Made by a program: the position numbers and the translations under genes. 34,166 nt of DNA. Origin: Gemmatimonadota bacterium. Lineage in GTDB: Bacteria > Gemmatimonadota > Gemmatimonadetes > Palauibacterales > Palauibacteraceae. The notes under the pieces were generated by a model. The model did not search any database, was not told where the DNA came from, and saw only the letters and a program-made list of their open reading frames with translations. The stretch is from NCBI GenBank assembly GCA_039588275.1, contig JBDHAC010000035.1, positions 1 to 34,166 on the forward strand, written 5' to 3'. Below, in pieces: positions 1 through 34,166 of this stretch (the stretch's first letter is position 1; the number at the start of each line of letters is the position of its first letter).

Positions 1-64
1 CACGGAAGATCGACTGGATCTGTGTGTCGCTGAGACTCGACGTGAAGACGCGTTGCATGGGCAT
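1..64 (-). CDS. 5' end of a CDS running off the window edge (MPMQRVFTSSLSDTQIQSIFR...), function unknown
   Basis: ATG at 64 (second ATG at 58), open frame to the window edge, preceded by an inverted-repeat site. Too short to identify. Confidence 0.45.
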   Translation of the reverse strand, partial: MPMQRVFTSSLSDTQIQSIFR

Positions 65-66
65 CC

Positions 67-96
67 TGACACTTGACCTTGGTCCACCAAGTGTCA
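67..96. promoter_or_regulatory. Inverted-repeat operator candidate
   Basis: TGACACTTG-N12-CAAGTGTCA (67-75/88-96) with an overlapping palindrome TTGGT-CC-ACCAA (79-90), similar to GntR/FadR-type TGGT-N2-ACCA sites. Lies just upstream of the ATG at 64. Confidence 0.45.
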
Positions 97-245
97 AATG
101 CCCTCAGCTGAAAACGTCTGGGCGCTATCAACGGGCTCTGAACGCAGGCCGAGACGTTTCCGCTGAAACGCGTTCTCTCGATCAACCGATTCTCAAGCCC
201 GAGGCGCCCTTTCCCGCGTGACCCACCCATCCTCGCGACACACAT

Positions 246-833
246 CTAGGGCGCGCTCCAGCGCATGATCGGTCTGGTTTCACTCCGCCGGGCCACTTCG
301 GAAAACCCGGCGGCCAGGTACGCTGACGCGATCCCCGTCCAGGCGAACGCGTCCGGCATCCGGTCTTTGCGCGGCTCCGTCGGATAGCCCTCCACGATCC
401 GGCCGCCGCTCGCGACCGCGAACTCCGCCGCACCTCTAAGCAGCGCCACCGAGACGCCGCGCCACCTCCAGGCGCGAGTGACGAACAGACACACGATCGA
501 CCACACCGGCCGCTCATCCACCGGCTTCAGGATCCGCGAGCGGTTCAGACGCGAGAAATCCGGGCGTGGCCCGACAGAGCACCATCCGACCGGCTCGTCG
601 CCGGCGTACGCGATCACGCCGGGTGGGGGACCGCCCTCCACGATCGCCTTGAAGGAGGCCCGGTTCCCTTCCCCCTTGTGTTCCTCGAACTCGCGCTGCG
701 TCTGACGCCAGTACATGCACCAGCATCCGGCGCACGCGCCGCGCGGTCCGAACAGGATCTCGAGATCGTCCCAGCGATCGGGGGTGGCTGGGACGATGGC
801 GAGCGTTGGGAGCTCGCCACCTTTGGAGGGCAA
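246..833 (-). CDS. GNAT-family N-acetyltransferase
   Basis: Has WDDLExLFG...CWCMYWR, the acetyl-CoA motif RWRGVSVALL and VEGYP. The likely TTG start at 833 is just after the upstream stop; the longer 1085 start overlaps ogt in another frame. Confidence 0.85.
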   Translation of the reverse strand: MPSKGGELPTLAIVPATPDRWDDLEILFGPRGACAGCWCMYWRQTQREFEEHKGEGNRASFKAIVEGGPPPGVIAYAGDEPVGWCSVGPRPDFSRLNRSRILKPVDERPVWSIVCLFVTRAWRWRGVSVALLRGAAEFAVASGGRIVEGYPTEPRKDRMPDAFAWTGIASAYLAAGFSEVARRSETRPIMRWSAP

Positions 834-843
834 CGCGGGCGCC

Positions 844-1542
844 TCAGCTCGCGCGCAGGAGATCTTCGCGCCCCTCGATCGTGAGGAGCGCCTCCTTGTA
901 CTCGACCCCGCCCCCGTAGCCGCCCAGGCCGCCGTCACGGCGCACGACCCGGTGACAGGGAACGACGATCGCCACGGGGTTGTGGCCGAGCGCGTTCCCG
1001 ACCGCGCGCGCGGCCTTCGGACGTCCGATCCGGCGGGCCAGCTCCGAGTACGGCACCACCGTCCCGAACGGGAGCCGGCTGGCACCTTCCAGCACGCTGC
1101 GCTCGAACTTCGACAGCGCGCTCAAATCCACGGGGAGGTCGAACGCGGAGCGCTCGCCGCCGAAGTACTCGCCCAACTGGTGCTCCGCTTCGGCCAGCGC
1201 CTCGGGATCGTACACCACCGGGTGCCCCGGGAAGCGCGTCTCCTGTTCGCCGACGAAGGCATCGTCGTCCGGCTGTTGCCACGAGACGCGCACAAGCCCT
1301 GCGTCGCTCGCCGCAACATACGTCCGACCGAACGGCGTCTCGAAGCCGTGCCAGCGAATCGTCTCCTTCTTGCAGCAAGTCGGTAGAACCTGTTCCAGCT
1401 GCCGGAACTCCACCGCCTGATCGCAACACGCTTCGCATTCGCCCAGGTGCTCCGCCATTGCCGCTTCGGCCTCCGGCTCCATCTCGCGGGCGACGTACGC
1501 CAGCACCTCGTCTTCGGTATACGTGCAGACGTCCGTGCTCAT
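844..1542 (-). CDS. ogt: Methylated-DNA-[protein]-cysteine S-methyltransferase with an N-terminal zf-HC2 (zinc anti-sigma) domain
   Basis: C-terminal RAVGNAL..NPVAIVVPCHRVV..G..GGY (intact PCHR active site). N-terminal LAYV..E...AEHLGECEAC is an HxxxCxxC ZAS motif. The ATG at 1542 overlaps the sigma-factor stop (ATGA). Confidence 0.9.
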   Translation of the reverse strand: MSTDVCTYTEDEVLAYVAREMEPEAEAAMAEHLGECEACCDQAVEFRQLEQVLPTCCKKETIRWHGFETPFGRTYVAASDAGLVRVSWQQPDDDAFVGEQETRFPGHPVVYDPEALAEAEHQLGEYFGGERSAFDLPVDLSALSKFERSVLEGASRLPFGTVVPYSELARRIGRPKAARAVGNALGHNPVAIVVPCHRVVRRDGGLGGYGGGVEYKEALLTIEGREDLLRAS

Positions 1543-2114
1543 ATCGAAATCTCCTCGCACCAGATCTCGCACAGCTCCCTCCGAAGCCGCTTGAGACCCT
1601 GGTAGACGTTGGCGCGGGCCGTCCCGGGCGATCCGCCGAGCCGGGCCGCGATCGTGTCGTAGTCGCACCCTTCCAGCCACCGGAGCCACACTGCCTCGCG
1701 CTGGCGCCGCGGGAGCTGGGCCACCGACGCGCGTACCCGAACGCGAGTCTCTTCGGTAAGCCGCCCCACCCACGCGTCGGGTGAGGCCTCGGGCTCGGGA
1801 GCCACGCGCCCCGACCGCTCCGTGAGGAGCTCGCGGTGGCGCCGGTGGCAGGCCAGCACGTCGAGGGCCCGCCGCGTCGCCACGCGGTACAGCCAGGCTC
1901 GTGGGTTGGAGTCGGGTCCGTCGTCGGGGGGCGATCGGAGGGCCGTGACCCACACCTCCTGGAGGATGTCGCGTGCGTCTTCGGCGCGGAGCGACATCCC
2001 GAGGAGGTGCCGCTCGAGTTCCTCTCCGTGCGCTTCTACCCAGCCCGCGAGCCGAGCGTCTCTCGCGATCTTCGCCTCCCGTTCAGGCGGTTCATGGTCA
2101 CGGCCGGGTCGCAT
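1539..2114 (-). CDS. ECF (sigma-70 group 4) RNA polymerase sigma factor
   Basis: Region 2 DARDILQEVW...AWLYRVA; region 4 LPRRQREAVWLR...YDTIAARLG.SPGTARANVYQGLKRLR. The start is uncertain (2114 chosen, 2204 possible). Confidence 0.9.
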   Translation of the reverse strand: MRPGRDHEPPEREAKIARDARLAGWVEAHGEELERHLLGMSLRAEDARDILQEVWVTALRSPPDDGPDSNPRAWLYRVATRRALDVLACHRRHRELLTERSGRVAPEPEASPDAWVGRLTEETRVRVRASVAQLPRRQREAVWLRWLEGCDYDTIAARLGGSPGTARANVYQGLKRLRRELCEIWCEEISI

Positions 2115-2136
2115 CGTTGCCGGTCGTGATCCGATG

Positions 2137-2163
2137 CCACGCTGAACCGCGGCGCCCGTTCCC
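2137..2163 (-). promoter_or_regulatory. Candidate ECF-type (autoregulatory) promoter
   Basis: Minus strand reads GGGAAC-N16-CGTGG about 25 nt upstream of the sigma ATG, matching the generic ECF -35 AAC / -10 CGT pattern. Confidence 0.4.
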
Positions 2164-2247
2164 GCCAGTGGCTGCCCGCACCCCGATTCGCTCATGCCTC
2201 GCATCCCCTCGGGCCGGCCGGCCGGCTGGGGTGCCGGTGAGCCGGGC

Positions 2248-2385
2248 TCATGCCACCCACGGCCGCCCCGTGATCAAGACCGCGCCCACGGCGTTGGTCA
2301 GGAGGAGCGGGACGCCGACGCTCACCAGCACCAGAAACACTCCCCCCCGAAAGATCTCCGTCCATGTCCAAAAACGTGTCAACAT
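2248..2385 (-). CDS. Small hydrophobic protein (45 aa)
   Basis: MLTRFWTWTEIFRGGVFLVLVSVGVPLLLTNAVGAVLITGRPWVA, with a purine-rich RBS (GAGAGGGAAG) before the ATG at 2385. Co-oriented upstream of the ECF gene. Confidence 0.5.
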   Translation of the reverse strand: MLTRFWTWTEIFRGGVFLVLVSVGVPLLLTNAVGAVLITGRPWVA

Positions 2386-2737
2386 GTCGCTTCCCTCTCG
2401 TTGATCGGTCGGCTCTTCACCGCCGCATAATCTCGTCGCTTTCACCCCTATAACGGGCGACCTGGATCGACGTGAAAGGGTCGCTGTCGAGCGGAGTTCT
2501 GCCCGTGCCCGCGTGTGCGGTCGATCTGGTGTCCTTTCATCGTCCGAGGGGGCTGCCCCACACCCCACGTAGAGCATCTCCCGACTTGCGCAGGGAGAAC
2601 TGCGCATCATGGTGACGCTGCTTCACACCGAGCCGCGACGTGCTGTAGCCGATGGCACGCCACGACCCCGCGTCTGCCCCTGCAGACACAAACCGTGGCA
2701 GACGTAGTTCCCTTCATCGGCGTGGAGGGGTTTTCCC

Positions 2738-3262
2738 ATGAGACCCGTGTTAGTCCCCCGACTTATCCCAGTCTTGCTCTGCAGCGTGGCTCTAGTGGGC
2801 TGCGAAGGAACTTCGGATCCTGAACTCAACGTTCCTGATCCCGCGGTGGACGATCTCCAGGCGACGACCAACCCTAAGCACGAAAACCCGTTCCTCGGCG
2901 CTTGGAAGCTCACGAGCGCCGTGGTGGGTGACGACGAGCTCCACCCCGGACGACACTTTTCGTTTATCATGACCCTCTGGAGCGACGGAACGCACTCGGT
3001 GTCCGTTTCCGGTGACGCTGACAACCTGGTTTGCCAGGCGGACACCAGTTGCGGCTGGAGCGGCACGTACACCTACACGGGCACTACCATCACCACTGAT
3101 GAGCCGGAGCACCCCGATCCCGGGGAACGAGGCGAGGATACGAGTTTGTACGCTTTCTGCGCCAACAAGCTGATCTTCATGGATGAGGCCGACGATGATG
3201 CTGGTTTCAGGTTGACCTTCGAGAGGACTCGCCGGAACTGCTACGTGAGAGACTGCACCTGA
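2738..3262 (+). CDS. Lipoprotein, possibly lipocalin-like beta-barrel
   Basis: Signal peptide with lipobox LVGC; LGAWKLTS and GTYTYTG motifs typical of lipocalin-like lipoproteins; RBS GGAGG. Confidence 0.7.
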   Translation: MRPVLVPRLIPVLLCSVALVGCEGTSDPELNVPDPAVDDLQATTNPKHENPFLGAWKLTSAVVGDDELHPGRHFSFIMTLWSDGTHSVSVSGDADNLVCQADTSCGWSGTYTYTGTTITTDEPEHPDPGERGEDTSLYAFCANKLIFMDEADDDAGFRLTFERTRRNCYVRDCT

Positions 3263-3268
3263 ACGCCT

Positions 3269-3295
3269 GAGGGCGGCTCCACCGGGGCCGCCCTC
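3269..3295 (+). terminator. GC-rich hairpin after the lipoprotein gene
   Basis: GAGGGCGGCTCC-ACC-GGGGCCGCCCTC, 6 nt after the stop codon; no U-tract. Confidence 0.5.
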
Positions 3296-3517
3296 CTCAC
3301 CGCCCGTCCTCCTTCGTAAGCTCCGTCGAACGGTGTCCGCGTTCCACGTGCGGGGTTGATCCTCCTGACCGGCGGCTGAAAACTGGCCCCGGAGCCCGCG
3401 CCGCCGTACCGTTCGCATCGTGCCGCGAGAGCCATTCGAGCGGCCTCGGACCTGTCGGACATCTGGGGTCATTCCTCCCCGTCAACCATTGAAATCAACT
3501 CGAGAGAGAAGGTCAAC

Positions 3518-4651
3518 GTGACTTCGCGAACGATAGCGTTCAGCACCTGCCTGCTGGCCCTTGACGTCACGGCCTTCGGCTGCGCGCCGGCCGATGAGAC
3601 CGCCGACACCGAGCCACAGGCGGAGGCGACGGCCGAGGCTCAGGAGCCCGGACCGGCCGAAGCGTACGAGCCCGAGCCCGGTGAGACCCGAATCCAGAAC
3701 CTGCGCATGCTCACCTTCGCCGGGGAGAACGCGGAGGCGTACTTCTCGTCCGATGGGCAACAGCTCATCTTCCAGCGGCACGGCGCCGGCGAGTACGACT
3801 GCGATCAGATCTTCACGATGACGGCGAGCGGCGGGGAGAAGCAGCTCGTCTCGACGGGGACGGGGCGCACGACGTGCGCGTACTTCTTCCCCTCCGGCGA
3901 TCGCATCGTCTACAGCTCGACGCACGAGGTCGGAGCGGAGTGCCCGGCGCCCCCGGACTACAGCCGCGGATACGTGTGGGCACTGTACGATTACGACATC
4001 TACGTGGCGAACCCCGACGGCTCGACCCCCGAGGTCCTGTTCAGTTCGCCGGGCTACGATGCGGAAGCGACGATCTCCCAGGACGGCTCCAAGATCGTGT
4101 TCACGTCGGTGGCGAACGGCGATCTGGACATCTACACGATGAACGCTGACGGGACAGACATCCGTCAGCTGACGGACGAGCCTGGGTACGACGGCGGGCC
4201 GTTCTTCTCGGCGGATGGGACAAAGATCGTGTACCGCGCTCACCACCCCACCGACCCCGGGGAGTTGGCGGATTACCAGGCGTTGCTCGCCGACGGCCTC
4301 GTGCGACCGGGGGTGCTGGAGATCTGGGTGATGGACGCCGACGGCTCGAACAAGCGCCAGCTCACGGACCACGGGGCCGCCAGCTTCGCGCCGTTCTTCC
4401 ACCCGAGCGGCGAGCAGATCATCTTCGCGTCCAATTTGCACGAGCCGACGGGACGCAACTTCGACCTGTATCTCATCAACATCGATGGGACGGGGCTCGA
4501 GCGCGTGACCACATTCGACGACTTCGACAGCTTCCCCATGTTCTCGCCGGACGGCTCGAAGCTCGTGTTCGGGTCGAACCGCCACCAGCGTGAGGCCGGG
4601 AGCACGAACGTGTTCATCGCCGATTGGGTGGATGAACCGCAGACCCCGTAA
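3518..4651 (+). CDS. TolB-like PD40 beta-propeller lipoprotein
   Basis: Lipobox AFGC, an acidic linker, and six FSxDG-type repeats (YFSSDG, FFPSG, ISQDG, FSADG, FHPSG, FSPDG). Confidence 0.85.
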   Translation: MTSRTIAFSTCLLALDVTAFGCAPADETADTEPQAEATAEAQEPGPAEAYEPEPGETRIQNLRMLTFAGENAEAYFSSDGQQLIFQRHGAGEYDCDQIFTMTASGGEKQLVSTGTGRTTCAYFFPSGDRIVYSSTHEVGAECPAPPDYSRGYVWALYDYDIYVANPDGSTPEVLFSSPGYDAEATISQDGSKIVFTSVANGDLDIYTMNADGTDIRQLTDEPGYDGGPFFSADGTKIVYRAHHPTDPGELADYQALLADGLVRPGVLEIWVMDADGSNKRQLTDHGAASFAPFFHPSGEQIIFASNLHEPTGRNFDLYLINIDGTGLERVTTFDDFDSFPMFSPDGSKLVFGSNRHQREAGSTNVFIADWVDEPQTP

Positions 4652-4718
4652 ACGATTGACCCGCATTCGAAACGGTCGACGGGCGTCGAGCGCCGACGTG
4701 TTCGGTTCCGGGGCGACC

Positions 4719-5870
4719 GTGCGCCTCACACGCCCCGTGCCCGCGCCGACCTGCGCACTCCTCGGCCTCGCCGCGATCGCGGCAGTCGTAGCCCCCAGCT
4801 CCGCCGGGGCACAGACACCGGACGGACTGGTCACCGATGTGGATGCGCACGTTCGCGCTGTCATGGAATCCGCCTCCTTGCCGGGTGTCGCGGTGGCGAT
4901 CGTGTACGGAGACAGCGTCCTGCACCTGGCCGGATACGGCGTGGCTGACCGCGACACCGGCCGTCCGGTCGAGCCGGGCACGCTCTTTCAGATCGGCTCG
5001 AGCAGCAAGACGTTCACGACCGTCCTGCTCGGGATGCTGGTGGAGCGCGGGCAGATCGCGTTCGACGACCCGGTGCAGCAGCACCTACCGCCCGACGTCA
5101 CGTTCCCCGAATCCGAGGGGGCGCCCGTCACGATTCGCCGACTTGCCCTACACATGGCAGGACTGCCGCGCGACCCGCCGACGCTTCGGCGCGCGCACGG
5201 CGACGCACCCGTGCTCGCGTTCACGCACTTCGAACTCTATCAGAGCATCGAGCGCTCAGATCTCGAGTTCGAGCCGGGCGAGGGGTGGCAGTACTCGAAT
5301 TTCGGCTTCGCGGTGCTGGGGCACGCGCTCGAGCGCGCGTCCGGGATGCCGTACGAGACGCTCCTCTGGCGAGAGCTGTTGTGGCCGCTGGGGATGGAGA
5401 ACAGCACGATCACCCTGTGGCCCCGCCACTTGCCCCGTCTGGCGCTCCCGTACTACCCCAACACCCGTACCGGCGAGCTCGAGGACTACACGCCGTGGGA
5501 TCCGGAAGCGATGTCGCCGGCGGGTGGCATCGCGTCGACCGCCGAGGATCTGGCCAAGTATCTCACGCTTCACATAGTGCTGGATATGAACGATGGCAAG
5601 CTGATTTCCAGTAATATGTTAGAAGAGCTGCACGAGCCACAGGCCACGCTCAATGATGAGCTGTCGTATGCGTACGGGTGGTTCGTGCGGGAGCTGCAGG
5701 GCGTAGGCCGGATCGTCGAGCACGGCGGAGAGGTGGACGGCTACACCTCGTTCCTCGGGTTCGCTCCCGACGCTCGCGTGGGCGTCGCAGTCCTGACCAA
5801 CACGGGCGACGCGCCGACGAACGACCTGGGCGAGTGGATCCTCCGCCGCGCCGTCGCGTCGCTCCGCTGA
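4719..5870 (+). CDS. Serine hydrolase, beta-lactamase class C/AmpC-like family, secreted
   Basis: FQIGSSSK (SxxK), YSN and HGG motifs; signal peptide ending AGA|Q. The start is uncertain (GTG 4698 or 4719). Confidence 0.85.
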   Translation: MRLTRPVPAPTCALLGLAAIAAVVAPSSAGAQTPDGLVTDVDAHVRAVMESASLPGVAVAIVYGDSVLHLAGYGVADRDTGRPVEPGTLFQIGSSSKTFTTVLLGMLVERGQIAFDDPVQQHLPPDVTFPESEGAPVTIRRLALHMAGLPRDPPTLRRAHGDAPVLAFTHFELYQSIERSDLEFEPGEGWQYSNFGFAVLGHALERASGMPYETLLWRELLWPLGMENSTITLWPRHLPRLALPYYPNTRTGELEDYTPWDPEAMSPAGGIASTAEDLAKYLTLHIVLDMNDGKLISSNMLEELHEPQATLNDELSYAYGWFVRELQGVGRIVEHGGEVDGYTSFLGFAPDARVGVAVLTNTGDAPTNDLGEWILRRAVASLR

Positions 5871-5934
5871 ACGCTGACGCGGGCTGACAAGCGGTCGCGG
5901 CGGTCGGGGCCAGCTTGAACGATCGCGGGCCATC

Positions 5935-5972
5935 CCTGGTTTTGCAGCAGCGTCCTGGTTTTGCAGCAGCGT
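5935..5972. repeat. Perfect 19-bp tandem duplication
   Basis: CCTGGTTTTGCAGCAGCGT at 5935-5953 and again at 5954-5972. Confidence 0.9.
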
Positions 5973-6854
5973 CACCTGGAGACGGAGCAGATCGTGATCT
6001 CGACACACGCACGCCTCAGGGTCCTTCCCATGTTCGTCTCGTTGCTCGGGTTCTTCATGCGGCCAGCGTACGGGCAAACTGATTCGTACCACATTCTGCT
6101 CACGAACGACGACGGCATCGAATCTCCTGGTATTCAGGCACTCGCCGAAGCGCTGAGAGCAGTTGGACAAGTTCACGTGATCGCGCCATGCGGAGAGCGC
6201 AGCGGCAGCAGCATGTCGGTGGCCCTGAGGGACGAGCTCTACCTCCGAGCCGTACAGCAAGACGGCGACACGCTTGGACATTGCGTCGATACCACCCCGG
6301 CCGGTGCCGTGATGCTGGCGATCACCACCTTGTCCCCGGACAGTGGGTTCGACCTCGTGGTAAGCGGAATCAACCGCGGCGCCAACGTAGGTACGTCGGC
6401 GCACATGTCCGGAACGGTGGGCGGCGCGATGATGGGCGCGTTCTACGGGTTGCCGGCGGTGGCGGCATCACTCGGGGGGCGTACCGCGGACTTCGACTAC
6501 TCGGCCCGGTTCGTCGCCGCGTTCGTCGACGAGCTGAAGCAACGTCCCGCTCTATCCGGGATCGTGCTATCGATCAACATCCCCCGGGCCTCGGAAGCCG
6601 ATATCGCCGGGGTGACCGTGGCGAAGATGGGGGGAGGCCACCTGACATTCGCGTACGAGGAGGTAGAGGACGTTGGCGATGACAGACGCTTCACTCCGAG
6701 GATCGGGCTGGCAACGGACTTTCCCGACGAGACCGACACGGAGGCATTCATGCGCGACATGATCACGGTCACGCCGCTCGAATTCGACTGGACGGCATAC
6801 TCCGTATTGGAGCAGCTGAGGGGATGGGGGCTGAGTCACGAGGTCCCTCGCTAG
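5961..6854 (+). CDS. surE: 5'/3'-nucleotidase SurE family, with an N-terminal signal-like extension
   Basis: ILLTNDDG, SGINRGAN and SGTVGGA motifs; hydrophobic MFVSLLGFFMRPAYGQ precedes the domain. The true start may be 5994 or 6030. Confidence 0.85.
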   Translation: MQQRHLETEQIVISTHARLRVLPMFVSLLGFFMRPAYGQTDSYHILLTNDDGIESPGIQALAEALRAVGQVHVIAPCGERSGSSMSVALRDELYLRAVQQDGDTLGHCVDTTPAGAVMLAITTLSPDSGFDLVVSGINRGANVGTSAHMSGTVGGAMMGAFYGLPAVAASLGGRTADFDYSARFVAAFVDELKQRPALSGIVLSINIPRASEADIAGVTVAKMGGGHLTFAYEEVEDVGDDRRFTPRIGLATDFPDETDTEAFMRDMITVTPLEFDWTAYSVLEQLRGWGLSHEVPR

Positions 6855-6882
6855 TCGGACCGGTCCCAGACACTGGAGAGCC

Positions 6883-8145
6883 TCAGTAACCCCGCTGAAG
6901 GTCGACCACATTCAACATTCTGTCGCCCGCGACATAACGGCGGAGGTTCTCCCGATAGAGCAGGAACTGATTGTCTCGATACCGGTTGGAGTAGTCCGAG
7001 ACATGCGGCGTCATGATGACACGGGGTAGGTCCCAGAGCTCCCAGTCGGTCTGAGGCAGGTCGTCCGTCCCGAACCCCGCGATCTTCCCCGATCTGAGCG
7101 CCTCCTTCAAATCCTCCCAGTTCACGACCGGAAGTCGCACGATGCTGACGAAGTACGCGCTTTCTTTCATCGCGTCGAAGAACCTCGCGTCGAACATCTC
7201 TCTGGTGTCGGGGGTGCTGGGGACCGAGGCGTATACCACATCGGCTTCGGCAGCTAGGGAGTAGAGCTCATCCGGGAGGCCCACGTAATCGACAAAAGCC
7301 GGGCCGGATCGGCTCGTGTTCCGAATCCCGATCACCCGCATGCCCAGGGCGTGAGCGAGACGACCCACCTCCGTACCGATACTCCCGAGCCCGACAACGA
7401 GCAGCGTCTGATCCTGGAACTCCTTATCCAGGTGCTTGTCCTTCACCACGTCCGTCTGCGTGCGTCCCCAGACGTGGTTCTCCTGCCGTTCATCGTGGAT
7501 ATCCATGCCGCCGATCAACGAGAGCATGATCGTGAGAGAATGCTGGGCGATGGCGCGCGCGGTCATGCCACGAATCGAGGTCACCACGATGTTGCGTTCA
7601 CGCAGAATCCGATTGGTCTCGCCGGGCGGCGTGCCGCTCAGGAAGCAGCCCTCGACGCCGACGCTACCCGACTGAACCCAGTGGACCTCCGGACCGATCG
7701 CTGCCACGGTACTCGCGGCGCACCCGAGTCCGAGCACCGCGTCTGCATCCGCGAGCACGCCTCGATCGACGGCGTCTCCTCGATTCCTGACGGGGATGAG
7801 CTCGACACCGGGGGCGACTTCCTGCAGAAACGCCATCCGCTCCTCGCGTCGATCCCACTCCTCGGGAACGACGACGACCACTTTTTCGGGGGGAGCCCAA
7901 CCCGGCAGCTCACGGACCGGCATATCGTGCTCGCGAAGATCGAACACCCGTACCAGCTCTTCCGACGTGAAGTCTTCGTAGGACCCAGTCGGGGGAGCTG
8001 CGGGCTCGCGCGCTGTCTGGGGAGCTGACGGCTCGCGGACGGCCGGGGCTTCCCCGCCCCGCGAGCAAGCGAGTGATATCGCGCAGAAGCCGACCACGAG
8101 TGGCCGCACCACGAGGTGCCAGCGAGTCAACGGCGCCGTGCACAT
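6883..8145 (-). CDS. D-isomer-specific 2-hydroxyacid dehydrogenase family protein with a lipoprotein signal peptide
   Basis: Rossmann GLGSIG, TPHVS and the C-terminal NLRRYVAG..MLNVVD..RGY; RBS AGGAAGG before ATG 8145; lipobox SLAC. Confidence 0.85.
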   Translation of the reverse strand: MCTAPLTRWHLVVRPLVVGFCAISLACSRGGEAPAVREPSAPQTAREPAAPPTGSYEDFTSEELVRVFDLREHDMPVRELPGWAPPEKVVVVVPEEWDRREERMAFLQEVAPGVELIPVRNRGDAVDRGVLADADAVLGLGCAASTVAAIGPEVHWVQSGSVGVEGCFLSGTPPGETNRILRERNIVVTSIRGMTARAIAQHSLTIMLSLIGGMDIHDERQENHVWGRTQTDVVKDKHLDKEFQDQTLLVVGLGSIGTEVGRLAHALGMRVIGIRNTSRSGPAFVDYVGLPDELYSLAAEADVVYASVPSTPDTREMFDARFFDAMKESAYFVSIVRLPVVNWEDLKEALRSGKIAGFGTDDLPQTDWELWDLPRVIMTPHVSDYSNRYRDNQFLLYRENLRRYVAGDRMLNVVDLQRGY

Positions 8146-8299
8146 GAGGGTCCCACCTTCCTGTGAGTAGTTCGTCGAGAAGCCGACGACCGAACCCCGC
8201 GCCGGGCTTGTAGAGATGGGCTCTTCGAGCAGATTACGACCGGCCGTTGGCGCTGTCGAACGCGTGACACCGGTGGCCCTCCCAGGGCCGTAACCTTCG

Positions 8300-8715
8300 C
8301 TATTCCAGAGAACGCTCCATGAGCCGGTGCACCGGCTCATGGTCTGCGAAGAAGCTCCAGAGCACCACCTTCCCTGCCCTCACCACCGCCTTCCATGCCG
8401 CGGGGACTTCCCACCTGTAATCCGGCCGTAGCTCACCGTCCAGCGCGTAGGTTCCACGCGCGAGGCCGAACAGGGCGACCACGTCGTCCCGGCTCAACAC
8501 CTCCTCGATCTCGATCTCGTAGTCCGGGAAGAGGCGGTAATAATCGATCCACGCGTCCCGCATCGCATCGCGGCCCCTGAACGCCTGCCCGCCGGCGTCC
8601 ACGAACCTGTGATCGGGGCCCATCAACTCCATGAGCCCGTCCACATCGTGCGCGTTGATGGTTGATGGTTGATGAAGGAAACGAACCGGAGTGCGACGTC
8701 GGTCGGAGTCTCCAT
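8300..8715 (-). pseudogene. SnoaL/NTF2-like protein frameshifted by a heptamer expansion
   Basis: ATG 8715 gives METPTDVALRFVSFIN. Removing two of the three CATCAAC copies (14 nt) joins it in frame to AHDVDGLMELM...FPDYEIEIE, giving a 133-aa SnoaL-like ORF. Confidence 0.8.
8654..8674. repeat. (GTTGATG)x3 tandem repeat
   Basis: Three perfect 7-mers at 8654-8660, 8661-8667 and 8668-8674. Confidence 0.95.
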
Positions 8716-8817
8716 CTTCTCGATCCCCTGGGGCTACGGGAGAGCACGGGAACCACGTCTCCCCCGGTCCCTTTCACCCCAGGATCCCGGGCTCGGTTCC
8801 CGGCCGCGCCGGGGACT

Positions 8818-8846
8818 TTGACAGGGGTCCGGGCCAACCCTAGGGT
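8818..8846 (+). promoter_or_regulatory. sigma70-type promoter for bcp
   Basis: TTGACA-N17-TAGGGT, about 80 nt upstream of the ATG at 8925. Confidence 0.6.
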
Positions 8847-8924
8847 GGACAATCCCACCGCTCCAACGCCAGTCGACCCCGGCGAGCGAGCCGGCGGGCG
8901 CAAACCCCTGAATGGAGTCAGCCC

Positions 8925-9216
8925 ATGCTCTCCGAGGGGGACACCGCCCCCGATTTCGAGCTCGAGCCCCGACCGGGTCGAATCGCACCAGCGGTTTCGG
9001 GACAAGTACGATCTCAACTTCCGCCTCCTGGCCGACCCCGACCACGAGGTCGCCGAAGCCTTCGGGGCCTGGGGTCTCAAGAGGATGTACGGGCGCGAGT
9101 ACGAGGGGATCCTGCGCTCGACGTTCGTCATCGATGCGGATGGCACGATCGTCAGAGTCTACGCCAAGGTGAAGCCCGCGGACCACGCGGAGCGGATCCT
9201 GGCCGACCTAGAGTAG
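8925..9216 (+). pseudogene. bcp: Peroxiredoxin BCP/PrxQ with an internal deletion and frameshift
   Basis: RBS GGAG plus MLSEGDTAPDFELE (BCP N-terminus) joins directly, in another frame, to SPD..ESHQRF..KY.LNF.LLAD...RSTFVID..G (BCP C-terminal half). The YFYP..TPGC segment is absent. Confidence 0.8.
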
Positions 9217-9404
9217 CCCCTGGAGCGATTCGAAGCACCGGAAGCCAGGGCCGGCGCGCTTCGAAGGGCGATCTCGGGTGTGACGCGACCCCGGTTCGTA
9301 CCGTCTGCATTTACGAGGCGCTCGTACGCGGATTCCGGGGCTCTCTTGCGCCCGGCCGCGTAGGGCCTCTTCGTAAGGTGTCACGGAGACCACAGGAGCC
9401 ACCG

Positions 9405-11879
9405 ATGTACAAGGCGCGCGTAGGCAAGGCAGAGGCTCGAGGGGTGGCGACGGCGCTCGCCATGTTCCTCGCCGCAGGGGCCGCAACGTTCGCGACCGCG
9501 CAAGAACCCGAATACCAGGAGGTCCCCGAAGGAGCCGAATCGGCTGACGCATACGGCTACTTCAGGGTCATGGACGGGGATGCGACCCTGCTGCAGGCGG
9601 GGTCGGGCGAGCGGATTCGCGTGCAGACGAACGAGCCCGTGCTCGTCGGCGATCAGATCTTCCTGTCCAGCGGGCGAGCCGAAATCGTCCTGGCGGACCA
9701 CAACCTGATCCGTATCGGCGATGACGCCGAGCTGGGTCTGGAGGCGCTCGCCAACTCACCCGATGCCGCGGACCGGGTCACGATCATCGAACTGCGGCGC
9801 GGCAAGCTCCAGCTGGTCGTGGTCGAGGGACAGCTCGGTGACGAGTACCCGACGATCCTGACCCCGAACGCTACGATCCGCATTCTGGATCGAGGCTCCT
9901 ACTTCGTGGATCTGGACGGCGGCCCGCGCACAGAGCTGGTGGTCCGTGACGGACGTGCCGAAGTGTCGACCGAGTTCGAGGTGGCGGAGGTTCGGGTCGG
10001 TGAGGAGCTGAGGATCGAAGGGCGCTCGGGAGATCGTATTCGGTACGCCGACGCGCGCGGCCTGGACGGCCTCGAGCGCTGGGGTCGCGATCTCGCGTAC
10101 TACCGCGACGGGGAGTACCGCGACTACGTCGATAGCGACCTCTACTACGGGGCCTCGAGCCTGTACGGACACGGGCAGTGGGTCACGGTCGGGGCTCGCT
10201 ACGCGTGGAGGCCGTATGTGGGCGCCGGGTGGCTCCCGTACCACCACGGGCGCTGGCGATACACGCCGACCGGGATGTTCTGGGTCTCGTACGAGCCCTG
10301 GGGCTGGGTCCCGTACCACTACGGTAGCTGGGACTTCGTGGGAGGCTACGGCTGGGTGTGGTACCCGGGTCGCTACTTCCGTCCCGCGCACGTCTACTGG
10401 TACTGGGGGCCGCACTACGCGGGGTGGATCCCGTCCGGATACTACAATCGGCACTACGGACACTACTACGGACGCGGGTTCGGTTTCTACGGCGGCGTGT
10501 ACGGATACCTGGGCGGAGGGTTCGGACCGTTCCGCTACTGGGTGTTCTCCCCCCTCGGTCGGCTGGGGCACTACCGGCAGCACCAGTACGTGTTCAACGG
10601 ATACGAGCTGTCCCGACGTCAGAAGACGCTGGGTCGCGGGATTCTGACGACGGACACCCGTCACCTGCGACCTGAGTTGTGGCGGCGACCCACGGACGCG
10701 CTCCACACGCTGCGGCGTGTCGGCGGTGCGACCGCCGCCCGCGATCTACCCAACGCCCGGCCGTTCGTGGAACGGGTCGCGAAGCTGCCACCGACGCTCG
10801 AGCGGACCGCGTTGCGCGGAATCGAGAATGGTCGGCTGACCGGCCGGCCCGCGAGGGCGGACCTGGCAGATATCGAGGCCCGCAGCCCGAACGCGCTGCC
10901 TCGACAGAGGAACGCCGCGGCTCTGGAGCGAGGCGGAGTGGGCGAGCGCACCAACCGAGGGCTCCCGACTGTCGAGCGCCGCCAGGGGGCCGAGACCCTG
11001 CGACGTCCCGAGACTCGCTCCGCGGGAGAGCGTACCCTCGAGCGCGAAGCGGCGGGCCGAACGGGCGCGGCACGCCCCACCGCACGGCCGACCGGGCGTA
11101 CGCAACCCGGTGTGACACGGCCCGAAGCCCGGCGACCTACGGCGCAACCACGCGGTGAGGACGCCCGGCGCACGCTGGAGCGGCCTACGCGCCAAGCGCC
11201 GGCGGCGCGACCGGAGCGTCCATCGACGATCCGACCGCAGGTCGAGCGGCCAACGGCCCGGCCGCAGGCCAGGCCCACGAGCCGGCCGGCGCCGAGACCG
11301 CAGGCCAGACCCAGTGGCCGCAGCGGGTCGCGCCCTCAGGCGCGGCCCACCAGTCGACCGGCACCACGACCGACCGCCAGACCCAGCGGCCGCAGCGGCG
11401 GGTCGCGTCCTCAGGCGCGGCCCACCAGCCGTCCCGCACCAAGGCCACAGGCCAGGCCCACGAGCCGGCCGGCACCACGGCCGACGGCGAGGTCCACCAG
11501 TCGACCCGCACCACGACCGACCGCCAGACCCAGCGGTCGTAGCGGCGGGTCGCGTCCTCAGGCGCGGCCCACCAGCCGTCCCGCACCCAGGCCACAAGCC
11601 AGGCCGAGCAGCAGACCAGCGCCAAGACCTCAAGCCAGATCCAGCGGCAGATCCGCACCAAGGCCTCAGGCGCGACCCAGCCGGCCGGCACCGAGACCGC
11701 AGGCCAGACCCAGCAGCAGATCGGCGCCACGGCCGCAGGCTAGGCCCGCGAGCCGGTCCGCACCGAGGCCGCAGGCCAGGCCGAGCAGCAGATCGGCACC
11801 GAGGCCGCAGGTACGGCGGAGTAGCAGCCGCTCGCGCCCGACGGCCCGCAGGGGCGGGGGCGGAGACCCCGAGGACTAG
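9405..11879 (+). CDS. Secreted FecR-domain/DUF6600-type protein with a Trp/Tyr/Gly-rich region and an Arg/Pro/Ser repeat tail
   Basis: RBS CAGGAG plus ATG 9405; signal peptide (ATA|Q); FecR-like GD......RAEI.L...N.IRI...TPNATI; W.PY..G.W...EPWGW.PYHYG.W motif. Confidence 0.8.
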   Translation: MYKARVGKAEARGVATALAMFLAAGAATFATAQEPEYQEVPEGAESADAYGYFRVMDGDATLLQAGSGERIRVQTNEPVLVGDQIFLSSGRAEIVLADHNLIRIGDDAELGLEALANSPDAADRVTIIELRRGKLQLVVVEGQLGDEYPTILTPNATIRILDRGSYFVDLDGGPRTELVVRDGRAEVSTEFEVAEVRVGEELRIEGRSGDRIRYADARGLDGLERWGRDLAYYRDGEYRDYVDSDLYYGASSLYGHGQWVTVGARYAWRPYVGAGWLPYHHGRWRYTPTGMFWVSYEPWGWVPYHYGSWDFVGGYGWVWYPGRYFRPAHVYWYWGPHYAGWIPSGYYNRHYGHYYGRGFGFYGGVYGYLGGGFGPFRYWVFSPLGRLGHYRQHQYVFNGYELSRRQKTLGRGILTTDTRHLRPELWRRPTDALHTLRRVGGATAARDLPNARPFVERVAKLPPTLERTALRGIENGRLTGRPARADLADIEARSPNALPRQRNAAALERGGVGERTNRGLPTVERRQGAETLRRPETRSAGERTLEREAAGRTGAARPTARPTGRTQPGVTRPEARRPTAQPRGEDARRTLERPTRQAPAARPERPSTIRPQVERPTARPQARPTSRPAPRPQARPSGRSGSRPQARPTSRPAPRPTARPSGRSGGSRPQARPTSRPAPRPQARPTSRPAPRPTARSTSRPAPRPTARPSGRSGGSRPQARPTSRPAPRPQARPSSRPAPRPQARSSGRSAPRPQARPSRPAPRPQARPSSRSAPRPQARPASRSAPRPQARPSSRSAPRPQVRRSSSRSRPTARRGGGGDPED
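11259..11834 (+). repeat. About 16 degenerate ~36-bp coding repeats, consensus RP(Q/T)ARP(T/S)SR(P/S)AP
   Basis: Read from the translation of the 3' end of the 9405 ORF. Confidence 0.9.
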
Positions 11880-11971
11880 GCTCGGTCGCAGCCCCGCGTC
11901 GCGCGCGGGAACCATCGCCCGAGACAGGTGAACCCGGGCCGCCCAAACGGCGGTCCGTTTCGCCTAGAAGA

Positions 11972-12541
11972 TCAGACAGTCGGCCACACGGTCGGATCCC
12001 GCTCCATGAAGTCCTCCGGGTCGACCCCCAACGCGTCAGCCATCCTCGCATAGTAATTGAAGAAGCCGATCACCTCGGTGGCCGTGAGGATCTCCCCATC
12101 GGTCCACCCGTGCCCGCGTAGCTCGTCGATCGTACGCCGCGTGACCGTGTCCGGCTCGTTCGTGACCTGGACGGCGAAATCCATGAGCGCGCGCGTCTTC
12201 GAGTCCAGCGCCGCACTCCGGTAGTCACGTCGGACCTGCTCGGCGAGCCCTTCATCCCCGGTTACGACACGGAGATCCTCTCCGTGGGCCTCCGTTCAGT
12301 AGAAACAGTCCAATTCGCGGGATGTGACCGTCGCGAGCATCTCCCGCATCTCTCGCGACAGGGGCCCCGGCCCCAGCATCAACGCTTTGTAGAGGCGAAT
12401 CGAGGCATCGAGCACGGGCGCGTTCAGACTCTGGATGCTCACGATATTGAACACACGCCCGGCACGGGCCATCGCCTGGTCGTACTGGAGTTTGAGAAAG
12501 CCGGTCGCGTCCTCGGGCGAGATCGTCCGTATGTAGGGCAT
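11972..12541 (-). CDS. AhpD-like/carboxymuconolactone decarboxylase-family peroxidase-related protein, probable selenoprotein (CxxU)
   Basis: ATG 12541 gives MPYI...REMLATVTSRELDCFY, then TGA (12298-12296), then TEAHGEDLR...DGEILTATEVIGFFNYYARMADALGV in the same frame. The TGA occupies the second Cys position of the AhpD CxxCxxxH motif. Confidence 0.88.
12268..12286 (-). promoter_or_regulatory. Putative bacterial SECIS element
   Basis: Perfect stem CACGGAGA-GGA-UCUCCGUG starting 9 nt after the in-frame UGA, with a G-containing apical loop. Confidence 0.7.
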
Positions 12542-12748
12542 GCCGCTCGTGTCCTTTCCCACTTGATCCACCTCTGGCGCGGGGCCCGGCGGCCTGGAGG
12601 CCGGAAACCCGCCTTGAAACACTAGAGCGGCTCGAGCGCCGTTGCACCCCGGTCGACGCGGCCGCGGGACCCTCGGGACGCGTAAGCCGGTATGTTATTT
12701 GCCTCTGGGCGATTGGCGAGCCATTCACCGGTCGACCGACGAGTGTAC

Positions 12749-14905
12749 ATGCGAGCTGAAACAGCACCCCGGGCCGGTTCTGAAAACCCGGAAGCCACCA
12801 GGGACGTGCGGGGCGATCGCAGGCGGGGATCGGCGGCTCGGTTCTCTTCCACCGCTGCACTCCTGTGGCTGTTCGCGGCCACGGGAGCGGTGCTCATGCA
12901 CGTTCGGGCTTCCCAATCGGTGTGGCACGACCCCACGTTTCCCCTGATGGGGAAGCTCTCGCTCCTGGGCCTCGAGCTGGCGCTCCTCGCATATCCCTGC
13001 GTGATCGTCGCCCTTCCCGTCTTCGTGCTGCTCGAGTCGTCTGGAAGCGGCTGGCGATCGTCGGGGGGGACCCTCCGTCTGGCAAGATGGATCGGAGCCC
13101 TGGCGGCGCTGTGGCTGCCCGCGCTCGCGTATGCGGCCTCGTGGGCGACCCTCCGCAGCACGGGACATTTCCTGAACGCCTCGATGGTGCGGGTGTGGTG
13201 GAGCAACCCGGTTCAGATCCTCCAGCATGCGAGCCACATGGAGCCGCTCACGATCGTGGTCGCGGTCATCGGGACGCTGGCGTTCGCGGGAGGCGTCGGG
13301 TGGCTCCTGTACCGCACCCGCGGGCCCCGCGGCGGTCGCTGGGGGTGGACGCTCACGGGCGCGGCCGTCGCTCTGGTGGCGGCCTGCCTGCTGCTTCCTG
13401 ACAAGATCGGGTGGGCCGCCGTCGACGGGTTCCTCCGGGCGCGGCGCGCCGAGGCCACGGGCCCCCTCGTCGGCCTGGTCGCGGATGCCCGGTCGAGGTC
13501 CATGTTCAGCCAGGACTCGATCTTCCAACGTGTGGAGCCGCTCGTCCACCTTCCGCCGATCGTCCCCATGAGCGAATACGTAACCGGCCTGCCCCATGAG
13601 TGGGCGGACGAAGGCGCCGCATCTTCAGCGCGACGATACAACGTCTTGCTCGTGGTGGTGGAGTCGCTGCGATCCGATCAACTGGTAACGTTCGGCGGCG
13701 ATCGGACGGTCATGCCGACGGTCGACGCCATCGCGGCATCCGGGCGTCGCTTCACCCGGCACTACACGCAGGCGAGCCACTCCGACTACGCGGATCCGAC
13801 GATCCTCTCCTCGCACTATCCCCTCCGGTCCAACGTGTATCACGTCTATCCGGACGTACCGCCCTATCCGCGTGTGCTGATATACGATGTGCTCGCATCT
13901 CTCGGGTACCGGGCTGGGATCTTCTCGTCGCAGAACGAGGCCTGGGGAGGGATGAAGCATTACCTGGACACGGGGAGCCTGGACAGATTCCTTCACTCCG
14001 AGACGTATGACGGCCCGACGTACGTGCCGGACAGGGACGAAGGATTCGCCGGGTGGGCGAAGGGAACGAGGAGATCGGGCAAGATCGACGATCGCTTCAC
14101 GGTCAACGAAGCGATTCAGTGGATCGGCGAGGCCGAAGAACCCTTCGTCATCTACATGAACCTGCAAAACAGCCACGTCCCGTACGTGGTCCCGAGCGAC
14201 TTCGACCCGCCGTTCGGCAGCGGGCAGGTGTCGTTCCCTATCCTGTTCGGCTCGTTTCCCGAGGACTCGATCCAGGCCGTGAAGGACCTGTACGCGAGCA
14301 GCTTGGCGTATGTCGACTATCAGCTCGCGCGGTTGGTGAGTTTCCTCGAGGGCTCCGGGCTGATGAGCGAGACCGTGATCGTCATTACGTCCGATACGGG
14401 GCAAGCCTTCTACGAGCACGGATTCACGTCACACGCCGGCGCCCTGTACGACGAGGTGATGCACGTGCCCCTCGTGATCCGGTCGCCCGGGTTGGAGCCC
14501 GGCGATGAGTCGGGCTTGTCCCAGCACATCGACATCCCGCCCACCGTCCTGGGACTCATGGGCCTGCCGCCGCACCCGAGTTTTCAGGGCGTCGATCTCC
14601 TGGCTCCCTCGGCCGACGAGCGCGGGGGGAGGAGCATCTTCCTGGTGGGACAAGCGCTCGAGGATCAGTACTCGCTCGTCGAGGACCGCTGGAAGCTGAT
14701 CTTCGACGCCAAGCTCGGCGAGTACCAGCTCTACGATCTGGAGGTCGACCCGGGTGAGGTGGAGGATCTGGCGATGAGGCGTCCGGAGATCGCCGCCGCG
14801 TTGGCGACACGCCTGCAAGGATGGAGGAAGGCGCAGCTGCAGTACTACAGCGATCCGATCGCATATCGGAGCACCTATCCCCCGCGGGTGCGGGGTATGC
14901 GGTGA
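12749..14905 (+). CDS. Membrane-anchored sulfatase/alkaline-phosphatase superfamily protein (LtaS/YejM-like architecture), paralog 1
   Basis: About five N-terminal TM segments, then NVLLVVVESLR, ASHSDYA, SHVPY, TSDTG, LYDEVMHVPL, IDIPPT and LYDL..DPGE. The start is uncertain. Confidence 0.8.
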   Translation: MRAETAPRAGSENPEATRDVRGDRRRGSAARFSSTAALLWLFAATGAVLMHVRASQSVWHDPTFPLMGKLSLLGLELALLAYPCVIVALPVFVLLESSGSGWRSSGGTLRLARWIGALAALWLPALAYAASWATLRSTGHFLNASMVRVWWSNPVQILQHASHMEPLTIVVAVIGTLAFAGGVGWLLYRTRGPRGGRWGWTLTGAAVALVAACLLLPDKIGWAAVDGFLRARRAEATGPLVGLVADARSRSMFSQDSIFQRVEPLVHLPPIVPMSEYVTGLPHEWADEGAASSARRYNVLLVVVESLRSDQLVTFGGDRTVMPTVDAIAASGRRFTRHYTQASHSDYADPTILSSHYPLRSNVYHVYPDVPPYPRVLIYDVLASLGYRAGIFSSQNEAWGGMKHYLDTGSLDRFLHSETYDGPTYVPDRDEGFAGWAKGTRRSGKIDDRFTVNEAIQWIGEAEEPFVIYMNLQNSHVPYVVPSDFDPPFGSGQVSFPILFGSFPEDSIQAVKDLYASSLAYVDYQLARLVSFLEGSGLMSETVIVITSDTGQAFYEHGFTSHAGALYDEVMHVPLVIRSPGLEPGDESGLSQHIDIPPTVLGLMGLPPHPSFQGVDLLAPSADERGGRSIFLVGQALEDQYSLVEDRWKLIFDAKLGEYQLYDLEVDPGEVEDLAMRRPEIAAALATRLQGWRKAQLQYYSDPIAYRSTYPPRVRGMR

Positions 14906-14935
14906 GAGAAGAGGCGTTGCGCGAGGGAGAGACGG

Positions 14936-17143
14936 TTGGCGACTGACGACACCGGTGGACTCACTGCAGGCGAGTCGCACCAGGAGTCTGGCGGAAGGCG
15001 GCGACCCGGAGTACCGGTCCGCTTGCTCGCCACGGGCGCCCTTCTGTGGTTCGCAGCGTGCGTCGGGGCGATTGCCCTACACGTATCGGCTCCCCTGACG
15101 GCATGGCACGACGACACGTTACCGAGGATGGCGAGGGCATCATTCCTCGGGCTGGAGCTCTTCTTCCTCGCCTACGTCTGCCTCGCCCTGACCCTCCCGG
15201 TGTTCATGCTCCTGGGCCGCCCACGGATCGATGCCATCCCGTCGCGCAGGACCGCCGTCGTGCTCCGTCTCGGCGGGATCGTGGCCGTCCTGTGGCTCGG
15301 CGCCTTCGCGTACGTGGCCTCCTGGATGGTCTTCCGAAGCACGGGCCACTTCCTGGACCTGACGACCCTGCTGTTGTGGTGGACCAACCCGGTTCAGATG
15401 CTCCAGCACGCGATACACATGGAGCCCCTCACACCGGTGACGGGACTGCTCGGCTCACTGCTGTTCGCGAGCGGCGTAACGTACATCCTGTGGCGCACGC
15501 AGCGGTCTCCCAGCAGACGCTGGAGGCTGGTCATCTCGGGTGCGGGCTTGTTGCTCGTCCTCGCCTGCCTGTACCTCCCGTCCGTCATAGGCTGGAATGC
15601 GGATATCGGGCTGGCGAAGTCGCGCTTGTTCGATTCCACCGGTCCGTTCGTGCGTTTGAGCGCGGACCTGCGCTATCGGCTCACGGCCGACAATGACTCG
15701 ACGTTCAAGCGGGTGACGCCGGTCCTGGATAACAGGGCGATCGTTCCGATGGAAGAATACGTCGGCAACCGCTCCCAACGGTCGACCGTCGCCCCGTCGA
15801 GTGTCGACGCCGAGTCCGGTGTCGACGCCGGGTCGGGTGTCGAAGCCCGGCAATCGCAGGGGGCCAACGTACTCGTCATCGTCGTGGAGTCTCTCCGACC
15901 CGATCAGCTGTTGTCTTTCGGGGGCGAGCGAACCGTGATGCCTACGGTCGACGGGATCGCCCGCTCGGGGCGCCGATTCACCCGTCACTATACACAGGCG
16001 AGTCACTCGGACTATGCGGACCCGACGATCCTGTCATCACATTATCCACTCCGCTCGTCCATGTATCACATCTACCCCGAGACACCGCCGTACCCCCGCG
16101 TACTGATCTACGATGTCCTTTCAGCGCTGGGGTATCGGGTGGGCATCTTCTCGTCCCAGAATGAATCGTGGCAGGGGATGAAGAACTACCTGGACACCGG
16201 GAACGTGGACAGGTTTCTGGATTCCGAGACATACGATGGTCCGACGTACGTGCCCCCCGGGGACAAGGTCTTCGAGGACTGGCTGCGTGAGGCAGGGAAA
16301 TCGGGCAAGATCGACGATCGCCATACGGTGGCGGAAGCGATCGACTGGATTGACGAGAGCCATCGACCCTTCGTCATCTACATGAACCTGCAAAACAGCC
16401 ACGTGCCGTACGTGGTCCCGCCCGATTTCGATCCGCCGTACGGGAGCGGACGGGTCTCGTTTCCGATACGCTTCGCGTCTTTCCCGCGCGACTCCGTTCA
16501 AGCCGTCAAGGATCTCTACTCCAGCAGCCTCGCGTACGTGGACGCGCAGCTCACCCGGCTCGTTGATTTCCTCGAGGAAACCGGGCGCCTGGACAACACC
16601 ATCGTCGTACTCACCTCCGACACGGGACAGGCGTTCTACGAGCACGAATTCGCATCGCACGGTAGCGCGCTGTACGACGAGGTCATGAGGACCCCGCTCA
16701 TCATCCAGGCGCCGGGCCTCGAGCCCGGCGACGAGGCGGGTCTGTCTCAACACATTGACGTTCCGCCAACCGTGCTCGCGCTGTTGGGTCTGCCACCGCA
16801 CCCGAGCTTCCAGGGTCGGGACCTGCTCACGCCGATGACGGAATCGGCGGACGACCCCACGGTGTATCTCGTCGGGCAGGTGCTCGTCGAGCAGTATGCG
16901 ATCGTGCGTGACCGCTGGAAGTTGATCTTCGACGCGAGGACGCGGTCGTACGAACTGTTCGATCTCCATTCAGATCCGAAGGAACTGGAGAACGTCTCGT
17001 CCGTGCACCCTGACACGGTCACCGGGCTCGCGGCTCGACTGCACGGGTGGCGGAAGGCGCAGCTGGACTACTATTCCAATCCGGCCGCCTACCGGACACG
17101 GTATCCACCGCGCCTGCTCGGGATCCGATCTGAGCGGCCCTGA
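14936..17143 (+). CDS. Membrane-anchored sulfatase/alkaline-phosphatase superfamily protein, paralog 2
   Basis: Same architecture, with long identical peptide blocks shared with paralog 1 (e.g. SGRRFTRHYTQASHSDYADPTILSSHYPLRS, IYMNLQNSHVPYVVP). Confidence 0.8.
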   Translation: MATDDTGGLTAGESHQESGGRRRPGVPVRLLATGALLWFAACVGAIALHVSAPLTAWHDDTLPRMARASFLGLELFFLAYVCLALTLPVFMLLGRPRIDAIPSRRTAVVLRLGGIVAVLWLGAFAYVASWMVFRSTGHFLDLTTLLLWWTNPVQMLQHAIHMEPLTPVTGLLGSLLFASGVTYILWRTQRSPSRRWRLVISGAGLLLVLACLYLPSVIGWNADIGLAKSRLFDSTGPFVRLSADLRYRLTADNDSTFKRVTPVLDNRAIVPMEEYVGNRSQRSTVAPSSVDAESGVDAGSGVEARQSQGANVLVIVVESLRPDQLLSFGGERTVMPTVDGIARSGRRFTRHYTQASHSDYADPTILSSHYPLRSSMYHIYPETPPYPRVLIYDVLSALGYRVGIFSSQNESWQGMKNYLDTGNVDRFLDSETYDGPTYVPPGDKVFEDWLREAGKSGKIDDRHTVAEAIDWIDESHRPFVIYMNLQNSHVPYVVPPDFDPPYGSGRVSFPIRFASFPRDSVQAVKDLYSSSLAYVDAQLTRLVDFLEETGRLDNTIVVLTSDTGQAFYEHEFASHGSALYDEVMRTPLIIQAPGLEPGDEAGLSQHIDVPPTVLALLGLPPHPSFQGRDLLTPMTESADDPTVYLVGQVLVEQYAIVRDRWKLIFDARTRSYELFDLHSDPKELENVSSVHPDTVTGLAARLHGWRKAQLDYYSNPAAYRTRYPPRLLGIRSERP

Positions 17144-17286
17144 TACGATCTTCTCCCGGCCCCGGCATGTCGCTCGAAGGTCCGGTGGTTCTCGATCTTG
17201 CTGTCGCGGCGGCTCGGACACATTCTGCGCTGGATGTCGTGTGGTCGGGCCGTGGCGCGTGGTCAACGTGGTTTCAGGAGGTCAAG

Positions 17287-18090
17287 ATGAGACGTCTAAT
17301 CGCGCTCACAGGAGCCGTCGCGGTATCGTGCGTGACGATTCCCGCCGGCGTCGCCGCGCAGGAGGGCGGCGATCTGGCTCAAGTGATCACATGGGAGGTC
17401 GATCCTGCTGACGCGACGGGCTTCGTCGAGGGCATCGAGGCGATCGTCGCGGCCGCCAAGAAGATCGGGCTGTCCTCGGACTACGGATGGACGTTCTGGC
17501 AGGACGACCTCTACCAGTACAAGCTGGTCTTCCCGATCGCGGCGATGTCATACTTCGACGATCCAGAGCAGTGGATGGCCCAGTTCATGGGAACGGACGC
17601 CGAAGCCGATCTGATGGCGGCGTTCGAGACGCTGAACAGCGTCGAGTCCCGCGTGCTCGGCGACGCCGTGTTCGAGGAGGTGGCCGACTGGTCGCGCATG
17701 CTGGAGGACATGGGCGAAGAGATGCCGGGGCTCGTGCATATCGACGAGTTCTGGCTCAAGGGAGGCGTCGAGGAGGAGTTCGGCACGCTCGTGAAACAGG
17801 TCTTCGCGCTCTACGAGGAGGTCGGTGTTCCCTACCCGACCATCGGGCACCGCCCGCGCATCGGCAGCACCGGCCAGATCGTGTTCGTGACGCTGGTGGA
17901 CTCACGCGAGAACTACTACGGAGTGAACAACGCGATGGGTCTGCTCCAGGCGGCGGGGAAGGTGGACGAGTGGAGCGCGTTGGTTGCCCAGTTCAACGAG
18001 CTGATTACGGCCGGGAAGCACTATGACAGCGACTTCCTGCCGAGCATGAGCTACATGGGCCCCGAGATGGGGATGTCTGAAGGCAACTGA
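17287..18090 (+). CDS. Secreted hypothetical protein, two-repeat dimeric alpha+beta barrel (NIPSNAP-like) appearance
   Basis: RBS CAGGAGG plus ATG 17287; signal peptide AAQ; two halves starting WEVDP...F and FWLKGG...F. Confidence 0.65.
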   Translation: MRRLIALTGAVAVSCVTIPAGVAAQEGGDLAQVITWEVDPADATGFVEGIEAIVAAAKKIGLSSDYGWTFWQDDLYQYKLVFPIAAMSYFDDPEQWMAQFMGTDAEADLMAAFETLNSVESRVLGDAVFEEVADWSRMLEDMGEEMPGLVHIDEFWLKGGVEEEFGTLVKQVFALYEEVGVPYPTIGHRPRIGSTGQIVFVTLVDSRENYYGVNNAMGLLQAAGKVDEWSALVAQFNELITAGKHYDSDFLPSMSYMGPEMGMSEGN

Positions 18091-18150
18091 CGGGACTCGC
18101 CAGCCCGCGGTAGCGCGCACCCGGCAAGCGGGGCGGGCGCGACGTTAGAG

Positions 18151-18177
18151 AGGCCCGCGGCCACCGGCCGCGGGCCT
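18151..18177. terminator. Hairpin between convergent genes
   Basis: Perfect 12-bp stem AGGCCCGCGGCC-ACC-GGCCGCGGGCCT. Confidence 0.65.
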
Positions 18178-18184
18178 TCCTTCA

Positions 18185-19222
18185 TCAGCGCACGAGGAAC
18201 CCCTCCCCCAACGGGTCGCCGGGGTCGATCACGAATTCGTGTCGCCCGGTCAGGAACGCGCGGCCGCCGACCTCCGGGATTATGGCGTCGTGCTCTCCCA
18301 GGCGGGTCGCATCGGTGATCAGACCCGAGAAGCGCGTGCCGATCACGCTCTCGATCCAGATCTCTTCGCCCAGCTCGAGCTGCCCGTGCGCGCGCAGGAG
18401 GGCTAGCCGCGCGCTCACGCCGGTGCCCGTCGGGCTTCGATCCACTTCGCCGTCCGCGAACACGCACACGTGCCGGCTGTGGAGTGACGCGTCCGACGGC
18501 GGGCCCGTGAAGATCGTGCCGTACAGGAATCCCAGCTCGGGCTCAACCGGGTGAGTGATGTCCGGATCCGTGGAGACCGCCCGTTTGATCGCTCTACCTG
18601 CACGGATCAGCGCCTCGGAGTTCGAGGGCACCAGCTCGAGCCCGAGGTCACTGGCGTCTACAAAAGCGTAGAAGGCGCCCCCGAAGCCCAAGTCGTACGT
18701 CACCTCCCCGAGCCCCGGCACGGCCGTCGTCTTTTCCACGCCAGCGGCGAAGGACGGCACGTTCCGGAACCGCACCTCCCGGACGCGTCCATCCTCGACA
18801 CGGGCCCGGGCACGCACGAGACCCGCTGGCGTGTCGATCGCCAGCGGTGTGGTCGGTTCCTGCACCGGGAAGCGACCGGTTTCCAGCACGACCGTGCAGA
18901 CCGCGACGATCCCGTGCCCACACATCGTGCTGAACCCGGCGTTGTGGAGGAACAGTACGGCGAAATCGGCGTCCTCCGTAGCCGGGGGCATGAGCAGACA
19001 GCCGTACATGTCAGCGTGGCCGCGGGGCTCCAACATCAGAGCCGAGCGGAGGCGGTCGAGGTGCTCGCGGGCGTATCGACGGCGCTCCAATACCGTATCG
19101 CCCGGAGGCTGCGGAAAGCCCTCCAAGATCACGCGCAGCGGTTCTCCCTCCGCGTGCGCGTCGATGGTCACGACACGTGTCCAGCCTTGGGGAATCTCCC
19201 ACGTGCCCTGCGTCGTGTTCAT
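18185..19222 (-). CDS. Proline racemase family, Cys/Thr type (probable trans-3-hydroxy-L-proline dehydratase)
   Basis: IDAHAEGEP, EPRGH, MCGH and DRSPTGTG (Thr in place of the second catalytic Cys); ATG 19222. Confidence 0.85.
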   Translation of the reverse strand: MNTTQGTWEIPQGWTRVVTIDAHAEGEPLRVILEGFPQPPGDTVLERRRYAREHLDRLRSALMLEPRGHADMYGCLLMPPATEDADFAVLFLHNAGFSTMCGHGIVAVCTVVLETGRFPVQEPTTPLAIDTPAGLVRARARVEDGRVREVRFRNVPSFAAGVEKTTAVPGLGEVTYDLGFGGAFYAFVDASDLGLELVPSNSEALIRAGRAIKRAVSTDPDITHPVEPELGFLYGTIFTGPPSDASLHSRHVCVFADGEVDRSPTGTGVSARLALLRAHGQLELGEEIWIESVIGTRFSGLITDATRLGEHDAIIPEVGGRAFLTGRHEFVIDPGDPLGEGFLVR

Positions 19223-19396
19223 CGCGATCGGATCCACGGTGTAACTCCAATGCCTTCGCCGATGTCCGTGAGGACACATTGACGGAGTCGCTTCGAGGCT
19301 CCCATCGTGCGCGGGCTCGCGCGGTCTGTCGCCGCTCGCGGGCGGCGCCGCGGAACCCCGCGACGAATCCCCGCGACCCCTATCGAAGGAGGCACG

Positions 19397-20002
19397 ATGA
19401 AGCCCAGAGCCCTGGCTGCCGAGCTGTTCGGCACCTTCGGACTCACGTTGGCGGTCCTGATCTCGATCAACAACCCTGATTTCCCGATCCCGACCCCGAT
19501 CATCGCGGGGCTCACGATGGGACTCTTCGTCTACACGATCGGGTCGATCTCCGGCTGTCACATCAATCCGGCGGTCACCATCGGGCTCGCGTCGATCGGG
19601 AAGATCAACATCCCAAACGCCGCTGCCTATATCGTGTCACAGTTCGTCGGCGCGGTGATCGCGCTGGCGATCGGGAACGTGATCTTCGCCGCACCCGTAG
19701 AGTTGGTGGCGGGCGGCTCGGTCGGCATCGGCCTGGCGGAGCTGCTGGGCGCTCTCGTCTTCCTGTTCGGGATCGCGGCCGTGGTTCTGGGACGCGTGCC
19801 GGAGGCGATGAGCGGAGTGGTCATCGGGTCGTCTCTCACGCTCGGCGTGCACTTCGCCGCCCACACCTCGAACGGAGTGCTGAACCCCGCGGTCGCGCTC
19901 GGGATCGGATCGTTCAGCGCCCCCTACATCTGGGGCCCGATCGCAGGCGCCGCGCTGGGCGCGTGGATCTCGTCGATGCTGGCGGAGCGCAAGAAGAGCT
20001 AG
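19397..20002 (+). CDS. MIP/aquaporin family channel (short, 201 aa)
   Basis: RBS AAGGAGG; AELFGT, SGCHINPAVT and LNPAV motifs; six TM segments. Confidence 0.9.
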   Translation: MKPRALAAELFGTFGLTLAVLISINNPDFPIPTPIIAGLTMGLFVYTIGSISGCHINPAVTIGLASIGKINIPNAAAYIVSQFVGAVIALAIGNVIFAAPVELVAGGSVGIGLAELLGALVFLFGIAAVVLGRVPEAMSGVVIGSSLTLGVHFAAHTSNGVLNPAVALGIGSFSAPYIWGPIAGAALGAWISSMLAERKKS

Positions 20003-20040
20003 AGGAGCCAGCGGAAGGGCGAAGACGGGCGAATCGGAGA

Positions 20041-20069
20041 AGGCCTGCCACGGCGCACGCGGCAGGCCT
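20041..20069. terminator. Hairpin between convergent genes
   Basis: 9-bp inverted repeat AGGCCTGCC...GGCAGGCCT. Confidence 0.5.
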
Positions 20070-20096
20070 CTCAAATCAAGAGGCGGCGCGACGACG

Positions 20097-20300
20097 TCAG
20101 CTGTCCTCGCTGCCGATGTTGGGGACCCCTCCGACTGAGTCGGCCGCCGCCGTCCCGGGAATCGGATCGATCTCGTGCCAGCCCATGACGATGCCCGGGT
20201 GTCCGACCTTGGCGGAGTATGCCGTCCCGTCGTCGCAGATCACGTACATGCGATCCGCCTTGTCGTGCAGGATGATGCCCACTGGCCTGCGCTTGTTCAT
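20097..20300 (-). CDS. Small hypothetical protein (67 aa)
   Basis: RBS GGAGG plus ATG 20300; MNKRRPVGIILHDKADRMYVICDDGTAY...GWHEIDPIPG; GC3-rich codons. Confidence 0.6.
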   Translation of the reverse strand: MNKRRPVGIILHDKADRMYVICDDGTAYSAKVGHPGIVMGWHEIDPIPGTAAADSVGGVPNIGSEDS

Positions 20301-20394
20301 CGGTCCTCCGTAGCCCTCGTTCCCCTGCCTGGCGCCCTCCGGGCCTCGCGATCCATCGCGTAAAGCGGCCCGCAAAACGGGTGTTTCCTCGATC

Positions 20395-21108
20395 TCAGAG
20401 CCCGTCCGGCGGGCTCGATTCCAAACCGATTGTTGCAGGACGCGGGCCAGCACGCCCGGTGTCGGGTGAACGTCGAGCGGTGAGCCATATGAGGGCGACT
20501 GCTACCGTTGCGCCTACCAGGTTGGCGACGAGGTCCCAACCGGTATTCCGGTAGCCTCCCACGTTGGTTTCCGGTACCAGCAGTGTGGCGATGAACTCGA
20601 CCACTTCGTTGAGTGCACCGAAGCCCAGGCCCCCCGCCGCCGCGAGCACCAGGGTGCCGAAGGTGGGCGCCACCACGCCGCCGCGGCGGGAGATGGCCGC
20701 GCGCAACCCCTGCCAGCACACCCAGGTGGTCATCCCGAAGCCGTACGCGTGTACGACCTGGTCGTACTTGAGCCGGCCTGGGATCAGCCACAGCGTGTAC
20801 AGTACTCGGCTCTCCGCGCTCACGGGCCACGTCTGGGGCACGACCAACAGCCCACCGGCCATGTGCGCGAGCCCCCAGACGCTCAATCCCCAGAGCGCAC
20901 CCGAGCTCAGGCGCACCGATCGGTGCACGGTCCACACCACACCGATCAGGACGAGCATGACCCCGATGTAGAAGAGGAACTCCGCGTTTCCGCGCACCAG
21001 CGCCATGATGAGCGCGACGCCCAGGTACGCGAACGTGAACGCGGCGACCGGCCACAGCTTGCCGGCTTCAGCCAGGTTCGAGGTGTCTGCTAGATCTGCA
21101 CGCCGCAC
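20395..21108 (-). CDS. DUF2238/YjdF-like inner membrane protein
   Basis: Multiple TM segments with H.AGG, YDQVVH.YG, NE..EF and T.WDL..N motifs. Confidence 0.7.
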   Translation of the reverse strand: MRRADLADTSNLAEAGKLWPVAAFTFAYLGVALIMALVRGNAEFLFYIGVMLVLIGVVWTVHRSVRLSSGALWGLSVWGLAHMAGGLLVVPQTWPVSAESRVLYTLWLIPGRLKYDQVVHAYGFGMTTWVCWQGLRAAISRRGGVVAPTFGTLVLAAAGGLGFGALNEVVEFIATLLVPETNVGGYRNTGWDLVANLVGATVAVALIWLTARRSPDTGRAGPRPATIGLESSPPDGL

Positions 21109-21184
21109 GGCCGTCCACTCCCTTCTTCACCCATCGTACGGGTCCCCTGAAGGCTCACGCCTCCGGATCCCTCACGGGTATCGG

Positions 21185-21574
21185 TCAACGACTCCGGAGC
21201 CAGTGTGCGAGAATCGGTGCGAACAGGCTCGAGATCAGCACGAGCGGCCACACACGACTGCGGCGCACGTTGTAGTCCGCCAGCAGCCTCTCCCAAGAAT
21301 TGCCGAACAGGTAGTGCCCGGCGAGGAACTCGAAGGCGAAGGTAAGGGTCAGCCACCCGCCGCCGACGATCCAGGCATCTCGAACGGTCCCCACCCCGAT
21401 CCAGGGGAGCGCCAGCCACGCGATGAGGAAGATGATGCCGCAGAGGACCCCGGTGCTGACGACGTGCCCTTTGTACTCGCCGCGGCGTGGGCCGACCAGT
21501 CCTTCGCGCGCGGCCCCGTTCAGGATGGCCATGACGCAGATACCCAGCCAAATGATGGCCGCGCGGATCAGCAT
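21185..21574 (-). CDS. Hypothetical membrane protein (4 TM)
   Basis: Hydrophobic ORF with NG..RE, FEF..GHY and W..LLADY motifs; co-oriented downstream of korB. Confidence 0.7.
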   Translation of the reverse strand: MLIRAAIIWLGICVMAILNGAAREGLVGPRRGEYKGHVVSTGVLCGIIFLIAWLALPWIGVGTVRDAWIVGGGWLTLTFAFEFLAGHYLFGNSWERLLADYNVRRSRVWPLVLISSLFAPILAHWLRSR

Positions 21575-21638
21575 GCGAGCTTGGCGGTGTCTTCGAACCG
21601 GTGACGATTCCGTGAACCGGGCTGGGCCGGACGGCGAG

Positions 21639-22694
21639 CTACTGGAACAGCTCCATCAGCTTCGCGAGCTCGTCATTCCCGGGACATAGCTCTTCGAAGG
21701 GGAGCTCGACCAGGGGCGTGTCGACCGTGTCCAGCATCGCGTGCAGATCGCTCGCCACGGGATCGATGTACAGGAGCCCGGTGACGACCTCACCCGCGGC
21801 CAGCCGCTCCCGCACGTACAGGTAGGCCCCCTGGCGATCGGTCGGGTCGAAGTCTTCGGCGACCTTGCGGAAGCGGACCATGCTTCCGTCGTGCATGCGA
21901 ACCTGGCGGACCTCGCCTTCCTCGTACTCGGCCGTGATCTCGTCCGCCGGAGGCACGAAATCGGCTGCCGCCAGCTCCGAATAGTGCAGGCGCGTGTAGG
22001 CGTAGCTCTTCGTGGAACCCTCGTGGTCGTTGAAGGTCACGCATGGGGAGATCACGTCCACGAGCGCGAAGCCGGGGTGCGTAATGCCGGCTTTGAGGAT
22101 CGGTACCAGCTGTTCCTTGTCACCCGAGAAGCTCCGCGCCACGAAGCTCGCCCCCAGGGTCAGCCCCAGCAGCACCGGATCGATCGGCGGCTGCGGGTTC
22201 GGGATGCCCCGCTTGGACGTCGAGCCCACGTCCGCGGACGCCGAGAACTGCCCCTTGGTCAGACCGTAGACTCCGTTGTTCTCGACCAGATACAGGAGGT
22301 TCAGGTTTCGGCGCACGGCGTGACACAGCTGCCCCAGCCCGATCGAGAGCGAGTCGCCATCTCCGGATACGCCGATGTAGACGAGCTCCCGGTTCGCGGC
22401 GTTGGCGCCGGTGGCGATGGCGGGCATGCGGCCGTGCACCGCGTTGAACCCATGCGATTGCCCCAGGAAGTACGCAGGCGTCTTCGAAGAGCAGCCGATT
22501 CCCGAGAGCTTGGCCGCCCTGTGCGGTGGGATATCCAGCTCCCACACCGCTTCGACGAGCGCCGCGGTGATCGAGTCGTGTCCGCACCCGGCGCACAGCG
22601 TCGACATCGACCCCTCGTAGTCACGCTGCGTCAGACCGAGCGCGTTCTTCTCGAGTCCGGGGTGGACGATTCGGGGCTTCGTAATGTACGTCAC
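21639..22694 (-). CDS. korB: 2-oxoacid:ferredoxin oxidoreductase beta subunit
   Basis: CAGCGH, SGIGCSS, HGR, TPP motif GDGD...NN and SPCVTFN; GTG start overlaps the korA stop. Confidence 0.92.
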   Translation of the reverse strand: MTYITKPRIVHPGLEKNALGLTQRDYEGSMSTLCAGCGHDSITAALVEAVWELDIPPHRAAKLSGIGCSSKTPAYFLGQSHGFNAVHGRMPAIATGANAANRELVYIGVSGDGDSLSIGLGQLCHAVRRNLNLLYLVENNGVYGLTKGQFSASADVGSTSKRGIPNPQPPIDPVLLGLTLGASFVARSFSGDKEQLVPILKAGITHPGFALVDVISPCVTFNDHEGSTKSYAYTRLHYSELAAADFVPPADEITAEYEEGEVRQVRMHDGSMVRFRKVAEDFDPTDRQGAYLYVRERLAAGEVVTGLLYIDPVASDLHAMLDTVDTPLVELPFEELCPGNDELAKLMELFQ

Positions 22695-24520
22695 GGCGCG
22701 ACAGGCTCCAGCTGCGACTCTCCGTGTGCCCGGATCCCGTCCAATACGTGGTGGGCACTCATGGGGTACCCCCCGTAATAGCGAATGGATGCGAGTCGGT
22801 CCTTGCCGATCGGGGTCTCGTTCAAGAGAAGCGCCTTGAGCTGTGCATCCCGGTTCTGCTCGATCACGAAGTTCACCTCGTGCGCCGCCAGGAACTCGAT
22901 GACCTCGGGCGAGAACGGAAACCCGCGGATCCGCATGTAATCGAAGTGCTGGCCGTCCGCCTCGAGCAGCTCGAGCGCCTCGCGGACCGCCCGGTTGCAG
23001 GCCCCTACCGTCACGAGAGCACGCGGCGTATCCGGCCGCGTCTCGATCCTCGGTGCCGGGACGGCGCTCGCCGCGCTCTCGATCTTGCGGGCCAGACGGT
23101 CCACCACCTCCGTGTACTCGTCCGAATCTTCCGTATAGCGGCCGTACTTCGTGTGTCCTGATCCGCGCGTGAAGTACACCCCCTTGGGGTGTACGCCTGG
23201 GAGCGTGCGGTACGGGATCCCATCCCCGTCCACGTCCACGTACCGGTAAAAGCGGTCGATCTCTTCCAGCTCATCCGCCCCCAGGACCTTCCCCCGATCC
23301 GGGACGTACGCGTCATCCCACTCCAGCTTCGGGATCAGCCAGTCGTTCATCCCGATGTCCAGGTCCGAGACGACGAACACCGGCGTTTGAAAGCGCTCGG
23401 CCAGATCGAACGCCTGCACCGCGTCGTCGAAGCACTCGCCGGGGTCTCCGGGGAAGAGGACGACGTGCTTCGTGTCGCCATGCGAGGCGTACGCGCAGAT
23501 CGTGATGTCTCCTTGCTGCGTGCGCGTCGGCATGCCGGTGGATGGTCCCACGCGCTCGATGTCGAAGAAGACGGATGGGATCTCGGCATAGTAGGCCAGA
23601 CCGATGAACTCGCTCATGAGCGAGATCCCCGGACCGCTCGTGGCGGTGAACGCGCGCGCACCCATCCACGCGGCCCCGAGCACCATGCCGGCGGCCGCGA
23701 GCTCGTCCTCGGCCTGGATGATGGCGGCACGCAGCTTGCCCGTCTCGGGATCCCTTCGGAATCGCTTGCAGAAGGTCGTGAACGCGTCGACGAGCGAAGT
23801 CGACGGGGTGATCGGGTACCAGGCGGCGACTGTCGCGCCGGCGAAGATGCAGCCGAGCGCGGCCGCCGTGTTCCCATCCATCAGGACGTGATCGTCGATC
23901 GCATCCAAGCGCTCGAGTCGAACGGGCAGCGGGTGGTCGAAATGCTCGACGGCGTAATCGTACCCGAGACGCACGGCCGTGAAGTTCGAGTCGAGCAGAT
24001 GGCGCTTGCGCTCTCCGAAGGTTTCCTCCAGAAGCTCCCGGATGAGGTCCAGATCGATCGCCAGCAGCGCCGAGAGCACTCCCACGTACGCGATGTTCTT
24101 CATGAGGATGCGCTCGCGCGCGCCCTCGAACGTGTCGACGCACATCTTCGCGAGCGGTACACCGAGGAAGGTGATGTCGTCGCGCTGCAAGCCCTCGTCC
24201 ATCGGCCAGCTCGAGTCGTACAGGAGCCATCCGTCCTGCCGGACTTCTGCAATGTCCCGCTCGTACGTGGCCGGGTTCATCGCGATCATGAGATCGAAGC
24301 GGGGCGTGCGCGCCGTGTGCCCCCGGTGGTTGACCCGGATCTCGTACCAGGTGGGGAGCCCCTGGATGTTCGACGGAAAGATGTTCTTCCCGGAGACCGG
24401 AATCCCCAAACGGAAGATGGATTGCATCAGAAGTCCGTTGGCGCTCGCTGAACCGGTGCCGTTGACCGTCGCGATCTTCAGCGCGAAGTCGTTGACCCCG
24501 GACGAGCCGTTCCTGCTCAT
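22691..24520 (-). CDS. korA: 2-oxoacid:acceptor oxidoreductase alpha subunit (gamma-alpha fusion)
   Basis: YPITP, QAEDE, TATSGPG and GPSTGMPT motifs; ATGA overlap with the upstream gene. Confidence 0.92.
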   Translation of the reverse strand: MSRNGSSGVNDFALKIATVNGTGSASANGLLMQSIFRLGIPVSGKNIFPSNIQGLPTWYEIRVNHRGHTARTPRFDLMIAMNPATYERDIAEVRQDGWLLYDSSWPMDEGLQRDDITFLGVPLAKMCVDTFEGARERILMKNIAYVGVLSALLAIDLDLIRELLEETFGERKRHLLDSNFTAVRLGYDYAVEHFDHPLPVRLERLDAIDDHVLMDGNTAAALGCIFAGATVAAWYPITPSTSLVDAFTTFCKRFRRDPETGKLRAAIIQAEDELAAAGMVLGAAWMGARAFTATSGPGISLMSEFIGLAYYAEIPSVFFDIERVGPSTGMPTRTQQGDITICAYASHGDTKHVVLFPGDPGECFDDAVQAFDLAERFQTPVFVVSDLDIGMNDWLIPKLEWDDAYVPDRGKVLGADELEEIDRFYRYVDVDGDGIPYRTLPGVHPKGVYFTRGSGHTKYGRYTEDSDEYTEVVDRLARKIESAASAVPAPRIETRPDTPRALVTVGACNRAVREALELLEADGQHFDYMRIRGFPFSPEVIEFLAAHEVNFVIEQNRDAQLKALLLNETPIGKDRLASIRYYGGYPMSAHHVLDGIRAHGESQLEPVAP

Positions 24521-26355
24521 GCCGTCGCCGCCTGTCGAGCGGGCTCAGGGGACGCGGGCTCGCCGAGTTCCGAGTACGGGTGCCCCGGCTCGTGTCCGGC
24601 GTACGGCTGCAACAGGTCGAACTGACGCATGTCCCACGCGGCCGTCGGGCAGCGCTCGGCGCACAGCCCGCAGTGGATGCACAGGTCCTCGTCCTTGACC
24701 ATCACGCGCTTCGTTTGCAGCAGCTCACCCGAGACGAACAGATCCTGATCCGGGTTCGCCGCCGGTGCGCTGAGCCGCGTCCGCAGGTCGGCCTCGGGAC
24801 CGTTCTCGGTGATCGTGAGACAGTCGAGCGGGCAGATGTCGATGCACGCATCGCATTCGATGCACAGCTCGTCCGTGAAGTGCGTCTGGATGTCGCAGTT
24901 GAGACAGCGCTCCACCTCGCTCAGCGCCTGCTCGATGTCGAACCCCTCCTCCACTTCGATCTCGAGCTTCGAGAGCCGGTGCTCGAGCCGCACGTGCCGC
25001 ATCCTGGCCCGGTGCGCGTAGTGGTAGTCGTTCGAATAGGTCCACTCGTGCAGCCCCATCTTGGTGCTCACGAGGTTCATCTCGCGCTCCGGCCGCTTCT
25101 CGAGCGCCTCCCCGTTGCAGTAGGCATGGATCGAGATGGCCGCCTGGTGACCGTGCTCCACCGCCCAGATGATGTTCTCGGGGCCCCAGGCGGCATCGCC
25201 GCCGCAGAACACGCCGTCGAGCGTGGTCATGAACGTCGTGCGATCGACGAGCGGCTCCTCCCATTCGTTGAACTCGATCCCGATATCTCGCTCGACCCAC
25301 GGGAAGGCAGTCTCCTGCCCGATTGCCAGGATGACGGCGTCCGCGGGGAAGAACGTCTCATCCAGCTTCTTCGATTTGAGTCGTCCGCCCTCGGCTTCGT
25401 GCCACTCGACGATGTCGAACTTCATCCCCTTGAGCACACCATCTTCGATCACGAACTCCGAGGGCGAGTGGTTCTCGACGATGTCGACCAGCTCCTCCTC
25501 GGCATCTTCGAGCTCCCATGCGGAGGCCTTGAAGTACTCCTTGGACTTCCGGGCCATCACCTTCACGTCCTTACCGCCGATTCGCTTCGAGGTACGACAG
25601 CAGTCCATGGCGGTGTTCCCCACACCGATGACGAGGACCCTCTCTTCGATCGAATCCACGTGTCCGAAAGCCACCGACTCGAGCCAGTCGATCCCGATGT
25701 AGATGTGGTCGGAGTCGTAGCGCCCCGGGAGCTCGAGGTTCTTCCCGCGCGGCGCGCCCGAGCCGATGAAGATCGCGTCGTACTCCTCCTCCAGGAGCGC
25801 CTTCATGCTCTCGATGGGAGAGTTCAGACGCAGGTCGACCCCCATGTTGAGGATGTAGTCGATCTCCTCGAACAGGACCTCGGGTGGCAGACGGAACTGG
25901 GGGATGTTCGTCCACATCAACCCACCCGGACGATCGTTCTTCTCGAAGATCGTGACCTCGTACCCGAGTGGCATCAGGTCGCGCGCGACCGTGAGCGACG
26001 CCGGGCCGGCTCCCACGCACGCGATGCGCTTCCCGTTCTTCGTATCCGGGATTTCCGGCAGGCGGGGCGTGATGTCGTCGCGAAGGTCGGCCGCCACGCG
26101 CTTCAACCGGCAAATCGCGACCGGCTCGCCGTCGATACGCGTTCGCCGGCAGGCAGGCTCGCAGGGCCGGTCGCACGTGCGTCCCAGGATCCCGGGAAAG
26201 ACGTTCGACTCCCAGTTCAGCATATAGGCGTCGGAGTAGCGCCCGTTCGCGATCAGACGGATGTATTCGGGGACGTTCGTGTGGGCCGGACAGCCCCACT
26301 GGCAGTCCACGACTTTGTGGTAGTAGTCCGGGTTCCAGACGTTTGTCGGTTCCAC
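24517..26355 (-). CDS. GltD-like FAD/NAD(P)H oxidoreductase with a C-terminal 2x[4Fe-4S] domain (KorC-like)
   Basis: C..GCP, C.RPCE..C, GAGPAS, GVGNTAMD, ERCLNC, CIECDAC...CP and CIHCGLC...CP. Confidence 0.88.
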   Translation of the reverse strand: MEPTNVWNPDYYHKVVDCQWGCPAHTNVPEYIRLIANGRYSDAYMLNWESNVFPGILGRTCDRPCEPACRRTRIDGEPVAICRLKRVAADLRDDITPRLPEIPDTKNGKRIACVGAGPASLTVARDLMPLGYEVTIFEKNDRPGGLMWTNIPQFRLPPEVLFEEIDYILNMGVDLRLNSPIESMKALLEEEYDAIFIGSGAPRGKNLELPGRYDSDHIYIGIDWLESVAFGHVDSIEERVLVIGVGNTAMDCCRTSKRIGGKDVKVMARKSKEYFKASAWELEDAEEELVDIVENHSPSEFVIEDGVLKGMKFDIVEWHEAEGGRLKSKKLDETFFPADAVILAIGQETAFPWVERDIGIEFNEWEEPLVDRTTFMTTLDGVFCGGDAAWGPENIIWAVEHGHQAAISIHAYCNGEALEKRPEREMNLVSTKMGLHEWTYSNDYHYAHRARMRHVRLEHRLSKLEIEVEEGFDIEQALSEVERCLNCDIQTHFTDELCIECDACIDICPLDCLTITENGPEADLRTRLSAPAANPDQDLFVSGELLQTKRVMVKDEDLCIHCGLCAERCPTAAWDMRQFDLLQPYAGHEPGHPYSELGEPASPEPARQAATA

Positions 26356-26378
26356 CGGTACCCTTGCGTCTCCGTCTG

Positions 26379-26424
26379 AAAAAGCGCCGCTCCGACCACG
26401 CCCTGTGCGGTCGCGAAGCGGCGC
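26379..26424 (-). terminator. Intrinsic terminator-like hairpin 23 nt upstream of the korC-like start
   Basis: Minus strand GCGCCGCUUC..GACCGC-loop-GUGGUC-GGAGCGGCGC followed by UUUUU. Confidence 0.65.
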
Positions 26425-26602
26425 GCTCCGTACAGGCCGTCGGCAGCCTGCCCCTGAGCAGTTAAACGCTACATCCTACCGAACCCCGCAGTGCGCGGCC
26501 AGTTTCGAGGGTTGTCATCCAGGGTCTCGGCGGGGAAGGCTCGCAGGGTGATCGCGGAGGGGTACCGCACGTAGTCGCATACGGAGGCATGTGCCGAACC
26601 GC

Positions 26603-28531
26603 TCACGCCAGCGCCGCCTCGACCTCCTGCCAAGCTTCCTGGCGGAGGCGCGCATCGGTGTCCAGACGGCGCGCGAGATCTCCCAGCCGCGTGGGGGCGG
26701 CGACCGACGCGACCCGGGCTCGCCCGAGCCCCGCGAGCGTCTCGAGCAGCCGCTGCACCAGCGCGTCCCGCGCCCTGCCTGCGCGGGACGCGGTATCCAG
26801 CCAGCGAACGTCTGATTCATCGGACGCGGCCCGATCCTCCAGCACCCGCAGGCTGTCATCCAATTGCTGGAGGTCGAGCGCGGCATCGCTCGACAGACGC
26901 AGGAGCTCCGGCAGAACCTCGGTGAGATCCGCGTCATCCATCTCCGAGGCGCCCCCGTACAGCCCGGATGCCATTCGGATGATGTCCCGTAGCAGCCGAC
27001 GCGCGGGTCCGTCGGGCAGACGGGAAAGGGTCTCGCGTACGCCAGCACGGACCTCGGGGGGGAGCTCCGGCTCCGCCCCCGCACGGGGTAGCCAGATCGG
27101 CGCCTGGGCGCGGCGCACCGCGATCAGAGCGAGAAGCGACGCGAACAAGGGGGTGAGGGGCAGCATCTGGGGCGCGGCGAAGAAGCCGGCCGTGACCCCG
27201 GATACGAGCACCAGCACCACGAGCGCCACGAACGATAGTGGCAGCCGCCTCCAGGCGTGTGCGCGCGAGACGCGCTCCGCCGTCACGCCTCGCGCTGCCA
27301 GGACGCCGACCGTCCGTTCGGCCGCACTTCCGGAAAGAGACACGATCGGGCGTTCGCCACGAGCGGCGTCGCGGACGTCGGCTGTGCGGACGGCCCCGCC
27401 CAGCGAATCGAGCAACCACTCCTCCAGGCCTCGGCGGTGTGCTGGCGCGGCACCCGCCGGCAAATACACGAGCGCATCCGGATCATCGGCTGCCGCACAG
27501 GCGGGACACGTTCCGAGAGCCATCGGGTCGACCGTGCCGCACACGTCACAGGCGCTCGGTACGCCGGGATCGATGGGGGTCAGCTCGCGGGTGAGGTCAT
27601 CGTCCGCGAGTGCAGGTGACCCAGGGGCTTCCGGGATTGCGCGCAGGGCGTCGGCGAGCGCCCGCGTGGTCGGAAAGCGGTGCCCCGGCTCGGCCGCCGT
27701 GGCGCGCGCGACGATGGCATCCAGTGCCGCGGGCAGCTCGGGTCGAATGCCCCGCGGGTGATACCCGCCCTCGGCGGGAGGCGGAGGCAGGCTACGAGAG
27801 GCCCGCTCGGGCAACTCTCCCGTCAGAGCGTAGTACAGCGTGAGCCCCAGAGAGTACAGATCCGAGCGTGCGTCACCGCGCTCGCCGGCCATGAGCTCGG
27901 GCGCCGCATAGGCGAGCGTCCCGACCAGGCCACCGGTCATCGTTACCGTCGTCTGCCCCCCGAATCGAGCCGAGCCGAAATCCGACAGGCGGGCGCTCCC
28001 TCCCCGATCCATGAGTACGTTGCGCGGTTTCACGTCACGGTGGAGCACACCGCCCTCGTGCGCGAGGCCCAGAGCGTCGGCCAACTCGAGTCCGAGCCGC
28101 GCCGCGTCGGGTGCCGGTAGCGGCCCCTTCTCGCGCACCCGCTCGAACAGGGTCGGGCCGTCCACGTATTCCATGATCAGGAAGCTGCGTCCCTCGTCTT
28201 CCACGTAGTCGTGCAGCTTCACAATGTTGGGGTGCTCGAGCTCGCGCCCGCCGGCCGCCTCGCGCCGCATGCGCTCGCGAGCGATGTGTGCCATCGCCGG
28301 AGGTGGAACCAGCAGCTTGACGGCGACGGCCACGCGCCCGTCGCCGGCCTGGCCGTCGTCTGACTGGTCGTGGTCCGGCTGGGAGGCCGGCTGGGAGGCC
28401 CGTAGGGAAGCGCGTGCCAGATAGACGACGGAGTGTCCGCCCCGTCCCAGTTCGCGCTCGATCTCGTAGCGTCCGTCGACGACGGTGCCGGGCTCGAGGT
28501 AGCCGATCTCCCCGCGCTCGGAGGAACTCAC
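26603..28531 (-). CDS. Hanks-type Ser/Thr protein kinase with a Zn-ribbon, two TM segments and a helical C-terminus
   Basis: LGRGG..VVY, VAVK, HRDVKPRN, DFG, APE and SDLYSLG; CDVC...CPAC; GTG 28531 overlaps the upstream TGA. Confidence 0.88.
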   Translation of the reverse strand: MSSSERGEIGYLEPGTVVDGRYEIERELGRGGHSVVYLARASLRASQPASQPDHDQSDDGQAGDGRVAVAVKLLVPPPAMAHIARERMRREAAGGRELEHPNIVKLHDYVEDEGRSFLIMEYVDGPTLFERVREKGPLPAPDAARLGLELADALGLAHEGGVLHRDVKPRNVLMDRGGSARLSDFGSARFGGQTTVTMTGGLVGTLAYAAPELMAGERGDARSDLYSLGLTLYYALTGELPERASRSLPPPPAEGGYHPRGIRPELPAALDAIVARATAAEPGHRFPTTRALADALRAIPEAPGSPALADDDLTRELTPIDPGVPSACDVCGTVDPMALGTCPACAAADDPDALVYLPAGAAPAHRRGLEEWLLDSLGGAVRTADVRDAARGERPIVSLSGSAAERTVGVLAARGVTAERVSRAHAWRRLPLSFVALVVLVLVSGVTAGFFAAPQMLPLTPLFASLLALIAVRRAQAPIWLPRAGAEPELPPEVRAGVRETLSRLPDGPARRLLRDIIRMASGLYGGASEMDDADLTEVLPELLRLSSDAALDLQQLDDSLRVLEDRAASDESDVRWLDTASRAGRARDALVQRLLETLAGLGRARVASVAAPTRLGDLARRLDTDARLRQEAWQEVEAALA

Positions 28532-29103
28532 CGCGCGCCCAGCTCCTCGAGGACCGCGATGGCGTTGGACGTAAACCCGTCCTTCAAGTCGTAATGCTGA
28601 AGGAAGCGCTCCAGGTAATCTCTGGCCGCCGCCCGGTCTCCGAGGCCGTAACGCGCGATCCCGGCATGGTAGAGGGCCATGTAGTGGTTGGGCCAAAACT
28701 CCACTACCATCTCCATGATCGGGCCCGCCGACCTGTCGTCGCCCGCATCAGCCACCGGGTGTGCGACGTTGAACACGATCCCGGCCGCCTTCCAACGATC
28801 ATCCCCTTCGAGTGATAGGATGATGTCCCGCGCCGTCTCGACCCTGCCCGCCAGCGCATAGCAGGCGGCGCTGTATGCCGACCCCTCCATTCCCTCGGGG
28901 GGCGGCATCCACCTGAGACGCGTCTCGACCTCGACCACGTTGCAGAACGGCTTGACCTGGATGAACCACTCGGCGGCCGCACCCCGTGGTGTGACCACGG
29001 GAACGTTCGGGTGCGTATAGACCGATGCGGAAGGGGGTCCGCGGAGCACCATGACCATCGAGAGGGCGACGAAGGCGACACCTGCCAGATACAGCTTGCG
29101 CAT
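28528..29103 (-). CDS. Membrane-anchored/exported TPR-like helical protein
   Basis: N-terminal hydrophobic segment; P.HYMALYHAGIA.Y.LG....A..YLERFL TPR-like repeat; ATG 29103. Confidence 0.7.
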   Translation of the reverse strand: MRKLYLAGVAFVALSMVMVLRGPPSASVYTHPNVPVVTPRGAAAEWFIQVKPFCNVVEVETRLRWMPPPEGMEGSAYSAACYALAGRVETARDIILSLEGDDRWKAAGIVFNVAHPVADAGDDRSAGPIMEMVVEFWPNHYMALYHAGIARYGLGDRAAARDYLERFLQHYDLKDGFTSNAIAVLEELGAR

Positions 29104-29333
29104 CGTTACCACCTTGCAGTTCGTGCCTGTTCTGCACCCACGGGCCGCCTGGCGCGAGTCCACACCGCCAGTCGCCGCGGGGGTCCCGATTCTCTAGACG
29201 CCCGAGCGATCGGGTCTTGCACACTCCGGGGCGCACTCCACGTATTACCCGGCAATTGCGGCGTGCAGTTCCGCGCGAAGCAGGTGCAACTATCGTTCCC
29301 CGAGACGGTTGGGAGTGCGGGGACGGGCGTCCT

Positions 29334-29606
29334 TCAGTCGAGCGAGCGGCTGGTGCCCCAATCGGCGGCGGCCGGGCCGGCATCCCTCGCGTCCTCGCGC
29401 CGTACGAGCTTGCGCCCCGCCCGTCCCCTGCGCCACGAGCCGAGCAGCCCCGTTCCCAGACCGAGGAGAATCTCATCGATGAAGGGCACCACATCCGGGA
29501 AGAAGAGATCCGCGGTGAAAACGAGTGCCGTCAAAACGAACAGCTTCGGAAAACGCAGACGGGCGCTGAAGCGGGCGATCAGGGCGGGAAGCGTGGCGGT
29601 TCGCAT
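29334..29606 (-). CDS. Small membrane protein (DUF6116-like)
   Basis: RLRFPKLF...F.ADL..PD..PFIDEILL motif. Confidence 0.6.
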   Translation of the reverse strand: MRTATLPALIARFSARLRFPKLFVLTALVFTADLFFPDVVPFIDEILLGLGTGLLGSWRRGRAGRKLVRREDARDAGPAAADWGTSRSLD

Positions 29607-29655
29607 CTAGCCGGCCGCCGGATGACTCGAGCGGTCCACCGGTGGCGCATCCACT

Positions 29656-30141
29656 TCAGTACTCTACGCGGTCGTCCTTCGAGCGCCACGCACCGAACTC
29701 GTCCCCGGCCCCATCGACCTGGAGGTGGTGGATCTCGAGGTCGCGCGCATCGAGGGCGCGGGCGAGCTCGTCGTAGATGAACTGGTCGTCGAATCCGGCC
29801 GCGGCGGCGTCCTCGCGGTCGCTCGCGTAGAACACACGCGCCGGCCGCGCCCAGTACAGCGCGCCCATGCACATGGGACAGGGCTCCGTGCTGCTGTACA
29901 CGTCGCAAGCCTGCAGCTGGAACGAGCCCAGGCGCTCGCACGCTTCCCGTATTGCCACGATCTCCGCGTGGGCTGTCGGATCGTTGCGGGAGGTCACACA
30001 GTTCGAGCCGCGGGCGATGATCTCGCCGTCCCGGACGATCACCGCCCCGAACGGCCCGCCACCCCGTTCGACGCTCTCCCTCGCGAGACGGAGCGCCTCG
30101 CGCATGTACCTCCCGGCTTCCTCGGCCTGTCGATCGGGCAT
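29656..30141 (-). CDS. guaD: Zn-dependent nucleoside/nucleobase deaminase (probable guanine deaminase, cytidine-deaminase fold)
   Basis: GGPFGA, DPTAHAE, EPCPMC, GFDD..IY and C-terminal Tyr; ATG 30141. Confidence 0.8.
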   Translation of the reverse strand: MPDRQAEEAGRYMREALRLARESVERGGGPFGAVIVRDGEIIARGSNCVTSRNDPTAHAEIVAIREACERLGSFQLQACDVYSSTEPCPMCMGALYWARPARVFYASDREDAAAAGFDDQFIYDELARALDARDLEIHHLQVDGAGDEFGAWRSKDDRVEY

Positions 30142-30276
30142 GGCTAACCTGTTGTCGCGTTGCCGACTGGGGGTGTGCACCACAGAATATACACGTCCTG
30201 CGGTGTGACGAGGTTTCCAGCGCCCGAATCCACCGAATCCACGGCGCGGCGGACACCTCGTGGGGAGGAGGGCGGG

Positions 30277-32499
30277 TTGAAACGGCGAGAAGGACTCTCA
30301 AAGCTTTCCGGCCGCGAGCCGTACGTGGATGACCTCCCCCTCGACGATTTCCTGTGGGGTGCTACGGTCCGAAGTCCCGCGCCCCGTGGCAGAATTCGCG
30401 ACATCCGCTTCCCCGACGGGTTCGATTGGTCCGAGTTCGTCATCGTCGATCACCGCGACATCCCCGGGGCGAACTGTGTCTTCCTCATGGAGGAGGACCA
30501 ACCCGCGCTCGCGCCCGGATACGTGCGTCACGTGCAGGAACCGGTCCTGCTCCTCGCGCACCCCTCCCGCGCCGAGGTCCGGCGAGCCGCCAGCACCATC
30601 GAGATCGAGGTCGACCCGGAACCGGCCATCCTCGACTTCCGCGTCCCCCCCGAGTCCGAGCAGATCCAGTACGGCGACGCCAACGTCATCAAGCGGCTCG
30701 AGATCGTGAAAGGGGATGTCGAGCAGGCACTGGCCGAGGCTCCGATCATCGTCGAGGGCGTGTACGAGACGGGGGCACAGGAGCATGTGTACCTCGAGAA
30801 CCAGGGGATGATCGCGAGTCTGGATGGCGATGTGCTCGTGATTCAGGGCTCGATGCAATGCCCGTACTACGTCGTGAAGGCGCTCGCTCCCCTGCTGGAC
30901 CGCGATGAGGACGGGCTGCGGGTGATCCAAACGCCGACGGGTGGAGGGTTCGGGGGGAAGGAGGAGTATCCCTCGACGATCGCTGCGCACGCGGCTCTCC
31001 TCACGCTGAAGGCCGGCCGGCCTGTGAAGATCGTGTACGACCGCGACGAGGACATGGCCGCCACGACGAAGAGACATCCCTCACGCATCCGGCACCGGAC
31101 CGGAGTCGCCGAGGATGGACGCCTGCTGGCCCAGGAGATCGAGTTTACCCTGGACGCGGGTGCGTACGTGACCCTCTCCCCGGTCGTCCTGAGTCGCGGG
31201 ATCATCCACGCGGCGGGACCTTACTCGTGTGACCACGTGCACATCCTCGGGCGTGCCATGTTCACGAACCGCGTACCGTTCGGGGCGTTTCGCGGCTTCG
31301 GGAACCCGCAGGGGTGTTTCGCGATCGAGCGTCATATGGATGTGATCGCGCGCAGGCTGGGGATGAGTCCGGTCGAGCTGCGGCGGGTGAACCTGCTGCG
31401 CGACGGCCAGACCACCGCTACCGGGCAGGTCATCCGCGATGGCACCGACCGGGTCGCGGTGATGAGCCGGGCGCTCGGTCTCTCCCGCTACCGGGAGAAG
31501 CGCGAGGCGCACGCCGAGTACAACGCAGGCCACCCGTTCCTTCGGCGCGGCATCGGTCTGTCGACCTTCTATCACGGGGCGGGGTTCACGGGGGCGGGTG
31601 AGGTTTATCTCGACTCGCGGGTGCACGTGGCCGGGCTCCCCGAGGGGAAGATCGAAGTGCGAACGGCGAGCACCGAGATGGGTCAGGGGATGATCACGAT
31701 CTTTACGCAGCTGGCCGCGGACCGGCTCGGGCTCTCGGCCGGCGAGGTGATCATCGCGGCGCCGGACACGCACCGCGTGCCGAACAGCGGCCCGACGGTG
31801 GCCTCCCGGACCGCCATGATCGTCGGGCACCTTGTCGAGAAGGCGTGCGACGACCTGCGCCGCCAGACGGGGCTCGTGGACAGCGCTCGCGGTAAGGTCG
31901 TGAGCGCGGCGATCGCCGCGTGGCACCGGGAGCACGAGGGGGAGGAGCTGATCGGCGAAGGGCGATACGAGCAGCCGCCCGGCATCGAGTGGGACGAGGA
32001 GACCTATCGCGGCGACGCATACGGCACGTTCGCCTGGGCCGCCCACATCGCCGAGGTGGAGGTGGACCTGCGCACCTACGCGGTGCGGGTGCTCGACTAC
32101 CTCGCGGTCCAGGAGGTCGGCAGGATCCTGAACGAGACCCTGGCCCGAGGTCAGATCCAGGGCGGGGTCGCGCAGGGGATCGGGTGGGCGCTGCTCGAAG
32201 AGGTCGTGAGCCGGGACGGCGCGATGGAGAACACGCAGCTTACGAACTACATCATCCCCACGAGCGGCGATCTTCCGCCCATTCGAGTGGATTTTCTCGA
32301 GAACCCCTATCCGTACGGGGCCAAGGGCGCGAAAGGCATTGGCGAGCTACCGCTCAACGGACCGCCGCCAGCTGTCGCGAACGCTGTCGCCGACGCGCTC
32401 GGGGACCTCCTCGTCGAGGAGCCGTGCGCGATCCCGCTGACCCCGGAACGGCTCATGGAGCTGCTTGACGCCGACGCCACGGACCGGCGATCTGCCTGA
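30277..32499 (+). CDS. Xanthine dehydrogenase-family molybdopterin-binding subunit
   Basis: QEHVYLE, GGGFGGK, AFRGFG, EMGQG, GQIQGG and KGIGE motifs. TTG 30277 has a strong RBS; the start is uncertain (30205 or 30160 possible). Confidence 0.9.
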   Translation: MKRREGLSKLSGREPYVDDLPLDDFLWGATVRSPAPRGRIRDIRFPDGFDWSEFVIVDHRDIPGANCVFLMEEDQPALAPGYVRHVQEPVLLLAHPSRAEVRRAASTIEIEVDPEPAILDFRVPPESEQIQYGDANVIKRLEIVKGDVEQALAEAPIIVEGVYETGAQEHVYLENQGMIASLDGDVLVIQGSMQCPYYVVKALAPLLDRDEDGLRVIQTPTGGGFGGKEEYPSTIAAHAALLTLKAGRPVKIVYDRDEDMAATTKRHPSRIRHRTGVAEDGRLLAQEIEFTLDAGAYVTLSPVVLSRGIIHAAGPYSCDHVHILGRAMFTNRVPFGAFRGFGNPQGCFAIERHMDVIARRLGMSPVELRRVNLLRDGQTTATGQVIRDGTDRVAVMSRALGLSRYREKREAHAEYNAGHPFLRRGIGLSTFYHGAGFTGAGEVYLDSRVHVAGLPEGKIEVRTASTEMGQGMITIFTQLAADRLGLSAGEVIIAAPDTHRVPNSGPTVASRTAMIVGHLVEKACDDLRRQTGLVDSARGKVVSAAIAAWHREHEGEELIGEGRYEQPPGIEWDEETYRGDAYGTFAWAAHIAEVEVDLRTYAVRVLDYLAVQEVGRILNETLARGQIQGGVAQGIGWALLEEVVSRDGAMENTQLTNYIIPTSGDLPPIRVDFLENPYPYGAKGAKGIGELPLNGPPPAVANAVADALGDLLVEEPCAIPLTPERLMELLDADATDRRSA

Positions 32500-32545
32500 T
32501 AGCGTGATGGCAAGCGGCGGCGCACCAACCGGCAGAGTGGCACGT

Positions 32546-32605
32546 GGCAGCATGGGAACCGGCAGCATGGGAACCGGCAGCATGGGAACCGGCAGGATGG
32601 GAACC
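32546..32605. repeat. 15-bp tandem repeat x4
   Basis: GGCAGCATGGGAACC x3 plus GGCAGGATGGGAACC. Confidence 0.92.
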
Positions 32606-32637
32606 GGTGGGAGCACGATGACCTGGTGCGCCGACGC

Positions 32638-33153
32638 ATGAGTGACCTCATCGACGGACGATTGGAGATCCGCTTCACCCTGAACGGTGAAGAGGTCACG
32701 GCCGAGATTGACCTGGCCGAGCGGCTGTTGGACCTCCTTCGGTATCGAGTCGATCTGCCCGGAACAAAGGAGGGGTGCGCCGAGGGAGAGTGCGGCGCCT
32801 GTACCGTGTTCCTCGACGGCCTGCCTGTCGATTCGTGTCTCGTCCCGGCGCTTCAGGTACGCGGCCGTCGCGTGGATACGATCGAGTCGCTGGATCCGTC
32901 GCGGCTGGACCCCTTCCTCAGGACCGGCGCCACGCAGTGCGGGGCCTGCACGCCCGGGGTCGTAATGACCGGCGTGTGGGTACGGGACCATCCCGAGCTG
33001 CTCGAGAAGCACACGATCCGCGAGCTGATGGCGGGCAACCTGTGCCGCTGCACGGGCTACGACGGGATCGTGGAAGGCGTCGAGGCGGCTCTTAAAGATG
33101 AGGAAGCCCGACGGCAGTCGGAGACACGGCTGCCCCCGAGTGCACGGGAATGA
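32638..33153 (+). CDS. Xanthine dehydrogenase-family 2x[2Fe-2S] subunit
   Basis: GCAEGECGAC, QCGAC and NLCRCTGY motifs; ATG 32638. Confidence 0.92.
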   Translation: MSDLIDGRLEIRFTLNGEEVTAEIDLAERLLDLLRYRVDLPGTKEGCAEGECGACTVFLDGLPVDSCLVPALQVRGRRVDTIESLDPSRLDPFLRTGATQCGACTPGVVMTGVWVRDHPELLEKHTIRELMAGNLCRCTGYDGIVEGVEAALKDEEARRQSETRLPPSARE

Positions 33154-33998
33154 AAGCGCTCCTCCCCTCCTCGCTGGACGAGGCGCTCGGGCTCCTCGCG
33201 GAACACCCCGAGGCGATCCCGCTCGCCGGGGGCACGGACCTGCTCGTCCATTGGCCGCAGCACCATCAGGCGCACGAGCGCACCTACCTGGACCTCTCCG
33301 GCGTCGCGGAGCTCGCGGCTCACCGTTGGACCGAAGACGCGCTCGTGCTCGGTGGGATGACCACGTATTGGGACGTGATCCAAGATGAGCGGGCCGCGGC
33401 GAAGTTCCCGATGTTGATCGAGGCAGGCCGCCAGGTCGGCTCGATCCAGATTCAGGCGCGCGGGACGTGGGCCGGTAACATCGTGAACGCATCGCCCGCC
33501 GCCGACGGTGTCCCGGTGCTGATGGCGTACGACGCGGTCCTCGTGCTCCGCGACGTGGACGGGGAGGAGGAGATTCCCCTCGCCGACTTCTACCTGGACT
33601 ACAAGGTGATGCGACGACGACCCGAACAGCTCATCACCGAGATCCGCATCCCGCGACGTGCGTTCGTTTGGCAGCGGTTCGAGAAGGTCGGTCCGCGCGC
33701 GGCACAGGCCATCACCAAGATCGGTCTCGCGATGGCCAGAGCGTCGGCCCCGGTCGGCGACGGAGGTATATGGCGCATAGTCGCCAACAGCGTGGCGCCC
33801 ACCGTGCGCCGTTGCCACGCGGTGGAGACCCTTCTCGAGGTGCGAACGGCGGTGTCCGGACCCGGAGATCTACTCGCCGCCATTCGAGAGGACGTATCGC
33901 CCATCGATGACATCCGTTCCACCGCCGCCTACCGCGAGACCGTGATGGCGCGACTGCTGTACTACGACCTGCGCGACGTATGTGGGTGGTTCTCGTGA
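33150..33998 (+). CDS. Xanthine dehydrogenase-family FAD-binding subunit
   Basis: AGGTDL, QIQARGT.AGN...ASPAADG and PIDDIRSTA.YR; ATGA overlap with the Fe-S gene. Confidence 0.9.
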   Translation: MKALLPSSLDEALGLLAEHPEAIPLAGGTDLLVHWPQHHQAHERTYLDLSGVAELAAHRWTEDALVLGGMTTYWDVIQDERAAAKFPMLIEAGRQVGSIQIQARGTWAGNIVNASPAADGVPVLMAYDAVLVLRDVDGEEEIPLADFYLDYKVMRRRPEQLITEIRIPRRAFVWQRFEKVGPRAAQAITKIGLAMARASAPVGDGGIWRIVANSVAPTVRRCHAVETLLEVRTAVSGPGDLLAAIREDVSPIDDIRSTAAYRETVMARLLYYDLRDVCGWFS

Positions 33999-34011
33999 GA
34001 GGGAGGGCGCG

Positions 34012-34166
34012 ATGATCGGGGTGTGGCTCGAGGACAGCGCGGTCTCGGTACGAGAGGTGCCTGAGCCGGAGGCGGCGGAAGGCGAGGCGCTGATCCGCGT
34101 GCTCAGGGCCGGGATCTGCAACACCGACCTCGAGATGATCCGCGGATATCGTCCGTTCACCGGGAT
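34012..34166 (+). CDS. Zn-dependent alcohol dehydrogenase (MDR family), 5' part truncated by the window end
   Basis: RBS GGAGG plus ATG 34012: MIGVWLEDSAVSVREVPEPEAAEGEALIRVLRAGICNTDLEMIRGYRPFTG, containing the GICxTD Zn-ligand motif. Not in the ORF track. Confidence 0.8.
   Translation, partial: MIGVWLEDSAVSVREVPEPEAAEGEALIRVLRAGICNTDLEMIRGYRPFTG

Follow-up and report, generated by a model that had tools for sequence, protein, structure and literature searches.

In a Gemmatimonadota bacterium of the Palauibacteraceae, the gene of an ECF sigma factor overlaps by four nucleotides with a gene which, judged from its sequence, joins a ZAS-type anti-sigma domain to a complete Ogt, a suicide DNA repair enzyme. 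We propose that these genes belong to a self-contained operon, in which the fusion protein would sequester the sigma factor via its ZAS domain and set it free once Cys196 of the Ogt part is alkylated, thereby re-inducing the operon. This reading is put forward tentatively, as one that comes near to an even chance without reaching it. The window analyzed here comprises positions 1 to 34,166 of contig JBDHAC010000035.1 (assembly GCA_039588275.1), and all features discussed below lie on its minus strand.

Architecture of the sigma-ogt module

The sigma gene (1539..2204) encodes a protein with matches to Sigma70_r2 (E 8.6e-12), Sigma70_r4_2 (E 9.3e-13) and TIGR02937 (62.0 bits, cut-off 42.9). As it has sigma-70 regions 2 and 4 only, the protein falls among the ECF (group 4) sigma factors. 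Its start is uncertain and may be the ATG at 2204 or 2195, or that of a shorter form from 2114. The stop codon of the sigma gene (TGA, 1541-1539) and the start codon of the fusion gene (ATG, 1542-1540) share the sequence ATGA (1539..1542), an overlap that should couple the translation of the two genes. The ECF gene overlapping its neighbor in this manner, as described in the original prediction, is hence borne out.

The fusion gene (844..1542) encodes 232 amino acids, with the ZAS-type domain (residues 1-57; 1372..1542) preceding the Ogt part (844..1359, stop codon 844-846). The latter consists of an N-domain (residues 62-140; Methyltransf_1N, PF02870, 41.9 bits vs. a cut-off of 21, E 1.5e-10) and a C-domain (residues 146-224; DNA_binding_1, PF01035, 105.3 bits vs. 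27, E 1.5e-30), and TIGR00589 is matched with 103.7 bits vs. 46.4. The PCHR motif (P195-C196-H197-R198) as well as Y165, R179, N188 and E223 are invariant among 31 aligned sequences, and the fold matches the OGT of M. tuberculosis (4wxc; Foldseek E 1.8e-13). With both domains above their cut-offs and the catalytic residues kept, the Ogt is complete and its PCHR intact, just as had been claimed; the expected absence of a TM segment likewise holds, as the protein offers no space for one. The other PF01035 match in the same genome carries PWHRV in place of PCHRV, and the fusion thus appears to be the only catalytically competent Ogt found there.

Downstream of the fusion, a GNAT acetyltransferase gene (about 246..833, probably starting with TTG at 833; Acetyltransf_1 E 1.7e-6) is present, as anticipated. 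Among 28 loci compared, this gene is limited to the window and the two loci most closely related to it (L003 and L004); it is a lineage-specific add-on outside the conserved module.

The N-terminal domain of the fusion

ZAS domains are recognized by the motif H-x3-C-x2-C together with C or H as fourth ligand some 23-26 residues upstream. The ligand pattern in the window protein, C6-x25-H32-x3-C36-x2-C39, is that of a ZAS domain. All 31 aligned sequences share H32, C36 and C39, and the conservation of C6 is 90% or higher; many of them have further cysteines at positions 40, 57 and 58. The zf-HC2 model (PF13490) scores 18.1 bits on the full-length protein, which is under its cut-off of 22.2, reaches exactly 22.2 bits on the isolated 62-residue domain, and matches 21 of 21 aligned N-termini of the family (best E 4e-7). 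A profile built from these 21 N-termini (62 positions) has as its top matches in the PDB the anti-sigma factors DdvA (8rlz, 1e-6), RslA (3hug_B, 5.2e-5), ChrR (2q1z, 3.6e-4) and RsiW (5wuq, 7.5e-4).

Hereby, the structural model of the isolated domain (pLDDT 80.6) agrees with the profile. Its closest fold match is sigma-bound ChrR (TMq 0.70, rmsd 0.9 Å over 46 columns), and the top ten Foldseek rows are anti-sigma chains throughout (ChrR, RskA, RsiW and RslA), with MucA following at rank 18, beneath three unrelated rows. The corresponding E-values are weak (0.5 at best), none reaching 0.001 or below because the domain is small. Helices are predicted at residues 10-17, 23-35 and 37-57, i.e. three compared to four in classical class-I anti-sigma domains, and a ten-residue block between the domain and the Ogt part (residues 51-60) has a mean pLDDT of 69, indicative of a low-confidence linker. 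The ZAS/zf-HC2 start proposed for this protein is therefore retained with respect to motif, profile and fold, although the full-length Pfam score falls short. Taken together, sequence and model argue for a genuine class-I/ZAS anti-sigma domain with a helical fold as in the solved sigma-bound ones.

The same data bear on an alternative in which the N-terminal domain serves the Ogt as a structural zinc module only, comparable to the zinc in the N-domain of human AGT, and does not bind the sigma factor, the latter being the ogt operon's own factor controlled elsewhere. The full-length zf-HC2 score under the Pfam threshold, the presence of three helices only, and the publication of ECF122 and ECF203 without an anti-sigma factor, as far as the portions of the descriptions considered here extend, speak for such a role. 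Yet the profile and fold matches point specifically to sigma-bound anti-sigma domains, the low-confidence linker sets the domain apart from the Ogt, and in 34 of 34 loci checked the fusion gene stands, translationally coupled, where an anti-sigma gene is canonically found, so that we regard a purely structural module as improbable.

Conservation of the gene pair and possible position of a sensor

An earlier suggestion to survey whether such fusions are linked to ECF genes was followed: of 35 intact loci in Gemmatimonadota and Chloroflexia, 34 have the sigma gene directly upstream of the fusion and overlapping it by 4 bp. Counted by group, a sigma orthologue is found immediately upstream in 17 of 18 Gemmatimonadota, 10 of 10 Chloroflexia and 8 of 8 hold-out loci, with a single fusion (L019, Gemmatimonadota) having no neighboring sigma gene. 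The ATGA overlap is present in 26 of 26 loci that possess both genes and in all eight hold-out genomes. The nearest relatives are Gemmatimonadota MAGs. Clustering of the neighboring genes revealed nothing conserved except sigma and fusion, a gene for a PD40-repeat protein (9 loci) and shadow ORFs.

The ZAS-Ogt fusion itself recurs in two phyla, and coupling of a sigma factor to an Ogt in four. In an actinobacterium the genes of the pair also overlap, and the N-terminal extension of the Ogt is shorter; as it shows a conserved LxRLHARL-type helix and is devoid of Cys/His, its assignment as a ZAS domain was ruled out. The overlapping pair of Eremiobacterota has a different accessory domain, its sigma-linked Ogt carrying a weakly Ada_Zn_binding-like tail (E 3.6e-4 to 1.7e-3). 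Across these varied accessory parts, the Ogt is the common denominator of the sigma-Ogt pairs. A tree of Ogt domains, computed from 26 rows hand-picked from the loci and proteins at hand, has weak deep nodes (75/79), so that it gives no answer on whether the Ogts linked to sigma factors in the four phyla go back to a single origin.

The hold-out genomes are informative as to where a signal might be sensed. In the eight genomes the ZAS motif is complete in four, lacks the histidine in three and is lost in one; the deviating sequences belong to genus g2, with H32 replaced by Arg in three genomes and H32, C36 and C39 all gone in G082. In every one of these cases the sigma factor, the ATGA overlap and the Ogt are kept. 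This persistence of the gene pair despite the loss of zinc ligands speaks for the active site of the Ogt, rather than the zinc thiolates, as sensor.

An alternative places the sensor at the zinc thiolates of the ZAS domain, whose cysteines would be modified by electrophiles, methylating agents or oxidants, as in RsrA or at Cys38 of Ada, and the sigma factor would thereby be freed; the role of the Ogt would be that of a co-expressed output or of a tether to DNA. The thiolates of RsrA and Ada are reactive, and the domain shows a weak match to the RsrA model (TIGR03988, E 7.6e-5). The invariant or nearly invariant ligands of the first 31 sequences with their additional cysteines agree with such a site, as does the Ada_Zn_binding-like tail in Eremiobacterota. 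On the other hand, zinc is purely structural in many ZAS domains, the actinobacterial partner Ogt has no Cys/His in its extension, and the H32R substitutions (3 of 8) and the loss in G082 leave the module in place. We therefore consider a zinc-thiolate sensor unlikely, and methylation of the zinc thiolates, which the original prediction had named as a possible trigger beside the repair cysteine, is weakened by the loss of ligands with retained sigma pairing in four of the eight hold-out genomes (H32 in three, all three residues in one).

Predicted promoter and small membrane peptide

Upstream of the sigma gene, the operon begins with a small ORF (2248..2385), not noted in the original prediction, whose 45 amino acids (MLTRFW...) include one hydrophobic helix. 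Some 64 nt upstream of its ATG lies the motif TTCAC-N17-CGTTATA, which appears in extended form as the promoter-like motif TTTCAC-N17-CGTTATA (2449..2476; TTCAC at 2476-2472 and CGTTATA at 2455-2449). This motif is conserved: a loose regular expression yields one match per locus in all 17 Gemmatimonadota loci with sufficient upstream DNA, a variant (TTCAC-N17-GTCATA) is found in 8 of 10 Chloroflexia loci, and of the 8 hold-out genomes 7 contain TTTCAC-N15-18-CGTT, whose background frequency is 0.00095 per 600 nt. In the 4.1-Mb genome to which the window belongs, a PWM assigns 33.2 bits to the operon site and 21.3 bits to the next best, and the strict motif occurs once compared to 0-3 times in shuffles. 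The motif is thus essentially unique in its own genome. We consider it a predicted autoregulated ECF promoter, whereby it is the conservation of the motif that suggests autoregulation.

A different element, GGAAC-N16-CGT (2139..2162), had been noted before the sigma gene. The element exists, yet the window contains eight copies where 6.7 are expected, eight being reached in 37 of 100 shuffles. It is missing at the equivalent place in relatives whose sigma factors are 84-88% identical, and, with a translation start at 2204 or 2195, it would probably fall within the sigma ORF. Occurring at chance frequency and unconserved, it was rejected as a promoter. Within the 260 nt directly upstream of the sigma core, two-block motifs never exceeded those in shuffles; the conserved motif is located farther upstream, before the small ORF.

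Searches for a wider regulon brought up no convincing target. With the PWM the next matches in the same genome (21.3 and 20.0 bits) stand in unconvincing contexts, and the ORFs 3' of four of the 12 other TTTCAC-N15-18-CGTT sites belong to no repair family. In the complete genome of locus L015 the second site of the strict motif is located before the gene of an EamA transporter and after a weakly HhH-GPD-like ORF, at a frequency expected by chance. Hence, these motif searches detected no DNA-repair regulon outside the operon, including genes of the alkA/alkB type, a result in keeping with a minimal circuit, though an incomplete motif model could account for it as well.

The small ORF is present in 15 of 18 Gemmatimonadota loci as judged by script, and also by eye in L015. 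Its alignment has one invariant Pro, in eight loci its stop codon and a candidate start of the sigma gene overlap by 4 nt, and it matches no Pfam family. We predict a conserved small membrane peptide. It is found in only two of the eight hold-out genomes and is absent from L011, L013, genus g2 and the Chloroflexia, all of which keep the sigma-fusion pair.

That most Gemmatimonadota loci have a conserved membrane peptide gene at the head of the operon, and that the motif was not found at further repair genes, would suit a system that does not sense damage at all. The pair could instead answer another cue, e.g. via the peptide, or no cue, in which case it would set the level of Ogt through simple negative feedback. 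The persistence of the pair where the peptide is gone, the recurrence of a suicide enzyme fused to an anti-sigma domain in two phyla along with sigma-Ogt coupling in four, and the complementarity of the module with Ada described below argue against this possibility, to which we assign a low probability, somewhat lower than that of a zinc-thiolate sensor.

Complementarity with Ada and proposed mechanism

Among 201 Gemmatimonadota genomes, Ada_Zn_binding was found in none of the 11 that bear the fusion but in 121 of the 190 others, and in families f1 and f9 all three fusion-free genomes carry it. The domain (PF02805) was not found in the genome of the window, which is 85.8% complete. That the fusion and the zinc domain of Ada do not occur together is in keeping with an adaptive response that dispenses with Ada, although eight of the fusion genomes represent one genus and thus a related set, so that few independent events stand behind the exclusion.

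In the mechanism that we favor, i.e. release of the sigma factor upon alkylation of Cys196, the ZAS domain would bind the sigma factor encoded by the adjoining gene, as homology and gene position suggest, and the sigma factor would read the conserved motif, resulting in autoregulation. Alkylation destabilizes AGTs and breaks contacts between their N- and C-domains, according to the part of the published work considered here (PMC10779285). Alkylation at Cys196 would likewise destabilize the single-use enzyme, so that the sigma factor would be freed either directly or after proteolysis. The main output would be resynthesis of the consumed enzyme, a minimal adaptive response standing in for Ada.

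In a more far-reaching form, which we advance with slightly more reserve than the mechanism itself, the module would be a damage counter. Each O6-alkylguanine repaired would inactivate one Ogt and free one sigma factor, such that transcription tracks the number of lesions; the module would replace Ada in lineages devoid of it. With Ogt acting as the missing anti-sigma factor, this logic would also explain ECF122, ECF203 and the sigma-Ogt pairs in at least four phyla.

To our knowledge, inducible alkylation defense in bacteria is explained almost wholly by the Ada paradigm, and Ada is missing from many phyla. If correct, the proposed mechanism would constitute a second, mechanistically distinct adaptive response, in which sigma release reports the irreversible reaction of a suicide enzyme, and would supply the missing regulator for ECF122 and ECF203. 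It would moreover provide a compact, probably orthogonal three-part switch (promoter, sigma factor and consumable anti-sigma factor) with a defined DNA lesion as input. The small size and solubility of the parts, together with a predicted promoter that is now defined, make the hypothesis directly testable in a heterologous host.

Comparison with known systems

Our literature search found no paper describing a ZAS-Ogt fusion. The original prediction, which knew of no characterized example, stands in this respect, whereas bare ECF-Ogt adjacency has been catalogued, namely for ECF122 and ECF203. According to the accessible parts of the classification, both groups carry an O6-methylguanine methyltransferase gene at position +1 and are 100% actinobacterial (Casas-Pastor et al. 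2021, PMC7826278; PMC8999054), and in the same parts they are described without a putative anti-sigma factor and with the mechanism listed as unknown (PMC7826278; PMC8999054). Judged by these published descriptions, the present module resembles ECF122 and ECF203 in the methyltransferase gene at +1 of the sigma gene. It differs from them, as far as the descriptions go, in its host, which belongs to the Gemmatimonadota and not to the Actinobacteria, and in the ZAS domain that is visible on its Ogt. The promoter predicted for ECF122, CTCAC at -35 and CGTCTAC at -10 in the part of the supplement considered (PMC7826278), is similar to TTCAC-N17-CGTTATA but distinct from it. The exact ECF122 motif is intact upstream of an actinobacterial Ogt-sigma-Ogt locus (L037), whose sigma factor is 33% identical to the one described here.

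With ChrR-SigE of R. sphaeroides, RslA-SigL, RsiW-SigW, RsrA-SigR and DdvA-DdvS the module shares the helical N-terminal domain with H-x3-C-x2-C and an upstream Cys, as well as the position of its gene directly downstream of, and coupled to, the ECF sigma gene. Unlike in those systems, the anti-sigma domain is here joined to a complete suicide DNA repair enzyme, while the partner part is a cupin in ChrR, a membrane or extracytoplasmic domain in RslA and RsiW, a CHAT protease in DdvA, and absent in RsrA. Compared to classical anti-sigma factors of class I, the fusion is soluble, has three helices rather than four, and has lost zinc ligands in some members.

As in E. coli Ada and B. subtilis AdaA/AdaB, a suicide alkyl acceptor would double as a self-inducing switch. 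The Ogt domain is a homologue of that in Ada, and the Ada model NF011964 matches residues 59-225 of the fusion (E 2.4e-27), far under its cut-off. Unlike Ada, the fusion protein shows no match to Ada_Zn_binding or an AraC-type HTH; its signal would be the release of a sigma factor instead of conversion to an activator, and the trigger is predicted to lie at the acceptor Cys for O6-alkylguanine, not at one for methylphosphotriesters.

Results

The genes concerned are all encoded on the minus strand of the window. An ECF sigma factor gene at 1539-2204 (-) (Sigma70_r2, E 8.6e-12; Sigma70_r4_2, E 9.3e-13; TIGR02937, 62.0 bits vs a cut-off of 42.9) is followed by the 232-aa ZAS-Ogt fusion gene at 844-1542 (-), whose start overlaps the sigma stop codon as ATGA, and by a GNAT gene at about 246-833 (-), which confirms the overlap and the gene order of the original prediction. 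The neighbouring genes at 3518-4651 (+) and 4590-5870 (+) encode a PD40 repeat protein of the TolB-like beta-propeller type, whose gene is syntenic in 9 loci, and a member of the beta-lactamase family (PF00144); neither stands out.

The Ogt part of the fusion had been described as complete, and this description holds: Methyltransf_1N covers residues 62-140 (E 1.5e-10), DNA_binding_1 covers residues 146-224 (E 1.5e-30), and TIGR00589 scores 103.7 bits vs a cut-off of 46.4. Among 31 aligned fusions, the acceptor site PCHR as well as Y165, R179, N188 and E223, to which we assign the catalytic roles presumed from human AGT, are invariant, and the modelled Ogt part matches M. tuberculosis OGT in structure (E 1.8e-13). 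Besides the fusion gene, PF01035 matches just one gene of the window genome, an MGMT-family, alkyltransferase-like gene (G000:C1:109661-109903, minus strand; 1435-1830 in the extracted locus L002), in which PWHRV replaces PCHRV and the acceptor cysteine is absent. Thus, the fusion is the only predicted catalytic Ogt found in this genome, which is 85.8% complete.

The 60 residues ahead of the Ogt part carry the motif C6-x25-H32-x3-C36-x2-C39. In a search for zf-HC2 and DNA_binding_1 on one chain, DNA_binding_1 is found and zf-HC2 remains sub-threshold on the whole fusion (18.1 bits, Pfam cut-off 22.2), which is probably why the sources label the family plainly as "methylated-DNA--[protein]-cysteine S-methyltransferase"; precomputed PF13490 annotation is present in 23 of 120 rows among the matches listed for relatives of the fusion. 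Examined on their own, 21/21 N-termini of the family match zf-HC2. A profile built from the alignment of these 21 N-termini finds anti-sigma factors as its best matches in the PDB, namely DdvA (8rlz, 1e-6; full-length 8rot, 2.8e-5), RslA (3hug_B, 5.2e-5), ChrR (2q1z and 2z2s, about 4e-4) and RsiW (5wuq, 7.5e-4). The AlphaFold2 model (mean pLDDT 90.8 for the whole fusion, 80.6 for the isolated N-terminal domain) consists of three helices, a lower-confidence linker (mean pLDDT 69 for the 10-residue block 51-60) and a canonical Ogt. The first ten Foldseek rows for the isolated domain are all sigma-bound anti-sigma chains (ChrR, RskA, RsiW, RslA), none with an E-value <=0.001; ChrR superimposes with a TMq of 0.70 and an rmsd of 0.9 A over 46 columns, and MucA is found at rank 18. 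In line with the original assignment, we accept the N-terminal domain, as predicted from profiles and model, as a class-I anti-sigma domain of the ZAS type, albeit one with three helices and not four.

A scan of species-representative genomes yielded 37 loci, with a full-length fusion in 18 Gemmatimonadota and 9 Chloroflexia loci. In a tenth Chloroflexia locus, from a MAG (L028:3026-4327), the sigma gene is intact and the fusion is apparently truncated, only its C-terminal 122 residues being in open frame, which would reflect gene disruption or a misassembly. A sigma orthologue lies immediately 5' of the fusion in 17/18 Gemmatimonadota and 10/10 Chloroflexia loci, the lone exception being L019, where an aldo/keto reductase gene takes this place. 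The 4-base overlap of sigma stop and fusion start is identical in all 26 loci in which both genes are intact, with GGAG about 9 nt upstream, and sigma gene plus ATGA overlap recur in 8/8 hold-out genomes, fetched independently. In six closely related Chloroflexia loci, among them L020 (4885-6966), the fusion gene is immediately followed by a gene for a 693-aa Helicase_C_3 protein with weak Tfb2-like matches.

The zinc ligands are conserved less strictly. H32, C36 and C39 are invariant in the 31-sequence alignment, but this invariance is not family-wide, because the H-x3-C-x2-C motif is intact in only 4/8 hold-out genomes: H32 is replaced by Arg in three (G058, G196, G166), and all three ligands are substituted in G082. 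All hold-out genomes with an altered motif have kept sigma, its ATGA overlap with the fusion gene, and the Ogt. The zinc site thus appears to be dispensable in some lineages, and a mechanism dependent on zinc thiolates, whose methylation had been proposed as one possible trigger, cannot be general as judged from these sequences. The genus g2 (L043-L046, L049 and L050; genomes G058, G082, G196, G100, G152 and G166) shows an eroding ZAS motif, a new N-terminal C-x2-C-H in several genomes and no small peptide gene, with the sigma pairing retained.

That small gene, at 2248-2385 (-) directly 5' of sigma, encodes a conserved 45-aa putative membrane peptide with one hydrophobic helix and without a Pfam family, and is the first gene of the operon in most Gemmatimonadota loci. 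It was detected by script in 15/18 of these loci, and additionally by eye in L015; in 8 loci its stop overlaps a candidate sigma start by 4 nt, suggesting that the two genes are often translationally coupled.

Upstream of the 45-aa ORF we found the motif TTTCAC(G)-N16/17-CCGTTAYA-GGG, the window's copy lying at 2449-2476 (-). A loose regular expression matches exactly once per locus in 17/17 Gemmatimonadota loci with sufficient upstream DNA (L009 was left out, as a contig end cuts its upstream region), vs a background of 0.011-0.019 per 540 nt. As this expression was derived from the same loci on which it was scored, the simpler TTTCAC-N15-18-CGTT was tried on the hold-out set, where it occurs in 7/8 genomes vs a background of 0.00095 per 600 nt; the remaining genome, G105, has CGTTATA with a different -35 element. 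In Chloroflexia, the variant TTCAC-N17-GTCATA stands directly 5' of sigma in 8/10 loci. The GGAAC-N16-CGT pattern originally put forward as promoter does exist at 2139-2162, but it occurs 8 times in the window vs 6.7 expected, is unconserved even in the nearest relatives and falls within the probable sigma ORF, and was therefore rejected in this role.

In the window genome (4.1 Mb) the strict motif occurs once vs 0-3 times in shuffles, and with a weight matrix the operon's own site reaches 33.2 bits, followed by sites of 21.3 and 20.0 bits that are unconvincing as regulon members. Downstream of the four of 12 other TTTCAC-N15-18-CGTT sites that have a candidate ORF, no repair family was found. 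A complete relative genome has just one additional strict site (G201:C1:790700-790727, L040:1501-1528), situated where a weak HhH-GPD-like ORF ends, 54 nt ahead of the gene for an EamA transporter; its occurrence is at chance level, although it may belong to the regulon. Given the absence of convincing further sites, the predicted output of the switch is the operon itself.

A search of the 85.8% complete window genome for Ada_Zn_binding gave no match. Among 201 Gemmatimonadota genomes, 11 carry a full-length fusion (10/12 in family f1, the window genome among the 10, and 1/2 in family f9); Ada_Zn_binding is present in 0/11 of these vs 121/190 others (the unpublished G157 enters solely as one of the 190) and in 3/3 of the f1 and f9 genomes lacking the fusion (G075, G135, G187). 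Since the genomes are related, 8 being from one genus, this tally represents few independent events.

Discussion

In the best-supported reading, for which we infer binding, release and promoter use, the anti-sigma domain of the fusion would keep sigma sequestered; transfer of an alkyl group to Cys196 would destabilise the fusion, and sigma, once free, would act at the conserved promoter to induce the operon anew. According to a review (PMC10779285), AGTs are destabilised by alkylation, which disrupts inter-domain contacts; the word "sigma" is absent from that review. Within the literature searched, which excluded subscription-only papers, no ZAS-Ogt fusion described as anti-sigma factor was found, nor, among the matches listed, anything relevant on an ECF-based adaptive response to alkylation.

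Further couplings of sigma and Ogt exist. In the actinobacterial Frigoribacterium locus L037 (2516-4495; gene order Ogt, ECF sigma, Ogt) the sigma gene (3228-3824) overlaps the second Ogt by ATGA; the N-extension of this Ogt is free of Cys and His and has a conserved LxRLHARL helix, and upstream of the first Ogt, at 2719, stands the published ECF122 motif as CCTCAC-N17-CGTCTAC. In three Eremiobacterota loci (L034:3286-4672, L035:3184-4657, L038:2944-4468) an ECF sigma gene precedes an Ogt that has a short N-terminal extension and, at its C-terminus, a stretch weakly resembling Ada_Zn_binding (E 3.6e-4 to 1.7e-3), the two ORFs overlapping by 8 bp in L034; this pair is a putative third architecture of sigma-Ogt coupling. 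An Ogt-domain tree gives no decision on a single origin of these forms.

The adjacency of sigma and Ogt genes is already catalogued, whereas the mechanism outlined here is a prediction. In Casas-Pastor et al. 2021 (PMC7826278), ECF122 and ECF203 are actinobacterial groups in which the gene at +1 encodes an O6-methylguanine methyltransferase and for which "no putative AS factors" are given, and ECF122 is filed under "unknown mechanism" in a review (PMC8999054). Like these groups, the window locus has an Ogt-type gene at +1 of an ECF sigma; unlike them, it lies outside the actinobacteria and its fusion has a predicted ZAS domain. Its motif is similar, though not identical, to the predicted ECF122 promoter CTCAC/CGTCTAC (PMC7826278). 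By its conserved gene order and domain content, the module is a real, conserved variant of the ECF/ZAS anti-sigma system.
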